This document shows positions 1 through 64,000 of a stretch of DNA of 64,000 nt, piece by piece. The stretch is from assembly GCA_047495785.1 (NCBI GenBank), contig JBLDXI010000021.1:806001-870000 (forward strand), in the 5' to 3' direction. The DNA is from Lepidodermella squamata. Taxonomy: Eukaryota; Animalia; Gastrotricha. The position numbers and the translations under genes were made by a program. Positions within the stretch are counted from its first letter, which is position 1. Every line of letters begins with the position of its first letter. The notes under the pieces are model-generated. The model saw only the letters and a list, made by a program, of their open reading frames with translations. It did no database searches and was not told the origin of the DNA.

Positions 1-144
1 AACAAACGTGGCAAGCAGATCACATTCTGCATTGTAGCGAGATGATCAAGTTCAACAGAAAAGCATTAACGTGGTCAGTATTCGATCAAAGTCACAGGTA
101 AATCTGTCAGCTTTGCGATAGTAAGTCTTTGAAAATGTTGGAAT

Positions 145-660
145 TTACTGGACCGAAGCGGAGAGACGCTTTTCCTCGGCAATCTCAACGGCGGTTGGAA
201 GACGGATTTTCTCTTCTGGCTCAACATGCTGCAACTTGTTGGCTTCGAAACTTTCAATCTTCTGGCGAAGTTCGGCTTCACGTTTCTCGTTTTCAATGTC
301 CTCCGGGGTAGGGAGAACGGTTTTCTCCTCAGGTTGAACCTTGTTCAAATTCTTCGCAGAAAACGATTCAATGCTGGTGCGGATTTCGATTTCACGTTTC
401 TCCGACTCGATGTCATCAACGGTTGGTAGACAGCTCTTCTCTACAGAGAGAACTGACTTGAGGGAAGGGCGTGAAGTGTGCTCAATCTCTGAGATGACAC
501 CTTCCTTGACTATTTCGGTTTTCTCCTGGATCAAATCGTCTCTGCTTGGCAACACATTTTTAATTTCGGTGGAAACTGGTCGGAGTTTCGGCTTATCAGA
601 TTCGGCAACTAGCTTAGCGATCACCTTGGCCTGTTCAGCATCAGCAGTGGTTGGTTCCAT
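145..660 (-). CDS. Multi-repeat beta-thymosin/WH2 actin-binding protein (4 repeats; ciboulot/tetrathymosin-like)
   Basis: Four ~38-aa repeats of the LxxV.xEK.xLPT.edIe.EKr type (LRPVSTEIKNVLPS, LKSVLSVEKSCLPT, LNKVQPEEKTVLPT, LQHVEPEEKIRLPT) in one uninterrupted ORF. Confidence 0.9.
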   Translation of the reverse strand: MEPTTADAEQAKVIAKLVAESDKPKLRPVSTEIKNVLPSRDDLIQEKTEIVKEGVISEIEHTSRPSLKSVLSVEKSCLPTVDDIESEKREIEIRTSIESFSAKNLNKVQPEEKTVLPTPEDIENEKREAELRQKIESFEANKLQHVEPEEKIRLPTAVEIAEEKRLSASVQ

Positions 661-1986
661 GTTTCAATGAAAAAATCTTGATTACAATAAGTTGGCTATC
701 AAAAACACATAACACATAATACAAAATAAGTATATGGAGACAATTAACAGAGGCTAAAATCTGCACCAATAAAGGATCACCGCCAACCGTCAGAATGTAG
801 AATTAAGTATCACCCATACAAAACCTTCCTATAGCCTATCATAGAACAACCCCAATTGCACGTGCGAGGTGACTAAATAGAGTCTTATGGTATAGGCGAA
901 CACATGCAAGTTCTTATTTATGTCAGCGATCATCATCAGGGTTGTTGAAAGAATAGAGGCCCTCGTCGCTTTCTGGCTCATTCGACGAAGTAATGAGGGA
1001 CACCCATCAGCATCAATGAATCAGGGATTATTCATTCTTCAATCTTCGATTTGCAGAGCGTTGATTGCCAACTGCAGAATGTATGAATATGGAATGCGCA
1101 AAGCTGGAGAAACGTTAGGGACCTTTAGTAGAAATCCGGTTCTGAACACCTGGATGACAGCGCGTAGAACAACCAACAAAGGTCGAGGGTCGAGGGTATA
1201 GGAACATTTCGCGGGCATTCAAAAACTCCGCATTAGCGACTGGGAATAACAAATAAAATATGTTTGAAAATTGAGCTGAGCAATTATGTGCACAGAAAAT
1301 TTCTTGTTGGTGAAGGTCAGGTTACGAAGGAATACAAAAATCTACGCTCGAGAGGCTCCTCCTAGCTGCTTTGAGTTTCGCGGTGCCCGCGATTCGAACG
1401 CTGTTCTGGTCGCTGGCTGTTGGCCAAAAGTCGAGTGTTCCCCATTCCTTCTTATGGTAACCGTTCATGCAATTCGATTAACAGTGATCAATCGCTTATA
1501 TTTGTTATATCACTATTCAGCAGTTCAAGGGCTGGCTTTCGACAGCGAGCATTAAATAATTAGCCGCAAGATAACTAATCAGGGCGCATAATTGATTGAT
1601 TAACCGACTCTCGACTCTAGTAATATCACACCCGATTTGGTGGTTATCTTGCGGGGAATTTTCATGTCGAATCTGATCTCTCATTAGATAATACTTATGG
1701 CGAATGCATGTTAGCGATCTGGTGACAAAACTCCCAGCTTAGGGAATAGGGAACTTCAAATTCATTTTGACTAAACGCGCATTTTCAACTTTTGAAGTCG
1801 TTATTTATCCATTTGTATGCTTTCCTCTGATCGAATGTGTTGCGGCCTAAATATATCTCTTTCCTTTGTGTGTAGCTCTTTCGAAAGACGCCTTTATTAT
1901 CCATGCGATTACTTATTTAATAACAAATATAAATTTTATGATGCTTGTTACGATACAAATATAGTATCTTATATAGCAAGATTGCA

Positions 1987-2688
1987 ATGAAGATGAAAGT
2001 TTCATTTTCTGTTCAAAAAGCCGAAAAGCGAGGGAAGCCTATTGAGCAATCATGGAAATCCGACGATGATTCCGATTCTGCTGCGCCTAGTGAAGCGCCA
2101 TTCGACTGGCATGCAATGGCAAAAGATGCTAAGCGTCAGAAATTAAATTCAGCTGATAACTCCTTCGAAAAATTGAAGAACGAAGGCGAAGATTTGGCAT
2201 CACGTGGGAAATATCCCGAGGCCATTCAATGCTTTCAACAAGCTATTATTGTTTACCGCCCAGAAGTAGATGACGTATGTCCTGTCCACGAAATGCTCGC
2301 TCAGATTTTCATCGAAACTGATAGACCGATAGATGCTATTAGCAGCGCTAGAAATGCGATTTGTCTGAGGCCAAACTGGTATATCGCCCTTCAAACCTTA
2401 GGGAGAGCGCAGCTCAATATCGGTGAAATCAAATCAGCTGTGCGATCTTTTTCCAAAGCTGCCCATTTAGCTCCATTCGATCGTGAGGTTTTCGACACCG
2501 ACTTGATTACCTCGTGGCAGCTGTTGAAGCGAAGTGTGGAGAAGCTGTCTAATCCACTTCCAGCCGTCGACTCTACCGAAGATCCCGGTAGTGATGTTTC
2601 CCAAAAATATTTCAGTGGATCATCAGCAGTTGTCCCGCCGGGTTATTCGGTCTTACGGTTACCTCAAACTGCTATTAAATATGACTGA
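1987..2688 (+). CDS. TTC33: Tetratricopeptide repeat protein 33
   Basis: LKNEGEDLA...EAIQCF...HEMLAQI...WYIALQTLGRAQLNIGEIKSAVRSF matches the TTC33 TPR core; first ATG at 1987; single exon. Confidence 0.85.
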   Translation: MKMKVSFSVQKAEKRGKPIEQSWKSDDDSDSAAPSEAPFDWHAMAKDAKRQKLNSADNSFEKLKNEGEDLASRGKYPEAIQCFQQAIIVYRPEVDDVCPVHEMLAQIFIETDRPIDAISSARNAICLRPNWYIALQTLGRAQLNIGEIKSAVRSFSKAAHLAPFDREVFDTDLITSWQLLKRSVEKLSNPLPAVDSTEDPGSDVSQKYFSGSSAVVPPGYSVLRLPQTAIKYD

Positions 2689-2745
2689 AGATAACTATTT
2701 TTACCGATAAAACTCAATTTTTTTTAGACTTGTTAACTATTTGCA

Positions 2746-5181
2746 ATGGAACCAACTGAGGCTCAAAGCGATAGTGAATTTGTGATTAATACTATCCTCT
2801 CGAGCGTCAAATCAACGGATGAAGAGTCAAATGAAGTATAGTTTTTTCAATCATTTTATTTTTCAATTAATTCTTTACATTTTCAGAAGAAATCTGCCGA
2901 TGATGTTATAGCTAAGCTTGTCAATTTCTACGAGGAACGGCTGAATCGGCAGAAAGAGCAAATGAAAGACGAGTTCATGAAACTTTTAGCCGGAAAGGAA
3001 GACATCAAATCAGATACTGCGGCTTCTATCTCAGAAAAAGCTTGCAGCGTTAGCGCTAGCTCTGAAACTTGCAGCCAATGCCCGAAGGAAAGCGTTTGCG
3101 AGTCGAGTTCAACTTCGACCGAGACACCTGCAGAGGCTTCGACGACAAACTCCGCGGCTGAAGAAGATGTGATTGAAGTCGATATTCGCCCGTCGAGTTC
3201 TCAGCCGAAAATTCCACTTCTACACCTCGGCGGTGAATTTCCTTCTTCGCCACGTAAAGATCAGGAAGCAACGCCCACAAAAGAGCCCACCCAACCGCCG
3301 TTGCATGATATGAATTCTCATGTTTTGATGATGATGATGAATATGTTAGGTGGTGTTGGCGGCGTGAATCTCTTCGGCGATAAACCTGCTGAAAATGAGC
3401 CGGAAAAGCCCGAACCTGAACGCGAAAGTGCTACCCCGAAGCCTACGGTTAATGAAAATAACGAAGAGTCGGACTGTGAGGAGGAGATCGCCGCGGCTCA
3501 GCGAGACGACAATGTTCGCCAATCGTCAGAAAACGGAAATATCCGGCCAAATACTGGGACTTCGAATAATACTGATTACGACCCGGCTAATCCTCACTTT
3601 TTGAAACCACCTTCACCTAAAATTGACATCAATAATAATAACAATCAGCGCCATTACGATATGCCGCTGAGTGGACGTAACTCGCGTCGTGATAATGGTG
3701 ACTATTTATCTCCATCAACTTCCAGCGCCTCAATTCGTGTTCAAATGTATGAAAAACATCAGAAGCAAATCGCTGATCTGAAGGCGTATTACGAGGAAGA
3801 GCTCGACGAGTTGAAGGCGAAAGTCCACCAATTAGAAGAACAACAGCAACAGCAGCAGCATCGTTCGTCGATGTTTACGTCATCGCAATTCACAAATACG
3901 ACACCCTCGCCGAATAAGAACCGGCCGATGAATTTGTTGCAAAGCGCCGAGAAAGCGGATTTAGAGCGTGAATGCGCGTCACTGCGGCTTAAGGTGGACT
4001 GGCTGGAGCAGGCTTACAAGAACGCAACTCAACGTTTGAAAGACGCCGAAGTTCAGGTGGATGAACTTGCGACTAAGCTGAGCGGCTACACGCTACGCGT
4101 CGCAGATGCTAGCGGTGAAATCGAGGAGTTGCGCAACGAATGCCGGCATAAGGACGAAGAATTAGCTAGGCTGTTATCTCGGAATAACCGCCTTATGATG
4201 GAATGTGAGGAATCAGCTCGCATGCTGCAAATTAAAGATAAAAGCCTGGCGGAATCTGACGCGATGCTCAATCGGTTAATGCGAGAGTACCAATCGATGA
4301 GTAAAGATTTCGAATCGCTCAAGGCGAAGCACGAGTCATGCGAGGGTGTTATGCAAGACTCGAAGCAGGAATTGACAAATGCGAAACGTCAAATCAACAA
4401 AATGGCGTTTGAATTCAAAAGATTGGAACATGAAAATGATTTGTTGACTAAACGCTTGCAATTAACGACTTCGTTCAACGTCGCTGAGCGGTTTTCGACT
4501 CCGCCCATTTCGACCTCGCAATCAGCGTATCAAGTCCACGCGCCGTTGAGTGCTCGCGATTATCGAGAACGGGGCCAAAACGTGGCACCGGCCGGTTTGT
4601 CGTCGAGCGAGGCTCATAATGACCGCAAATTTGGCGGCGGGAAAGTTTCGTTCGGGGCTCCTTACGCTGTTAACCAGGATGATTCGAGCGATTCGACTGA
4701 TTTAGATCGCGATAATAGCCGGGTCAATGTTACCCCGCAAAAGGTTCAAATCTACCGCGATCAGGGCACCCAGGCCGCGTCTAGGGAGGACGAATCTGTT
4801 TTGTTACGAGCTGAACGTGAACTTTTCGGCAGTAAAAAGCGGAATAGCAATGAGGGAAACAGTAAAATGTCCCCTCGAAAATCGGGTATTGCAATTAGTA
4901 CGGAATTCGGACCGAGCGGTGGGAAAAATCGTATGGCTGGTATGGTCTCAGCCACCTTGAATGGGCCGACCAATGTTGAGCAGCAGTTCGATCGACTTTT
5001 GATTGAAAAGCAAAAAGTCGAGGCCAGTTTGAACCGGCTACCAGCTGTTCCCCACAATCAAACGATTCGGGCGAATAAAGAGCTGCTGGAGCATCAGCTC
5101 GAAGATATCGAACGTCGCTTGGCTAGTCTTCGTTTTCAGCTCAAAAAGTCGCATGTGATTCGGTCGAGCCTGAATGCTTAA
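2746..5181 (+). CDS. MPHOSPH9: M-phase phosphoprotein 9-like coiled-coil protein (exons 2746-2835, 2887-5181)
   Basis: EKHQKQIADLKAYYEEEL and the C-terminal FDRLLIEKQKVEASLNRLP...LASLRFQLKKSHVIRSS match the conserved MPHOSPH9 blocks; 51-nt GT-AG phase-0 intron 2836-2886 joins the upstream ATG in frame. Confidence 0.8.
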
Positions 5182-5621
5182 AAAGCCTGCCTTAATAATT
5201 GATTAACCGAGCACTATATTATGCAATCACCTGTTCGTAAAAAGAAGCCAGAATTTTTGCCGATGTTGATGCACGCCATTTTTGCTGCTGCATTGCTATC
5301 TCTTGTGATAAAAATCTTATGCATAATTTGTTGTATCTCTTTATATTTTTCATGCTCCAATGAATTTACATTGGAGGAGTCGCCAAAAATCTGGGTAACA
5401 AAACCATGGCTTATTTCTGGTCAAGTTGAAAAAAACACTCTGTTCGTTGATTCCGTAGTGCACTTGAGGTTGTAATTTCTTAACGAATTTTTATTGACTT
5501 TTCTTATTATTTGGTTTCTTTTTCTCAGAATTTCACTTGGAATAGTATTACGTAATAAAATTGTTGGAGCACTAGTAAATTTTTGTTGTTTTTGATAGGC
5601 TAATTATTTTTGTAGCGAAAA

Positions 5622-6098
5622 ATGCCTCCAAAAAAGACCTCGATACCAGTAAGTAAGCAGGTGAAGCCGGTTTATGGGAAAGTTCAGAAGAAATCGGCGC
5701 CCTCAACACCTCGATCTCAGACATCTAAGAAGCCTATGTTACTCACCCCAGCCTCATCGACGAAAAAACCGACCCCTCAAACGCCTACAACGTCTCGGGC
5801 GCATCACTTGCCGCAAACTCCCCCTGATACCCCTTTGAAATCAGCAATTTCTGGTATACATTTTTGCGGTTTTAATAAATCCTTATTGAATAATTTTATT
5901 ATAGATTACGAAGCTGAAATTCTGCACAAGTTTGACTTCGATTGGCGTTTCGGCCCCGTTTCAGGCATTTCTCGATCTCGCCGCTATCTACGAGCCCTTC
6001 ACACAGGAGCATTCGAACCGCCTAAAATCGTCATGGAAATCATCGAACGGGTCGGACCCGAGGCTGATCGAAACATCTGGGCATCTTATCAATTTTGA
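5622..6098 (+). CDS. POLD4: DNA polymerase delta subunit 4 (p12), with a likely in-frame 51-nt intron 5854-5904
   Basis: LHKFDFDWRFGPVSGISRSRRYLRA...EPPKIV...IW is the p12 signature; AT-rich gtatac...ttatag segment 5854-5904. Confidence 0.85.
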   Translation: MPPKKTSIPVSKQVKPVYGKVQKKSAPSTPRSQTSKKPMLLTPASSTKKPTPQTPTTSRAHHLPQTPPDTPLKSAISGIHFCGFNKSLLNNFIIDYEAEILHKFDFDWRFGPVSGISRSRRYLRALHTGAFEPPKIVMEIIERVGPEADRNIWASYQF

Positions 6099-6255
6099 AT
6101 TTTTTCTAATTGTGCAAACCGGAAAAAGACAATTCTAGCCAGATTCATATATATATATTTGCTCATAGAAAAAAACGGACAAAAATGAATGCAAAATTTA
6201 TCGTTTATTTGTTTAACCTCAATTAAATTGAAAGGTGAAATAATAAAATTGCTCG

Positions 6256-7599
6256 TTATTTCCGTCTGGGTTTTTTCGCCCGTGGCGACATTTTCGTTTG
6301 AGACGTGATGTCCTTTGCGATTTGATCGCGTTTATCAACTTGATCGGCTGATTCATCGACAAGTTGATTCAAGGCAGAATTATTATTGCTGCTGCTGCAG
6401 AGGATAGCGCCGATTTTTAAGGAGGAAGTGTTGCGAGGAAGTAGCTCTTTGCGATCGACGCTGAAGTTGTGCAAAACACACGCGGCTAAAACCGCAGTTT
6501 TAATATCATCTTCGGACTCGTCACCAGTGCCCAAGGCCACAAGACGAGGGAAGCGTCTGAGTAACTGCCGATGGGCCTCGCGCACTGTCACCCCGGCAAC
6601 ATGGCTGAGGTGGCTATTGAACATTTTTTCCGCCAGTAATTGCTCTCCCGTCGCCTGCGACAAACTTCCGGCAGGGAAGCGTGCAATCAACCACGGCAGT
6701 GATTTCGCCCGTATTTGCGGGGCTAAAATATGCGAGTCGCTAGGCAACAAATCTGCGCGACTTTTTTCAGACGACAGCTTTTGAAAGATTTTCGTTTCTT
6801 GAAAAACCTTGGCCAAATCGCCAGCATCCGCGGCGATGACACATGCCGAGTCAATGAAGCGTAGCCTATGATCGACTATGCCTTGTAAATAGGCGGAACT
6901 TGACCCGAGAGATGTCCATCCTATAACGCCAACAACGCCTCTCAGGCCGAAACTTTCGCTAAACAGGCAATCGGCGTGTTTTTGAGCGGCGTCTCGCTTC
7001 GTTGGAAAATAAATTAATTGAGCCGAGACTGTAGCAATTGCCTTTAAGGCGACTTGAACAATCCTTTTCGCAGTACTTGGCGATGGCAGGTCGAAAATCT
7101 GGGCCAGACTTTCCCAGGTTTCGGTCGAGCCTAAATACCTCAGACCGATTTGAATAGTTTTCAGCGGGTCGATTCTGACGTCATCGTAAGATATCGTATT
7201 CCGCGACAAAGCACCACATCCGGTTAATAAACGTAAAAAATCGTCGATTGAACGGTTAGATATGCGAAATTCGTTGAGTTGAAGCCGCTTCTCGTCGATT
7301 TCGTCAGTTTTTAAGGCGGCAACAGGTTGCGGAATCACCATGTGTTGAGGCACGGAGTTTTGAGGCGTAAATTCGTCGCCGTTCAATTCATCTTCATCAT
7401 CCGAGGAAGATGAACTAGAAACGAGTTCGTGCAGCTCCTGGAGTCGTTTAGCGACGGCTAGGTAGTAAAGAGGCGACGAATCAAGGCACAAACCCAGGGC
7501 GAATAGTGGACTAGCTTCAATTTCCATGTCGTCAAAGGCGGATGGGGCGACGCCGGCTAATGAAGGCGGCAGCATGGTTTGAGGAATGAACCGCCTCAT
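6256..7599 (-). CDS. HARBI1-like PIF/Harbinger transposase-derived protein, catalytically degenerate
   Basis: Harbinger motifs (LRYLGS..W..LA.IF helix-turn-helix, IYFPT, GVVGVIG, LQGIVDHRLRFID, LPWLI, FNSHLS, RRFPRL, AACVLHNF) in an intact 447-aa ORF; canonical acidic catalytic positions are replaced. Confidence 0.88.
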   Translation of the reverse strand: MRRFIPQTMLPPSLAGVAPSAFDDMEIEASPLFALGLCLDSSPLYYLAVAKRLQELHELVSSSSSSDDEDELNGDEFTPQNSVPQHMVIPQPVAALKTDEIDEKRLQLNEFRISNRSIDDFLRLLTGCGALSRNTISYDDVRIDPLKTIQIGLRYLGSTETWESLAQIFDLPSPSTAKRIVQVALKAIATVSAQLIYFPTKRDAAQKHADCLFSESFGLRGVVGVIGWTSLGSSSAYLQGIVDHRLRFIDSACVIAADAGDLAKVFQETKIFQKLSSEKSRADLLPSDSHILAPQIRAKSLPWLIARFPAGSLSQATGEQLLAEKMFNSHLSHVAGVTVREAHRQLLRRFPRLVALGTGDESEDDIKTAVLAACVLHNFSVDRKELLPRNTSSLKIGAILCSSSNNNSALNQLVDESADQVDKRDQIAKDITSQTKMSPRAKKPRRK

Positions 7600-8216
7600 T
7601 TGATGTGTAAAAAAATCTAAAAATTGAATTATTACAAAATTTAACTCAAATTTTCATCAGTTTTTTACTTTCTCCTTTTGGTCTTTAAAATAAATTTTAA
7701 TTAAATTTTCGAAGCGAATATTAAGTGCGCGTGATTATTTGTTTTATAGGAGGTGTGATTTCGAGTCACGAGACGCTGACGAGTATAATCGAAGTAATAA
7801 TTAAATTATTATCATCCCTTCGTGCGGAGAGGTCGGCGCGCCAGCGAGATAACGTAATGCAATAAATATGTAACGAGAGATTTCAGTCAGAGAAGATTTT
7901 TTCCGAAAAAAACAGACTGCGCAAAAATGAGGTAAAATAGAACAGTTTCTCTGTACACGTTGAAAAGATGAGATGAGAGAAGAGAAAAATATAACATTCA
8001 ATCGAGTAGCGAAAAATGAAATTATTTCCTTTTATTTTTCGCTCTCAATTTGTTTAACAAGCACGCATTTTTACGGTTATTTCTTTCAATTCACACGTAG
8101 TTCCGAGAGATAGATCGAGAAAAATATAGATTTTTTTTTATCTAAAATAAAAATAAAACTAGAGGTTAACAAATGAAATGATAATTGCGATTTTTTCATA
8201 ATAATTTATCGAAATT

Positions 8217-9858
8217 TTAGCTATTATTAGCGCTACTGTGTAAGGCGGCGCCGAGCGATGACGCCGTTGAAAGCTTCGCGCCCACCGTCGATCTCGCTAA
8301 GGCGTGCAAATTCGACGACGGCGCCGCGCGTTTGAAGCGAGACGCCATCGCGGCGTGGCTGTGGTGCGAAAGGCCGATGTTGTTGTTGCTGCTGTGATTT
8401 GGCTGAGGCATCGAATTATTGTTGTTATTGTTGTGCGACGACGAAGAAGAAGCACTGGAAGACGCCGTTCGTTTCTCGTAGAGATCAACAAACCGTTTGA
8501 AAAGCTCCAATTTACGATTCTCCATCTCAATCACCGCGCTCATGAAACTCGACAGAGCATTGCCAACAACTTCACCCTGACCGCCGTTGTTAGCAGTGCC
8601 GTTCTGGTGATATGCGTTGCTGTTATTCGCGTTATTCACGCTCAAATCAGCGCCATTATGCGCCTCGTAGTCGTTGATAACGCTGGGGGATGTGAATTTT
8701 CGTTTCCTACGGTTAAGAAGGAGAGGACTGGCGAAGGCCCCGGCAACGGCCAGGTCGTCGTAATTCAGATCGTTAGCGCCATTCGTTTCAGTTTTCATGT
8801 CACCCGTCTCGCCGAAATCGTCAACATCGAGGTTGTTATCGAAATCGACCGGTTCACCGCCGTTGCGTTTACTGGCTATGCTATTCAGTTCCTGTTCAAA
8901 CGGCGTATCGCCTAACAGTTCTTGCAACTCGTTGAAATACGGAAATGTGATCATGGAAGTTTCAGAGCCGTTCAGCAGCCCAGCTGCTATGCGGCGTTTC
9001 TGCTCGCGAGCGCGCAGATAACGCGCTTTCATGTATCGGAATTTGTCCCAGCACTGCTTGCCGATAACTGTTATACCGTCGTAGTCGCTTAGTGCCTTCG
9101 CGATTTTGTTCCAGATTTCGGTTTTCCGGTACTTGGGATCTTCGATTTTCACGCGGAATTTTCCGTAGAGATCAAGCAGTTTCGCAATTTTTTCGCGTGT
9201 CCATTTAACCTACAAAAATGAGAAAATAAACAAATTAAAAAAACCTTATAAATCTCCTTTGAATCCCCAAAATCAGTTCCTCAAAAAGTCCAAAGTTGGT
9301 TATGGGACATTAAACTCAATCTACCAATATTATCTCAAGAATAGTGACACCCTACAAAAATAGGAATCGGAATCCTTTCTTGGGATCCATTTTTTGTCCC
9401 AATAAACGGGTCAAGGCTAATTACTAATTACTACCTATTATGTACTACAGTTTTCCTATGCGGATATATGGTTTTTAACCAACGTATAATTGTAGTCACC
9501 CCTCAGGATTTTTCGAAAATTAAGCAGCTACGACTTGGGTTTTTATTCCATTTACAAAGCTTTTGCTAAAAGTTTTAGGTACCTGCGAAATTCCCTGTCC
9601 ATCCTCGCCACTAAGCAAGTCGCTGTCGAAATCAGCGCCTGCGCTTGATAGGCCGCCACTGCCGCCGCCGACAGTCGTCGTTAGGTCGTTGTCGGAGCCG
9701 TTGAACGGCGAGCTGTTGCGAACGATACCGTTGCCGCCGAGGTGGTGGCGTGCCGCTGAAACTGAACCGCCGTTAACAACAGGCATGCCGGAGCTGAGAT
9801 CGAGAACGCTTTCGTCGAGTTGCGATGCAGCGAATTGTTTACCGCCAGATTTAAACAT
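8217..9858 (-). CDS. Myb/SANT-like (trihelix/MADF-type) DNA-binding protein (exons 9858-9583, 9209-8217; ~422 aa)
   Basis: VKWTREKIAKLLDLY...EIWNKIAKAL...QCWDKFRYMKARY...FPYFNELQELLG, an NLS-like RRKRK and a C-terminal helix; phase-0 intron 9582-9210 (GT...AG). Confidence 0.85.
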
Positions 9859-12800
9859 TTAGAACATTGATCGGAAATGCGCGCACAGTTTCAAGTTCAA
9901 TCCGCCTTAATTATTGTAATCTCCGGCTTCGAAAAATAGCGCGTCTAATTAATTAAGGTGGACCTATTATATTAATAAAAGACAAAAAAATGATGTTTTT
10001 TCTGCGCGGCTTTGTTTTTGTAGCGATGAGTAGTATTGGGGCGGGGTTGATGATGTTGAGTAAGAGGGGGCGCTTTGGTCACAAAACAACACGAACAACA
10101 TAACAACAACAAGGAAACAAAAATAAGTCGGTCTATCTGCTATCATCGCTCTCTCTATCTTATTTTTGCGAGTCAACAGTTTTTGCTGCTCGGATGCTTT
10201 TTGTGCGCCGCCGTCTCTAGTCGAGTGTTGAGGATGCGGAAAACTAACTCGCTATAGCAGCAGCAGCCTAGACGACAAGAGAGAAGAAGGAACGACGACT
10301 TATTGTATTAATGCACGCGCGGCAAAAAGCGAGCGCGGAGGGCGGAATAAAAAGGTGGCGTGTTGGCTGGTTATGGCGCGGCGCGCGACACAACATGGTG
10401 CGGTTCATCGTCATCGTCGTTGTTTGACTAAGAAGAAAACGTGCGCTCATATAGTACGCCCCACTCCGCGCACGGTTCCAAGATGATGATGATGATGATG
10501 GCGAATGGCAGTGATGATGAAGTCATCGTGAGAGGTGCAAGTAAGCACGGCGGCATTCTCTTCCTATATCGCGTATAAAAAAGAGCGAATAGCAGCGACA
10601 CGACGTTAAACGGGTTTGGTTATGCGCGGCGGGCGCGGTTTTTCTCTTATCTACTACTACTGATGCTTGTTTTTCAGAGTCGCGAGCGGTGGCGAGAGCA
10701 CCGACTTCCTTACCTGTACCTTACTAGGTCTCTATTGTAATAACGCGCTCGCTCGCACAGTAAATCTGAGGGAGCGGGAATAGCTGATGGTAGAAAAATA
10801 ACTATATATTATACAAGAAAAAAGCAGCACAAAAGGCGAACGATGACGGCGCAAGATACACACGTAGTACACTCGACAATGGTAACGAGAGTGGCGGAAA
10901 AACGAATAGTTAGACATGAGGTAGTAGCTCGGCAGCAAAACAAAAAGAGCGACCGTGTCTTTTTTGCCTACTACTACTACTACTACTACCCCTGATCATA
11001 AGCGCGTAGAAATATACCAAGTCACGCATCTCACACGGCTCTTCCTGGTACAAATATTTTCGCCAGGCCCAGCCCCATTTGGTGCACGTTGATAATGATG
11101 ATGATGAGTCGCGAGCGCGAGCTCGGTCTCTCGCGCATGCAAAATAATTGTTGTTAATTGTTGTTGTGCACACAGGTAGAGGAAAAAAGTGCGAGACGGC
11201 GACGAAAATACAAATAGGTCAACAGATGTGCGCGCAAAAAATATCGCGTGAGATAGGAAATATCTGCCGATCCAATGATGACGATGACGATGATGATAAT
11301 GATGGAACCAGCGATGCGCAATGTAATAAAAATACGACGGGAAAAATTATTTTGTTTAATACAACCGCCACAAAAACAACAGAGGAGTCGATGATTTCTC
11401 GCTCGCGCGCGAAAAACAAAAAGATGATATATTACACCCGCTATTGTTGTAGAGCGATTGAAAAACGAATTGGATAAGAAAAATTGCGCCGCTCGTGTGC
11501 GATGAACAACAACAGCAGTCCCGTCATGTGCGATTTGTGTCGCGCGGCAAAATCATCATCATTGCCGTCGTCAACAATAACAACAAGAAAAACAGCGCGC
11601 CGAACACAACAGGATATCGGCGAGCGATGAGTACAATTTTTCGTTATGTTTTCAGGCGGTGCGACTAAATTTCAGCGGCAAAAATAAACATTATATTGCT
11701 TACAGAAAATAACACTGTAATAAAGCATGACGTTGTGAGCCTTTGTGCGCCCGTGTTGAGGAATAACGTTTTTAATTTTCTTCAATATAAGTATAACTCA
11801 GATCACAAAAACAAGGCGAAGTTATTCTTATACACAGCGCATGATGATTGGTTTTATAGTTTTAATAGGAAAAATTGCGATTTATTTTTCGTCGTCGTCG
11901 CGCGCGACTACTTAACTATTGTTGTTCAAGTGATGTAGAAGGAAAAAAAGTCGTCGCGGAATAAAATGAAAATATACGTATTGAGCGCGAACTTGTTGTT
12001 TTTGCGTCGACTTGCGCACGATGCGCCGCGCCGCCTTTTTTAATTCGAGACTCGCGCTTTGAAAGTATAAGAAACAATAATAGTATAAGGCGAAGAATAA
12101 CAGCAGAAAAACTCGAAATGCTCTTCACTCGTCGCGCCGCTTTCTCGGCGGTGGCCGTGTTTTATACTTGAGCGGGCGATGAATACTTCTTCGCACGACT
12201 CGCGCCCCCAATATATTAATGTCAAACTGCTCGCGCACAACATTGTTGTCGCTTTTTTTCTGGCAGTACATCTCCTTCCTTTTCATCTCCTCCCGGCGCA
12301 TTTTTCAATCGATCTCCTCTCTAGGGCTAAGTATAATGCAATATAGTAGGCGCGGTCTTTTTTCACTAGGCTTCACGGCGCAACAAACTGCTGTCGTCAA
12401 AAACATGCGATGAGTATATATCAAACAAGCGTGTGCGATGCGAAAATAATGTGACAGGCGCGCGCAAGTCAATTGACGGCGCAAAGAAGTGTGTAGTATA
12501 AACTTGGCAGCGAGGCGCGTCGATGCACAGCAGAAGCTTGTCGTCGTCGTCGTCGCGCGCGATTGACATAAACACATGCGATTCAAGTGCGCCATTATAT
12601 GCGAGCGCCGCTCTCTCTCTCTCTCGCGCCGTCGCCGTTGTGATGTTTGTTGTGAACGAACGGCGCGGCGGCGCCACAGAGGGCCGATTCTTTCATGCGA
12701 TTACCGGCGGCATGCGTGAAAAAAATATATCGCTGCGCAGCAATTGATTACACGATTGTGTGTGCGTGTGTGTGTACAAGGGAGCGCAAAAACAACAACT

Positions 12801-13549
12801 GTCGTCAGATTTTTTTGTCGTCGCCGTTCGCTCGATAGATTGCGCGCTGTGCGCGAGCGACTCATTAAAATAAATATATATAAAAACGATGAATGCGCGT
12901 GTGGTAATAATGATACGAAATTATTCATTATTATTGCTATGCCCTTGATTCTCTGTTGTGCGGCAGCGAATTCGGCTCGCGCCTCTTGGCTTTTCCTCCC
13001 CTCCGTGATTATATTCACCGCACCCTGCTGCCTGCTCGACCACTGTCTCGAATCATAACAATAATAATAATCACGATGATGTATCGAAATAACATTTTAT
13101 TTTTGTTGCTGTTTGGCGCCAACATGCAGTGGTTGTCAACAAAAACTCCGACACAGTCGCAGCAGTAATTGACGGCAATAGGGGCGCGCTCAACGAGGCG
13201 CGAGCGTGTGCGCGCAAATAATAAACAATCATAGAAAATAATGACGAGAAAAATCAGCACTTAACATTTCTCTATCGTATAAATATTATTCCTCTGTGAC
13301 TGGTGCCATGTGAGGAAAATAGAACCCTCGGAAATTCATGCTCAAGTATATTCCGCGAAGAAACTTGAATATTGTTTTGATCATCGAGTGTAAAAAACAA
13401 TAATTATTCGCTAAACGAAGCGGCAGCTGCCAAACGAGAGACATGCAATGGCTTGTCTAAAAATTGGAAGGCGAACATTTTTACTGAGCAAATAATTTTC
13501 CACGTTTTTATTAACAAAATATCAACCGTAAATTGACTAAAAATAAGCA

Positions 13550-16500
13550 TTATTTCTGCCGCTCCAGGTAGTCTGATAGTTCTCGAAGGTTTTTGAAGTT
13601 TAGCTTTTCGGCATTTTCGTCCTTGGTTAGTTTCGGCAGCGATCGGCCGGCGTTCTGCCGGAAATCATCGAAAGATCGAGGAGCCCCGCAAACCAGCCAT
13701 ATTAGCACGGAGGCTGAGCCGCAAATTCCGACGGCTAATAGGGTTCCAAGGCCAAGGGCTCGAAGTGCCAGCCTCCGGCCTTCTATTAGCAAGGCGACAT
13801 TCTCGCCCTGTATCGGGAGTTGTTTCTCGAGGAGTCTCGCATTCGAAGCGAGTTGAGCAGGCTGGAATATAGAAAACTTTCAAAAAGTGGGCTCAAGTAC
13901 CATTTTTCATCGGTTAGATTCAGGAGTCAATTGAAAAAAATAAAAAAAAAATTTGAATTTTAGCCCCAGGAATAATTAAAGTTAGCAGATAACCGTAGAG
14001 TAATGAGAATATGCCGGATCCAATTCTTTCTGCTAAGAATTTTGACATCACATTGATAAAAAAAAGGCTGGAATTTCGCATCATTTATTTTACTGATTCT
14101 TACACATTTCGATACAGTTTCCAAAGAAGAAATTATCAATATCACTTGTAGATTACAAATTCGAGTAACAATAAGCAATTAGCAATGCGTTGAGCAGAAT
14201 TCATCACTGAATATCAACTTCGCGAAAATCACACGATGCGGAAAAAGTGAAATTGCGAATGGTCAGCAAATAGACCGAAATCAGAAAGGCGAATTTTGAT
14301 AAGTCCGCAGTGAGCGATTTAGCCGGAGAAATCAAGACTGACTCTCAAAACTTTGCTATAGCTGCTTTCCGTCCAAGCGTTGACACACTTGCTGTCATCT
14401 CCTTCTTTATTGCTCTCATGTCATTCAGCTGACACAAATTTTAGCAAATCGGCTCGTACTCGTAATAATGATATTATAAACGTTCCAATGATTCCGATTG
14501 CACAATCTGTTACTCCTACTCAAAATGTTCGAACCGTCGTACCGCGTGACTGGTCTTATTCAAAGTTTAATGGAACTGTTTAGAATATGCACAAGTATAT
14601 ATTTTCACCATACACAGCGGTCAACCTCCGTCTTGAAATTTGGAAGCCGTTGCTCAACTAAAACGTCGTACTAACTTTTGCCCTCGAACATTGATTTTTC
14701 CCAACTTTTTCTGATTTAATACAACTGCGGAAGCGTTAATAAATAATCAAAATATTCCACTACGAATGAAGCCACATGGATAATAAAAATGTTCCCTTAG
14801 ACATTGTCATCGGTTTTCTGTTTTAGATTGTCAGCGTTCAAAATAATGGATTTCACCCGAATTCCAATTATCGTGATTTCAAAAATTTTCGACCATTTAT
14901 CTACCGAGGAAGTCTATCGAAATTGTTCCCTCGTTTGTATCAGTTGGATGAGAATCATGGCGTGCAAATACACCGCGCTTGGTTAAAGAAATTACTGACA
15001 GTGTTTGCGGATACGGAATCGACAACACTCGTTCGACTCTTTTTGATGCAACATCGGCCCTCAAGCATAACGAAGCTGCATTGGCCGCCGTAGATTATCA
15101 GAATAAAATACGTAGTAACATCCTAGCCCGCTCGGACTTGTGAACCCTCCCGAAGATCGTTGCCAGTACAGCTACAATTCCACAACGATGATCTTAAACT
15201 GCTTCGTATCGAAAAATGGGAAGCCGACTGGGATGCCTATTTTGTAGTGGCCTAGTCGTTCTATACTGGATTTCACCAATAATGAAGCTGCATTGGCCGC
15301 CGTGCAGGGAGAAGTCACCTTGCTGGCGCGTCAACAGCAACATTTAGCCGACGTTCTTCAGGAAGTGCATACCTCTCTTGCTGAATTGCTTGATGTTAAT
15401 CACTCCTGGAACGTTGGTCTACGCATAGTGTCTTACATTTAACTCGTATTTTAGTTCAGGATGCGTTTTTTCAACGCTTGTATCGTATTTTGTTAGGTTC
15501 TCGGTTAGGATCCTTGTCTTTAAGTGACCTGGATTATAATCTTCGTAGGAATTTGCTCGTTTCCCTCAAGTCTTATAATGCCTTGCCAGTCGATTCGACT
15601 ATCGAATTGCTGGAAAAAGGTTCTCCTATCTCGTCAAGGCCTCACGTGGAATTCCGTGGTTCGGAAAGTGGTTCTACGGGCATTGTTAATGCTATTATTT
15701 CTGCTCGTATACCCATCATTTCGGCCTCGGATTGCACTTTATCTAAGTTATCTCCCAGAGTAATTTCGACCCAAGCAGGTTGCTTAACGGCGCCTCGCTC
15801 TTTATTGGGCGAATTAGGAATTTTAACCTGTTCAGGCGAGAAACCATATTTAGTTCCATTGTCGTGCTTTAGTAAGTGCGAGACCGTAGGATCCAAACTG
15901 GCCTGACGTGTTTGCCCTGACGTGTTTTGCCCTACTAGAGCACAGCCTGACTGGTTACTTAATAATACTCAATTTTCTACTTCTACCTTAAATTTAGATT
16001 ACACTCTTCTTTTGTAGCCACAGAGGACACCTGGTGCCGATCGCTGCGCACTTTCATGCACCTGGGTGATAATCTCTTTCTTTTAACCCGAGCACAGGTC
16101 GTGGAATTAATTAATCCCGACGGCGTTGCAGAATCTTCGCAACTGTTGGCCGCAGGCAACATTTTCAAAATAGCCTGCGGGCAATCTCTTAGGGGAGATG
16201 ACCATATATTATACACCGCACATTTTGACGCTTGTACTTCTCAAGTAGACAGCACCCAACATTTTTTAAATATCTCTTCTACATTTGTTCAAATAGTTAC
16301 ACTAAATAAAACGTCGTGGTCTCATACCACTGACTTGATATCTGCGCAATCTTCAAGTTTAAGTGATCGATCAGAAAAATACCACAATAATTCTTCTAGC
16401 GAAATTCTTCAAAATGGTTTCTCTCACACCCGAGGGGTGATTTGAAGTGTGATGTAATATCGTGTCAGGAGACATAGGTTTCCGGAAGTATTTCTCACAA

Positions 16501-18528
16501 AACCTATGGCACCTGACACAATATCTTTTATATCTAGCTTTTATATTGAGTTTCAACTTTCAAGTCTCTGAAGTTCTAATATCAGTTAGTCGCAGTTACT
16601 ACGTAACAACATCAATATACCCCCTCCATCTTTTACCTTCCCACTACCCGCCTACATTTCTCGAGGTCAACCGCCCCCATCCTTCGCCGCTCCACTGCTA
16701 CAAGTTCTTTTTAAACTCGATACTACCTATTCTTCTATTGTCTATTATTCACATTTCACGAGTTGAATGTTTCCAGAATGAAAATTAACGACGTCTCTTT
16801 GTGAATCAAACGTGTCACAAAGTCAACAATCTCCTCAGAAATTGCCGATGTTCTTCTTGAATAAAAACATCCCTATATAAAGATTAAATATGGTTGAGTA
16901 GAAATGAAGATTTTACAAAATGACTTCGGTTGCGATCGACTTGGGTGACTTAATGCATGGTCTCAGAAGGAAATGGTATTCCTAGGACTCAACGAAATAA
17001 GGATTTCGCTTTCAAGACGCAGTGGCCACACCCGTATAACACAGTTGTCCTTATTCGCTTCAATTCCATTTGCAAGCTAACGCCAGAGGATCTAAAGATT
17101 TACCATACTTGCTATCGCAGAAACGACGAAGATAAAAACAATGTTAGCGGTGTCAAACAAGTGACGGGGATTTCAAAGGCTAAGATTTTCAATCATGTAT
17201 GGAACTTACCAGCAAGGATGAAAAAGTCAACTTAACACTAAACCTGATCGAATCGCGTAACTGAAAATAATCGAGTGAGGTTTTTCTGGCTTTTCCACTA
17301 AGTTTCAAGTCTACCTGCTGATCAGGAAGCAAACTGCTTTACGTAGTTAATATTTGGCAAAAATGGCAAATTAGTACGCGAAAATAGGAATAGAGGCGCA
17401 ACAAATGGGAAAGACTGTATTAGTAAAAGCAATTGGCACAAAATAGCCGACGGAATGGACAGGTCTCAAGGTTGAACTTCAGCTGGTTAAAAATCGAACT
17501 AGGATTTGAAAGAGGATTGCAACTGCGTGATGCAAGTCAGAATACTTGGCTACTCTACAAAACCAGCTACAACGTCTAACTTTCAACAGCCAGAAATAAG
17601 CAAATGTGGGATTCATTTCACTTGAGTGGTATAATGTTGTTAGTCTTCACTGAATAACGCGTTATGCTGGACAATGCACCAAAGGCAATGGGCATCACAT
17701 CAAAGTGGGTGATTTATTACCAAGCATGCATATTCACTTCATCATCTCGACCATCGCGGGTAGATAACTATGGGAATTATCGGAGCGTTATGCAACTTTC
17801 GCATTGTTCTTTTGATGCAACCTGCCGCGACCCGCGACAAGTCTGATATTATCAAGAGATCAAAACAAAGAAAACCGCAAAAACCCTCTTAAAAGTTGAA
17901 ATATTACGAGAGAAAGATGAATTGCATATGTCGTATGTAAAGTTGATCTAAAATCTGGGTGAAAATTCACATTACATGGGGCATTTTGGCCATGTATTAT
18001 CAAGAATAAATGATTATCAACTTTACATACGACACATATACCGCGAAATCCGCGAGAAAACCGCTAGCCGCTGATGATGGCTATCATCGGAATGGTTAGA
18101 TAAATTCAAGTAGGTTAACATCTAATGTTATATATTATTCTCAAGATTGAAAGTCTATTCGTCATATGGAAACATGAAAAGTATCCGGTGATTTATGTGA
18201 CAGTTGTGAGCTGTCACAACAAGCATTCAGACTTTGTTGCTGTTTTCTACTTGTTACTTATTATAATTAATTACCTTAATACGAACCATGAATTCGAGTC
18301 CAACTATAAAAAAAAACTCACATTATTAACTTGAGCCATTTCCGCGTCGTCTTCCTCTTCCATCGCGACTCGATTTTGGTCGCGGGCAATAGAACTCGAA
18401 GCCCAAGCTGCTCCACCAACACCAGCGGCTAACGCCAAAGTTCCAATAAAACCAGCACCAACTATCAGCGTCTTCTTACTCAAACCACCCCGTTTTTTAT
18501 CTCCATTTTCTTTCTCAATCTGACTCAT
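13550..18528 (-). CDS. TMEM242: Transmembrane protein 242 (exons 18528-18322, 13861-13550; 4460-nt intron)
   Basis: Exon 1 GAGFIGTLALAAGVGG and exon 2 LALRALGLGTLLAVG...FDDFRQNAGRSLPKL match the two TMEM242 hydrophobic blocks; a GTGAGT donor and a ttccag acceptor join them in phase 0. Confidence 0.8.
14846..14986 (+). pseudogene. Truncated F-box domain fragment
   Basis: MDFTRIPIIVISKIFDHLSTEEVYRNCSLVCISWMRI fits the F-box consensus (LP..IL..IF.YL....L...SLVC..W); preceded by a ttttag acceptor; stops after 46 codons. Confidence 0.7.
15067..15303 (+). repeat. 25-nt direct repeat (1 mismatch) flanking a 187-nt insertion
   Basis: ataaYgaagctgcattggccgccgt at 15067-15091 and 15279-15303. Confidence 0.85.
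17929..18034. repeat. Perfect 19-bp inverted repeat with 68-nt spacer (possible MITE relic)
   Basis: tgtcgtatgtaaagttgat (17929-17947) and atcaactttacatacgaca (18016-18034). Confidence 0.75.
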
Positions 18529-18656
18529 TTCAACAAGAAGTAAAATCGCAACAACTAAATGAAAATCAGCAACCAAAATTTTAATATCATTCATTTAAAA
18601 ATTCCGAACAATAGCAATATAATCAAGGCAAAAACGATTTTTCACATGCGAAAGCA

Positions 18657-20937
18657 TTATTTTGTTGACGAAAATTGTTGGTAAATAAACTCGTAAAGTT
18701 CAATAGTGGGCCGGCGTCGTGGCGAAACCAATACAACGTTCGAATAATAAGAAAGCAAAATCTGAAAAACTTGTCGGACCTCTAGTTTGCGCTCATTCGC
18801 CAAGAAATTGTGCATTTTCTCCAGGTCCGATTGAAGAACTGGGTCGGAAAACGTGAAATAAACAAGATCACGGCCTGCAATTGAAGCAGCGAGAAGCTGG
18901 ACTATAAATTTAAGTCGAGGATCGCCTCCAAAAACGCCGCATCCCCAATTTCCAGTAGCAACAGCCGAGGGAGGTGAGCCATTTTTCGACTCTTCGACCG
19001 GGTGAAACGCGACTAGGGCTTTCGTTAATTCACGGCGAATAAAATGCGGCTCAAATTGCTGAGATCTCGAGACAAAATGAGTGGCATCAGCAGCTACCAC
19101 ACGTGTGTCGATCCTGCCGAACTGATCTCGAGGAGTTTGGTCCTGGAAATCACCCGCCCATTGCAGCGATCCACCATAACCAGTGTATGAACTGAAACGT
19201 TCGCAGCCAGTGATAAGCACAGCTTCGTTATCTTCCATCCGTTCGACGATCAATCGCGATAGAATAAGTTCAGGGCAAATTAGGAATCTGATCTCCTCCT
19301 GCACAGCACCTTCATCCAAAACCCCACCACCGATGAACATATTGGCAAAATCCATTTGTAGCATGCCTATTCCGTCAGATTCAATCGTGCCCTCCGCGTA
19401 AATTTTGCATTTCGACAAATTTTCCGTGAAAGTTGACCAGCCAGGGTTCTTCGCAAGGCAATGACGGGCGAATGTTACGTAACCATCCGGCCGCTGGTCA
19501 AATTCTTTGGCGATGCGTCGAAAATAATGCACGATGAATTTCAGTTTCTCGCATTTCAAACGAAGCAAAGGATCCGAGTTATTTGCCTTTGAAAATATAT
19601 TATAAATATTTCGAAAATATTATGTTTAAAATATTTACTGTTCCCCTTCGCCTAGGAAATGAGTAAAGACCGTAGAAATTTATCGACGGGTAATCATCGG
19701 GTCGCCGTGGAAATGTGCAGAGAAAAGCATTAGCTATGACAAATTTTTATTGCAAAATCAAAATATATTGAGGAGGAATATTTACCAAGCAAACAAGCGA
19801 TTTGCTTCTGCGATAATGTGACCGACTGAGCTCGTTCGCGTTGAAGAAGCGGAATAGGAATTTCGAACATTTCAGGTATTGATAGGGCTAAGGAAACTAT
19901 CTTCGGCAGAATTAGCGAGAAAAATTCCTTGGTTTCGGCCGCTGTCATTTCGCTATTGAACAAATGATGCAGGCTCTCGAAGTTCAAATACTTGTTCAAA
20001 TGGTTGTAGCTAGAAAAATCATGGAAAATGGAATAAATAATTTATCCAAATAAACATGAAATACCTGGTTATGGCATCTTCAAGTTCGTAACTTGTCCGG
20101 ATAGGGTCTTTAAAGGCTTTCTTGACCATTTCCCATTTGGAAGTGAATTTTTTCTTTGATTCCGGGGAGACGCTATCTGAGCGTTCCATTGAATCCCGCT
20201 GGGAAAGAATCGACATCAATATTTTGCTTCTCGCATCAAAATCATCTCCCTTACTGGGCTTTCAGTTTCTTTGACAGGGTATACACACTTGCGACTGGCT
20301 GGTAAACGAACATGATCGTTGTCCCAAACATCCCAACCAGCGCTTATAGTTAACGACCCCTGTAAATCGGCTTATTTTCGGCATTGGGACGATTCAGGTA
20401 ATAACTTACAGCTTTACGGAACAATTCTGTGACGTTACACATTATAGGACCATTTTCTGTATTTCCCTCAACGTCTTCATCCTGCGAAAATTTCAATGCA
20501 TCATTTGACGATTTGTAACAAATCAAAGAAATCGTACATCTGGACGAGGAGGTGATTCTGCTACGAATGAAATCGTGCTACTTCGACTTTCATATTCAAT
20601 TTCCATTGTCTGATGTAGAACCGGTAAATCTTGGGCCAATTTCACGGGACTGGGAGTGCCGAGCTTTCTTGGGCTTCTTCTTAAAACAGTCTCAGTTTTG
20701 ACACTCAGAGCTTCTGACTCACTTGAAGCAGCTTTGACTTTATCTAAGGGCAGAAAATTAGTAGTAAGTAAGATACAATGATATTGATTTCCCGACTTTT
20801 CTTGAAGCAATAAATCAGGTCATCAATAGTTATTTCAGGCCGGTTATCAACTCACCAGGAGACTTTGATTTTCTGCCTTGAGACGAGCGCTTGAAAAATG
20901 AATCCAGGGTAGTTTGGCCAAGTTTCCTCTTCGACAT
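18657..20937 (-). CDS. PARG: Poly(ADP-ribose) glycohydrolase, multi-exon
   Basis: Catalytic DFANMFIGGGVLDEGAVQEEIRF, TGNWGCGVFGGD and LSQKQIACLL motifs; N-terminal PIP-box-like QTTLDSFF; several short GT-AG introns. Confidence 0.95.
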
Positions 20938-21099
20938 GATATTATTATTCATAAAACCAACTAATTTCAACATTAAAACGCTATTAATAAAATCATAAAA
21001 AACGCAAGCTTGAAAATAGCCACAACTTTTATTCAAAATAGAAACCAAAATCACAGGTTGGAAATTAGATGAAAACAATGAGAAAATAAGTGCGTTCTT

Positions 21100-21764
21100 T
21101 CATTTTTTAAAACATAGGGTACAGCCATCGGCCATAGTAAGAAAAGAAACATAAACGCGGTCATCTTTAGCCACAAAATCGTTGAATGCTTTGATAGCCA
21201 ATGTGTCTCGATCAAGTGCATTCGCGTTTAAAACTTGGCCCATCCACAGCGTATTATCAACGGCGATCAAACCGCCAGAACGAACTAGTTGAAGAGCTAA
21301 TTCGTAGTATTGGGAATATTGCAGTTTATCCGCATCGATGTAGCAGTAATCGAAGGAATTCGGGCCTTCGGATGCCAAAATTGATTTCATCGAATCAACA
21401 GCATCGCCCAGTTTGAATTTGATTTTATCAACGACGCCGGCCTCATTCCAAATTTCGAATGAACCGCATTGTTTGAGATATTTATCCGACACATCCAACG
21501 CATAAACTTGACCGTTTGACGGTAATGCTAAAGCAATTGATAGTGCGCTGTAACCAGTAAAAACACCGACGTCTAACGTTCGTTTGGCTCCAATTGCTAG
21601 CAAATGTTTTGTAAGAGCTGCATTTCATCGGCCGGTGTCATCATATAGCCATTGGAGAGTTTCAGGGTGGCTTCAATCAACTTTTTCTGGCCTGGATGTA
21701 ACTTGATTGAATGCTCGTAAGCGTATGCTTCTGTATCACTAAGATCGCCGCGAAATTTCGCCAT
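21100..21764 (-). CDS. COMTD1: Catechol/caffeoyl-CoA-type O-methyltransferase (COMTD1-like), with a 1-nt frameshift near 21604
   Basis: LDVGVFTGYSAL, YIDADK and GGLIAVDNTLW motifs; the N-terminal part MAKFRGD...EMQLLQNI lies in another frame; total length 665 nt is one short of a multiple of 3. Confidence 0.8.
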
Positions 21765-21832
21765 ATTTAAAAATTCTACACAAATAAATCAGGTTCAATA
21801 AATGTTTAATGGCACAATTTCCGTCGCATGAT

Positions 21833-23776
21833 TCAACGCTTTTTGTTTTTCTTCTTACCGATTTGATGACCGTAGAAATGGTTCATAAAAAAGCAAGCTT
21901 CCTCACTCATAGATCTGCTCAGTGGTATTTTGCTCATTGTTTGTTGAAAGTTTGAATATTCCTCGGTAAAACAATTTTTCAACTCACTCTGAACATCGGC
22001 ATCACCGCTAATCAATGGGATTACGGTTTTAACTAGGTGAGGCACAATGCTGTTTACGTCTTGTTGATCTTCTTTCAGCATTAACAAATTGCAAGTGACA
22101 AGAACCAATAGGGATCCGCTGAAAAATTCAGCAGCACATGAGTCTTCTTCGATGTCAAAGAGAGCTGCCAGATCGAGGGCGGCAATACAGAACGGTTGCC
22201 AGCATGCGAAAATATGGTTAACCCATGCAACAAATGGATTATCCGAGGCCTTTAAGCGGTGCAGACCAGCAAAAACGCGATCGAAGTCACAAGAGATTTT
22301 TCCGACTTTATCAAGTTGAATTATGGAGTAGCAGAGGGATATTGACGTTAAAAACGCTTCGCGAATAAATTCACTGACAGAACTGCAGTGTATCGTAGAT
22401 CCAAGCCAAGCTACGGTAATAGCTTTAAATAGGAAATTTTCTCCAACAGTTGAGCAATCGAATTCGAAATCATCTGTCAATGACTTGCAGAGATGAGCCT
22501 TTCGCTCGATCAAGGATTTTGATAAGATCGCTTCTCGCGACAGATTTGAGGGTCGAATCTCAATAGGCGCTGACGCAATGAATTTTCTTCCAACTCTTGA
22601 GAATTCAATGATGTTGACAATATCTTCGTTGTTATGGAATAGAATTCTGTACAGGTTTTGCCGAGCCGCTGATGAGACATCGTAGCAGCTCCGAAGGTCA
22701 GCGATTTCGAACAAAGATCGCAATAATACCCGTTGATGAACGATTGCATCGCCCGCAAATATGCGAAATAAACGGCACTCTCGAATCAATTCACCCATAA
22801 GGCCGAACTCTTCATCAACTGAGTCTTTGGGTAGACTATCAAAATAGAAACTGCGGAATGTCTCGACGACTTTTGAAAATGCAGGCCTGGAATTAGTCGG
22901 AATTCTTTGAAGTAGCTGAGCTAAAGCAGATTCCCATGGGTTGGAGTCGTACGCTGCGCGAAGCAGCACTCTGAAGACGGCCGAGACAGGGCCTTGAGAA
23001 AGACTAGAATCTTTAGCACCAGGAGAGCGTCTGAGCCTATATTGCATATCAGGAAAGTCGATGGCAGCTGCAAGTATGGGCAATAATTGAACCAATTTTT
23101 TGACAATGCCGTCAAGTTCCGTCTCTTTAACCGCACCCGTCTCCATGCAGCGCGAGACTAGAAATTTCACGAATCGCTGCTGAGAGAATACCTGACCAAT
23201 TAGAAATTTTTGACCAGTTGTCTCATCGACTTGCTCCCTGCAGTCGAAATAATCCAATACTACTACACCATGCGGCAGATCAAAGATGAAGAAGTCAGAA
23301 TCGTTCGTCATAACGTGACAATCTAGCTGATGAGCCAAACGAGCTAGCCACTGATCTGCACTCGACGTCGCAAAGTATGGAATTGATAACTGTCGAAGAG
23401 TTGCCACGAATACCTGCTCCGCCATAATTGGGGTCATCGACGAGCCCATCTTCAAATAGTCTCCAGAACCTGTCCATACTCGTTCCTTAGCTCTGGCAAG
23501 CTGAATTGCAGCGCGCGATTTGTCTGCATCTGAAGCATCTAGGACAACATGAGGCTTAATACCACAGCCTTCCAAATAGCCGAAGAATGACTTGACACAA
23601 GAGGAAAACTCATAATATTCCCCATTAAACTGCGTCTGAACCTTGAACGCGACATTGTAAATCCAGTGACACAAGTTCCAACCATCAATAACCAAGCTCT
23701 GATCGTATATTTTTTCTTCATCGAGAAGTTCCCTGGACCTTGAGTCAACAAAGTATGTAAGCCCTCTAATACCCAT
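21833..23776 (-). CDS. ASTE1: Asteroid homolog 1 (XPG/FEN1-like PIN nuclease)
   Basis: MGIRGLTYFV, LVIDGWNL and TNDSDFFIFD motifs; 647-aa single-exon ORF. Confidence 0.9.
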   Translation of the reverse strand: MGIRGLTYFVDSRSRELLDEEKIYDQSLVIDGWNLCHWIYNVAFKVQTQFNGEYYEFSSCVKSFFGYLEGCGIKPHVVLDASDADKSRAAIQLARAKERVWTGSGDYLKMGSSMTPIMAEQVFVATLRQLSIPYFATSSADQWLARLAHQLDCHVMTNDSDFFIFDLPHGVVVLDYFDCREQVDETTGQKFLIGQVFSQQRFVKFLVSRCMETGAVKETELDGIVKKLVQLLPILAAAIDFPDMQYRLRRSPGAKDSSLSQGPVSAVFRVLLRAAYDSNPWESALAQLLQRIPTNSRPAFSKVVETFRSFYFDSLPKDSVDEEFGLMGELIRECRLFRIFAGDAIVHQRVLLRSLFEIADLRSCYDVSSAARQNLYRILFHNNEDIVNIIEFSRVGRKFIASAPIEIRPSNLSREAILSKSLIERKAHLCKSLTDDFEFDCSTVGENFLFKAITVAWLGSTIHCSSVSEFIREAFLTSISLCYSIIQLDKVGKISCDFDRVFAGLHRLKASDNPFVAWVNHIFACWQPFCIAALDLAALFDIEEDSCAAEFFSGSLLVLVTCNLLMLKEDQQDVNSIVPHLVKTVIPLISGDADVQSELKNCFTEEYSNFQQTMSKIPLSRSMSEEACFFMNHFYGHQIGKKKNKKR

Positions 23777-26700
23777 ACTGTAAAGATAAAGTATGAAGTA
23801 TGATCAGCCCGATGGTCGATTGCTTGCTGAAAAAATATATCACTGGGATTCGGTATATATTTGGCCAGTAGGTGAGAATTGTTGACAATTCAAGGCAGGG
23901 ACTGGGTGAGAGTTTTCAACTTCGGAAGAAAAAGACAGGGACCAAACAGATAGATCACGCAGAACTCGAGATCGGCGAACTCGAAGGGACCAGCCGATTT
24001 TTTGCATTAATAGCGCGCCAAAACAAAATGTCAAAGTCATAAAAGTTTAATCAGCAATACCTCTTAAAAACAATTATAAATAATTTTTGATAAATTTTAA
24101 TTAAGATTGTCTTACGCCGCTGCGCTGCGCTTGCAGCGTGGCGTAATGGGCAGGTCCCAATTTGGCAATTTGGATAACAGAGGAAAGTGAGGCGACCAAT
24201 CTCAAAGATCATAAGGGGGCGTATTAGATTGTGATCCCAGACCTTTTGTCTCAATTTCGACGAGATATCAGACGTTAGACAGGCTGTCGACTTCACCTGA
24301 TTCGCCTAGATGCCTTGAAAAAACAGCTTGAAATATCAGATCTTCCATTCACAAGAGTTAAGAGTTCGAGTAGAGAAGTGGTCAGATGTTCGTGGCATTG
24401 AGCAAGTCACCCAGCCCTAGCTAAACGATCAGAGCATGCTGTCAGCGTGGCGATGCGTTTTCAATTTGATTCACTGCATGACACCAACGAGTATCGGCGC
24501 GTTTGATCCGCCGTTTCCACTCAGTTTTACAAGCTCCCACAAGCTCTCATCGGAATTCTTCATTCAGTTTTATTGTGCTCAGTTGCGTATCTCAATCTGT
24601 CCGTAGAGGTATGATTTCACTGCGCAATGAAATGCTCAGGTAAGGATCGTTCAAAGTGGATAATGATGAATGATAAGCATCTACACTTCTGCGCTTATTG
24701 ATGATTCTGAACTCCGAATTTCTCTCGGTTCCATCACGCTTCCAACGAAAAATATGCCAACTCAAAATCAAAATTGGAAGCACAATTGCGCTCGATAGAT
24801 TAATCTCGAAGGAATTCAGCCGGTAAATTTCTGAGAAGATCTAGAAGTTCAAGAGTAATCGAGAGGAATAAAAGTAACATAAACTAATTGGATTGAGGCC
24901 GATGGCCGATATCAATATTATTCCATTTGCGAAGAACTCTCAGGGTAGCTTCATCTCTCAGCATTATGCTTCTGCTCTCTTTAGATGCGTATTAAGGTTA
25001 GATCTCGGAATGCGTACCATTAGAGGAATTAGCTCTATCATATAACAGCGTTCTTCCGATAATAGTTTTTCGAATATAAAACTAAACAATTACTGATGAC
25101 GAGGTATTGAATAGATCTTAGCCATGTCGTAGAGAAGCTTTCTTCCGATATTACTTGCTCTTTATTAGATACGAAACTCACATTTTATTGATCACTGAAA
25201 TCACTGATCAGTTATTAATTTTAACTGAATGATAGCGCAGCGTGATTAACCTCATTGAGATTCTGGATTCTGGAATGACTCCGGAGATTCTCAAGGAGCA
25301 GCAATCCTGTAATAATAATAAAACGTGAGCTGACATGAGTTCAGCGAAACCTAAATTGTGTGCTCGAGGCATTAGGGTATGTTTTCTATAAATCAGATTA
25401 TCTTAACCTATAAGTCATGTGCTCGGAGTTCGGATGCTGAACAAAAATAAACAATATCAACAATGTTGAACATTGTTCTATAAAAACAACGGAAACCCTG
25501 CCTTTGACCTAGAAAAAAGTGTGGGTGTTGAGAGTGTCTCATCTGCGAATCATAACGCACAAGAGAAGCGGGAATTGTAGTCTGCAATCATATTTCAATG
25601 GCATTGCAGGCGTCGTGTGACAGCAATATAGAAAATAGAAAGTGGATGAAACGATGATCAGTGAAAATCAGAAGTCTTTCATACAGGACAATTGATCGAC
25701 TACTATCGAACGGTGTGAATAAGTGTTACAGTGATAAAACACACCTCAGTGAAGAGGCGTTCTGCTTTGATCATCGTAGGCTGATGATAATGTTGAATTG
25801 AAGGCGAAGGGGCATTGGAAATGTATCGTTTGTGAATCAGAAGCGCAATCAGAGTCATTTTAGCTATTTGCAATCTCATCTTAACTGCAACGACGCAGGC
25901 TTCAGTGATTTTCAGTGAAATACTCAGTTGACTAAATCATTGAAATACTTCTCACGATGTCGCGGCTTCGTTTGTCTTTGCTCATTTTGAAACGGAAATT
26001 GTCTCAACCGTTCTTTGCGTATCAGTTGTCAGTGTGATTATGGATTATGCACATCTCATTGATACCGATGGAGTGGTTCTGAGCCTACCGTCTCGCCAGT
26101 GGCGCAGTTAATACTCCACTGCTCCTCTTCTCACATTGGACCTGCGAGACGGAGCGAGCAGGGCGAGCAGAGTGGGGTAGGTCTCACGCGGCATTTGTTG
26201 TTCTACCTCCTTTTGAAACAGAACCCTCCCTCAATAAGTTCTTCTCGTGTGGCGCAGTTAATACTGCTCTGCCGCACGGCTTCCTTAGTTTTCAAACAGG
26301 ACTGTGCGACAACCGTGTAACGATGCTGCTCTCGTCGATGTTTTCGCCTCTCACTTACAAAATCTGTCGATGAGGGTAAAGCCAGCACGAGCAGTCTCCC
26401 CTCTAAATTAGGCGAGACCTAATTTGCATAATAATAATGCAGAATTTGAATATTCACAGAAAAAAATCTAATTAAAACAAGTATTCATAAAAATTAAAAA
26501 AATCTTCAAGAGATTAATAGTATTTGAAGTCTTGAGCTGCCGCAGGTGTTACGGACGGAGAAAAACTGAGGGGTCGGCTTCCGACTAACAGCAGTCCCCC
26601 TCCGGGGACCTGCCCATTCAGATAGAATTTTAACCGCATGAGATTTGGAGCCAGTCGAGTATGACGAGTGACCAACCCTGCGTTCCCAGCAAACCCATGA

Positions 26701-26785
26701 GCAAGCCCGGAAATCTGTGGCTCGCAGAAGCCGTTTCTTGACATTTATGACCTCAAAGAAGTCGGTTCACTTCCCCTCAGGCTTA

Positions 26786-26883
26786 CCGTAAATTCCGAAA
26801 TACAAGCCCAGGCGGCGCTCTTTGTCGGCACTTTGATGTTCTTTGTAGTGCCGCCTGCTGGGCTTGTATTTGAATATTTACGG
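26786..26883. mobile_element. ~98-bp Tc2/pogo-type MITE
   Basis: Imperfect ~35-bp TIRs ccgtaaat...aaatacaagcccaggcggc / gccgcctgctgggcttgtattt...atttacgg; CCGTA termini; TA on the left and CA on the right (decayed TA target-site duplication). Confidence 0.65.
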
Positions 26884-28020
26884 CATACAACAGTGACGAT
26901 TTAGCCTAATTCAGCATTTCTCGCACGAATTGCCAGCAGAATAGCCAGCCTGATTTCATGAAAGTTTCCAATACATTCAGTGAAGGAAAATCTCTTGGTA
27001 TTAGATTCGTCCAGATTCGACGCATGGCTGAGCCGCAGAGCTGAAAATTATACGTTGCGAAATGAACTTGATGTCGTTGATTATAGGCCTGTTTTGGCAC
27101 AACTCTTGTGGCTAGTGGCTAGTCAGAGAATGCATTCATTTAAGCTCAGTGACTAGCTTTCGTTCGACCGCTCCTTATCATTATCGATCATTAAATAAGC
27201 AAAAATTAGGGGCTTGAAACATACCAAATAGGGAAGAAAAGGGTATAATATTTTAAATACTTCGCCCCCTCAAACTGTTTTGCAACTGCGAGAAAAATGA
27301 TCTCCTCTCAAAACGCTAGCGACCGATATGAAGCTTCTCTCTTTAATCCATTCGGTAGAATGCCGTTTGAAAATGTGCTTATATTGCTCTATCCGCCACG
27401 GTTTCTCATGATTAAATTCTATAGAACCGCTTGACCACTTGTCATGCTCTTTGTGAAGATTGCACATGTCGAACTCGAGCACATGGTTTATTGTTTATTA
27501 GGATGCAATGTTCTGATAGGTATATATTGAGTCCTATTCACTTGTCTGTTATATGGGTGGAAACTGTCAACTTTTACAAAAGATGTACCTTCATTGTTGG
27601 AAATTAATGAATGTTATGTATTATGCCCGCCATTTGCAGTCAACCCCTCTTCTCTTCCAGCCTGGGAGATCTCTATAATCAGATGCCAAGTAAATTATCT
27701 GATGTTTTGAGCATTGTCTTGATTAACGACCAATTCTAATGTAGTGTTGTGCCTTCATGCCTTCACGCCAACACGCGCTTCCAGCAAAAACCTGTGTGAC
27801 TGCCCTCAAATCACGATGTTTTCTATTTTGTCTGAATGCCGGCACGCGAAGTGAATCCGATGAGCAACACGCGATCGTCATCAGTTGTCTCAGGATCAGG
27901 AGTGGTCACTTGAATGAATAACAACTGTTGGCGCCATTACCGTCTCGACAAAACGCTGATAAATAGGGGGAAACGAGTGTGCTGAACTACATTCATCTCA
28001 TATTGTAGTTTGTAGAAGAA

Positions 28021-30781
28021 ATGGTTTCAATGAATTTGGTTGTCCTGTTTTTGGTCGCATTCGTAGTCAACGAAGCTGCCAGCCAAAACGCTACTGAACC
28101 TGATCCGAATGTTTTCTGCTTCGGATGCGCATCGCGTCGCAACCACAAGGATCTGTATGCGAACCCGAATGATTGCCACACGTACTATCAGTGCTTCTAC
28201 AACGGCGATGGCACAGCAACCGGTATCTTGCGCGCCTGCCAAAGCGGCACCTTCTTCCACGAGGACGTTCTCCAGTGCCTGCCCGAGGGCAGCGAGGCCT
28301 GTCAAGATCGTTGCCTTGACGTCAATGTTTCCAACGCTGGATGCTACGCCGCCAACAACAGCTGTTCGACGTTCTACGTCTGCGATAACTCGCTCAGCCT
28401 GCAGCTCTGCTGCCCGCCCCAAACCCGCTTCAACGCCTCGTCCTGCCAATGCGATGCCGATGATACCTGCGTTGATTCGTGTCAAATCGTCGGGCCGGTT
28501 TCGACCACGGTCGCCTCGCCCATCAATATCAATGGCACCCTCTGCACGGACTCGTTCGGTCAGCTGTTGTCGCCCGCCGCCAACAAGTCGCATTACTACC
28601 TAAGCTACGACAACGAGACCGGCGCATCTTTCGAGCAGAAATGCCCGTCTAATCTTGTCTTCTCCGTCGAATCATGCCGCTGCGAGTACTCCGAAGCCGC
28701 CTCGCCTGATGTTCCAATCCCAGGATCGTGGCGTCAGTGCCAAGTCTACCTGCCATTCGACGTAGATATCACCGATCAGTCGGCCAATAGCTACGCTACT
28801 TTTGCCTATGGCGATTATAGCATCGAAAAGAACATCGTCAGCAAAGGCAGCGGCGCGTTGAAGGTTGAAAACGGCTGGATCGAAATTCCTGGCATGAAGA
28901 GTTTCGCACCGAACAACGCCGCTTCGTATTGCTTCTATTACAGGTTTGAATTTTTTCCTCCCAAAACCAGTGAAAAATATCGCCCATATAGATTTTAAAA
29001 CTGATTAGCTTGAAAATTAGTTTGAATAGCCATATTTCGCAAGGTCAACATGAAAATAATTTTTTTGATGATCTTTTCAAGCGATCTGGCACTAGATATC
29101 ACGAAATTTCTTGAAATATTTTTTATTTTACTCCAAAAATTTAAATTGACATCGATCCACCTAAAATCCCAACAGGTTATTTTCAAATAAAGGTTTATTG
29201 TCAAATTCCCAAGGGTTTTATCTTCCTTTTCTGCTAACCCCTAGCGTGAAATCGGAAAATTTGCAGCCTATAAAAAATCAGTTACAATATTTCTTTCCTA
29301 TAGGTGCGCCAATGACTCAAACTGCAATCAGGGTGGTATTATTGGCAACCGAAAAGATGGAGCCAGCGATGAGTTCTCATTTGTCACGGACCAGTCTGCT
29401 AACGGCTCGACAGTCGCCAGTATTTCACTGTCCACCAGCCAGGGAATCTACTCCAGCGTCATCAATGCGTCCCAGAGCGCCAGCTACCAGAATTACACTC
29501 AAATCTGCGTCGTTTACAACGGCTCGACTGTCACCATTTACAACAACAACGTAAAAACGCAAATTTCATTATAAAAATGCCTTTAAATGTATTTTACTTC
29601 GAATTAATAGGAAGTCGTTGCTCAGCAAGCTGTCTCTGGCAAGGTTACTCCTGGCCATTGCCCGTACGCCATTGGTCACGATCAAGTTTTCGGCTACTTC
29701 AACGGCTACATCGATGAGGTTCTGATCTGCGACCGCGCTTTGACCCGTTCCGAGGTCATGGCTCACTGGTCAGGCCGCGTTTCGCTTCAAATCGCCGGTC
29801 TCGTTCCTGCTGACATCGTCATTCCAACCTACGACGCCACCCCGGCCCAACCCAGCCCGAATGGCGCCTGCGGCCACAACAAGTACTGGAACGCCGGTGA
29901 AAATTTGGCACCGGAACTTGCGGTCATTGGCGGCAAAGAAGCGAAGGAGGACGAGTTCCCATGGCTTGTCACCCTGATCTCATCTGGTTACCAGCAAATC
30001 TGTTCGGGCTCTCTGTTGAACAACAAGTACGTCCTCGCCGAGGGCTGGTGCTGCAACAACTGGCTCAATGCCTCAATTGACGTCACGACTATCAACGCTT
30101 ACTTTGGCATCACTGAAACCGGCTGGTCTGACGAGCTGGGCGGAATCAACGCTACCATCCCGCCTCCGAAATCATTCAAGTACCGCACATCGGTCGCTAA
30201 ATTGACGCTCCACCCGAATTTCATGTGGAATAGTTCAGCCACCAACTTCGACTTCTGTATGGTAGAGCTTCAAACTAACGTGAGTCTCGACTCGTGGGCC
30301 ATTCAACCGGTTTGCTTGCCGAGCTCGTGTAATAACACTTGCCAAGCTGGCGAATATCAGACCTTCTCTGGCGTCGGTGTTCGAGCTGCATGTAAGCGTC
30401 GATTCAGTTTATTTGCTACTCATGTTGATTTATTCTTTTTCAGACACCCACGATAGCAATTATTGGAACTTTTTGCCGAAGACTGTCATGTACCAGAACA
30501 TCCCGATTGTCACCGACGACGAGTGCGTTGAAGGCCTGAAAACAGTCGGCTGGACTACTGACCTAACCAACAACTTCTGTGTCGGCTACGTCCACAGTGG
30601 TGTCGGTGTTTCCCCGGCTAGCGGCGACGATGGTACCGGTTTCCTGTGCTACAAGAACGGCTACTTCCAACTCGACGGCATCATGTCAGTGTGGATGTAC
30701 AACGCGAATCGTGTTCCGATCGTCATCGGCAAAGTCTGCGCTGTTCTTGATTGGATTAGCTCTTTCATTGGATCAAACTAA
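28021..30781 (+). CDS. Secreted multidomain protein: signal peptide, ~3 chitin-binding (CBM14/peritrophin-A-like) repeats, LamG/ConA-like domain, inactive trypsin-fold domain (exons 28021-28943, 29304-29550, 29611-30391, 30444-30781)
   Basis: NPNDCHTYYQC...C.SGTFF and CPSNLVFS...C repeats; FNGYIDEVLICDRALT LamG motif; VIGGKEA..DEFPWLV...CSGSLL protease start; all introns GT-AG and frame-consistent. Confidence 0.85.
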
Positions 30782-31810
30782 TCATTGAAATGCCTCAAAA
30801 ACTTTTCCCAGTTAAAGGAGAATGATAGCGCTTTATAACTTTATTTCAAACTTCATATGACTATGATATTATATATAATCAAACAGTTGCTTTATACAAA
30901 TTCCAACACGAAATACAAATGGCAAATTGAAACATCGTCTTTCGAAAACAATAAAAGTTTTGACGTTGCTTACTCCTTCAATTATTCTCTACAAGCTATT
31001 GCGTATCATTTCCCTGCAAGTCGCTGAACATGCAAAAATTCCGCTTCGAAAATCGCGAAAATTTTTGAATACGCGTCATTTTGGCAAACTTTGGCAAATC
31101 TCCTGGGCGAACGGACCATCACAGGCGGGTAATTGGGGTAGTTGTCATATTAGCTGATAGCCCGTTCGATTCTCTACAAGCTATGGCGATTTCGACCGGT
31201 TTGATTACATTTGAATGGAGTGGTCATTTTTTGATCGGAAAATCGAAAAAATTTACACAGAAGTCAATGAGATTATTCCCGAAACTGGTATTTTTTATTT
31301 TTCCGATTGATGAAGTGAAGTCACCTTAATTTTAAATAAAAAAAATGGAAATTTCACATCCCGGTGACCAATTTTAAAATTACCAGTTTCAATACGGTTT
31401 GCGATAGCTGTCTGTTTGTTTCAAATTCTTGTAGCCAGATAGGTAATATTGCTCAAAAGGGCGATCAACAATTCATAAAATTGAAATTTTGGTGCACTGT
31501 CAAAGTCGAAAATCCGAAATCGCCCTTCTCGCCGTGAAAGGGTTTATCAGATGACCTTTAACTGGCAGTGTTGTTTGCTGGAAGTGGGGCTATTTACGCG
31601 ATTAACCTGGTTTTCAAAGAATTTAGACCCGCTTTTTATTTTAGAATCACATATATTAACGAGCCGTAATAAAAACGGGAATATAGCAATATAGCAATAA
31701 ATCATTTTATTGGTTCTTTTTTCAACAAAAACGCTCATCAAATTATTAGTCAAGAAGAAATCAATACCAAAAAAATCTATTTTGATGTTGAGTACCTATG
31801 CGTATATATT

Positions 31811-33239
31811 TTACCCATAAATTACGATTAATAACCAAAATATTGTTGTGAAAGCATTAAAAGAACAGCTAGTGAAACTGCCGTTTGTCACCGTTGTGGT
31901 GCTATCAGGTGACAAAGTCGTCGGGATAATAGGCGGCGCCGGATAGCAAGCTTTCTTTTTGTCTGCCAGGGCCAAACCTTGCAGGGCTTTGACGTAGTCC
32001 TCGAGCCAACAAGGCTCGCTGCAATTCCGGATGGATAGTTGAACAGGATCTCCAGTTGTATCATTCCGATAAAACGCTTTGACAAAATATCGATTGACCG
32101 CCTTGTCCTCATGCAATTCAGTAAGAACAGCTGAGTTGAATGAAGGCGTTTTTCTATTGAAATCGCCATAGGCTGCCAATAGGGTGGCCACCGTTGTATC
32201 GTGAGCCGAATAAATCCAATGTTTCTGAGGAATCGAACCCTTAGCCCTGAAATATTGATACATTTTCATTAAGGCAATTCTCCCAAAAACGGAACCAACT
32301 TGTCAGTAAAAACTTGCTGCAAATTACGAACCAGGTCACCACCCGCCCATCGTATCATTTCATCGTTGGCCACAAGGACGTTAATCCAAATATCTTGCCA
32401 TGATTCGATTTTGTCCAGCACAGTGGAATTTATCCATGCCGGTAACGGGAGACCCAGCATATTTTCGACGTGAATCGCATCGCCCATCACGCCCAATATC
32501 TGTTTGATATTTCCTGGAACCGTTATCCCAGCATTTTCGGCGATGTAGTCGAGCAACGCTTGATTCTGTGTTTGAATTTTTTGAATGGCAGGCGCGTTCT
32601 CCCACAGGTCGTCTTGAAGCTTGTTGTAGGGTGGGCATTTAATATCGCTTATCAGGAGATAATCTTCGGTCTTCGGAATTGTGTGAATTGGTATCGGTTG
32701 CCAAGATTCACCTAGGGCAGTTTTCATCCATTTCTGTAATCCAGTTGGCGGGTAGGCGCCGGCAAGGTGAGCTTCAGCACTCTGCAGAGTTCTTCAAATA
32801 AATTCTATTATTAAATATGTTTCTGGTTCTAGCCCATCTGGCCCGGGCACGTGGCTTACCGATCATGGTCAGTGCTTCGCACTTTAACATCATTCGGGCT
32901 GTATGAGTACTTGGAAGAGTTGAGAAAATTTTCGTAGCAGCCGCGAAACCATTCACCGAATTTGAACTGGTTTTCCATTCCGGCTTGCGTGAGCTGGCTA
33001 AAACCACCCCAAGGTGCCCAGTAGTCAGCTTGGTACGGATCCGTCGGATACGTAGCGTAGGGTGTCCGATCGCCATGGCGAATAAGAACCAAGGTGAATC
33101 GCAAAGTGTCGCCTGCGACGTCACCGCAATGATCAGGAAAGGATTCAGTAGCAGCAGTAAGGCTGGCAAAAATTAAGCTTGCGGCAGTAAAATAATTAAT
33201 CCTGAACGACTGGAACGCTGGCGGATAAACTCGAGCCAT
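31811..33239 (-). CDS. Histidine acid phosphatase (ACP2/ACPP family), paralog 1, putative GPI-anchored (introns 32859-32792, 32299-32247)
   Basis: RHGDRTP and SAHD motifs, WQPIPIHT, hydrophobic leader, and a Ser/Thr linker followed by a hydrophobic C-terminus with no cytosolic tail. Confidence 0.9.
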
Positions 33240-33932
33240 CGCTTTGCCGTACACTATATCGCAAGATAAAACATAAAATAACGAACACCGCAAGTTAATT
33301 TGAAAATAAAAATGACTATTTGATCTTTGCCTTAATGCGATTTTTCCCAATATTGTTGTGATAATCGCACGTGAAATAGATTAGAAGCGCGTGCATTTAT
33401 CTTCCATATATAAAAGTTAAAAATGAATGAATGATCCTCGGCTTTGAAAAAAAAAATCGGCACGTGCCGTTAGAGGGTAGAAATATAGTTACTAAAGCTT
33501 CAAGGAGAGGTCAAACGCGTTAAGGATGAACTGAATCGGAATAAGTGCGCATTCCTATGCAACCTTGCAATTTGAATCATTTGTTTATCGCGTACAACGC
33601 GCAGTTTTTTCATGGTTGCAGATATTTTTGCAATCATGTATTTTGATTGTTTAACGCCAGCAATGCTTATTTTCATTTCAATCATTTGCGTGTGAGGAGG
33701 AGCTCAGGGAACAACAGCTGATATAGCCCGTTGTTTTCGCCCGCCCAGCTTCAAGAAAACAAAGCGTCAAGTGCAATCATTTCTCGTTTATTGCAGTTTT
33801 ATCAGTTATCAGTCATGCAAATGTTCAGCAGATAAGTTATTTCACGATACTCGACAACACGTGGACAGCGCAGTGAGAACCTGGACCATCACGCAAGAAT
33901 GTCAGTCGAATCCATGACCTGAAAAGATAATA

Positions 33933-34069
33933 AAATATTAGCGTCAAAACTTGGTTCTCCAAAATTAGGGACATTAGGAGAGAAAATAAGTCTCAACGCT
34001 AGAAGTTCAACTATTTGGCATCCTTAACCACATAATCTGGATGAGCAGAGGATGTGCGGAACGTGCCAA
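33933..34069 (-). ncRNA. Candidate H/ACA-box snoRNA (host intron 3)
   Basis: Two hairpins (ttggca...tgccaa; tagcgttgagactt...aagttttgacgcta) ending ATA-ttt; the 5' hairpin is paralogous to those in 34420-34547 and 35301-35437; no clean H box seen. Confidence 0.5.
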
Positions 34070-34155
34070 GAAATTATAATAAATATCAAGCGGCTTACCT
34101 GAATGTCAGCAGGATTTCAGCGGATGGAACCATCGAGAACTGAAAAAACGAAAAC

Positions 34156-34335
34156 AAATGTAAGGAAGAGGCCGCATAACTAGGTAACCAGTTTGAAAAG
34201 AGCCCCATATGCTACGTTAATTTTGCTGCACCCACTAACGAAAACCATTGGTCAGCGAACCAGTTCAGCCGGAAATGAAACGCATTTCCGGATGCTCTGA
34301 TGGACAATGGCACGAACTCTCATTGGCAGCTACAA
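34156..34335 (-). ncRNA. Candidate long H/ACA-box RNA (host intron 2)
   Basis: Branched 5' domain with a perfect ccggaaatg/catttccgg hairpin, hinge AAATTA (ANANNA), 3' hairpin gcata...tatgc and terminal ACA-ttt. Confidence 0.55.
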
Positions 34336-34419
34336 CGCGTAAAATATAAATTGACAACTCACATTCAAGTCCACACATACTCGCCGCTTTGATATTGATC
34401 CTGAAATAGAACAAAAAAT

Positions 34420-34547
34420 TTAAGATTTCACGTATAAACTTTCAGGTTACAAGAAAAATGAAAGTAATTAATCATAAATTCTATTCTATGTTCGGCTATC
34501 TTTAACCACTAAAGCTAGATATTTGGCAGTAGTGCGGAACGTGCCGG
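34420..34547 (-). ncRNA. Candidate H/ACA-box snoRNA (host intron 1)
   Basis: 5' hairpin cggcacgttccgcacta...tagtggttaaagatagccg, H-box-like ATAGAA and a second hairpin actttca...tgaaagt; terminal box non-canonical. Confidence 0.45.
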
Positions 34548-34866
34548 TATAAAAGAATTTATAAAAATAATTCTCACCTGTTAATGAGCTGACCAACTTT
34601 CGAGCTGAAAAAAACGAAATAGCGAAAACCCAAGGGTTGATGAATCGGTTCAAGAATTGGTTATTTATTGCAATCGACAACATTTCAAAGAAAAGGAGCA
34701 CTCGGCGTGGTCAGAATGACATAAGAACAAGATTTTTACTCTCAGCAGAAGTGTATCGGTAACAAATAATAAAGAATCAAAGTTAAGACTATTTCATAAT
34801 CCCCCGCTACGCCTACGTTTGACCAGCCTAAAGTCTTGAATAAGGAGTACAAAACACGAAGCAGGT

Positions 34867-37053
34867 TCATTCTGAACCACCGAGTTGGCTTGCAAGCACT
34901 TCGACGTCCGAGACGTCGAGCGGGTCGATTTTTCGCTGGAAATGCGACTCGATCGCGCGGATATGCTCCATTTCAGCGAAGTGAGAAATCAAATTCAGGG
35001 CAAGGCCCACGCGGCCGAAACGCCCAGTCCGCCCGATGCGGTGGAGATACGTGTCGAAATCGACTCGGCGCGATTTCATGTCGATGGGTAGATCGTAGTT
35101 GACGACCACGGTGACCTGTTCGATGTCGATACCACGAGCCGCGACGTTGGTCGTGATTAGCACTCGCTCTCGGGCCTCGCGGAATCGCTCGATGATATTC
35201 GCTCGCTGTTCGACGGTCAAACCACCGTGCAATAAACCAACCTGATGACCGTCCTTGCTCATTTTCCCAGCGAGCCAATCGGCACAATTACGGCGCTGAA
35301 AAATGTAGGAAGTTGCAAAAACAAAGCAATAACACCTTCAAAATAAGCTTTGTATGAAGAAACAGCCGCCTTAATTTACGGTAATCTAAAACCATGAAAT
35401 GCTGTTATGAATAGCTTCCATGCGGAACGATTGCCGGGCTCTGGTGTTAAAAATAAATGTTGATTACTCACCTCACAGAAAATCATGGATTGGCCGACAG
35501 TTATCGATCCGTAAATCGCACAGATTGCGTTGTATTTTTCCTCGTCATTCGCGCATTTTACCACGAATTGTTTCACGTTGTCAAGAGAAAGCTCTTCACG
35601 CTTCAGTTTGATGATATCTGCGCTAGGGACCATTTTCTGAGCGAAGTCGAAGACCTCATCGTCATAGGTGGCTGAAAACAAAAGAAGCTGGCAGCTCGGA
35701 GCAAGACGCCTTAAAATGAGAAAATATTAATCCTCCTCAAAATAATTAGGCCAATATTTTTACGTTTTAATGCGGAATGAAGAATCTCGATGACCTTGCA
35801 TGGCAATCATGACGTCAGCTTCGTCCAGGACAAAGACAACAAGCTTAGTCAAGTCCAATTTTCTCAGCTTCAAGCCCCAGTCCATAACGGTACCAGGGGT
35901 TCCGATGATGACCTGACTTGTGATAGGACCGCCGTCGCTACCAGGTCCGCTAGTATTGGAGCCTCGAACAGCGTAGCCGACGCTCAAACCCGTCATGTAG
36001 CGACTCATCTCCTCGGTAACTGCGCCGATTTGAAGGGCCAATTCGTAGGTGGGAGCGATGCAAAGGGCCTGGGGATAATTCTTATTCACATCGACGCGCA
36101 TGAGCATTGTCAAAACGAAAGCCGCGGTTTTACCGGTACCACTTTGCGACTGAGCAATCAAATTGTGACGGGGACTGAAAATACATAGAAATAGGATTAA
36201 CGCATAATCAAACCATTCAGAACTCACTTGTCAGATAAAAGAATGGGGAGAGCAGTTTCCTGAATTCTGGACGGATAGCGAAAACCCATAGCGTAGATAC
36301 CTTGCAATACTTCAGGTTTCCTGGAAAAAATTTGATTCACTAATTGGTATGACGGATTTATAAGACTTACAAATTGAGCTCTTCGAAAGATTTGACGGAA
36401 TGAAGCGGTGAATTAGGATCGCTGCGAATGACCTCCAAATCTGCTTTAGTCTTGATAAGGCCCATTTTTCGATGAAGAGCCTTGGAAATCAAAGAAGCCT
36501 CATCAGGTCTATGCTCCTCTTCACTGCCCGGCTGGAAAGACGGAGGTCCATTATCGTTCGATGGCTGGCGTTGAACAGGCTGCTGCTGCTGCTGCTGCTG
36601 CTGTTGGTATGATGGACTCTCATTAGAAGGTTGACGCTGTGGGGGAGCGTTGTTCCTCGGAGGTGGCTGTTGAGCCTGAGGGGGCTGAGGAATTCCATCA
36701 GCAAGTGCCGGATCCCAAGTGTCAATTTTCAATTCTTGGTTGGATTGATTCGGCCTTTGCGGCGGAGGTGAGTTGCCCCAATCTTCATCTTCTGGCGCCC
36801 TACCCGGCGCCTGGGTGGGCGGTTTGAACATCACCCTAGCGCCTGCTCCTCGCCCGAGACCGGCCGATGGCGGCTGCTGGCCACCTGATTGAGATCCGAA
36901 TGAAAAATTCTTAGCTGCATCGTTTATCGCCTGGTTCTGATTGTTTGAACTCTGATTGGATGCGGGCTTGTTGGGGTCGAAAGAAAACTGGTTTTGACCC
37001 GGGTTCTGCGAGCCATTGTCTCCCCGCGAGGCGACTGCCCAAGGCGAAGTCAT
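34867..37053 (-). CDS. DDX19: DEAD-box helicase DDX19/Dbp5, multi-exon
   Basis: PNSPLHSVKSFEELNL, AQSQSGTGKT, PTYELALQ, DEAD, FSAT, ARGIDIEQV and HRIGRTGRFG motifs. Confidence 0.95.
35301..35437 (-). ncRNA. Candidate H/ACA snoRNA in the last DDX19 intron (35296-35471)
   Basis: Hairpin cggcaatcgttccgcatg...catggttttagattaccg, H-box AAATTA, second hairpin cttca...tgaag and ACA-ttt next to the acceptor; the intron is ~3x the local typical size. Confidence 0.6.
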
Positions 37054-37891
37054 TTTATCACAATTTCCTATAAAATTCTGATCATATTTTCAATTCAAAC
37101 ATTATTTCAGACCATTGCATTTTCTCGTCTCTCTTGAGCTAAACCATTAAAAAAATTCATTTCAAACCCTAGTCCACCTGAATTTTACGCTGACAATGCA
37201 ATTTGTAGTTCCATTTCACTACAGCAATGCATTCACGCACGAAAAGGTACAAGAGTTTATATTAAACCGCCGAGAGTGAGGTTAAATTTCTCATCAGCCA
37301 ATGAAAGCTACACTTGAATTGACGGCGCAGTCGTTTGCTGGAGTATAAATAATCTCATAATAGATCTAAAACAGACACATCATTAATGGTTAATTCAAAA
37401 TTCTCAACAAATTATAATGGCTTTCTATGATATACGTGACATTTTAGGGCGCGTTATAATAAAATACCAGGTTTGTACAAAAGTGTTTGTCGAGTTTTAA
37501 AGCAGTTCAGCGACATATCACTACTCCACATACCACACAACGATTGATAGAGACTAACTACCGTGAGTGGATGACCGGAAAAAATCGTCATTTTGCGTTA
37601 ATACTGCTTTCATACAACTAAGTTATTACTGAACGTGAACTAAAAGCAGGTAGCATTGTCTGACGACGAACATAACACGTAGAACTCTTTTCAAAGTGGA
37701 AATTCGGCAATTAATGGAGCGCGAAAAAAGTGATCGATTGCAATTGATTCACAACAATCAAATTATTGTGTAAAGGGAGGATCACCTGCGCGACTAGCGC
37801 AAAGTTTCATTGTTTTATTTGAGTTATTCTTTATTTCAAATGGGGCCAATCGATCCGTATTGCGTAATGGCTCGATCTGCTTCGTTGAAAT

Positions 37892-39350
37892 CTACTTTGG
37901 TGATCCAGATGAGATTGCGTATTTTCGTTTTCCATTTTCATTCAGAACGGCGATGTGCTGTAAATAAAAGCCAATATTTTTTAGTCAAACATTGAATTAC
38001 TTCAAATTACAACCAGTTAATCGATTTTCACTAATAATGGAACTTACGCCCAGGTCACGGAAATATTCGTTGTAATCGAGTGCGTAACCAACAACAAACG
38101 CATCGGGAACGGAGAAAGCGATATCTGATCGCCAGTTATTGATTGTAGGAAACAGGGGAAGAGGGAGAAAATTTGATATTATTAATATTGCAATGCGAGA
38201 GTGTATTGATACACGCACGCATGTCTTATATTGCAACACATCAAATACAAAAGAAGCGTTGCAAATTATTTTTGGGACGATTAGGGTGGAATGCAGTCAA
38301 AAAGTGCAATTTTTAGAAACGTTCAACCGAAAACCTACCCGCATATCGCGGAAGAATTCATTGTAATCAATCGCGTAGCCTATGATCCATTCATTAGGCA
38401 CTTCAAATCCGAGGACTAGAGAGAGATAAATAATGAAAATCGAGGATTTAATTTTTATAGCAATAACAAATTCGCGGCAAATATTTCATCGCTTCTCAAG
38501 TTAACAAGACATGCGTGCGATTAGAAAATTAGTAAAACTTACAATCAGGACGATAACCGGAACTATTCGGAGTTCGCTTCAGCAGCAGTCTGTAACCGAA
38601 ATACGTCGGTAGAGAAATCTTGGATGATATTAAAGCTTACGTGGCAACTTTCACGCATCTTGGTTTGTAAGTCCCAAGAAGTTCCAAAAGCTTTTCCATA
38701 GTTCGACCAGTGTCTGTTAGACAGTTACATTAGATGAAATGGATACTTCTAAATTTCCATCGTACCGATAATATCTTCAACAACCAAGACATTCTGTAGT
38801 TAAACAACTTTGTTACATCTGAGTAATTATAAAGCAGCCTCAAACCTTGCCCTTCAAACTGCGAAGCTCATCAGCACCAATTATTTCCATAGTTTTCGAT
38901 TCCTCGTTCTTAAAACAAATTCAACAGAACATTAAACGTTTAAATAATCCATACTACTTACCACATATGACTTCATCCGAATGAAGTCTATGGAAATCGG
39001 GAAGCAAATGCCTGAACCCTGGCAAACGTCGCGAATTTTATCGAGCAGATCGGAGAAAAACTTGTAGCCGCCCTTTAAGACACAAAGTACTGAGAGAGGC
39101 TGGCTACCGAACTCTTGTACGATGTCTCGAGCGAGACGTTCAATTCTGTCACCAACAAGGCCATGAGGAACCATTATGTATTTGATATCATCTTCGTAAT
39201 GCTTTGGAACGCTAAGACAATCGACGGGGTACCCAGGAAAATCATCAGGAATCTGTAAATCATCTGTAATGAACCAGGAATTCACAATCCAGCGAAACAA
39301 CTTACCACTACACAATTGTTATACACTGACTTTTGGCCGTTTTGCGACAT
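37892..39350 (-). CDS. HPRT1: Hypoxanthine-guanine phosphoribosyltransferase, copy B, with two alternative 77-nt exons (38415-38339 and 38124-38048)
   Basis: [44 protein letters not shown] and [13 protein letters not shown] motifs assembled across GT-AG introns. Confidence 0.92.
38214..38519. promoter_or_regulatory. Intronic complementary elements (candidate splicing docking/selector pair) flanking HPRT exon 7a
   Basis: cgcacgcatgtctt (38214-38227) is the exact reverse complement of aagacatgcgtgcg (38506-38519); a second nested pair agaagcg (~38252) / cgcttct (~38490) is also present. Confidence 0.7.
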
Positions 39351-39558
39351 TTTTGAATTGACAACTATTAAATATATTAATTATTTCTATAAATGACATC
39401 AAATTTTAAGAAGAATGACAATAACAATTATTGGATAAATAAATGCTGAGGTTGAAATCACGAAGTTAAATACAAATTTAGCATCATGTCACTCTAAGAG
39501 CAAGCTTTCTGAGTCCAATCTCGGAAGACCGCTGAAAGTAATTGGCGTACATTGCGTT

Positions 39559-40706
39559 TCAGTCGTCGGCTGAAGAGGACGTTATTGCGTATTTTTGCTT
39601 GCCATTTTCGCTCAAAACTCCAATATGCTTGGATCGAAACGAATAAAATAAATGGCGGGAAATTGAAAGACTAGAATACCCTCATATCCCTAAACACTTC
39701 GTTGTAGTCAAATGCATCTCCGGATATCCATACATTGGGAATTTCAAAGCCCAGAACTAATAAGCAAAGTTAATTATGAACTGAATCAGGCTAGAATACT
39801 CACAATCGGGCCGAAATCCCGAGCTAAGAGGATTACGCTTCAGGAGCAATCTAAAAGTAACGCGTGCTCTCGTCAATAATAGAAAGGATGGTCATTTGTC
39901 TCACGAGGCAACTTTGACGGAACGAGGATGATGTTCATTCAGAAGTTCAACCAGTTTATCCATGGTTTTTCCTAAAATTTGCAATTGAAACCTCAACTAT
40001 AAATATGCTAGAGCTCAGACCGGAATCAATAACATCTTCCACAACCAGGACATTCTAAAGATATCAACAACTTGAATTTACCAGAAAAAACTCGTGTCAA
40101 AAAATACCTTGTCTTTCACGTACTTCAGCGACTCAGCGCCAATAACTTCCATTGACTTGGACTCATTGTTCTAAATTAAATTCAGTGATTTCTCGTGTGC
40201 TCATTCCAAGGTACGAACCACGTAAGATTTCATGCGGATGAACTCGATACTCAGCGTTGGTCTAATGCCTTTAGCAGCACATAGATCTCTAACATTTGTA
40301 ATAAGGTCCGTGAAGAACTTGTAGGCTCCCCGCAGGACGCAGAGAAGAGTTAATGGTTCGGTTCCGTAGTGCTCAACAACATCATGAGCCATGCATAAAA
40401 TACGATCTTGAGCAAGTCCATAGGGAATGAGAATTCTATCAAAATCTTCTCTGTAATGCTTAGGAACGAATAATGAATTGACAGGATAGCCGGGATCGTT
40501 GTCATTGATCTAAACACGTAATTTACTCGGAAGGTGAGCATTCGAGAGCGAGAAACTGTACCTACCACAATGTAATTACTGGGGCCACAAGAGTTATCCA
40601 TTTTGTCCACAAGATCGCAGTGACCACTATTCCCAACACAACTTTGCTCCGAGCGACTATCAGAGAATGTCAAACTAATAAATATTAATATAAAAAATGT
40701 TTTCAT
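39559..40706 (-). CDS. HPRT-family paralog, copy A, multi-exon (start at 40706 or 40601)
   Basis: [33 protein letters not shown] and FEIPNVWISGDAFDYNEVFRDMR motifs; exon layout nearly the same as copy B. Confidence 0.88.
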
Positions 40707-41700
40707 GAGTATTCTATTAGCGGGCGTTTCTAGCTACCCCACTTCTCCAATATGAAATTCAGCCTAAGAATATATTCCTAGAGTTAGTAATCATAAAATA
40801 CATAATCAAACATCTGTGGTATTCAGCAATGACGAAGTATGAGTGGTGCAGTTTGCAGTGCTCATTCAAGGCTTGATTTTTGGAGCAGTAACAAGCAACG
40901 TTAACATAATACTATCGAAATTAATACTTGAGAAGGTACGAGTAACTAGGCCAAGAAACATAAGCGTTGATAAATGATAAAGAAAAAAGAACTACGCAAT
41001 CCCACTACGTCACTTGGTTCGAAGTCGACATTCAACATTCAACCATCACGATCGACCGCCCTTCACCGCGAGGAGCGCATGGCCGCCTTTTCCGCCCTCT
41101 TGCTCGAAAATGCAATACGCGCGCTTTTTCATTTGTTTGTCTCGTTAATTAAATAAAATTGATATACTTTGTATAAAAATGATATTATTAGTCGATCTGA
41201 TCGTGTGTGCAATTTGTTTGGCGGTAATTTTTTCAGGCGCGCGTGGTTTCGGCCTTACGCTTGTTCGCGTCCTTCGCTTCCCCCTCGGGTAATGCTGGTT
41301 GCAAGAAGCCCTTCTTGGCTTTGGATCAAGGGTTTTTGATCTTCGGTAACGCCTTTCATCGTTTTAATTGTTTCTCATGGTCTTTAACGCGGGATTTCGT
41401 CCCTAATTATTGCCCGGTGCACACGGGACATGGGGAAGTTGGCTGTAAGAGCGTCCCAAGACGCGGATCTTGGAAACTGTTCAGCATTCATCCGTGAAAA
41501 GTCATCCCTTCAAATGTTTCACCCATGCCGCTTTCTATTGTTGAAGTAATCTTGAGCTTTTAGTGGCGGCGCAACAAATTGCTGACTTACGATTTTCTCA
41601 TCCAGAATCCAGAGCCTCCTCATGTTGGCCATCGAAAATGCATATCACTGATTGTTTATATTTAGATAGTCATGAATCTTCCCTAACACAATATTTGCGC

Positions 41701-42621
41701 ATGAAATTATTCGGTTGGATTAAGGCCGTTATTGTGCTGAGTTTATTTCTGTTTTCGGTTTCATGGCTGTCGTATTCTATCGGATGCCTTAGTGATCCAG
41801 CGACATCTTCCAAGCAGAAGAAGGGATATGTACTGCCAGTGTTCGTCATTACTCCGACATATCAGCGACCTGAGCAGTTGGCTGAATTAACAAGATTAGG
41901 GCAGACGCTCGCGTTAGCCGGAGGAATTCATTGGATCGTGGTAGAAGACGCGAATGATACTTCTCCCAATGTTCTAAACATAATCACTCGCATGGAAAAT
42001 AGTCTCATTGGGACAACTCATTTGAATGCCGCAACGCCTGAAGTAGAGAAATTGGATCAATTTGAAGCACGTTGGAAGAAAGTTCGAGGTGTTCACCAGA
42101 GAAACACGGCGTTGAAATGGCTCCGCGAAAACAAAGGAAACTCAGATGGAATTGTTTATTTTGCCGATGATGATAACACATACGATATACGTTTATTTGA
42201 CAAAATGCGACATATTCGGCGCATCGGTGTATGGCCCGTCGGGCTAGTCGGTAAAATTCTTTACGAAGGTCCTATTTGCGACACCACAAAATCTGAAGTG
42301 TTGAGATGGAGGACAAATTTTCGTCCCGATCGATTTTGTGCTTGTGACATGGCTGGCTTTGCGATCAAACTACCTATCATTCTCAAACATCCCGAAGTTT
42401 ACTTTTCTCCCCGTCCGGGCATTGGAATGCTCGAGGCCGATTTTTTAACTCGTCTATTTTTCTACCCCGAGAAGAAACTCCCACAGCAAGCTCAAAGTTT
42501 GAAGCTACTCGAGCCCATTGTTTGCGACGAAATTCTAGTTTGGCATACGAGAACTTTACCTTCGGATCTTACCGCCGAGAAGAAGGTCAACTTGAAATTT
42601 CCAGCAGCTATTATTGTATGA
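41701..42621 (+). CDS. Beta-1,3-glucuronosyltransferase (GT43, B3GAT/GlcAT family)
   Basis: Type II transmembrane N-terminus; ITPTY, QLAELTRL, WIVVED, YFADDDNTYD, DMAGFA and LVWHTRT motifs. Confidence 0.92.
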   Translation: MKLFGWIKAVIVLSLFLFSVSWLSYSIGCLSDPATSSKQKKGYVLPVFVITPTYQRPEQLAELTRLGQTLALAGGIHWIVVEDANDTSPNVLNIITRMENSLIGTTHLNAATPEVEKLDQFEARWKKVRGVHQRNTALKWLRENKGNSDGIVYFADDDNTYDIRLFDKMRHIRRIGVWPVGLVGKILYEGPICDTTKSEVLRWRTNFRPDRFCACDMAGFAIKLPIILKHPEVYFSPRPGIGMLEADFLTRLFFYPEKKLPQQAQSLKLLEPIVCDEILVWHTRTLPSDLTAEKKVNLKFPAAIIV

Positions 42622-42761
42622 CGCTTCTTTCATCGCAATCCACTCTTGTCTTTTCACTTGGTTTTATATTTCAGTCAAACTTCCAAGCCATAGTTTTAAT
42701 AAAATTCTTTTGCATCGTTCAAGCTGTATTTTTTATTTATATCTAGAGTTTTTAATATTAA

Positions 42762-43653
42762 ATGGGGAAAAGAAAAAGCATTGATTATGCCAAGGAGGAA
42801 CAGGAGCAGCAGCAAGAAGAAGCCGCTGTGGAGAAACCAAAGTTGCTGAAGCATGTTTTTAAGAACGAAGAAGAAAAGCGACTGATTGTGGTATTAGATA
42901 ATGCATCGTTAGAAGTCGTTAAGGTATTGACTTAAAATCAATAATTGATCGAATTGAATTTAAATTTATTGCGAACTTTGCAGACAAACAAGGGATACGA
43001 GCTGCTAAACTGTGATCGTCATAAGCACCTTATGGGTAAACTTCATCGGGACCCTACGAAAGTGAGGCCCGACATCACTCATCAGTGTTTGCTCATGCTG
43101 TTTGATAGTCCGCTCAACAAAGCTAATTTGCTCCAAGTTTTCATTCGCACTGATAAAAACGTACTGATTCAAATCCATCCTCAAACGCGCGTCCCTCGCA
43201 CGTTCGATCGTTTCTGCGGCCTGATGGGTAAAATCTGACTATAATTGGCATTATAGGTTCTAAAGAGTGCTATTTTCAGTTCAGTTACTCCACAAACTGA
43301 GCGTGCAAGCTGCTGACAGTCCTGTTAAACTTTTGAAGGTCATCAAAAATCCAGTCACTGATCATTTTCCAGCTGGTTGCCGCAAAATTGGTGCATCATT
43401 TTCAGCCGGTCCTCCGGTAAATCCACGCACTTTAGTTCCAGCTACCAACGAACCAGTTGTTGTGGTAATCGGCGCCTTTGCTCATGGACAGGTAATTGCC
43501 ATCGGATCCAGTGTTATTGCCGATAATAATTTTTTATAGATTCAAGCTGATTATTGCGACCAAATGGCTTCGATCAGTAATTACGGTTTGTCAGCCGCAT
43601 TGGCATGCGCGAAGTTCTGCACCGCTTTTGAGGAAGTCTGGGGTGTACTCTGA
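42762..43653 (+). CDS. EMG1: 18S rRNA N1-pseudouridine methyltransferase NEP1, 4 exons
   Basis: LIVVLDNASLE, RPDITHQCLLMLFDSPLNKA, RVPRTFDRFCGLM and IGAFAHG motifs. Confidence 0.95.
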
Positions 43654-43761
43654 CCAACCAAAACCCATAGAACCTATAATAAATTGTTGGGATTTTCTAC
43701 GGAGGCAATAATGTTAAAACTTGTTCCGATAGATATTTTAATTGAAAACATCTGCTGAAAA

Positions 43762-46700
43762 ATGAGTATCGTGCAGAAGATTGCCGACCTTGAGGCTGAG
43801 GTAAGATGCATATTTTTTAAATTGATAATCTATAAATTGAAATGTTATAGATGAACCGAACTCAGCGAAACAAGGCAACCATGCACCATTTGGGTCTGCT
43901 GAAAGCTCGCTTAGCTAAACTGCGCCGCGAGCTAATCGAGCCCAAAGGTGGCTCTGGAGGCGGTGCTGGAGAAGGTTTCGATGTCGCGAAAACCGGTGAT
44001 GCTCGCGTCGGTTTCATCGGGTTTCCTTCGGTCGGCAAATCCACCTTAATGTCGAACTTGTCGGGTGTTTACTCCGAAGTCGCCGCCTACGAATTTACGA
44101 CTTTGACAACTGTTCCCGGTGTTATTCGATACAAAGGTGCTAAAATTCAGCTTCTTGATCTGCCGGGTATTATCGAAGGTGCTAAGGACGGTAAAGGTCG
44201 CGGTAAACAGGTTATTGCTGTCGCTCGAACCTGCAACTTGATTCTAATTGTTCTGGACGTTATGAGGCCTCTGGGACACAAAAATATGATTGAGCACGAG
44301 CTCGAAGGTTTCGGCATTCGTCTCAACAAGTCTCCCCCGAACATCACATTCCGACGAAAAGACAAGGGTGGCATTACCCTTTCGGCTATGGTACGTTGTT
44401 CTATTTCATTTATTCGATGTTCGTTACGTTATGATACTGATGCATAAAATTTCACACAATAGTTTGATTAGAATTAAAATCTCACACGCCAAAGGAAAAT
44501 GATGATTGCGAAAAAGTTACTACTGAATAAGCTCTTCATTATCTTGTCGCCTCCTGCGGCAAATCGGTACGGTTAGAAAAACAACTGTTGCAACAACCAG
44601 GGTTACCACCAGCGTGCTAGTGACTGCAATCGCGATGATAGCGCTTTCATCTAGACCAGCATTCGCAGGTTTCGCGAAGCATGCGGCTTTTTTATCGTCA
44701 AGCGATACTGGTTGCATGACCTTGATGTAGTTTTCGACCCAACAGGGCGAGCCGCAATCGCGAATATTCAGCGGCACCGGCGCGGTTTCTGTGTCATTTC
44801 GGTAGAACGCCTTGATGAAATATCGTTTCTCAGTCTTGTCATAGTGCATTTCGTTGAGGATAGCGGAACGGTAGGGTGGCCCCTTGCGGTTGAAGTCACC
44901 GTAAGCCGCCAAAAGCGTGCCAACAGTAGTGTCATGCGCTGAGTAGATCCAGTGCTTTTGAGGAATTAAGCCTTTTGTTCTAAAAAAATAAGCCTCCTTA
45001 ATAATTTCCAATCCACAAAATAGGCAAATTACTTGTTCATGAAAACTTGTTGTAAATTGTTGACCAACGCACCGCCAGCCCATTTAATCATTTCATCATT
45101 GGCCAGTTCTACGATAATCCAAATATCTTGCCAAAGCTCTAGCTTTTCGATGACTTCAGGCTTGTCCGTCATCCATTTAGGCAGTTCCAAATTCATAAGG
45201 CGCTCGACATGCACAGCATCGCACATTTTGCTTTGAATTTCTTTCAAATTGCCAGGCATAGACAGGTTTGCGTTCTGAGCGATGTAGTTCAGCAGGTCTT
45301 GATTATCTTTCTGGATTTCTTTCAGCTGCGGCGCGTTTGCCCAGACATCGTCCTGTAATTTCTCATAAGGTGGACAATTAATGTCGGTGATCAGCATGTA
45401 GTCTTCTGGTTGTGGGATAGTGTGAATAGGAATGGGTTGCCATAGTTTCCCTAAATCATTGTCGATCCATTGCTGGAATCCGCTTGGCGGGTACAAACCA
45501 GCTAAATGCGATTCAGCACTCTCCAAAGTCCTTGAATAAAAAAGTAAAAATAGGCTGAAAATTAATAAAACAAATTTACCTGTCGTAGTCAGTACTGCGA
45601 ACCCTTAAATCTTTTGGAGTGTAAGAATATTCCGACGTGTTCAAGAACGAATTGTAGCAATTTCGGAACCATTGCCCAAATTCATAGTGGTGTTGCATAC
45701 CCAGTTGAGTTAACTGACCGAAACCACCCCATTGGGCCCAAAAGTCAGCCTGGTAAGGGTCTGTAGGGTAGGTAGTGTAAGGCGTTCGATCACCATGACG
45801 AAAAACGACTAAGCTAAATTGCAACGTGCTGGAATCACCGACATCACCGCATAGCTCTGGGTCATCTAACGCAGCAAAACCGACGGTCGCAAAAACTAAG
45901 ACTAGACAGGAAATCCTAATCATTTTTGTTGCTCTAATAAAATTGTGCGGTGATGGTGAATTAAAAACTAGTCTTACTGCACAAATGTACTACTCGTGCG
46001 TTATCTCGTGTGTGTGTGCGTTTTTTGCTATCGTGTGTGCAGACAAGCTGATACAGAACACGCGAGTGTTTTTATCGCCCTCATGTTTCATTGATAATGC
46101 GCCCTTGATTACAGCTCGACTAACCCTTTTTTATCATCTCAATCAGGTGCCGCAATCGGAGCTTGATCTAGACACGGTCAAGGTCATCTTGAATGAATAC
46201 CGCATCCACAACGCTGATATCACCTTATGGGAGGACTACGCCGTCGAAGATTTGATCGACGTGATCGAAGGCAACCGCTCGTACATTCCGGCGATTTACT
46301 GCTTGAACAAAATCGACGCGATTTCGATTGAGGAGCTTGATGTTATTTACAAAATTCCAAACTGCTGCCCGCTTTCTGCTCAGCACAAGTGGAACTACGA
46401 CGATCTGCTTGAGATGATGTGGGAACGTCTTGATCTTGTCCGAATGTGAGTTATTTAGACTGAACCCAGCTTAATTTCTATTTTCATTTCACCTCAGCTA
46501 CACAAAGCCGAAAGGTGTCGCCCCGGATTACAACGCCCCTATTGTTTTACGGCGAGAAAAGCGGAGCATGGAACATCTTTGCAACAAGATTCACAAAACT
46601 TTGGTCAAAGAGTTCAAATAGTGAGTTCATGGTTTTTTTATACTTGACGGGTAATGATTGTTAATTTTATTCAGTGCGCTCATCTGGGGTTCTTCGGTCA

Positions 46701-46774
46701 AATACTACGCGCAGAAAGTCGGTATCGACCATTTGCTGGAAGATGAAGACGTCGTTCAAGTTGTCAAGAAGTAA
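43762..46774 (+). CDS. DRG1: Developmentally regulated GTP-binding protein 1 (large intron 44391-46146 holds a nested gene)
   Basis: [40 protein letters not shown] and NKID motifs plus a TGS C-terminus. Confidence 0.95.
44520..45923 (-). CDS. Histidine acid phosphatase paralog 2 (type I membrane, lysosomal ACP2-like), nested antisense in the DRG1 intron
   Basis: Signal peptide, RHGDRTP and SAHD motifs, transmembrane segment AIIAIAV...VVFLTVPIC, tail [12 protein letters not shown]; two introns at the same positions as in paralog 1. Confidence 0.9.
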
Positions 46775-47016
46775 TTACATTTACTCATTAAAACGAATAA
46801 ATAAAAAAATGATTGTTTTTAGGAAATGAAAAGCTGATAACTCGCCGGTTGCTTAACGTTTAATCAAATAATTTCCGAACTTGGGACAATGACAAATTCG
46901 AGCTATAATTTACTTTTTCCTGAACGGTGATAGTTTAAAATCGGGATTTTCTTATCTTCCTTTTTCTCTATTTAGGGTTAGTTTTACTTGTTGTGTTTGA
47001 AATAAGTTGAAGTGCA

Positions 47017-49666
47017 ATGGGCCGTCGCCAAAAGCCTCATGAATCCGGTGCGGCCGCGACTTTTTTGACGCGTGCTCAGGCCATTAAACGCCTGCAAATC
47101 ACGCTGAAGGACTTTCGCCGCCTGTGCATTCTGAAGGGCATTCACCCTCACGCCCCGCGTCACCCTAAAAAGGCTGGCAAGGGTTCGACGTCTCCGCACA
47201 CGTTCTACCTCCTTAAAGATATTCAATTACTATCGACTGAACCGATTATCAAGAAATTCCGTGCAATGAAGATATATAAACGGCATTTGAAGCGAGCGAT
47301 GGAAAAGAGGCAGAAATTTGAGGTGACCCGTCTGAGGCACAAAAAACCTACCTACCACCTGAGTCATATTGTGAAAGAGCGTTACCCGACCTTCGGAGAT
47401 GCGCTCCGTGACTTGGACGATTGTTTGTGCATGTTGTTCTTGTTTGCGACATTCCCGAAGAGTGTTGTACCTGATAAGCTGATTCAAGAAGCTCGTAAGC
47501 AGACCATCGAATTCATGAACTACGTCATCGCTAGCAAGTCGCTTCGGAAGGTTTTCATCTCTATCAAGGGATACTACTACCAGGCTGAGATTCAGGGTGA
47601 AAAAGTCACCTGGTTGGTTCCTCACAAATTCCCGTTTGAGGTTTGTTTATTTTCCTGGGTGAAATCAATGGTCAATTTTTTTAATGTTATCTAGAGACCG
47701 AGCGACGTCGATTTTCGCATCATGTCGACCTTTGTCGAATTCTACAACGTGATGTTGGGCTTTATCAATTTCAAGCTCTACCACGCCCTCAATCTCGTCT
47801 ACCCGCCGAAAACCGTGAGGACAACCAATGAAGATGCGACCTTCGACGAGGAACAACTCGCTGCGCTGACCGTCGACCTTCAAACCTCGTCCACTGCTGA
47901 ACCAGTCGAGGAACAAGCCACGGCCGCTGAATCTGGTACTCTGAAACTGCTGCCTCAAATGTTGCTCGGTTCCGAGGATAAGGAGGAAGCGTCGCGTTTG
48001 GAGAAGGAGCTCGAATCCATCGACGAATTGAGCCGTCTTTTCGTCGGCAAAAAGTTCTTCCTCGGCCGTGAGGTGCCCCGCGAATCTGTTGTTTTCGTCA
48101 TTCGCTCGTTCGGCGGCCAGGTCTCGTGGGACCCTACCGACGGCAAGGCTGGTGCTACGTACGACGAGTCTGATATGTCGATCACCCATCAAATTGTTGA
48201 TCGGCCGAATTACGACAAGAAATATGCGATTTCTCGCGCTTACATCCAGCCGCAATGGGTTTTCGACTGCGTGAATGCGCGGAAGTTGTTGCCGGTCGAC
48301 CAGTACTTGCCTGGGGCTGCTCTGCCGCCTCATCTTTCGCCCTTCTCGTTGCCATCTCATTCGATCCCGGCTGATACTGATAAGATGGAGACGGAGGATG
48401 TGGTGGAGCCTGAAGCTCCGGAAGAAGTTCCGCCTGCGCTCAAGAAGAAAAAGAAGTCTGCTCAACAAAACAAGGCTCCTGAAGCCAATGAATCTGAAGA
48501 GGTGAATATTTCAGGAAATTTATTATTAATTCATTTAATCTTAGATATAACCTTGCATCAAAGGGGTATTTTTATGCCATAAGTGCGAAATTCACGAAAT
48601 TCCAAATTCCAAAAACTAGAGAAAAACTAAGTTGGGGTAGATAAATACGGCGTTTATATCGAGGAAAACTATTTACCGACACAAACAGGTTGCCTAGCCG
48701 TCTTTACCTAGTAGTACCGCTCGAGCTGTTCCTTGGGAATAATAGAAATGTTTGTGATGTGGATCGCCCACATGTTTGGAATGTGGCCTCAGCCTTTAGG
48801 AAACAGAATTGAGTTGCTTTTATCATACAAGATCGGAAAAGAAACCCCGTGATCCCGTGAAATAGGAAAACTAAACTCAGCACGCCGTGAAAAATCGTTT
48901 AAGAGAAGCGTCGATAGAGCATACCCTTGTCAGTTGATTTTTCGATTATTTGGCCCGATCCCTTAAGTCGATGGTTCGATACGGAGTCGTTGTGCATAAT
49001 GGCATAGCTGACGCCCTTCTGCCGTTCGCCCTTCTCATAAATGTCCTTATCCGTGACAATGTCGCGCTCTCCATCTGGGCCGTCCCATTGAATCGTGAAA
49101 TAAGAAGTCATGGCCCAAGATATAATTCGACTGAATTAATTAATATTGCTTTATCGTAAACAAAAAACGCCTTGACGAAAACCGAACAAGGCTCTAATAT
49201 CCACCACGCTGATTGATAAAGGAATCGAATTTTGAGACGACATTATTTTGCATGCTGAAAGCCGTTAACTTGCATGTTTGATATCGGTCTGATACGCAAA
49301 GGTTATTTCGCTATTTTAATTTTATTTTACCTACCTCTCGCTCGATTTAGTGATTTTCGAAAAAAAAATTAATCCATTTATTTATTTTTTCAGGTTGTTA
49401 TGAAAGTCGACTCTGGTAAGACCGACAAGGGTTCTGTTGGTGCTAAAGGTCTTCCAGCCGATGTTGCTCGCCACAGGACTGAAGTCGCTGAACGTAAACT
49501 GCGCGAGATGCTCATCCCGAAGAAGCACAAGCGCTTGTACCACAAATTCAGCGCCAAGCGTGAACACGAGGCGAAAGCTGAGCGGAAACTCGAAGAAAAG
49601 CGCCGCGCCATTGCCAGCGGAGAGCTGCAAGTCGGCACCGACATTTTGCAGAAGAAGAAAAAATGA
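47017..49666 (+). CDS. PES1: Pescadillo homolog, 3 exons
   Basis: LKDFRRLCILKGIHP, KERYPTFGDALRDLDD, a BRCT domain (REVPRE...ITHQIVDRP...QPQWVFDCVN) and LREMLIPKKHKRLY. Confidence 0.95.
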
Positions 49667-52600
49667 TGCTCGCGTCTTCCTTTGTTTTTTCTTATAAACG
49701 CAAAACTGAAGCGTTCTGTGCAAGTAAAACAAAAAATCAAACCAACAGACAATAATAAAATTAACATTTCTCATTCTCACAGCATTCTCATTTGAATAGG
49801 TCGTTACGTTTATTGAACACCAAGTATTTTTAATCATTATTTCAAGGTCGAAAATCAATTCCGGTGCAAACCCCAGCCCTGAAATAGAGTCTGATGATGA
49901 GTAGCAGGGGGTACATATAGGGAGAAGTTTGTTTTGTTGATGACTGCCGTCGGATTGGCGGCACGTGGACGCTGTCAGTCAGCTGCTGTTTGGGGGTGAA
50001 CTTAATGGCGTATTAATTGCCTCGGCAAATACTCGGGGCGAAAAGGCAACTGTTTCGCAGTTGCTTCTGTGTTTGCGCTCAAATCGAGTGCCGTCGCGTG
50101 TGTCGCGCCTCAAAATCGAAGAAATCCGGGCCAGCTGCGGGCGAAGCTCTCGAAAGTCTGCCAACGCGACTTGGAGAGCAGACGCGATGATACTGTTGTA
50201 GTATGGTAATAAAACAAATTACAGGCACGTTGTTTTCGTCGCCCGTGTTTGTCGATGTTTTCAGGCCGTTTCCCAGATCTCAGCTGCAGATAATAATTAC
50301 ATAAACATCGGGCGTTATTTGCCGTTATATTATATCACTCTGTACCCATAGCGCGTCACATGCGCGCTTGCCTGGAGTCTTGTTTGCCGAGAAGAGGCTT
50401 TCGTACTGTTTTTCAATGGCGTTCGACCTCGGCTCAACCTTCGTCGCCAAACAATCGACCATCGTATCATCGTCGCCGAAGCCCAAATATCTCCTTATCC
50501 GTAGTTGGTAATGATGATAAGTCCCATCTATTGCTTACGTGAGTTTTATGGGGGCGGAATTAAAGGCTCGTTTCGGACCCATCTCGCGTTGTCGGGTTGT
50601 TTGACCAGTACCAGGCGGTACCGGACACAACGCGTCTCTATTTCAAGCTAATCCGCGGCGCACCAAGATTTGGGTATCTCTCTACCCGCGCGCGGTACTA
50701 TCGGGTTGTGTACGGCCGGCCGGCCGACCGGTCAACGTCGCGCGGCAACCGTCTGCTGTTTGTCAAGTGTCAACGCCCACACAACTGTTGTGTGTCGCAC
50801 AGCAGCGGTGTTATCGGAAAAGGCCAATCCGGGGCCCACGATGCCATGATAAACAAAGCGGCTGAAACAGGCGCAACACAAGGCGCGCCAGAGCCCCACT
50901 TTATTGCCAATAACACTTCCAGTTCCCATTTCCCACACTCACATGCATGCGTTGAGGCCGGGTTTACAGCGACTGGTCATGTCTCGAGCACGATGGCAAT
51001 GACAACAGCGCGTCCGCAGACCCATTAATGAGTTCGCGTCTCTCGGTCAAGTCCCATTTTTTGCATAAGAATCAACTCCTTGATCACTATAGTTTGATTG
51101 TCAATCACTGAATACAGACAAAGTCATCTAAATGACTCGCTCTTTACTTTCCTACGCCAGCAGAAAAATCAAATCAGGTACGTGAGACCTTAAGGTGATC
51201 TTCGTTAGTTATTTTTTTCGCAAAAAGCCCAATATCAAATAGGAATTATTCGAATCAAATCACTTTTTTCTCCTTTCAAGTTCATATATCGGGGAAACAG
51301 AAGTTTTTATCATTTCGCTGAAGCTATAGGAAATGGAATTGAACAATGCTGCCTACTCTTTGCTCAATAGAATATGGAATATGGGAATCCTGTGGCACAT
51401 GAAAGGAAACTTCCTATTTAGGACCGCCTGGTTTTTTTTTATTTTTGCTCATATTTCAAATATTATTTTAAATTTCGGGTTTGAAAATTTGTTCCATTTC
51501 AGAATAAAGTAATGTGATTTTTTTTCTTCGTTCAACAACAACTATCTTCGAAATACACTCGATATGTTATGGCCTAATAATTGGATTTGATATTCGCATT
51601 CGTCACCATTTGTCTCACAGTTGTGTAATTAGGGCAATTTGAATTTTGATGCAACGGCTATTTCATCGGCAGTCGTGCGGTTGGCACAACTACCAGGTGC
51701 GCTCAAATTATAGATTAGCCCCACTGAGACGCTGCTGATAGTTGGCGTCGGCGCTTCTTTTATTGGTTCATCGTTGTAAGTAGTCGGCGAAGCCCGGCGG
51801 CGAAACGCCGCTGTAGGTGCTAGATTTGGCGCGAGTGTTCTAAAATTAATAGATAGTCGATGATGTGTCGGAAGTATGAATTCTCCGCCTCACTCTCGTG
51901 AAGTTAGCCGATAAACGATGACCACCAGATTATTAGCGATGGCTCTGTTGTGATAGCGCGACGACGACCACGTCACGTCCTCTTGTCGTGCGACATCGCA
52001 CCCTCTCAAGGTGTTTGAACCGCCTTAATAATATAAAAGTCCTAATGTTGCAGAAACGCGGCGTTAATTTTTCACGATTAGGATATTTCGCCCTGATTAA
52101 ATTAGCTGGACATTGGCGAAAATCGTTGTCCTCATATTTAATACCCATATAAAGTTCTCGGCTATGCTAGGGGGTCGTGTGAATAATTCACGTCGTCTAG
52201 GCGGGCGCGTTCCGAGCACACGTGTGATCCAGGTACGAAATTTATGAGTATTTTACAACAACATACAACAGGCTCTTCATTTATAAGTAATTGTCTTTGT
52301 GTTTAGCGCGCGTTTGTTGTCGCACCGACCCGCGCGACACTCGGCTGGCAAAACAGGCGCTATGAGGTTACGCCTGGCGGGCGTTGCGGCTGTTTGTACA
52401 AACAGCGACAGAGCGCATTCTGCTCTTCTGCTATTGCCTCTACCTCACTACTGACACGATGATGAACGCCCTCTCGAGATTTCAATACGCAAATCGGCTT
52501 TTCAAACCTGAAAGAAACTATTATTATCGCCAACTGCCTGTCTTTCTCGTTCTCGCTCGCTCTCTCAATCGCCAAGTCGGCAGTTCCGTTTTCATCGACG

Positions 52601-55600
52601 CCCAACAATCGTATCATTGATTCGAAATGTTCGTCGTATATACACTTAATAACGACGTCGTAGCCTGCGACAGCTTGGGGTATTAAATTTAATTAAAATT
52701 AGCTGATTTTCCACTGAAACTAGTACGATGCGCGTTCAATCTGTCGGTCGCCGATATAACAATCAATAATATAGGTGTACATATCTTATTACGCTATTGA
52801 AGCGCAAACTCGCCGCCGACGCCGTGCAACCTCGATTTTTTCAATTAGGACCAAAATAATTCGATAACTTTTCTTGAGTTCGCTTCAGTTTTAAGGCGAA
52901 ATCGCATCATCCGTCATGTTATGTTTGTTATTGTTATGTTGTATTAGATCGACCGCGGCATCACAACATCATCATTATCTCATCGCCGCGGCGCGGTCAG
53001 TCAGTCAGGTAAAAATCATTAAGGCGGAGCACAGATAGTAGTTGATGATTTTTCGGTGCAGCCGCATGGCCCTAGGTGCGCACGCGTCTGTTTGCTAACG
53101 ATTATTATTGCACAAGAATTTTTGACAAGGAACTTGGTGCTCGTACTGAATGCTGCTGAAAGCCCTCATTTCTCGTCGATACTTATCGTATAGTATAGAA
53201 GCAGTGCGGAAGGTTTCAGGCGCCAGTTCACCTTTCGTCCCTTCGCTTTTGACCAGGCACGGGCGCGCACGTTCGCCGGCGCCGCCTTAACGAGCGGAAC
53301 TAGTTGCGCAACGCCTGCCAAATATATCATCCTATATATAGTATAGGTCTATCTACAGTACTAGCTCGCATGAACCTTGAAGTATCGAGGTAAATGTAAC
53401 AATCACCCTTCATACTGCCAAAATGTAGACAAAACGAACAGCGGAACAACAATAACAGTGAAATTGCCTCGTCGTTTTCGTCGATGATGATGATGATGAT
53501 GATGATGTCGGTCGGGTGTTACTGCCGCCATTAGAAGCCGATATACCTATCGGTACACGCCGAACGGCTGGCGATCAGGTATGATGCTAACCTACTACTA
53601 CCAGCGGGCAATGTGTTATTGTTATATCGTTCAAATGTTGTTGTTTGTTTGTTGCCATGTTACCATCACTTTATATTGCCGTATTTCACGCTACGGCCCT
53701 CGGCCTGGCAAATAAATAACATATTTGCTCGCTTCCTTTCTGGATTTTTTTTTTCTATAACCTAACATCGACACCCACGCCTCTTTTTATAGCCAATTTT
53801 GGAGCGTGTATTTATTAAGGTGGTGGTTTATTATTAAGGCGTTTTGTGTTATTTCTATGTTTTAATAACGCCGCTCATCCGCCCCCGACCGCCTCGGCTC
53901 CCTCTTTATTAACCCTCGTCGACGTGGGCGAGGATGGCTTGCAACATAAGCAAATTTTACGATCATTTCTTTCAAAGCCAGAGCGTTCTCAATCAATAAA
54001 AATGGTAATACCCGGCTCATAGCCACGACTGACAATATATATAACCGCAAACCGCAGTCCAAAACACGAAACATCTGTAATTACATACAACACGGGTGGG
54101 TCGTAAACATAGCGGGGGCGCCTTTTTGCATGTTAATTTCTGCGATGAGAAGAGATGATACTGCCCGGCGTTATTTTTGCGCGCTATTTTTAAGCCCTAA
54201 TAACCACGCGCGTGTGCGCAGATGATGCGCCATACGCTGTGTAGCCGTTTTCACAAGGGTATATACTTTTTCAATTAGCTAGGCCTAATCACTGCTGTAT
54301 AGCCTTGTTATTAATCGAGCCGATGATGATGATCAGTCAATTTAGCGCTTCTCGGTAGAATTCCCCCACTTCTTCGTCTGTCCGACCCACCCGGGTTAGT
54401 AATGGAGCCGCTACTCCTACTTGGCTACTAATGGCGTTAAAAGCCCTGCGGCAGAAACGGTTTCACGTCGCCGAGATTTTGAATCGTTATTCAATAATAA
54501 CAAACACTCTAGGCGCGGTAGATTCCAGTGTCAAGCCGCGTCTTAACAACTAATTGGCGCTGGGGAACAGACGCGCGACTCGTTATCGAAAAATTCCTCG
54601 CCGCAACTTTCTTGCATCATTATGGCGATAAAATAGCGCGCAGGATTTCACGCCTAATGTGACTTTTGATAATTGCGTGTATTTTTTGTTATTTGCGCTG
54701 CTTAAAAATTCGCATATAATATATTTTCGCGAACAATTTTATTTGCGCATCGCTGTTGCGGAAAAAAATTGTGTCAATTCGCGTTGCGCGCGCGATACTT
54801 GTTTGTTGATTTTGTGATTTTCATCGTCATCATCAATCATCACGGCCATCACATCATTACAGCGTAGAGAAAAGCTACTGTAGAAAAGCTGTTTGTTTGC
54901 TAGCTAGCTTTTGCTGTGGGTTGTTTGGGGCGCCGGCGTCGATGACCGGTGCCAAATTCGAGGCGCAACTTTTTGAGCGATATATTCGTAGCAAAATGGG
55001 CGCGCGCTATACATTATCGGTAAGTCGATATCATTGCCCGCGACGACGTCGACTTGTTGTGCGGCGTGTTTGTTTACGGCTAAACTAAATCAAGCTTACC
55101 AAAGGCGAGTGAATATACAAATTCACACGGTTCTCTCGTGCAACAACGTGTCGATCTATGGCTATACTCGAGTGTAAATCGCTAGTATTATCTATATACG
55201 TGATCGTTTGACAAATTTTTATCTCTCGACGATGACCGATTTTTGTATCGACGATAAGCCGCGTCCCGTGATTTATTTGCGCGCCGCTCACGGCCGGCCG
55301 TTCCCCGGTCTCTTCCGCATCTTATTATTAGATATATGTATTTATTTTTGGAAAATTTTATAATTTGACGAGATGAGCCGAGCAAGGCCGCGCACGGAGA
55401 CCGCCCGAGATACGATTCGTCTTTTATTGAAAATTGTTATTATTATTATTATTGTTTTCATCATTTTCGTCATTATTTATCTTTCGCAGCACACATGCAG
55501 TAGTAGTTTAAGTTGTTGTCTCTTTTGTATACTATATGCTGCGTCTTTGATCCGCGCCCCTAAGTAATAATATTACTAATATTTTATACTCGAATTTGAA

Positions 55601-58600
55601 ATTATCGTAATATAGCAACGACGCTGTTTCTTTTTAATTTCAAGTAGCTGTAGAAACATTGGTTTTACGACAAATTAATCCAGTTACATATGAAAAGCTC
55701 TTCGCCGAGCCGGGCAGGCATTGAGCTGCGACGCGCCCGGCCAGAAGGTGGCCGGAGATGATGATCATCGACTTAATAATAAGTATTTTCCCACACACAC
55801 TCACTCGCATAGCTCGTTGTTGACGAGGCGTAAACGCTCCTCAAAAGAGCCCACCGTCAAGTTTTTGAAAAATCGTCGCCATTATAATTAGATTGCAAAA
55901 TTTCCAACAATATTATAACAACTCAACTCACCTGCGCGCCCTCCCTTGCAGTATTGTGTAAAAAGTGGCTCACGCAAAAGCCGCCATGTCGTCCGTCAAA
56001 AAGACGAGTCTATTATTTTTGAAAAGTTTCGGCGGTTTGGCGTTTCTTCTTCAAGCACACACGCAGCAAATTTTCTCGGCCGCCTCGCTCGTAAAACCAA
56101 CAATAATAACTAGCTGCCCTGTTTTAGCTCTTTTTGACACGGCGAAGTAACCGCACTATAGTCATATTTTTCGGCCGTTTATTTATTTATTTATTCATTC
56201 GTTTTATTTATTTATTCTGGCCTGTACACCTGTGCGATGTGGAACCAACCGTCGAGCCAGAGCGCGCTGATTTGTCATGAGCGCGTCGTAAACTTGACTC
56301 ACTCTGCTCTTGCTGGCCGTCTTCCGGTTCTGCGACGCGCCGGCTATAAAAATGTATTTCCGCGACGTTTGCAAGCGCTTTCTCACCATAATTTTCGAAA
56401 ATTATATAACAACAAATGCGATGACCGTATCACGCGCTAGCTTAATTGCCGGCTCATTCTCTTAAAATGTTCGCGCTGCTCGCAGGTTAGAGAGAGAGAG
56501 AGAGACAGAGCTCAAGTTAGTAGTAATATGTATTTGTTGTGTGAAAACTTCGTACCACGGCTCGCGATGATAACAATAATAATTTCGCACCGATGGAACC
56601 TGACGCGTTTCGGGCAAAATTTTCCAACGCGCGCGCTCGCGTTATCTTAGCGACGTAACTATAATTAACCGCGTTCGGCTATCACGCACCGAATTTTCGC
56701 TGTCCTATAGTTGTTGATGTCGGTTCCGCCGTTCGTTGTTGCGCGGCTGTAATTGCGACATTTTTGGCACGCCCCGTGTTGTAATAATTGCAACACGCCG
56801 CGCCACTCAATGATGACACTTCTACCTATAACTAACGCGATTCGTTTTTGTCATGCAAAGTCGGCGACTAAGTGACCCGGTAGCACTAGCGATCACCCGG
56901 CGGCGGCGGACGACGATTTTTCGTCGAGTGCGCCAGCTCGTCCTAGTGTCTTACAACCGACGTCTTGTCACCACGTGTGGTCTAATTAATTAGTCAGCAT
57001 TTGTGCGATATAGATGTAAAACTTCTTGTTATCAACAGTAAGGATAGTAAGCTGTATCAATCCGAGTTTGGCGCTCTCGTAAAATCGTTCTTGCTAAGCT
57101 TAAATCTTAATCGCCATCTTCGATTTTAAACTCGTCTACGGCTATAATGGGCCGAGATGTGCGCGCTCGAGCACGCGCGCCCGATTCGATTGCGCAACGC
57201 ACTGAGTCATTAAGCATCATCGGCAATCGCGCGTCCATCAGCGGCAGATGGTCGGCTCGTTGCCTGCCTGCAATGACGACGGGCCGCAACGATGGATGAG
57301 CAGGCTCGTTCATCATCTTCATCAAGCAAAATCGTCGTCATCATTTTCTTCTTGTTATAGGCAAGAGATGAGGGCCACCGTTATATCACTGCTTGATTCC
57401 TCCTTCATCGTTCGTGTTTTGCCGCTAGTTGTGTACACATCGTAAAGAACCGTATCATATTTTATGATAAATATTTTGTCGCCAATACTTACCTATTTTG
57501 TCGGCGTTATGCATACCGCCCGGCTATGCGCTTTGTTTTGGCGCCAAGGTGCTCCTCTCTCCGCAGCGAGATAAGGGGTAACCTCGTAATGACCACTAAT
57601 ATTGACTTTTCCCAACCTGTGTTGTTCTTATTAGCCGGGTTTCATGTGCGCGCCTCCACGGAACGCGACCCGTTTCGTCGCTCGGGAATGTTGTCTCTAG
57701 CTTATCACGCTCGTTCGTCGATGGCCTCGACGAAAACAAACAGCCAAAAGTTATATTACATCGCCGAGGCATTGAAGAGGGGGCGCGCCGCGCGCGCATA
57801 ATGTTTGTAAGCGCACCTTTGCCTTCAATACCTATATTATTTGCTACAATATTTATCATACACTATCGCGCGCGCGGCTGTTATTGCCGCGAAATCGGTG
57901 CGCCCTCGATCGGTCTCGCGGGCCCTCTCTGTGTAACGTTTATCGCCCGTTCACGCTCTTGACGAGGGGCCACCACAACAAACTATGCATTTATCACTTT
58001 GTTTCCTTTTATTATTATCGCATCGGATTATCGTCTCTTGACGGCAAGTGTCGCAAGGCGCGCGCTGCAACGACTCGCTCTGTGCACACAAGCTATTTTT
58101 CGACGGCGACGAGTTTGAATTGCCATCCAACACACCCGGCTCACGCCCCTCAACCGGGTGCGCCAAATATGCGCCGATAAATACGCGCTACAGTCACGTT
58201 CATTCCTCCTGCATACGATTTGACGTAACGCGGCAGATATCACTTTCGCTCGCATTAAGGCGGACTTTTTTCCATTTGAACCGCGCATGAACTCAGCCTT
58301 TGTGTTTACGCGAGCTACCTTATAAAAAATTAAAAACTAACGAGGTATGATTTTGCATGACGATATCTTCTTTTGTGTAAACTTTTATTATTATTTCTTG
58401 CAATTTTTATTGTTTACGTACTAGTATTAATGTGTAGAAATTATATCGTTCCTTTTTCTCGTCGTCGTCGTCGTCATATACTACCAACCAACTGTAGTAT
58501 GATATGTGTATTAATTTCCCAAAAGATGAGCACATATACGCGGCCAAATTTATTGTTATTGCTACTAGAGGCTTTCGCCTCGGCCCCTGCTAGTACTGCG

Positions 58601-58964
58601 GGTTAGCCGCGGCTATCGATAATGGCTGCGGCGACATGTCGCCTCGACAACGGCACGAATGTTTTGTTGTTTTGTTGTGCCAAAAATTCGGCCCGAGGCG
58701 CACTTGCGCGCGCCCGGCAGCAACGTCAAGAGCGACGCTAGGCGGAAGTCGATCAAGTGTAGTTGACCGGCCAATTTTTTCGCCAGTGCTCACTGCTCGG
58801 TCCCAACAATATGCTTACGAAATCTCATGAGTATCATCTGAAAACGAAATTTAATTATTACAAATAACGACGCTAGTTTTCTTGACTAATTTTTTTCGAT
58901 TTATTTGATATAGGCTTGACAGCTTAATTTTTGTATATTCTGGTTATTTAAATACCAATTGATC

Positions 58965-60837
58965 ATGCTGCGAATTACATCGATATTACTGCTATTTACC
59001 GCCGCCGTCAATGCGCTGGAGAGTGATGGTGACTCGACAGGCATCGTTGTGAAATCGGGCCACTCGGCGGTTGTCGCGTGCAATGCTCCCGCCCTCGGTG
59101 ATAACCAGTACCTGTACTGGAACCGGTTAGACCGCGACACTAACAACGTCGAAAAAGTTCTGTTCTGGAGCAAAAAGCAGGCCGTTGACGAGAAATACGT
59201 CATCAGCGCCGAAGGTTTCAACCTCGAAATCAAGGACGTTACGGTAAACAAAATTAAATCAATATTTGAATTTGAAATTTAAATAATTTTTTTTAAGATG
59301 GATGATTCAGCTTGGTACGAGTGCTATGTTGTTAACGTAGAGACAAATCAACGTATCAGCAGCCGGAAGACATTTTTGTCTGTAATTGACGCGCCCGAAT
59401 GCTCCTCGTCGCAACTCTCCGGCCAACCGGGTGACTTGGTCACCCTGACCTGCTCACCCCGGGTGCGGCAACACGCCTCGGCTAATGACGTTGCCGTTCG
59501 TTGGTCGTCGCAGTTATCGCCTGAATTTACGTCAAATCAGGCTGAAATTCACGTTAACCTCAGCGAGTCGTTGAATGACGCTGTTTTTAAGTGCACCACC
59601 GAATTGGCTGGTGTCGCTACAACCTGTGTCCTCGACCCGTTCGACGTCAAATTCCCGCCTCAGAAACCGGCCATTTTCATCGCTGGCGGTCAGGAGGTAA
59701 ATAATTAGTTTAGTATCATTTAAATTGTCTACTATATTAATTTGTTTTATTCTAGGTTGCGACGACTAATTTCACCGTTGTCCTCGGAACAACGAATTTC
59801 TCGCTGACTTGCCACAGCCGCGGCAACCCGGAGCCGCAGATCGTGTGGTACTACGGCGAGACGATGCTGGGCACCAACGAGTCGCTCGTACTCGCTGAGG
59901 TCAAGCTGAACCATGCCGGCAAGTACAGGTGAGCGCGCGATACCTATCTAAAACACTACACGTTTTTGTGCTCGCTCGAGCGCGCATAAGCGTGAACTGT
60001 TGTTGTAAGGCAACAACAAATTTACGACCATGTGTGTATGTACAACAATCTTTCGCGGTTTCCGACGACGAATAGCTTCGTGATTAATGTGCGGTTTTCT
60101 TTTTATTTCATAGGTGCGAATCTGTCAGCTCGCTCAATGGCGTGCCGTACCGGTTGACGCGCGAACTCGAAGTGACTGTCACCAGTAAGTGAAACTTTTC
60201 ATACAAGAGTGACGCTCATGTGTACTGAAAATGCCGAAAATTTGTCGAGTGGTCTCGTAGCTTCACACCTATAGATAATAATAATGATGATAGCTACTCA
60301 TCGTAGCGTATAGGCAAATTCTATTCAAAAAAGGCGTTGAACCGCAAATGGGCGACATCAAACAAATTCGACTGAAAATGAAAATGACCCAATTATTTTT
60401 TTTCAATAGAATTCCGTCCGCAAGCCGTCGTTCAAAATACCATGGGAATGGGCATCATTATTGGCGCGTCTGTCGCCTGTGTGCTCGGCGCCTCGGCAAT
60501 CACCGTGCTACTTTGCTGGGTCATGCGCGCCCGTGTCGGTCGCATCACCGTACTCGCAGCGCCCGCCTGGTTGTCGGGTCCGTGGCGCCGCGGCGGCAAG
60601 GGCCACGTCGGCTTGAACGGCTCCAGCAACGGCTCGAACGGCTACCATGAAGCGGACGTGTGCAATGCCGAGAAGGGCGTCATTGACGGTGACGACACCC
60701 TGACGACGCCTCTGAACACGGCCAGCAGCGGTGAAGACAGCTGCGGTGAGAACAGCTCAACCTCGAAACAAGTGATTGTGAACGAACTCGGCAAACACTT
60801 CGACGCGACCACGGACGAGAAGCAGACTCAACAATAG
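58965..60837 (+). CDS. Immunoglobulin-superfamily type I membrane protein (~3 Ig domains), 5 exons
   Basis: Signal peptide MLRITSILLLFTAAVNA; C...W...L.I.DV..DDSAWYEC, LTC...W...FKC and LTCHSRGNPEPQIVW...AGKYRC; transmembrane segment IIIGASVACVLGASAITVLLCWV. Confidence 0.85.
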
Positions 60838-62345
60838 AGACGGGAAGAACTTCAAAAAAGCTAACTAGGATCCCGCGAATTTTCGACTTTCGCATTCTCT
60901 CTCTCTCTCTCTCTTCTCTCTCGCTCTCTGTCTTATTCGGTTTCAATAAGTTATTTCACGACAAGAGATACCTAAAAGCAGTGTAAAAAAAGATGGAAAA
61001 ATTATTGATGGAAGAAAGTGTAAAACACGAGCTCCAGTTTTTACAAGAAGGAGTGTGATCCGTTTATTACTATATCGCGCCGTGGTGTCCATCATCTTTT
61101 GCGAAAAGCCAATAACGCTGTGACGTGTGTATTTTTTCTACGATGATTTCTTCGTTTGTTTTTTGCGTATCTTCTTCCTACTACTACTTCTAATATAGTT
61201 ATTGTTTCAACAATTTTAATAACGTAGTTTTACAAATTTAGCCGACTATAGCCTTAACGACTTCGTTTAGAATGTCTCTAAAACTACTCGAATATTATTG
61301 AAATAACTTGCTGGCATTTATTGTCTAGTCACTGCGCTACAAATAACTCATCAGCATAGTTGCGGCATAACAAACAAAAACGAATCGCTCAATTTTGACT
61401 CAATTTTTACACACTCATCGATATATAGGACATGATGATTTCGCTCATAATACTAATATTGACTCCTACCTCGTTCTCAAATTTAATAGCAACAAGCCAT
61501 TTGCATTTTATTGTTGAGCTTTTGTGTTTTGTAACATTCTACAACGTCATTTTTCTAATTGGCGCGAGCGTGTAAAATACTACTGAGTGAATGAATATGA
61601 GACATCTGATCGCCAATTTCAAGAAGGGAGGTGCGCTTTCTGCAGATCGATTTCAATCGGCGATAATGTGAACACACCTCTTCACGAACGCGTCTTTGCT
61701 GAGAAAATTTATAAAACAGACAAAAATTAGCGTTTTGGTTGGGTGTTCTTTCTCGCGCGATGATATAATATTTAAAAGTATGATTTTTGATAAAAATGTA
61801 AGGCAACACGTCACATCTTACAAGACAAGAAAAAAATACAGAACATCTTGGCATAAACATTTTAATTCGTCGATCTTCTCCGTTATAAATTATATATATA
61901 TTATATATATTATTAATTATTCGATTGTACATAACAAAGTTATACATGATAACATTGTACACAAATAACCGATTCTGCTCGCGCGCTATTTGAATTTCTT
62001 TAAAAAAGTTGAAAAAAACTTCTCAGGGCAGTAAAAAAGTGAATGTTGTTTCGATAAATGGTTGTGTCTTTTTTCACCGATCGATACGCCACCGTGCGTG
62101 ACACGTTGCGGCGGAGAGCAATAATGACATATCATTTTTCAGCCAGCACACGGCGATGATTTTTCACAGCAGGTGCAATATCGAGGAAGTGAGCCTAGCA
62201 GGTGTTATTGAAAGTAGGAGTCAAGTTCAATCACTTTTTTCATATATAATTCAAGCACGCAAGCCATCGGTACACGTCGCAGAACTACTCTGTTACGATT
62301 AGATTAAACAACGACGCATGCAAGTGAAAGCATGACAGCGCCTAG

Positions 62346-63232
62346 ATGAAAAAATTCCCCGCAATGCAGCCAAACTCGCTGCCCAGAATCCTAGGGGTTC
62401 AGACGACCGAGCTTTCCGAGGACACGTCTCCCATGGGTCGTCGGAGAATGCATGCCCAACTACCTCCTAACAGCCTACTTTCAAATAACCACCCCGAGCC
62501 GATGCATTTGAAACCCGTCAATCTTGAACTTAGCGCTGTTACGTCGGTAAAAATCGTCAATTCAAAACTGCCAGATCATCCCACATCGATATCGCCTACC
62601 TTGGACTTGTCAGCGATGACCAAACTCAATTCAGATCACCCGCCACCCAAGTCATCAAAACATTTTGTAGAACAAGGTAGGCTTTTTTACCCCTGAAACG
62701 AATCGCAAAAATCACGATTAACTTAGATGATTTGATAAATCCTGATAGTCGCCAATCTCCGCCACCATTCATCTCTTCGGTAACCCCTAAAATGCAGGGC
62801 TTGGTGTGGGGTTCAGGTGGGTTTCCAGCCCGTTTGAAACCAGCTCGAGTTAAGCGCCAAACTCATAGCGGGAGACCTCAAGAAAACTCATTTAGCGACA
62901 ACCTCCGTCCGCTCGAGCCGAAATTATTCGATTTTAATGTACCCGGTTACGCTGGTAATGATAACGTGAATGACGAGATCGACGATTTGGAGGAGCAAAA
63001 TCCTACTGGACCTTTAAGTTGGCTGCGACTGGACGACGACGACAACACGAATTTATTCGGCAAGAGTCAACCGCAACCGGCTCCTCCACCAACCACTGTT
63101 AATAATAACAATAGGACAACCCACGTCATTGACTACCTTGATACTCAACCTGCACCTTCTAGCCGACGAACGGCGGGATCACCTCGAACGACGAACAATA
63201 TAGAATCATTGGACGCACTCAATTTCACCCGG
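62346..63232 (+). CDS. 5' part of an unidentified Pro/Ser/Asn-rich gene (probably continues past the window)
   Basis: Two adjacent ORFs separated by a ~50-nt GT-AG intron-like segment, with a GTATGT donor near 63233; no recognisable domain. Confidence 0.4.
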
Positions 63233-63714
63233 GTATGTTTTAGGTTTTTGGCTGTGAAACATCGAAACCGTAAATTTAGGGTTCCAACACTAGATTCTCC
63301 CGTAACAATGTTTTTTTCATGTTCGATGTCTTTCTAAATCGAAATATGATGCTCGATAGGTCTCAGTATCACGCGTATTTTGGCCTATGAGCGGTCAGTT
63401 AAAAAATTATAAGTATTCAGCCTGCAGAGGTGATATCGATTCCAAGCATCGATTCTAGAAATCAGTGATTTTTCTGATGTCAGTCGTGAAGTTGAACAAT
63501 TTTCTACTTAGCTACTTAGCTTAAAAATCCCAGGGTCGTGGGGCAAGTGGGGCATCAGTATAGTTCAAAAAAATAAAAAGCTGGAATCCCAAAGAATCGA
63601 AACAATTTAGGGACAAAATACTTTAATTTAGCGCTGTATGGCCTCAATTTAGAAGTACAACTATGTAGCTTTATCATGTTGTCTAATTTTCGTCTAAATT
63701 TGCAACAACAATAA

Positions 63715-64000
63715 TGCACTGTGCTGCGAAAAGGGCGAAGCAAGTTCGACTGCCTCTTACATGAAATGTTGTTTATAGCGAGGTACAACCCCGATCTAAA
63801 CACCCAGAAGGATTCAATTAAGGCGAAACTATTTAAATAGATTAATCTGTCTTGTTGTAGCCTCTTTTCAAATTATACTCTAATTTTTGTTGTTGTTGTT
63901 GTCTAGTTTTAAACCGCTTTCTATCTTGATGTCTTATAGATTTCTTTAATGTCTGAAGATGACGTCAGATGACGTCGAAACGTCACAATCTCAAATAAAA
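63715..64000 (+). mobile_element. Penelope-like retroelement 3' fragment (GIY-YIG endonuclease C-terminus plus 3' UTR)
   Basis: 63715-63840 translates to CTVLRKGRSKFDCLLHEMLFIARYNPDLNTQKDSIKAKLFK*, the E..FI....P.LN.Q motif of PLE GIY-YIG domains; followed by a T-rich tract, a hammerhead motif and AATAAA. Confidence 0.8.
63950..63987 (+). ncRNA. Minimal type I hammerhead ribozyme motif
   Basis: tgt-CTGAAGA-t-gacgtc-agat-gacgtc-GAAAC-GTC-aca: core boxes intact, stem II present, palindromic minimal stem III, predicted cleavage after C63984. Confidence 0.75.

Follow-up and report, generated by a model that had tools for sequence, protein, structure and literature searches.

Gene content of the locus

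Within the window, by which we mean the whole 64-kb stretch of DNA that was analysed, two neighbouring genes lie on the minus strand beside POLD4. The upstream one is a Myb/SANT-like gene of two exons (9858-9583 and 9209-8217). The downstream one is an intact open reading frame of 447 aa at 6256-7599, derived from a transposase. The two are separated by 617 bp (8216-7600), and 157 bp (6099-6255) lie between the downstream gene and the stop codon of POLD4. A preliminary description of this DNA had reported a HARBI1-like ORF with altered motifs about 160 bp from POLD4, lying 617 bp downstream of an intron-containing Myb/SANT-like gene on the same strand. This arrangement was confirmed, including the intron, which is spliced out in an RNA contig. 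The features on which the following sections draw are listed here from high to low coordinates.

9583..9965, minus strand: exon 1 of the Myb gene, comprising a 5' UTR (about 9859-9965) and 92 codons (9858-9583); RNA contig 9581-9965
9210..9582, minus strand: intron of the Myb gene, 373 nt, GT..AG (ends CT..AC on the plus strand), skipped by an RNA contig of run X1
8217..9209, minus strand: exon 2 of the Myb gene, 330 codons plus stop, with a spliced RNA contig and a Pfam match
8889..9209, minus strand: Myb_DNA-bind_4 domain (PF13837; trihelix-type, DNA-binding), the first 107 residues of exon 2
8697..8711, minus strand: basic cluster RRKRK from a pattern scan, candidate nuclear localisation signal (NLS) of the Myb protein
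8466..8558, minus strand: C-terminal helix of the Myb protein, exon-2 residues 218-248, candidate interaction helix
7600..8216, minus strand: spacer of 617 bp, holding the Myb 3' UTR and the 5' end of the transposase-derived gene
7617..7674, minus strand: conserved element with a T-rich stretch ending in AG (7617-7618), 17 nt before the ATG
7656-7674, minus strand: conserved 19-nt element, GAGAAAGTAAAAAACTGAT
6256..7599, minus strand: transposase-derived gene, intronless, for a 447-aa DDE_Tnp_4 (Harbinger)-derived protein that aligns without a catalytic triad
7426..7536, minus strand: N-terminal peptide (residues ~22-58), the best-conserved stretch of the transposase-derived protein
7015..7302, minus strand: helix-turn-helix (HTH) region (residues ~100-195), aligned to the HTH_Tnp_4 part of relatives, pLDDT >90
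6430..6936, minus strand: RNase H-like core (residues ~222-390), all three catalytic positions substituted
6259..6276, minus strand: C-terminal basic cluster KKPRRK (residues 442-447) from a pattern scan, candidate NLS

Both genes are transcribed. Run X1 behaves as RNA, with two introns removed and a cDNA adaptor present. RNA contigs cover 6283-6645 and 6659-7560 on the transposase-derived gene and 8429-8068 and 8000-7744 over the Myb 3' end and the spacer, leaving 7743-7561 uncovered. No RNA contig of run X1 lies in the Myb intron or upstream of the Myb gene.

Origin of the downstream protein

The protein encoded at 6256-7599 descends from the PIF/Harbinger transposase superfamily (DDE_Tnp_4, PF13359). 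As a single sequence, the ORF did not match the Pfam DDE_Tnp_4 model, even at E 10, and a word-index protein search returned a single orthologue and nothing else. A two-sequence HMMER profile, built from the ORF and its orthologue and run against 1.84 billion proteins, gave a best E of 8e-12 and 67-68 proteins at E<=1e-3; the ten best matches were checked, and all ten carry PF13359. Comparing the three orthologues with 28 DDE_Tnp_4 proteins by hhalign yielded a probability of 100% at E 2e-44 over 314 columns, and the language-model features of the protein scored 0.96 to DDE_Tnp_4 clusters. The alignment to DDE_Tnp_4 that the preliminary description had called for was thereby obtained, and the triad was still absent from it. 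A chance ORF was also considered as the identity of 6256-7599 and was rejected.

The protein is highly diverged. Its sequence identity to any relative outside the three orthologues is just 19-26%, and the whole protein is 43-57% identical among the three species. Scanning the JGI metagenomes with its alignment found no further orthologues. The longest internal branch of the tree leads to it, and none of the 62 nearest library proteins is a supported sister. This long, isolated branch suggests that the domestication may have been an independent one.

The fold agrees with the sequence profiles, with the caveat that the AF2 model (pLDDT 79.9) was itself built from a DDE_Tnp_4 alignment. In the Atlas fold search, the model reached TM 0.61-0.72 to DDE_Tnp_4 clusters, and ALP1-like clusters were among the nearest in both the language-model and the fold searches. 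Foldseek of the model against the PDB returned nothing at E<=0.001, and sequence profiles run against solved structures found a relative for neither the transposase-derived nor the Myb protein. The nearest solved folds of the RNase H-like core are the Tn5, piggyBac and Tn3 transposases and retroviral integrases (Z 6.7-8.4). For the HTH region they are sigma region 4, DeoR and Tc3 HTH domains (Z 5.5-6.4). In Harbinger transposases, the HTH region stands before the catalytic core.

Loss of the catalytic triad

Multiple and profile-profile alignment placed the first catalytic aspartate at G227 (6919-6921), the second at P294 (6718-6720) and the glutamate at R340 (6580-6582). These residues fall within the strings GVIGWTS (G224-S230), LAPQI (L292-I296) and VREAH (V339-H343), which the preliminary description had singled out in the intact ORF. 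The same columns read G/P/Q in P0001 and A/S/R in L002, against G/P/R in the window. In addition, about 20 residues downstream of the first aspartate, corresponding to the hairpin that follows the first strand, are deleted. Judged by these alignments, the triad is fully erased, and its absence in all three orthologues upholds the earlier view of a catalytically dead transposase. With no catalytic acidic residues and one hairpin gone, the protein would be unable to cut DNA in the usual way.

It is very improbable that the protein retains nuclease or recombinase activity by way of other acidic residues. The residues that could be enlisted are E341, which adjoins the catalytic glutamate column, and D243 and D250; all of them are invariant in the three orthologues. 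However, in the multiple alignment active relatives too conserve the positions of D243 and D250, which are non-catalytic in the family. The two aspartate columns vary among the orthologues (G/G/A and P/P/S) and are acidic in none. The deletion of the hairpin argues in the same direction.

Other parts of the protein have been kept with great precision. The N-terminal peptide is almost invariant in the three species, and its 29-residue core equals the L001 sequence although 20 nucleotides differ, every one of them synonymous. According to Sinzelle et al. 2008, as reported in PMC9392472, the Myb-like protein of characterised systems attaches to the N-terminal end of the transposase. By analogy, the Myb partner may dock on this peptide. 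At the other end, a basic tail is found in 3/3 orthologues, and KKPRRK may serve there as a nuclear localisation signal.

The Myb/SANT-like partner

The match of the 422-aa Myb protein to PF13837 is clear (E 8.7e-13; 48.9 bits against a Pfam gathering cut-off of 27; profile positions 3-89 of 89), while its MADF match in Pfam is only marginal. Compared with the L002 species, the domain is identical at 106 of 107 residues across 63 nucleotide differences, 54 of which are at third codon positions. The acidic N-terminal region encoded by exon 1 is conserved in L002 as well; the intron is absent in that species, where the ORF runs on uninterrupted across the same junction. The orthologue P0069 is 58% identical to the Myb protein, and the cluster RRKRK, a candidate nuclear localisation signal, is invariant in it. 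Further downstream, the C-terminal helix shares 29 of 31 residues with L002 despite 22 nucleotide differences and is conserved in L001 too. It is predicted to be helical in a low-confidence model and is a candidate helix for protein-protein interaction. Built on two aligned sequences, the AF2 model of this protein reached pLDDT 38.5, too low to be used.

The domain type of the Myb gene, its order and orientation, and a narrow distribution common to both genes fit a Harbinger origin. TSNARE1 derives from a Harbinger Myb-like gene. PF13837-type domains are present in both MSANTD and TSNARE1-type clusters, and MSANTD is described as derived from Harbinger Myb-like genes (PMC9392472). It would also be conceivable that the transposase-derived gene alone came from a transposon and that the Myb_DNA-bind_4 gene had long belonged to the host, coming to lie beside it by chance or by later selection. 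We consider this unlikely. In its favour, we obtained no sequence link from the Myb protein to a transposon-borne Myb-like protein, either by protein search or on the contigs that carry P0002 and P0004, two near transposase relatives; these contigs had neither a called Myb gene nor a tblastn Myb match. The Myb domain is also far more conserved than the partner protein, as expected for an old transcription factor. Against this, the Myb gene is distributed as narrowly as its partner: among 5.8 billion proteins, a word-index search found its own orthologue as the sole significant relative, and a scan of the JGI metagenomes with the Myb alignment added no orthologue. Three species preserve the Harbinger-like arrangement of the Myb gene with respect to the transposase gene, in order, strand and spacing, and the clusters that share its domain type are themselves described as Harbinger derivatives.

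Synteny, copy number and selection

Three species were compared, namely that of the window, that of L001 and that of L002 with L003-L005. The order Myb gene, dead transposase gene, POLD4 is kept in the two other species, amid about 24 kb of collinear genes. The window and L002 have in common the order XPG-like, PARG, DUF1358, Myb, dead transposase, POLD4 and a coiled-coil gene, while L001 retains Myb, dead transposase and POLD4. In all three species, both genes have intact ORFs at the orthologous syntenic position, in line with the linkage that the preliminary description had supposed to be maintained in this lineage.

An active PIF/Harbinger transposon would carry TIRs and a 3-bp TWA target duplication around both genes. 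No convincing TIR-like inverted repeat brackets the pair (5900-10400); the best inverted-repeat pairs near the locus are 14-27 nt long, 70-93% complementary, A/T-rich and badly placed. Neither gene, nor the spacer, nor the intron has a second copy within the 64-kb window, and the DNA contig depth over the gene pair equals that of the flanks. The absence of visible TIRs noted earlier held under a scan for inverted repeats, and the count of copies, proposed for the whole genome and made here for the 64 kb, added none.

Purifying selection acts strongly on both genes. The two haplotypes of the transposase-derived ORF are separated by 21 synonymous and 3 non-synonymous changes. Between species, pN is 0.29-0.43 against a saturated pS of 0.74-0.83; because dS is saturated at this distance, selection was judged by pN versus pS, without a formal dN/dS. 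Neutral evolution and lack of expression, which the preliminary description had named as outcomes contrary to its reading, were replaced by purifying selection and by transcription of both genes.

The chance that the locus holds a Harbinger element in decay or still on the move, or a neutral pseudogene pair, is accordingly negligible. The homology itself is what would speak for an element, but the TIRs are absent. For a pseudogene pair, one would have to explain intact ORFs at one syntenic site in three species at saturated dS, a 21:3 ratio of synonymous to non-synonymous haplotype differences, and transcripts from both genes. Both versions were rejected on these grounds. Synteny, selection, transcription, the lack of TIRs and the dead triad together support the original proposal of a co-domesticated Harbinger pair, and a pair probably derived from one insertion is the supported reading.

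A conserved element in the spacer

The spacer varies in length among the species (617 bp in the window, 853 bp in L001 and 548 bp in L002). Its 19-nt element (7656-7674) is identical in L001, which also carries TTTTTAG 19 nt ahead of the ATG; L002 has ..ATAG 19 nt ahead of the ATG. From the sequence, 7668-7617 is a candidate 52-nt 5'-UTR intron or, as another candidate, a trans-splice acceptor. No joint at 7617-7674 was seen among the RNA contigs. One further reading, which we hold to be rather unlikely, is that the two genes share a primary transcript, matured by a mini-intron or by trans-splicing directly ahead of the second ATG. The Myb RNA contig has a 24-nt non-genomic 5' end, and a search for it as an upstream exon found it absent from the window.

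Comparison with known Harbinger-derived pairs

Like vertebrate HARBI1/NAIF1, for which interaction is known, the locus combines a transposase-derived with a Myb-like-derived protein. HARBI1 retains the DDE triad; unlike it, the protein described here is without all three residues. To our knowledge, the HARBI1 and NAIF1 genes are not adjacent, and we are aware of no report of the Harbinger-derived pairs of plants as tandem neighbours. In HARBI1/NAIF1, the Myb-like partner binds both DNA and the N-terminal end of the transposase-derived protein (PMC9392472). The plant proteins ALP1/ALP2, HDP1/HDP2 and HHP1/SANT1-4 are interacting Harbinger derivatives that act in chromatin-modifying assemblies: PRC2, a histone acetyltransferase complex and an HDA6 complex (PMC9392472; PMC5339849); they belong to another kingdom and to separate domestication events.

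The closest parallels come from insects, where adjacent co-domesticated PIF pairs are recurrent (Markova et al. 2022, PMC9710019). Drosophila DPLG7/DPM7, Anopheles APLG1/APM1 and APLG2/APM2, and Lepidoptera LPLG2/LPM2 are interpreted as products of one insertion each, and some are transcribed together (PMC9710019). As in those pairs, a transposase-derived gene stands here immediately beside a Myb/MADF-like gene. Each insect pair is single-copy and devoid of TIRs and TSDs, and its orthologues are syntenic and subject to purifying selection (PMC9710019); here, a second copy was absent from the 64 kb. Of the criteria of Markova et al. 2022, the locus likewise shows syntenic intact ORFs, selection on both genes, an adjacent Myb gene and expression. 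Unlike in the insect pairs, the partner is typed as Myb_DNA-bind_4 by Pfam, with MADF marginal, the transposase-derived protein is too diverged for Pfam, and the lineage is another one.

Autonomous PIF/Harbinger elements such as Harbinger3_DR and Ping/Pong share with the locus the layout of a Myb-like and a DDE_Tnp_4 gene, and the architecture of HTH and RNase H-like parts. In the two-gene Harbinger layout, the Myb-like gene comes first and the transposase second (PMC9710019), and the gene order and orientation observed here match it. In contrast to these elements, the locus has no TIRs and no triad, its hairpin is deleted, it is present as one copy in the window, and it is fixed and syntenic in three species.

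This kind of domestication is already familiar from insects (PMC9710019), plants and vertebrates, and the gene pair opens no new category. It adds a well-supported case in which both Harbinger genes were domesticated together, apparently outside insects, vertebrates and plants, and it supports the model of a transposase and its Myb partner being co-opted as a unit.

Proposed history and role

Probably, one Harbinger insertion beside POLD4 gave rise to both host genes, whose products now form a nuclear complex with the Myb protein as DNA reader and the dead transposase as scaffold. A PIF/Harbinger transposon would have inserted there in the ancestor of at least three species and lost its ends, its two genes turning into host genes. 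The downstream gene (6256-7599, minus strand) would have kept the HTH and RNase H-like fold and lost catalysis, and the upstream gene (9858-8217, minus strand, one intron) would encode the Myb/trihelix DNA-binding partner. The precedents of Harbinger3_DR, HARBI1/NAIF1, ALP1/ALP2 and HDP1/HDP2 suggest that the two proteins may assemble in the nucleus. The near-invariant Myb domain would provide recognition of a fixed DNA motif, with the dead transposase acting as a scaffold or adaptor to other factors, probably of chromatin or transcription. The two proteins would most likely touch through the invariant peptide near the N-terminus of the transposase-derived protein and the C-terminal helix conserved in the Myb protein.

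Alternatively, both genes were domesticated and now act separately, their adjacency being a historical leftover without a physical complex. With a basic NLS-like cluster in each of the two proteins, nuclear import need not depend on the partner; the two evolve at very different rates; and linkage is unnecessary for co-domestication, according to Markova et al. (PMC9710019). Nevertheless, linkage, order and orientation have been retained in three species despite saturated synonymous divergence, and the N-terminal end of the transposase, the part that binds the Myb-like partner in characterised systems, is the best-conserved stretch. We therefore regard separate action as quite improbable.

A more specific role for the complex can be imagined, though we hold it to be rather unlikely. 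The pair would be a sequence-specific regulator that recognises the ends of any Harbinger-type MITEs in the genome, the frozen Myb domain reading the old TIR motif and the dead transposase docking a silencing or activating complex. If so, the remaining Harbinger relatives would be repressed, or MITE-bearing genes would be wired into one network.

For the nuclear complex as such, the two almost frozen stretches, the Myb domain and, in the transposase-derived protein, the N-terminal peptide, probably mark the sites of DNA recognition and partner contact, which should make the complex easy to dissect experimentally.

Structure of the locus

An earlier note, the preliminary description, had described a HARBI1-like transposase ORF with degraded motifs next to a Myb-type gene, and had read the two as a domesticated Harbinger pair. 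Our analysis confirmed this observation and supports the interpretation. The genes are arranged as follows.

Features of the locus (window coordinates)
5622-6098 (+): POLD4 (PF04081), convergent with the dead-transposase ORF
7599-6256 (-): dead-transposase ORF, intronless, 447 aa
617 bp (-): spacer from the Myb gene to the dead-transposase ORF
9858-9583 and 9209-8217 (-): CDS of the Myb gene, two exons, 422 aa

The strings GVIGWTS, LAPQI and VREAH were all found in the ORF exactly as quoted. The gene model and an RNA-confirmed intron agree with an intron-containing Myb-type gene 617 bp upstream on the same strand, and the distance to POLD4, estimated earlier as ~160 bp, measured 157 bp between the stop codons. 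No TIR-like repeat bracketing the pair was found, in agreement with the earlier remark that no TIRs are visible, and neither gene, nor the spacer or the intron, has a second copy within the 64-kb window. Contig depth in DNA sequencing was about the same over the pair as over its flanks.

Exon 2 of the Myb gene matched the entire Myb_DNA-bind_4 profile (Pfam; E 8.7e-13, 48.9 bits, cut-off 27), and its MADF match was only marginal. The Myb intron (9582-9210, GT..AG, 373 nt) was spliced out in a contig of the RNA run X1. It is missing from the species of L002, one of two further loci with the pair, where the ORF is unbroken over the same junction (window 9210-9582 versus L002 7959-9026); therefore, the intron was either gained or lost. 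A near-copy of the acceptor lies inside the intron (9351-9366 versus 9209-9224), 142 nt upstream of the used one.

Harbinger ancestry of the ORF

A Pfam scan of the single 447-aa ORF gave zero matches, even at E 10, and a word-index protein search gave one, its orthologue P0001 (51% identity). A profile of these two sequences, run with HMMER against 1.84 billion representative proteins, matched 67 more (E 8e-12 to 1e-3); all ten of the matches scanned contained DDE_Tnp_4, and several also HTH_Tnp_4 and Plant_tran. With hhalign, the three orthologues matched 28 DDE_Tnp_4 transposases with a probability of 100% (E 2e-44, 314 columns). In language-model features, the nearest clusters were DDE_Tnp_4 and ALP1-like (0.93-0.96). 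The AF2 model (pLDDT 79.9, core >90) resembled DDE_Tnp_4 models with TM 0.61-0.72 over ~300-330 aligned residues, evidence that is not independent of the sequence because the model leans on the DDE_Tnp_4 protein alignment. Among solved structures, the core came closest to the transposases of Tn5, piggyBac and Tn3 and to integrases of retroviruses (Z 6.7-8.4), and residues 114-195 resembled HTH domains; fold and sequence searches there found no solved Harbinger relative.

A quick maximum-likelihood tree (65 sequences) grouped the orthologues as one clade (SH-aLRT 100). The internal branch leading to this clade, at 2.46 changes per column, is the longest in the tree, and no sister is supported. 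The placement fits a domestication that is old and confined to one lineage, with rapid change afterwards. The relatives in the tree are unnamed library proteins, and we infer that the domestication was independent of the named domesticated genes.

Loss of the catalytic triad

The catalytic columns were placed by multiple alignment and by the hhalign alignment, which agree.

Residues in the catalytic columns of the three orthologues
First D column: window G227; P0001 G; L002 A
Second D column: window P294; P0001 P; L002 S
E column: window R340; P0001 Q; L002 R

All three catalytic positions are non-acidic in all three orthologues, so that the earlier reading as a dead transposase holds on proper alignment. 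Both D columns vary among the orthologues, and these sites are therefore no longer held by catalysis. About 20 residues after the first D of active relatives, a hairpin with a Y.NRK motif, are missing from the ORF. An invariant glutamate lies one position past the E column; with both aspartates gone, we do not take it to restore catalysis. The transposase-derived protein is catalytically dead yet structurally intact.

Among the closest DDE_Tnp_4 relatives in other organisms, several likewise lack the first catalytic D, such as P0005 (GAIGSTH), P0008 (GCLGATH) and P0018 (GVIGGSD). These may be additional copies that are dead or domesticated in their own genomes.

Conservation, selection and expression

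Synteny is kept in relatives, with the pair and POLD4 at the same place in two other species (L001 and L002). In L001, a contig of 3.2 kb, the Myb C-terminus is followed by a spacer of 853 bp and an orthologue of 489 aa, and POLD4 lies on the other strand. L002, a 28-kb metagenome scaffold, carries an intronless Myb gene, a 548-bp spacer and a 472-aa orthologue, with POLD4, the counterpart of the window's coiled-coil gene and additional genes on the flanks; collinearity with window 23776-13553 extends over its XPG-like, PARG and DUF1358 genes. The same protein occurs in three more assemblies (L003-L005), which places this relative in four separate ENA metagenome assemblies. The atlas cluster closest to the neighbouring PARG gene, 18675-20011 (-), has its highest frequency in Rotifera, a weak hint at the phylum of the host. 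Identity of the dead-transposase protein to its two orthologues is 57% and 43%. The coiled-coil neighbour is 45% identical to its L002 counterpart, so the domesticated gene evolves at roughly the pace of an ordinary gene next to it. This coiled-coil gene, 2962-5181 (+), encodes 739 aa with faint ATG16 and Filament matches only; its synteny with L002 is kept.

Neutral evolution is contradicted by a saturated pS of 0.74-0.85 versus a pN of 0.20-0.43 between species, and by the haplotype of the RNA run X1 and the DNA run X2, in which 21 of the 24 listed differences from the window in the ORF (at least 24 sites) are synonymous. The Myb domain is identical to that of L002 at 106 of 107 residues despite 63 nucleotide changes, 54 of them at third positions, and the C-terminal helix of the Myb protein at 29 of 31. 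The dead-transposase N-terminal peptide is identical to that of L001 (29/29 residues, 20 silent changes). X2 contains two haplotypes (7261-7462 and the whole ORF, 6256-7599), one that of the window and the other ~2.5% different; X1 shows this second, ~2.5% different haplotype.

X1 also splices out a 51-nt POLD4 intron; with both introns removed and a cDNA adaptor present, X1 is RNA. Its assembled contigs, which show presence rather than expression levels or transcript ends, cover the Myb CDS with the 5' UTR to 9965 and the 3' UTR to 7744, and the dead-transposase ORF at 6283-6645 and 6659-7560, contradicting a lack of expression. No X1 contig lies over the Myb intron, 7561-7743 or upstream of 10076, which argues against DNA carry-over. 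Overall, the genes for the dead-transposase protein and the Myb/trihelix protein are both maintained, expressed and kept linked.

Comparison with known pairs

In characterised Harbinger systems, as summarised in PMC9392472 from Sinzelle et al. 2008, DNA and the transposase N-terminal end are both bound by the Myb-like protein, which also assists nuclear entry of the transposase. Plant Harbinger-derived pairs act within chromatin complexes (PMC9392472, PMC5339849). By analogy, the Myb protein would provide sequence-specific DNA binding within a two-protein complex, with the dead transposase as its scaffold; the near-invariance of the N-terminal peptide and of the Myb domain fits such a complex. 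Each protein has a basic cluster (KKPRRK at the dead-transposase C-terminus, RRKRK in the Myb protein), so each may enter the nucleus independently of the other.

In insects, Markova et al. 2022 (PMC9710019) described no fewer than four cases in which a transposase gene and an adjacent MADF gene were domesticated together, and proposed co-domestication from one insertion as the common route. The window pair resembles these insect pairs in the features by which they were judged: intact syntenic ORFs, adjacency, purifying selection and expression. Other known pairs are vertebrate HARBI1/NAIF1 and the plant pairs; none of the papers searched described a rotifer pair of this kind. Adjacent co-domesticated pairs are already known, and the window pair adds another case.

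Transcript ends

The RNA contig of the Myb gene stops at 7744, ~145 nt before the downstream ATG, making joint transcription possible; this is annotated for one Anopheles pair (PMC9710019). A 19-nt element at 7656-7674, which includes GTAAAA, is common to the window and L001, and a T-rich AG lies 17-19 nt upstream of the ORF ATG in all three species. These could mark a candidate 52-nt 5'-UTR intron or trans-splice acceptor; X1 contigs contain no RNA joint there.

At the Myb mRNA 5' end (window 9941-9965 (-)), an X1 contig carries 24 non-genomic letters, in RNA sense ATCTGCGAATTTGATTTGTGTCTA; their junction with genomic sequence is at ..AATAG, which resembles an acceptor (AG at 9965-9964). This 24-mer is absent across the entire 64-kb window; it may represent a spliced leader, a 5' exon located far away or a chimera of the assembly.

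The RNA-confirmed POLD4 intron (5853-5903, 51 nt) is in frame, which is why POLD4 reads as a single ORF. The POLD4 RNA contig extends to 6232, 24 nt short of the convergent dead-transposase stop codon, and poly(A)-signal-like AATAAA motifs on both strands of 6099-6283 suggest that the two genes have overlapping 3' UTRs.

Follow-up and report, generated by a model that had tools for sequence, protein, structure and literature searches.

The window analysed here is a stretch of 64,000 nt from Lepidodermella squamata (JBLDXI010000021.1, positions 806,001-870,000), and all coordinates given are positions within this stretch. Within it, box H/ACA guide RNAs occupy four successive introns, the first of which belongs to the DDX19 gene and the other three to a small host gene behind DDX19; all features of the cluster lie on the minus strand. 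The four H/ACA-type RNAs, denoted A to D, are 132-178 nt long and occur one per intron, in agreement with the original prediction of a cluster of intronic H/ACA RNAs at the end of DDX19 and in a following micro-exon unit. The last coding exon of DDX19/Dbp5 (34867..35295), located by tblastn mapping, forms an open frame for the helicase C-terminal domain, with its stop codon at 34869-34867. A protein search relates it to PF00271, the best named relatives being annotated as 'ATP-dependent RNA helicase DDX19/DBP5' (55-60% identity), and a large protein search reveals two closer relatives of this exon in ENA assemblies, with 89% and 83% identity; a scan of JGI metagenomes returned nothing beyond DDX19 relatives, each of at most 60% identity. 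The last DDX19 intron (35296..35471; 176 nt; GTGAGT...TTTTTCAG), delimited by splice signals and tblastn mapping, carries RNA A. At least one other DDX19 intron measures only about 50 nt as read from the sequence, compared to 176-223 nt for the snoRNA-bearing introns. Downstream of the stop codon, the DDX19 poly(A) signal AATAAA (34664..34669) precedes the first acceptor of the host unit by 59 nt.

The host unit opens with this acceptor, TTTTTTTCAG, which ends at 34605 and for which a strong donor upstream was not found. It is followed by exon 1 (34578..34604; 27 nt), intron 1 (34401..34577; 177 nt; GTGAGA...ATTTCAG), exon 2 (34363..34400; 38 nt), intron 2 (34140..34362; 223 nt; GTGAGT...TTTTTCAG), exon 3 (34099..34139; 41 nt), intron 3 (33919..34098; 180 nt; GTAAGC...CTTTTCAG) and a roughly 150-nt terminal exon (33770..33918), which contains an AATAAA at 33792-33787 and has an estimated 3′ end near 33770. 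The exon and intron boundaries are set by splice signals. All three introns are of the GT-AG type, with donors CAG/GTGAGA, AAT/GTGAGT and CAG/GTAAGC, and every acceptor reads TTTCAG. Consensus GTRAG and TTTCAG motifs flank each of the RNAs, at background frequencies in the window of 1.2 and 0.57 per kb, respectively. The longest ATG-started reading frame in the joined exon model (255 nt) has 38 amino acids, while a frame of 61 codons is open from the 5′ end, which is about the length expected by chance; the unit is probably non-coding. The anatomy proposed earlier, in which an unpaired acceptor leads into three micro-exons (27, 38 and 41 nt) and a last exon, is thus recovered with strong splice signals and no long reading frame.

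With its first acceptor 59 nt beyond the DDX19 poly(A) signal, the unit may undergo trans-splicing or form an extension of DDX19. In a fairly improbable explanation, the micro-exons are alternative 3′-UTR exons of DDX19, spliced onto a donor within its final exon or 3′ UTR in transcripts that run past the first poly(A) site. Such an arrangement would account for host exon 1 having an acceptor but neither an upstream exon of its own nor an evident promoter, and a donor-like AAC/GTAGGC is present at 34819-34811 in the DDX19 3′ UTR. However, the poly(A) signal in front of the host acceptor is a canonical AATAAA, and the donor candidates in the 3′ UTR all deviate from the GTRAG used by the four snoRNA introns. 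As a separate host, the unit would be expressed and spliced, conceivably with a spliced leader on exon 1, and its introns 1-3 would upon splicing release RNAs B, C and D for processing. The 59-nt spacing is the feature seen here that bears on the original proposal of a last cistron in an operon, and the unit may be such a cistron.

The RNAs display the H/ACA layout of hairpin, hinge, hairpin and tail, in which the hinge carries an H box of the form ANANNA. This box reads AAAUUA in both A and C, and it is weak in D because the hinge contains only an imperfect AUAGUU. The 3′-terminal box, with ends predicted from the sequence alone, is ACA-UUU in A and C, AAA-UUU in B and AUA-UUU in D, each at the same place; mutational work indicates that the ACA box tolerates ANA variants. 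Pocket apices in H/ACA RNAs are expected 14-16 nt before the H or ACA box, and in the 5′ hairpins this distance is 15 nt for A, 14 nt for D and 14-17 nt for B, depending on which hinge box is taken. For the 3′ hairpins, the distance from pocket apex to ACA is 15 nt in A and 16 nt in C. Comparison with Rfam, a check suggested together with the original prediction, gave no match at gathering thresholds in the whole 64-kb window, and a permissive scan returned SNORA79 for A only, with no family for B and D and no credible match for C.

RNA A (35301..35436; 136 nt) is the sole match across the genome to the SNORA79/ACA65 model (RF00600), which it covers in full length (1-143) with a score of 45.6 bits (E-values of 7.7e-6 in the regional and 8.2e-5 in the genome-wide search). 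Its 5′ pocket strands are located at 35431-35424 and 35391-35386, followed by the H box at 35377-35372, the strands of the 3′ pocket (35359-35353 and 35321-35315), and the ACA at 35306-35304 (tail ACA-UUU). The 5′ pocket pairs with the species' own U6 snRNA as CUAAAA-UU-GGAACGAU (6+8 bp), at the equivalent of human psi31, and its score on U6 is equalled by 1 of 300 shuffles. Likewise, the 3′ pocket pairs with U6 as GCAAAA-UC-GUGAAG (6+6 bp), at the equivalent of human psi86. Human SNORA79/ACA65 is assigned to exactly these two positions, U6 psi31 and psi86 (PMC1636440 table; PMC3884663 discussion). Because the score of RNA A lies below the RF00600 gathering score of 55 bits, it is called a functional orthologue by virtue of its targets and not a member by Rfam threshold. 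Taken as such, RNA A is the SNORA79/ACA65 orthologue, predicted to guide U6 snRNA and not rRNA: its 5′ pocket would position the U6 uridine equivalent to human U31, and its 3′ pocket the equivalent of U86, for pseudouridylation; in U6 of L. squamata, these predicted sites are positions 30 and 85. At the second site, U6 of L. squamata reads GCAAAAUC, compared to GCAAAUUC in human U6, and the guide strand of RNA A reads UUUUGC, compared to aUUUGC in the Rfam consensus; guide and target therefore changed together.

RNA A shares its 5′ hairpin with two of the host RNAs. The hairpin, of the form GGCA(AT)CGTTCCGCA...TGGTTWWRGAT, occurs in the last DDX19 intron and again in the first and third introns of the host, where it constitutes the 5′ hairpins of RNA B (34416..34547; 132 nt) and RNA D (33933..34069; 137 nt). 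A search of the 121-Mb genome with the pattern GGCAN{0,2}CGTTCCGCAN{18,42}TGGTT yields three matches, all at this locus, and a control pattern yields none. In the upper stem, both sides have changed in three of the five pairs while 100% of the cells remain paired. The proposal that the three hairpins are paralogs with covarying stems is supported by these observations. In RNA B, the pocket strands are CGUUCCG at 34541-34535 and GUUAAAGAUA at 34506-34497, the hinge ACAUAGAAUAGA at 34491-34480 offers AUAGAA or AGAAUA as H box, and the tail is AAA-UUU instead of ACA-UUU. In RNA D, the corresponding strands are CGUUCCG at 34063-34057 and GUUAAGGAU at 34028-34020, the AUAGUU hinge spans 34014-34009 and the tail is AUA-UUU. 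The fold of the entire RNA D has a z-score of -4.4, and its 3′ hairpin is a nearly closed stem of 14 bp with no obvious pocket. Broader homology between exon-plus-intron units 1 and 3 in their entirety finds no support outside the hairpin, with 49% identity in an optimised alignment.

The two strands of the pocket have evolved differently. Whereas the 5′ pocket strand is invariant in seven columns among A, B and D, and the stem bases flanking the pocket are invariant as well, the loops have diverged and the 3′ halves of the three RNAs are too different to be aligned. The 3′ pocket strand reads UUUUAG in A, UUAAAG in B and UUAAGG in D, such that the host copies differ from A at 2-3 guide bases and have a derived GUUAA in common. 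The claim that the internal-loop strands stay conserved is accordingly correct for the 5′ strand and incorrect for the 3′ strand, and because the latter is not conserved, the predicted target differs as well. The changes at the 2-3 guide bases make B and D a poor fit to U6, and the three hairpins would therefore lack a common target. In the scenario favoured here, duplication of the 5′ hairpin of A would have given rise to B and D, which would have kept CGUUCCG and the helical frame by compensatory stem changes, while the change of the 3′ strand from UUUUAG to UUAAAG and UUAAGG would have largely abolished the fit to U6.

A highly improbable alternative is that B and D still act alongside A on the psi31-equivalent uridine of U6 as redundant guides, using a shorter duplex of 6 bp on the 5′ strand plus 2 bp before two A-A mismatches. 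The 5′ pocket strand of B and D is the same as that of A, with the same UU beside the pocket apex, and a duplex of approximately 8 bp is near the minimum reported for H/ACA guides. On the other hand, U6 is absent from the top sites of either RNA, and the UU-to-AA change, which B and D have both retained, would interrupt the U6 duplex at its centre. A U6 variant with CUUUAA, which would fit B and D, was sought among the U6 variants of the genome and none was found. Most likely, B and D would guide a uridine outside U6.

As candidate target, the first U of the cUUCGg tetraloop of LSU rRNA ranks best (position 1935 of the Rfam LSU model and about position 2229 of the species' own LSU rRNA): among rRNA and snRNA sites, B and D have their top site at LSU AUCCGUAAC-UU-CGGAAC, with one mismatch for D and two for B. 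The tentative LSU target put forward originally therefore reappears as the top site of the two host copies, but it does not extend to A, which is predicted to target U6. Out of 300 shuffles, 5-45 equal the pairing of D and 42-83 that of B, so the assignment is statistically weak; the LSU target of B and D is put forward here as a prediction. In the human numbering, the 28S psi2830 sites would be situated some 30 nt upstream of this loop. Identity of the LSU site with human 28S psi2830 (SNORA49; PMC6984369) was rejected, because those sites are placed in helix 61 (PMC10227372 supplement). Searching the remainder of the genome for the complement of the B/D pocket revealed no multicopy perfect match and 12 single-copy matches with one mismatch, compared to 47 for a control.

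A fairly improbable reading of B and D is that they are SNORA79 5′ hairpins in decay or without function, and that their match to LSU rRNA is due to chance. Their tails have AAA and AUA, their H boxes are imperfect and they belong to no Rfam family; under strict scoring, the LSU pairing falls within the range of shuffled sequences (for B, 42-83 of 300 do as well, and for D, 45 of 300), and a search of the literature found no record of a pseudouridine at this LSU position in other species. Evidence against decay comes from an upper stem that has remained 100% paired through three double changes, from an invariant 5′ pocket strand and flanking stem bases in RNAs whose loops and 3′ halves have diverged beyond alignment, and from the derived GUUAA that B and D share. 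Moreover, the introns of both copies keep consensus splice sites, and their tails are ANA variants of the kind that the ACA box seems to tolerate.

RNA C (34156..34333; 178 nt), assigned by its boxes and fold, is located in host intron 2, for which a different ACA-terminated RNA of about 180 nt had been predicted. It consists of a long 5′ hairpin, an AAAUUA H box at 34223-34218, a 3′ hairpin and an ACA-UUU tail with the ACA at 34161-34159. The 5′ hairpin folds with a z-score of -3.2 and has no proper pocket. Target scans with RNA C, and with the 3′ hairpins of B and D, gave no score above those of shuffled sequences, and RNA C is best described as a putative orphan H/ACA RNA with no recognisable target.

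Altogether, the cluster is probably best read as an intronic SNORA79 orthologue (A), two altered copies of its 5′ hairpin that most likely have a new target (B and D) and an orphan RNA (C), the last three being carried by a tiny host gene. A more specific history may be proposed tentatively: two duplications would have placed a hairpin of the ancient U6 psi31 guide in a new non-coding cistron, trans-spliced and located behind the host gene of the guide, where 2-3 changes would have retargeted it from U6 to the LSU cUUCGg tetraloop, creating a lineage-specific rRNA pseudouridine, with B (UUAAAG) as an intermediate between A and D.

RNA A resembles SNORA79/ACA65 in being intronic and built of two hairpins, which address the two U6 targets in the same order, and the pocket strands GUUCC/UUUUAG and CUUCA/UUUGC are conserved. 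It resides in DDX19, whereas the host of SNORA79/ACA65 is GTF2A1, and it differs at one guide base, which is matched by a base change in its own U6; in the terminal loops, inspection of the sequence showed no CAB-box-like UGAG. The resemblance of B and D to SNORA79 is confined to the 5′ hairpin, and they do not belong to the family. With RNA A, a double U6 guide of the SNORA79 type is present in a spiralian animal, which suggests that U6 psi31/psi86 pseudouridylation and its guide date to early bilaterians, and the concerted change of guide and target at the second site amounts to a small natural experiment that backs this function.

The arrangement of the host is ordinary, and provides a tidy example of a familiar design. 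As in the mammalian UHG and GAS5 genes and Drosophila Uhg hosts, it has tiny exons with no long reading frame and a single snoRNA per intron, so that the introns look like the functional product. Classic hosts of the UHG/GAS5 type carry mostly C/D RNAs, whereas the host behind DDX19 carries H/ACA RNAs and, unlike UHG and GAS5, begins with an acceptor just past the poly(A) signal of another gene.

A parallel for B and D is provided by C/D RNAs of the mgU6-77 type and by Drosophila pugU1-6 and pugU2-55, in which snRNA and rRNA specificities overlap. In such cases the snRNA-guide pocket and the rRNA site are closely similar, and a few changes move the specificity from one to the other (PMC3884663, PMC6298559), as may likewise have happened here. 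The known examples combine both specificities in one RNA, whereas at the DDX19 locus they would be distributed over separate duplicated hairpins, with the rRNA activity predicted only. The altered copies B and D are candidates for a guide hairpin that switched from an snRNA to an rRNA target by duplication and a few substitutions.

All features of the locus, comprising the end of DDX19, the micro-exon host unit behind it and four intronic RNAs, lie on the minus strand. The final exon of DDX19/Dbp5 (429 nt, 35295-34867) encodes a stretch that in a protein search matches DDX19/DBP5 helicases with 55-60% identity, and two close relatives with 89% and 83% identity. These two proteins (P0001 and P0002, from ENA metagenome assemblies) end or diverge past the residues AIENKFG, so an extra intron probably interrupts in the relatives what is a single last exon in L. 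squamata; a metagenome scan yielded distant DDX19 genes only. The intron preceding the final exon measures 176 nt (35471-35296), while another DDX19 intron, as read in the sequence, has only ~50 nt. The 3' UTR extends ~200 nt beyond the stop codon and contains an AATAAA at 34669-34664.

At 59 bases beyond this signal a strong acceptor, TTTTTTTCAG, ends at 34605, followed by exons of 27, 38 and 41 nt and a terminal exon that carries a further AATAAA (33792-33787); the original prediction had the coordinates and exon sizes of this unit right. In each of the three host introns (177, 223 and 180 nt) the donor reads GTRAG and the acceptor TTTCAG. Since the window has just 1.2 and 0.57 of these motifs, respectively, per kb and strand, three RNA-sized inserts each bounded by both are not a chance arrangement. 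The host locus contains no long ORF on either strand. In the joined exon model of 255 nt the longest ATG ORF encodes 38 amino acids, and a 61-codon frame open from the 5' end is close to chance expectation; the 38-codon ORF spans exons 3 and 4 (34099-34139 joined to 33804-33918). The locus represents a cluster of snoRNAs whose host is probably non-coding. No strong donor is present upstream of the exon 1 acceptor, and the host would most naturally be read as a putative trans-spliced cistron downstream of DDX19. The main alternative is that the micro-exons may extend the DDX19 3' UTR, within which AAC|GTAGGC (34819-34811) is the best donor candidate for that acceptor. Beyond the host, an intergenic gap of ~540 nt precedes a minus-strand gene starting near 33245 (ORF at 32856-33245), whose product has a signal-peptide-like N-terminus followed by LIRHGDRTP, a histidine acid phosphatase motif.

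Each long intron, i.e., the last of DDX19 and the three of the host, contains one RNA with a hairpin-hinge-hairpin-tail layout. RNA A, in the DDX19 intron, comprises 136 nt (35436-35301; hinge AAAUUA, tail ACA-UUU). RNAs B, C and D, in host introns 1, 2 and 3, comprise 132 nt (34547-34416; hinge AUAGAA/AGAAUA, tail AAA-UUU), 178 nt (34333-34156; hinge AAAUUA, tail ACA-UUU) and 137 nt (34069-33933; hinge AUAGUU, tail AUA-UUU). RNAs A, B and D have a common 5' hairpin: across the 121-Mb genome the pattern GGCAN{0,2}CGTTCCGCAN{18,42}TGGTT occurs three times, each time at this locus, and a control pattern does not occur. Aligned with one another, the three copies keep the 5' pocket strand CGUUCCG unchanged, and three of the five upper-stem pairs are altered on both sides with pairing still complete. 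The original observation of an intronic cluster with paralogous hairpins is confirmed. Outside the hairpin, RNAs B and D align no better than unrelated AT-rich sequences.

RNA A is the sole genome match to Rfam SNORA79 (45.6 bits, E 7.7e-6, model positions 1-143; the gathering score is 55, above that of RNA A). Human SNORA79/ACA65, located in a GTF2A1 intron, is assigned U6 ψ31 and ψ86 (table in PMC1636440; also PMC3884663). Against U6 taken from the L. squamata genome, where at least 31 copies scored near-uniformly, the 5' pocket of RNA A pairs as CUAAAA-UU-GGAACGAU (6+8 bp) and the 3' pocket as GCAAAA-UC-GUGAAG (6+6 bp, including one G-U pair), at the equivalents of human U31 and U86. With arms limited to the pocket, the 5' score was matched by 1 of 300 shuffled target sets and the 3' score by 19-27 of 300. 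At the second site the guide base is U, versus A in the SNORA79 consensus, and the L. squamata U6 carries A in place of human U85; the guide and its target thus show a co-change. In functional terms, RNA A is regarded as the orthologue of SNORA79. The original interpretation holds in part: the cluster with its probable non-coding host stands, but its founding member, a U6 guide, had gone unrecognised.

The U6 genes (contigs C12, C29, C3 and C32; loci L001-L008 and L013-L017) are mostly grouped on two contigs. Copy L013 has a short repeat in place of its 5' third. L014 on C19 resembles U6 only weakly (38 bits); it retains ACAGAGA and the 3' stem but differs elsewhere. The genes for U5 (C25:47161-107259) and U2 (C15:3264183-3290274) form long same-strand clusters with a spacing of ~1.5-3.4 kb.

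The original prediction took the pocket strands to be conserved among the three paralogous hairpins, but the 3' pocket strands of B (GUUAAAG) and D (GUUAAGG) depart from that of A (GUUUUAG); the pocket of A is not shared by its paralogues. These changes interrupt the middle of the U6 duplex with two A-A mismatches, and none of the genome's U6 copies compensates for them. In a scan of the animal's own SSU, ITS/5.8S/LSU region, U1, U2, U4, U5 and U6, the best-scoring site for both RNAs is LSU AUCCGUAAC-UU-CGGAAC. RNA D pairs there over 4 bp, one mismatch, 4 bp and then 6 bp, and RNA B over 4+6 bp, with 3 more beyond two mismatches. The L. squamata LSU has CGGAAC, versus cGGgAa in the Rfam eukaryotic consensus, and therefore forms six Watson-Crick pairs with GUUCCG. 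The score of D was matched by 45 of 300 shuffles without mismatch and by 5 of 300 with one mismatch allowed, that of B by 42-83 of 300; under a laxer score the figures were 10 of 100 (D) and 73 of 100 (B). Statistical support is thus modest. The LSU site that tops the scan for B and D is the one proposed originally. A genome-wide search found no multicopy RNA perfectly complementary to the B/D pocket.

The candidate target of B and D would be the first U of a cUUCGg tetraloop, at Rfam LSU model position 1935. In the human numbering, ψ2826 and ψ2830 lie ~30 nt upstream of this tetraloop. The supplement of PMC10227372 places both sites (SNORA49; PMC6984369) in helix 61. For the equivalent of position 1935, no recorded pseudouridine was found in the literature. 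That the pocket strand is conserved, the stem compensated and the derived GUUAA common to B and D speaks for selection acting on an altered specificity. The rDNA copy itself (L009, C65:145152-151868) is very compact: by reading, the 1500 nt upstream of its LSU already reach several hundred bases into the 3' part of the SSU, so that ITS1, 5.8S and ITS2 together span roughly 0.8 kb at most.

RNA C has no match in Rfam. Its 5' hairpin is long and very stable (z = -3.2) and lacks a canonical pocket, and its 3' pocket is small and lies 16 nt from the ACA. The 3' hairpin of RNA D is a closed 14-bp stem. For RNA C and the 3' hairpins of B and D, the rRNA/snRNA scans gave no target beyond shuffles.

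Earlier work has described H/ACA RNAs in introns, host genes without coding capacity, and guides whose targets span snRNAs and rRNAs (PMC3884663, PMC6298559), so the locus is of a known kind and its layout follows known arrangements. Within this setting, RNAs B and D may represent a testable candidate case of guide retargeting, of modest interest.

What the first reader, a model, noticed from the sequence alone, without database searches (positions are those of the whole stretch)
38048..38542. HPRT with mutually exclusive purine-pocket exons and an RNA base-pairing switch
Seen: HPRT copy B has two homologous exons of exactly 77 nt with good splice sites and the same phases. Exon 7a (38415-38339) encodes [26 protein letters not shown] and exon 7b (38124-38048) encodes [26 protein letters not shown]. 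Including both or neither shifts the frame. A perfect 14-bp inverted repeat pairs a site ~22 nt after the exon-6 donor (38506-38519) with one between 7a and 7b (38214-38227), and a nested 7-bp pair extends the stem. Known: this segment holds the purine-stacking aromatic and base-recognising residues (human F186/V187/D193), Trp occupies that position in Toxoplasma HGXPRT, and competing intronic pairings govern mutually exclusive exons in Dscam1 and 14-3-3zeta. Inference: splicing swaps the purine-recognition loop of a salvage enzyme, and the stem hides 7a to select 7b. I know of no such description for an animal HPRT.
Basis: partly seen in the sequence, partly recalled or inferred. Interest (0 to 1): 0.92.

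Follow-up and report, generated by a model that had tools for sequence, protein, structure and literature searches.

The report
HPRT gene swaps its purine-binding loop
One of two neighbouring purine-salvage (HPRT) genes in this small invertebrate makes two enzyme versions by splicing in one or the other of two alternative exons for the loop that holds the purine base, and a strong RNA stem in the introns probably helps pick the second exon.

Summary
HPRT copy B (minus strand, 39350-37892) has two homologous 77-nt exons, 7a and 7b, with the same phase and intact GT/AG sites. Using both or neither shifts the frame.

Spliced contigs of a public run (X1) carry both the 6-7a-8 and the 6-7b-8 joints, at depths 122.5 and 309.2. 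These add up to the depth of the constitutive joints (about 428), so each mRNA carries one exon or the other. A second, shallow run shows only 7b.

Both exons are old and constrained: synonymous sites are saturated, while non-synonymous difference is 0.15-0.25.

By alignment to human HGPRT, the exon encodes loop IV. Residue 186, which stacks on the purine, is Phe in 7b and Trp in 7a.

The 14-bp inverted repeat is exact and occurs nowhere else in the 121-Mb genome. No shuffle out of 5000 reaches it. It extends to 16 bp (-27.8 kcal/mol) and has pairing probability near 1.

Whether the stem steers exon choice, and whether the two isoforms differ in substrate use, remains inference. No related species was within reach, so covariation could not be tested.

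I found no paper or annotated isoform showing this switch in another animal HPRT. The scan has noted many other mutually exclusive exon sets in this genome, but none in HPRT.

The parts
37892..39350 (-). HPRT copy B coding region. Exons (high to low): 39350-39306, 39252-38962, 38908-38846, 38793-38766, 38713-38641, 38589-38543, then 7a or 7b, then 37957-37892 (stop).
   Evidence: Translation of the spliced exons gives two intact 229-aa HPRTs. Every intron is confirmed by a spliced joint with GT..AG ends in X1, and most also in X3. Exon 2 hits Pfam PF00156 and is 54-59% identical to annotated animal HGPRTs.
38543..38589 (-). Constitutive exon 6 (47 nt), donor ATT|gtaagt.
   Evidence: It is joined to both 7a and 7b.
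38339..38415 (-). Exon 7a (77 nt), the Trp-type loop IV. It is the proximal exon, has the strongest polypyrimidine tract of the gene, and was the minor form (about 28%) in run X1.
   Evidence: Joints 38415>38543 and 37957>38339 at depth 122.5. Aligns to human HGPRT residues 178-201 with W at position 186 and I at 187. Acceptor composition.
38048..38124 (-). Exon 7b (77 nt), the canonical Phe-type loop IV. It is the distal exon and the major form in X1 (about 72%). It is the only form assembled in X3.
   Evidence: Joints 38124>38543 and 37957>38048 at depth 309.2 in X1 and 11.7 in X3. Aligns to human HGPRT residues 178-201 (the printed alignments show the same stretch in shorter chains), where 21 of 24 residues are identical to the human sequence.
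38504..38519 (-). Docking-like arm in intron 6, starting 23 nt after the exon 6 donor.
38214..38229 (-). Selector-like arm in the 7a-7b intron, 90-105 nt before exon 7b. It pairs with the docking arm (14 perfect bp, plus one G-U and one A-U).
   Evidence: Duplex of 16 bp at -27.8 kcal/mol. Pair probabilities 0.83-1.0 in the exon 6 to exon 8 ensemble. Present in the MFE and centroid folds. Forcing the docking arm unpaired costs 14 kcal/mol.
37892..37957 (-). Constitutive last coding exon 8.
39559..40601 (-). HPRT copy A, the tandem paralogue upstream. It has the same intron positions, a single loop-IV exon (39756-39680) of the Trp type, and short introns (47-56 nt) with no stem.
   Evidence: A and B are the only two HPRT genes in the genome. 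A's exon 7 is closer to B7a (53/77 nt) than to B7b (41/77).

Best explanation
HPRT copy B is a functional, expressed purine-salvage gene whose loop IV is encoded by two ancient, mutually exclusive 77-nt exons. Loop IV stacks on the purine base and hydrogen-bonds to it. Each mRNA carries 7b (canonical, Phe186/Val187) or 7a (Trp186/Ile187, like paralogue A), so the gene makes two enzymes that differ at 13 of 26 residues around the base pocket. This much is shown. The rest is inferred. A 16-bp stem forms between a site just after the exon 6 donor and a site upstream of 7b. It loops out 7a and brings the exon 6 donor next to the poorly marked 7b acceptor, which favours 7b. When the stem is open or absent, the proximal, pyrimidine-rich 7a acceptor wins. 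Splicing 6 to 7a removes the docking arm, so 7b loses its helper and the 7a donor goes on to exon 8. That would make the choice exclusive. The frameshift from double inclusion or double skipping is a second safeguard. My odds: mutually exclusive use is real, 0.93; the stem contributes to exon choice, about 0.6; the isoforms differ measurably in purine preference or kinetics, about 0.4.
For: Gene structure and frames. RNA: X1 contigs carry joints 6-7a and 7a-8 (both at depth 122.5) and 6-7b and 7b-8 (both at 309.2). The sum, 431.7, matches the exon 5-6 joint (428.2) and the exon 8 contig (421.1). Equal depths and 30-nt flanks fit a clean two-path bubble. X3 has a single 848-nt contig reading 6-7b-8. 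The DNA run X2 has no joints. Constraint: synonymous difference is 0.87-0.97 (saturated), but non-synonymous difference is 0.15 (A7 vs B7a) and 0.25 (7a vs 7b). Loop IV identity: and PMC2228302. Stem: perfect 14-mer, unique in the genome; 0 of 5000 shuffles reach it; intron-intron duplex energy beats all 2000 shuffles; -27.8 kcal/mol; pairing probability about 1. The three introns around the exon pair are 127, 214 and 90 nt, against 51-53 nt for the other introns of copy B and 47-56 nt in copy A. The distal exon with the weaker acceptor (5/12 pyrimidines against 11/12 for 7a) is nevertheless the major form.
Against: There is no test of the stem's function: no orthologous locus could be found for conservation or covariation, and no mutational data exist. 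There is only one selector and no matching pairing for 7a, so this is not a full competing-selector system. A thermodynamic pairing probability near 1 would predict almost no 7a, yet 7a makes up about 28% of transcripts. Other factors (kinetics, proteins) must therefore act. Evidence for both isoforms comes from one run of assembled contigs, labelled as a different organism and only guessed to be RNA. Three joints were not displayed, so a rare 7a-7b joint cannot be excluded. The 7b acceptor lies within the range of constitutive acceptors in these genes. The functional difference between isoforms is untested.
Confidence: 0.6

Rival explanations
1. The exon pair is truly mutually exclusive, but the stem plays no part. 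Exon choice is set by splice-site strength and protein factors, and exclusivity comes from the frameshift alone. The inverted repeat is a chance or otherwise-used element.
For: An earlier follow-up in this genome found that docking-like motifs in another exon cluster were no better than shuffles (s1-401873). 7a is still used in about 28% of transcripts despite a stem predicted to form nearly always. There is only one selector, and conservation could not be tested.
Against: A perfect 14-mer pair, unique in 121 Mb, placed exactly where a looping-out stem would need to be, was reached by 0 of 5000 shuffles. The flanking introns are 2-4 times longer than all the others. The weaker, distal exon predominates. 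The stop codon after double inclusion lies in the last exon, so frame-based quality control may be weak.
Confidence: 0.3
2. Exon 7a is a decaying or noise exon: a relic duplicate that is occasionally spliced in and produces no useful enzyme.
For: It is the minor form and was not assembled in run X3. Trp at position 186 was seen in none of 142 other HPRT-family hits (mostly animal) examined.
Against: The frame is open and the splice sites are intact. It has the best polypyrimidine tract of the gene. It makes up about 28% of transcripts in X1. Non-synonymous difference from copy A's exon is only 0.15 although synonymous sites are saturated. D193, G189, Y190 and the YNE..FRD motif are kept. Paralogue A uses the same Trp type as its only loop IV and is expressed.
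Confidence: 0.05
3. The inverted repeats are the terminal repeats of a mobile element that carried exon 7a into intron 6.
For: The two arms bracket exon 7a (38214-38519).
Against: The 14-mer and the 418-nt bracketing stretch (intron 6, exon 7a and the 7a-7b intron) have no other copy in the genome. No target-site duplication flanks the arms. The duplication is old, with synonymous sites saturated, whereas the repeat is perfect. That pattern points to selection on the pairing rather than to a relic.
Confidence: 0.02

Closest known systems
Mammalian ATE1 exons 7a/7b (competing intronic RNA structures R1-R5; PMC7797038)
   Same: Both are enzyme genes with two homologous mutually exclusive exons. 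In both, an intronic element upstream of the first exon pairs with one lying between the two exons, looping out the first exon.
   Different: ATE1 has a second, competing pairing (R3 with R4) that loops out the other exon, plus an ultra-long-range stem, and its elements are conserved and tested by mutation. Here only one strong stem was found and nothing has been tested. I compared only the abstract-level description.
Drosophila Dscam1 exon 6 and 14-3-3zeta docking-site/selector systems (PMC3535345, PMC4691838)
   Same: A docking site sits in the intron next to the constitutive exon and is complementary to a sequence upstream of a variable exon. The pairing brings the chosen exon close and loops out those in between.
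   Different: Those clusters have one selector per variant competing for a single docking site, and a repressor that keeps unpaired exons silent. Here there are two exons and one selector, with the proximal exon as the apparent default. The host is an unidentified non-arthropod-like invertebrate.
Metabolic enzymes switched by mutually exclusive exons, such as pyruvate kinase PKM exons 9/10 and ketohexokinase exons 3A/3C (recalled, not checked here)
   Same: One gene yields two enzymes that differ in a ligand-contacting segment.
   Different: Different enzymes and a different regulatory logic (protein factors). No such switch was found for HPRT in papers, in 142 homologues, in annotated isoform pairs of four molluscs and a sea star, or in metagenomic HPRT loci.
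Canonical animal HGPRT (human HPRT1; PDB 1BZY and related entries)
   Same: The 7b isoform keeps F186, V187, D193 and the whole [18 protein letters not shown] stretch. The 47-nt plus 77-nt exon pair has the same sizes I recall for human exons 7 and 8.
   Different: There is a second, Trp-type version of the same exon in the same gene, and a tandem paralogue that has only the Trp type.

Membership tests
Hypoxanthine-guanine phosphoribosyltransferase (6-oxopurine PRT) | Phosphoribosyltransferase fold and sequence similarity to known HGPRTs | tested here: met
   Exon 2 alone hits PF00156 at 26.0 bits, just under the 26.3 cut-off set for whole proteins. It is 54-59% identical to annotated animal HGPRTs. 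Exons 7a and 7b hit solved HGPRT structures at E = 1e-7 to 2e-9.
Hypoxanthine-guanine phosphoribosyltransferase (6-oxopurine PRT) | PRPP-binding motif ([11 protein letters not shown]), the Lys165 equivalent (LLLKRT), and loop IV with an aromatic residue and Asp193 | tested here: met
   All are present in both B isoforms by alignment. Assignment of roles follows PMC2228302.
Hypoxanthine-guanine phosphoribosyltransferase (6-oxopurine PRT) | Catalytic activity on hypoxanthine and guanine | not testable with these tools
   This needs an enzyme assay of both isoforms.
Mutually exclusive exon pair | Tandem homologous exons of equal length and phase with their own splice sites | tested here: met
   77 nt each, 45/77 nt and 13/26 aa identical, ag|..|gt on both.
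Mutually exclusive exon pair | Mature RNAs contain one exon or the other | tested here: met
   Both 6-7a-8 and 6-7b-8 joints are in X1 contigs, and their depths sum to the constitutive depth.
Mutually exclusive exon pair | Never both and never neither | tested here: inconclusive
   There is no 7a-7b or 6-8 joint among the 15 joints listed, and the depth arithmetic leaves little room for one. However, 3 joints were not displayed and contigs drop rare forms.
Docking-site/selector RNA pairing that controls mutually exclusive splicing | Intronic complementarity between a site next to the constitutive exon and a site next to a variable exon, beyond chance | tested here: met
Docking-site/selector RNA pairing that controls mutually exclusive splicing | One selector per variable exon, all competing for the same docking site | tested here: not met
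   Only one selector was found, upstream of 7b. There is no comparable complement for 7a or downstream of 7b. The system resembles a single looping-out stem rather than a full competing set.
Docking-site/selector RNA pairing that controls mutually exclusive splicing | Conservation or covariation of the pairing across species | not testable with these tools
   No protein or locus more than 59% identical to exon 2 was found in any collection.
Docking-site/selector RNA pairing that controls mutually exclusive splicing | Disruptive and compensatory mutations change and then restore exon choice | not testable with these tools
   This needs a minigene or genome-editing experiment.

The most novel reading that the evidence does not exclude
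An RNA-structure-gated exon switch retunes the base specificity of a purine-salvage enzyme. The Phe-type isoform would act as a standard hypoxanthine/guanine enzyme, and the Trp-type isoform would have a shifted preference (for example towards xanthine or another 6-oxopurine), or a different partnership with the Trp-type paralogue A. The 7a:7b ratio would be regulated by opening or closing the 16-bp stem. That would be the first splicing-controlled substrate switch in HPRT, and a docking/selector-like mechanism outside arthropods and vertebrates.
Probability: 0.25. Interest if true: 0.8.

Novelty: new member of a known kind. Interest (0 to 1): 0.62.

Why it matters
HPRT is a textbook enzyme and a drug target in parasites, and its loop IV decides which purine is bound. 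A natural pair of isoforms that differ only in that loop is a ready-made experiment on purine recognition. The stem is short, strong and unambiguous, and it sits in a compact gene with introns of 90-214 nt. That makes a small, tractable model for RNA-structure control of mutually exclusive splicing in a lineage where none has been described. The tandem paralogue, which has only the Trp-type exon, also offers a way to study how exon duplication and gene duplication share out function.

Tried and rejected
1. Conservation of the exon pair and stem. No relative above 59% identity turned up in four searches: the representative search, the word-indexed protein searches with exon 2, the same with a mixed alignment, and the metagenome scan. 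The organism's own protein is not in those collections.

2. I could not submit the spliced 229-aa isoforms to the structure, atlas or exact-lookup tools. So there are no 3-D models of the two isoforms.

3. A second alignment meant to bias the search towards the Trp type (A2) misaligned the short exon pieces and was not used.

4. Transposon origin of the inverted repeat is rejected.

5. No third cassette exon exists in or around the gene.

6. Rfam finds no known RNA in the introns.

7. A second pairing links 38443-38426, just before the 7a acceptor, with 38038-38021, just after the 7b donor. It is 13 bp at -15.3 kcal/mol. It is AU-rich and not significant: 38 of 300 shuffles score as well. It would also form a pseudoknot with the main stem. 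I do not claim it.

8. No residual homology remains between the introns upstream of 7a and 7b. A duplication origin for the two arms therefore cannot be shown.

9. The statement that Toxoplasma has Trp at this position could not be verified in the paper library.

Full report
**What is at the locus**

The minus strand between 40601 and 37892 carries two tandem HPRT genes. Copy A runs from 40601 to 39559. Copy B runs from 39350 to 37892. A six-frame search of the whole 121-Mb assembly with exon 2 finds only these two HPRT genes.

The two genes share most of their intron positions; only the exon 4/5 boundary is shifted. Copy B has one extra exon. After the 47-nt exon 6 (38589-38543) come exon 7a (38415-38339) and exon 7b (38124-38048). 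Both are 77 nt, both start with two bases that complete a codon, and both have an ag acceptor and a gt donor.

Splicing 1-6, 7a, 8 or 1-6, 7b, 8 gives intact proteins of 229 aa. Using both exons, or neither, shifts the frame and ends at a stop inside exon 8. A relaxed peptide search of 6.5 kb around the genes finds no third copy of this exon apart from copy A's own exon 7.

**RNA evidence**

Three public runs hold this stretch. I laid all three on 37300-41300 in the single call allowed.

- X2 covers everything evenly and shows no joints, so it is genomic DNA.
- X1 and X3 show joints with GT..AG ends at the introns of both genes, so they are derived from RNA. X1 shows 15 such joints, and one more intron (copy B, between exons 2 and 3) may be among the three joints not displayed. 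X1 is only guessed to be RNA in its record and carries a different organism label, but 44 of its 49 contigs are at least 99% identical to the window.

In X1 the joints 6-7b (38124>38543) and 7b-8 (37957>38048) both have depth 309.2. The joints 6-7a (38415>38543) and 7a-8 (37957>38339) both have depth 122.5. The sum, 431.7, equals the depth of the 5-6 joint (428.2) and of the exon 8 contig (421.1).

Equal depths, one contig per joint, and flanks of 29-30 nt are what a clean two-path bubble in a 31-mer assembly graph looks like. I read this as one exon or the other in essentially every transcript, with about 28% 7a in that sample.

X3 is a small run and has one 848-nt contig reading 5-6-7b-8. 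It has no 7a contig, which is unsurprising at depth 11.7.

There are caveats. These are contigs, not reads. Contig depth is a poor measure of expression. Three joints were not displayed, so a rare 7a-7b form cannot be ruled out.

**Are both exons functional?**

Nei-Gojobori counts show saturated synonymous sites in every comparison, with pS between 0.87 and 0.97. Non-synonymous differences are low: 0.15 between copy A's exon 7 and B7a, and 0.25 between B7a and B7b.

Both the exon duplication and the gene duplication are therefore old, and all three exons have stayed under purifying selection. B7a is closer to copy A's exon (53/77 nt, 19/26 aa) than to B7b (45/77 nt, 13/26 aa).

Two histories fit. 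Either the exon pair predates the gene duplication and copy A later lost the Phe-type exon, or an old transfer moved the Trp-type exon between the paralogues. I cannot tell which.

**What the exon encodes**

Both exon peptides align without gaps to residues 178-201 of human HGPRT (1BZY and related chains).

- In 7b, the residues at human positions 186, 187 and 193 are F, V and D. The stretch from P183 to L201 is identical to the human sequence except for K185A.
- In 7a they are W, I and D. Further changes are D184N, K185E, V188I, L192I, Y197F and L201M.
- Copy A also has W and I, plus V188S, Y190D and L192F.

The Leishmania HGPRT structure paper (PMC2228302) states that loop IV binds the base by stacking of the Phe equivalent to human F186. 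It also lists hydrogen bonds from the backbone of V187 and D193 to O6, N1 and N2. The swap therefore replaces the part of the enzyme that touches the purine.

Among 142 homologues (mostly animal HPRT or PRTFDC1) recovered here whose loop IV could be read, 141 have Phe at this position, one has His and none has Trp. I recall that Toxoplasma and some bacterial 6-oxopurine enzymes use Trp there, but I could not verify this in the paper library. What the swap does to specificity or kinetics is unknown.

**The stem**

The 14-mer at 38519-38506 lies in intron 6, with 23 nt between it and the donor. It is the exact reverse complement of 38227-38214, which lies in the 7a-7b intron 90-103 nt before exon 7b.

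- The 14-mer occurs only at these two places in the window and in the whole genome, with control counts of 0.
- The 418-nt stretch from the exon 6 donor to the 7b acceptor (intron 6, exon 7a and the 7a-7b intron) has no other copy in the genome. The repeat is therefore not a transposon end.
- In 5000 dinucleotide-preserving shuffles of the two introns, the longest perfect complement reached 13 bp five times and never reached 14.
- The intron-intron duplex energy beats all 2000 shuffles.
- With one G-U and one A-U pair added, the helix is 16 bp at -27.8 kcal/mol.
- It appears in the minimum-energy and centroid folds.
- Its pair probabilities are 0.83-1.0 across the exon 6 to exon 8 pre-mRNA.
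- Forbidding it costs 14 kcal/mol.

The three introns around the exon pair are 127, 214 and 90 nt. The other introns of copy B are 51-53 nt and those of copy A are 47-56 nt.

**How it most likely works**

Shown: two isoforms are made, and a strong, unique stem brackets 7a.

Inferred: when the stem forms, 7a sits in a 276-nt loop. The exon 6 donor is then brought to within about 23 + 88 nt of the 7b acceptor. That acceptor has few pyrimidines in its last 12 positions (5/12, against 11/12 for 7a), although this is within the range of constitutive acceptors here.

This would explain why the distal, less well marked exon is the major form. If 6-7a splicing happens first, the docking arm leaves with the lariat. 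7b then loses its helper, and the 7a donor proceeds to the exon 8 acceptor. A single stem could in this way make the choice exclusive. The frameshift is a further safeguard, but the resulting stop is in the last exon, so decay of such mRNAs is not assured.

One point counts against a simple thermodynamic switch. The stem is predicted to form almost always, yet 28% of transcripts carry 7a. Timing during transcription, or proteins and helicases, must therefore matter.

**Comparison with known systems**

The layout is that of the docking-site/selector systems of Dscam1 exon 6 and 14-3-3zeta. It is closest to the R1-R3 pairing of mammalian ATE1 exons 7a/7b (PMC7797038, PMC4691838, PMC3535345).

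It fails one defining feature of the full system: there is no second selector competing for the docking site. Conservation and mutational proof could not be tested.

I therefore file it as a mutually exclusive exon pair with a single looping-out stem. It works like those systems, but membership is not established.

**Novelty**

A full-text search found no paper on mutually exclusive exons in HPRT. The 36 hits use HPRT as a reference gene or concern other genes.

Annotated isoform pairs of Babylonia, Littorina, Pomacea, Ostrea and Asterias share an identical loop IV. Of 35 metagenomic HPRT loci, the 27 in which the loop-IV region was found each show a single Phe-type copy; three of these have an intron after that exon.

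The scan's notes list many other candidate mutually exclusive exon sets in this genome, but none in HPRT. One earlier follow-up found that docking-like motifs in another gene were no better than chance. The present stem is of a different order of significance.

**Limits**

- The organism could not be identified. Its HPRT is at most 59% identical (exon 2) to anything in the collections, and the best-named hits are molluscs, a shrimp and spiders.
- Spliced isoforms could not be handed to the structure tools.

Noticed in passing
window 39559-40601 (-): The tandem paralogue HPRT copy A is expressed (joints at depth about 110-200 in X1). It has only the Trp-type loop IV and carries unusual changes at otherwise conserved sites: VLRGAYKF instead of VLKGGYKF, and V188S, Y190D and L192F in loop IV. 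It may be a specialised or regulatory paralogue.
   Followed up: partly
window 38504-38519 and 38214-38229 (-): The two arms of the stem lie at almost the same distance upstream of their exons: 91-104 nt before 7a and 90-103 nt before 7b. This could be a trace of the original tandem duplication unit or a spacing constraint. The flanking introns show no residual homology.
   Followed up: partly
window 38426-38443 and 38021-38038 (-): A second, AU-rich complementarity of 13 contiguous pairs (-15.3 kcal/mol) links the region just before the 7a acceptor to the region just after the 7b donor. It is not significant against shuffles and would form a pseudoknot with the main stem.
   Followed up: yes
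window 37376-37891 (-): RNA contigs continue about 450-515 nt past the copy B stop codon at the same depth as the coding exons (the X3 contig reaches 37376; X1 depth is 300-620). AATAAA-like signals lie at about 37835. This is either a long 3' UTR or a co-transcribed downstream unit.
   Followed up: no
window 38891-38950 and 39016-39091: The DNA run X2 shows two haplotypes with dense differences (6 in 60 nt and 4 in 76 nt) in intron 2 and exon 2 of copy B. Both exon 2 haplotypes are also present in the RNA-derived run X1 at roughly equal depth.
   Followed up: no
window 38543-38589 and 38339-38415 (-): The 47-nt and 77-nt exon sizes match what I recall for human HPRT1 exons 7 and 8. If so, these intron positions would be conserved between this invertebrate and vertebrates. 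This is recalled, not checked here.
   Followed up: no
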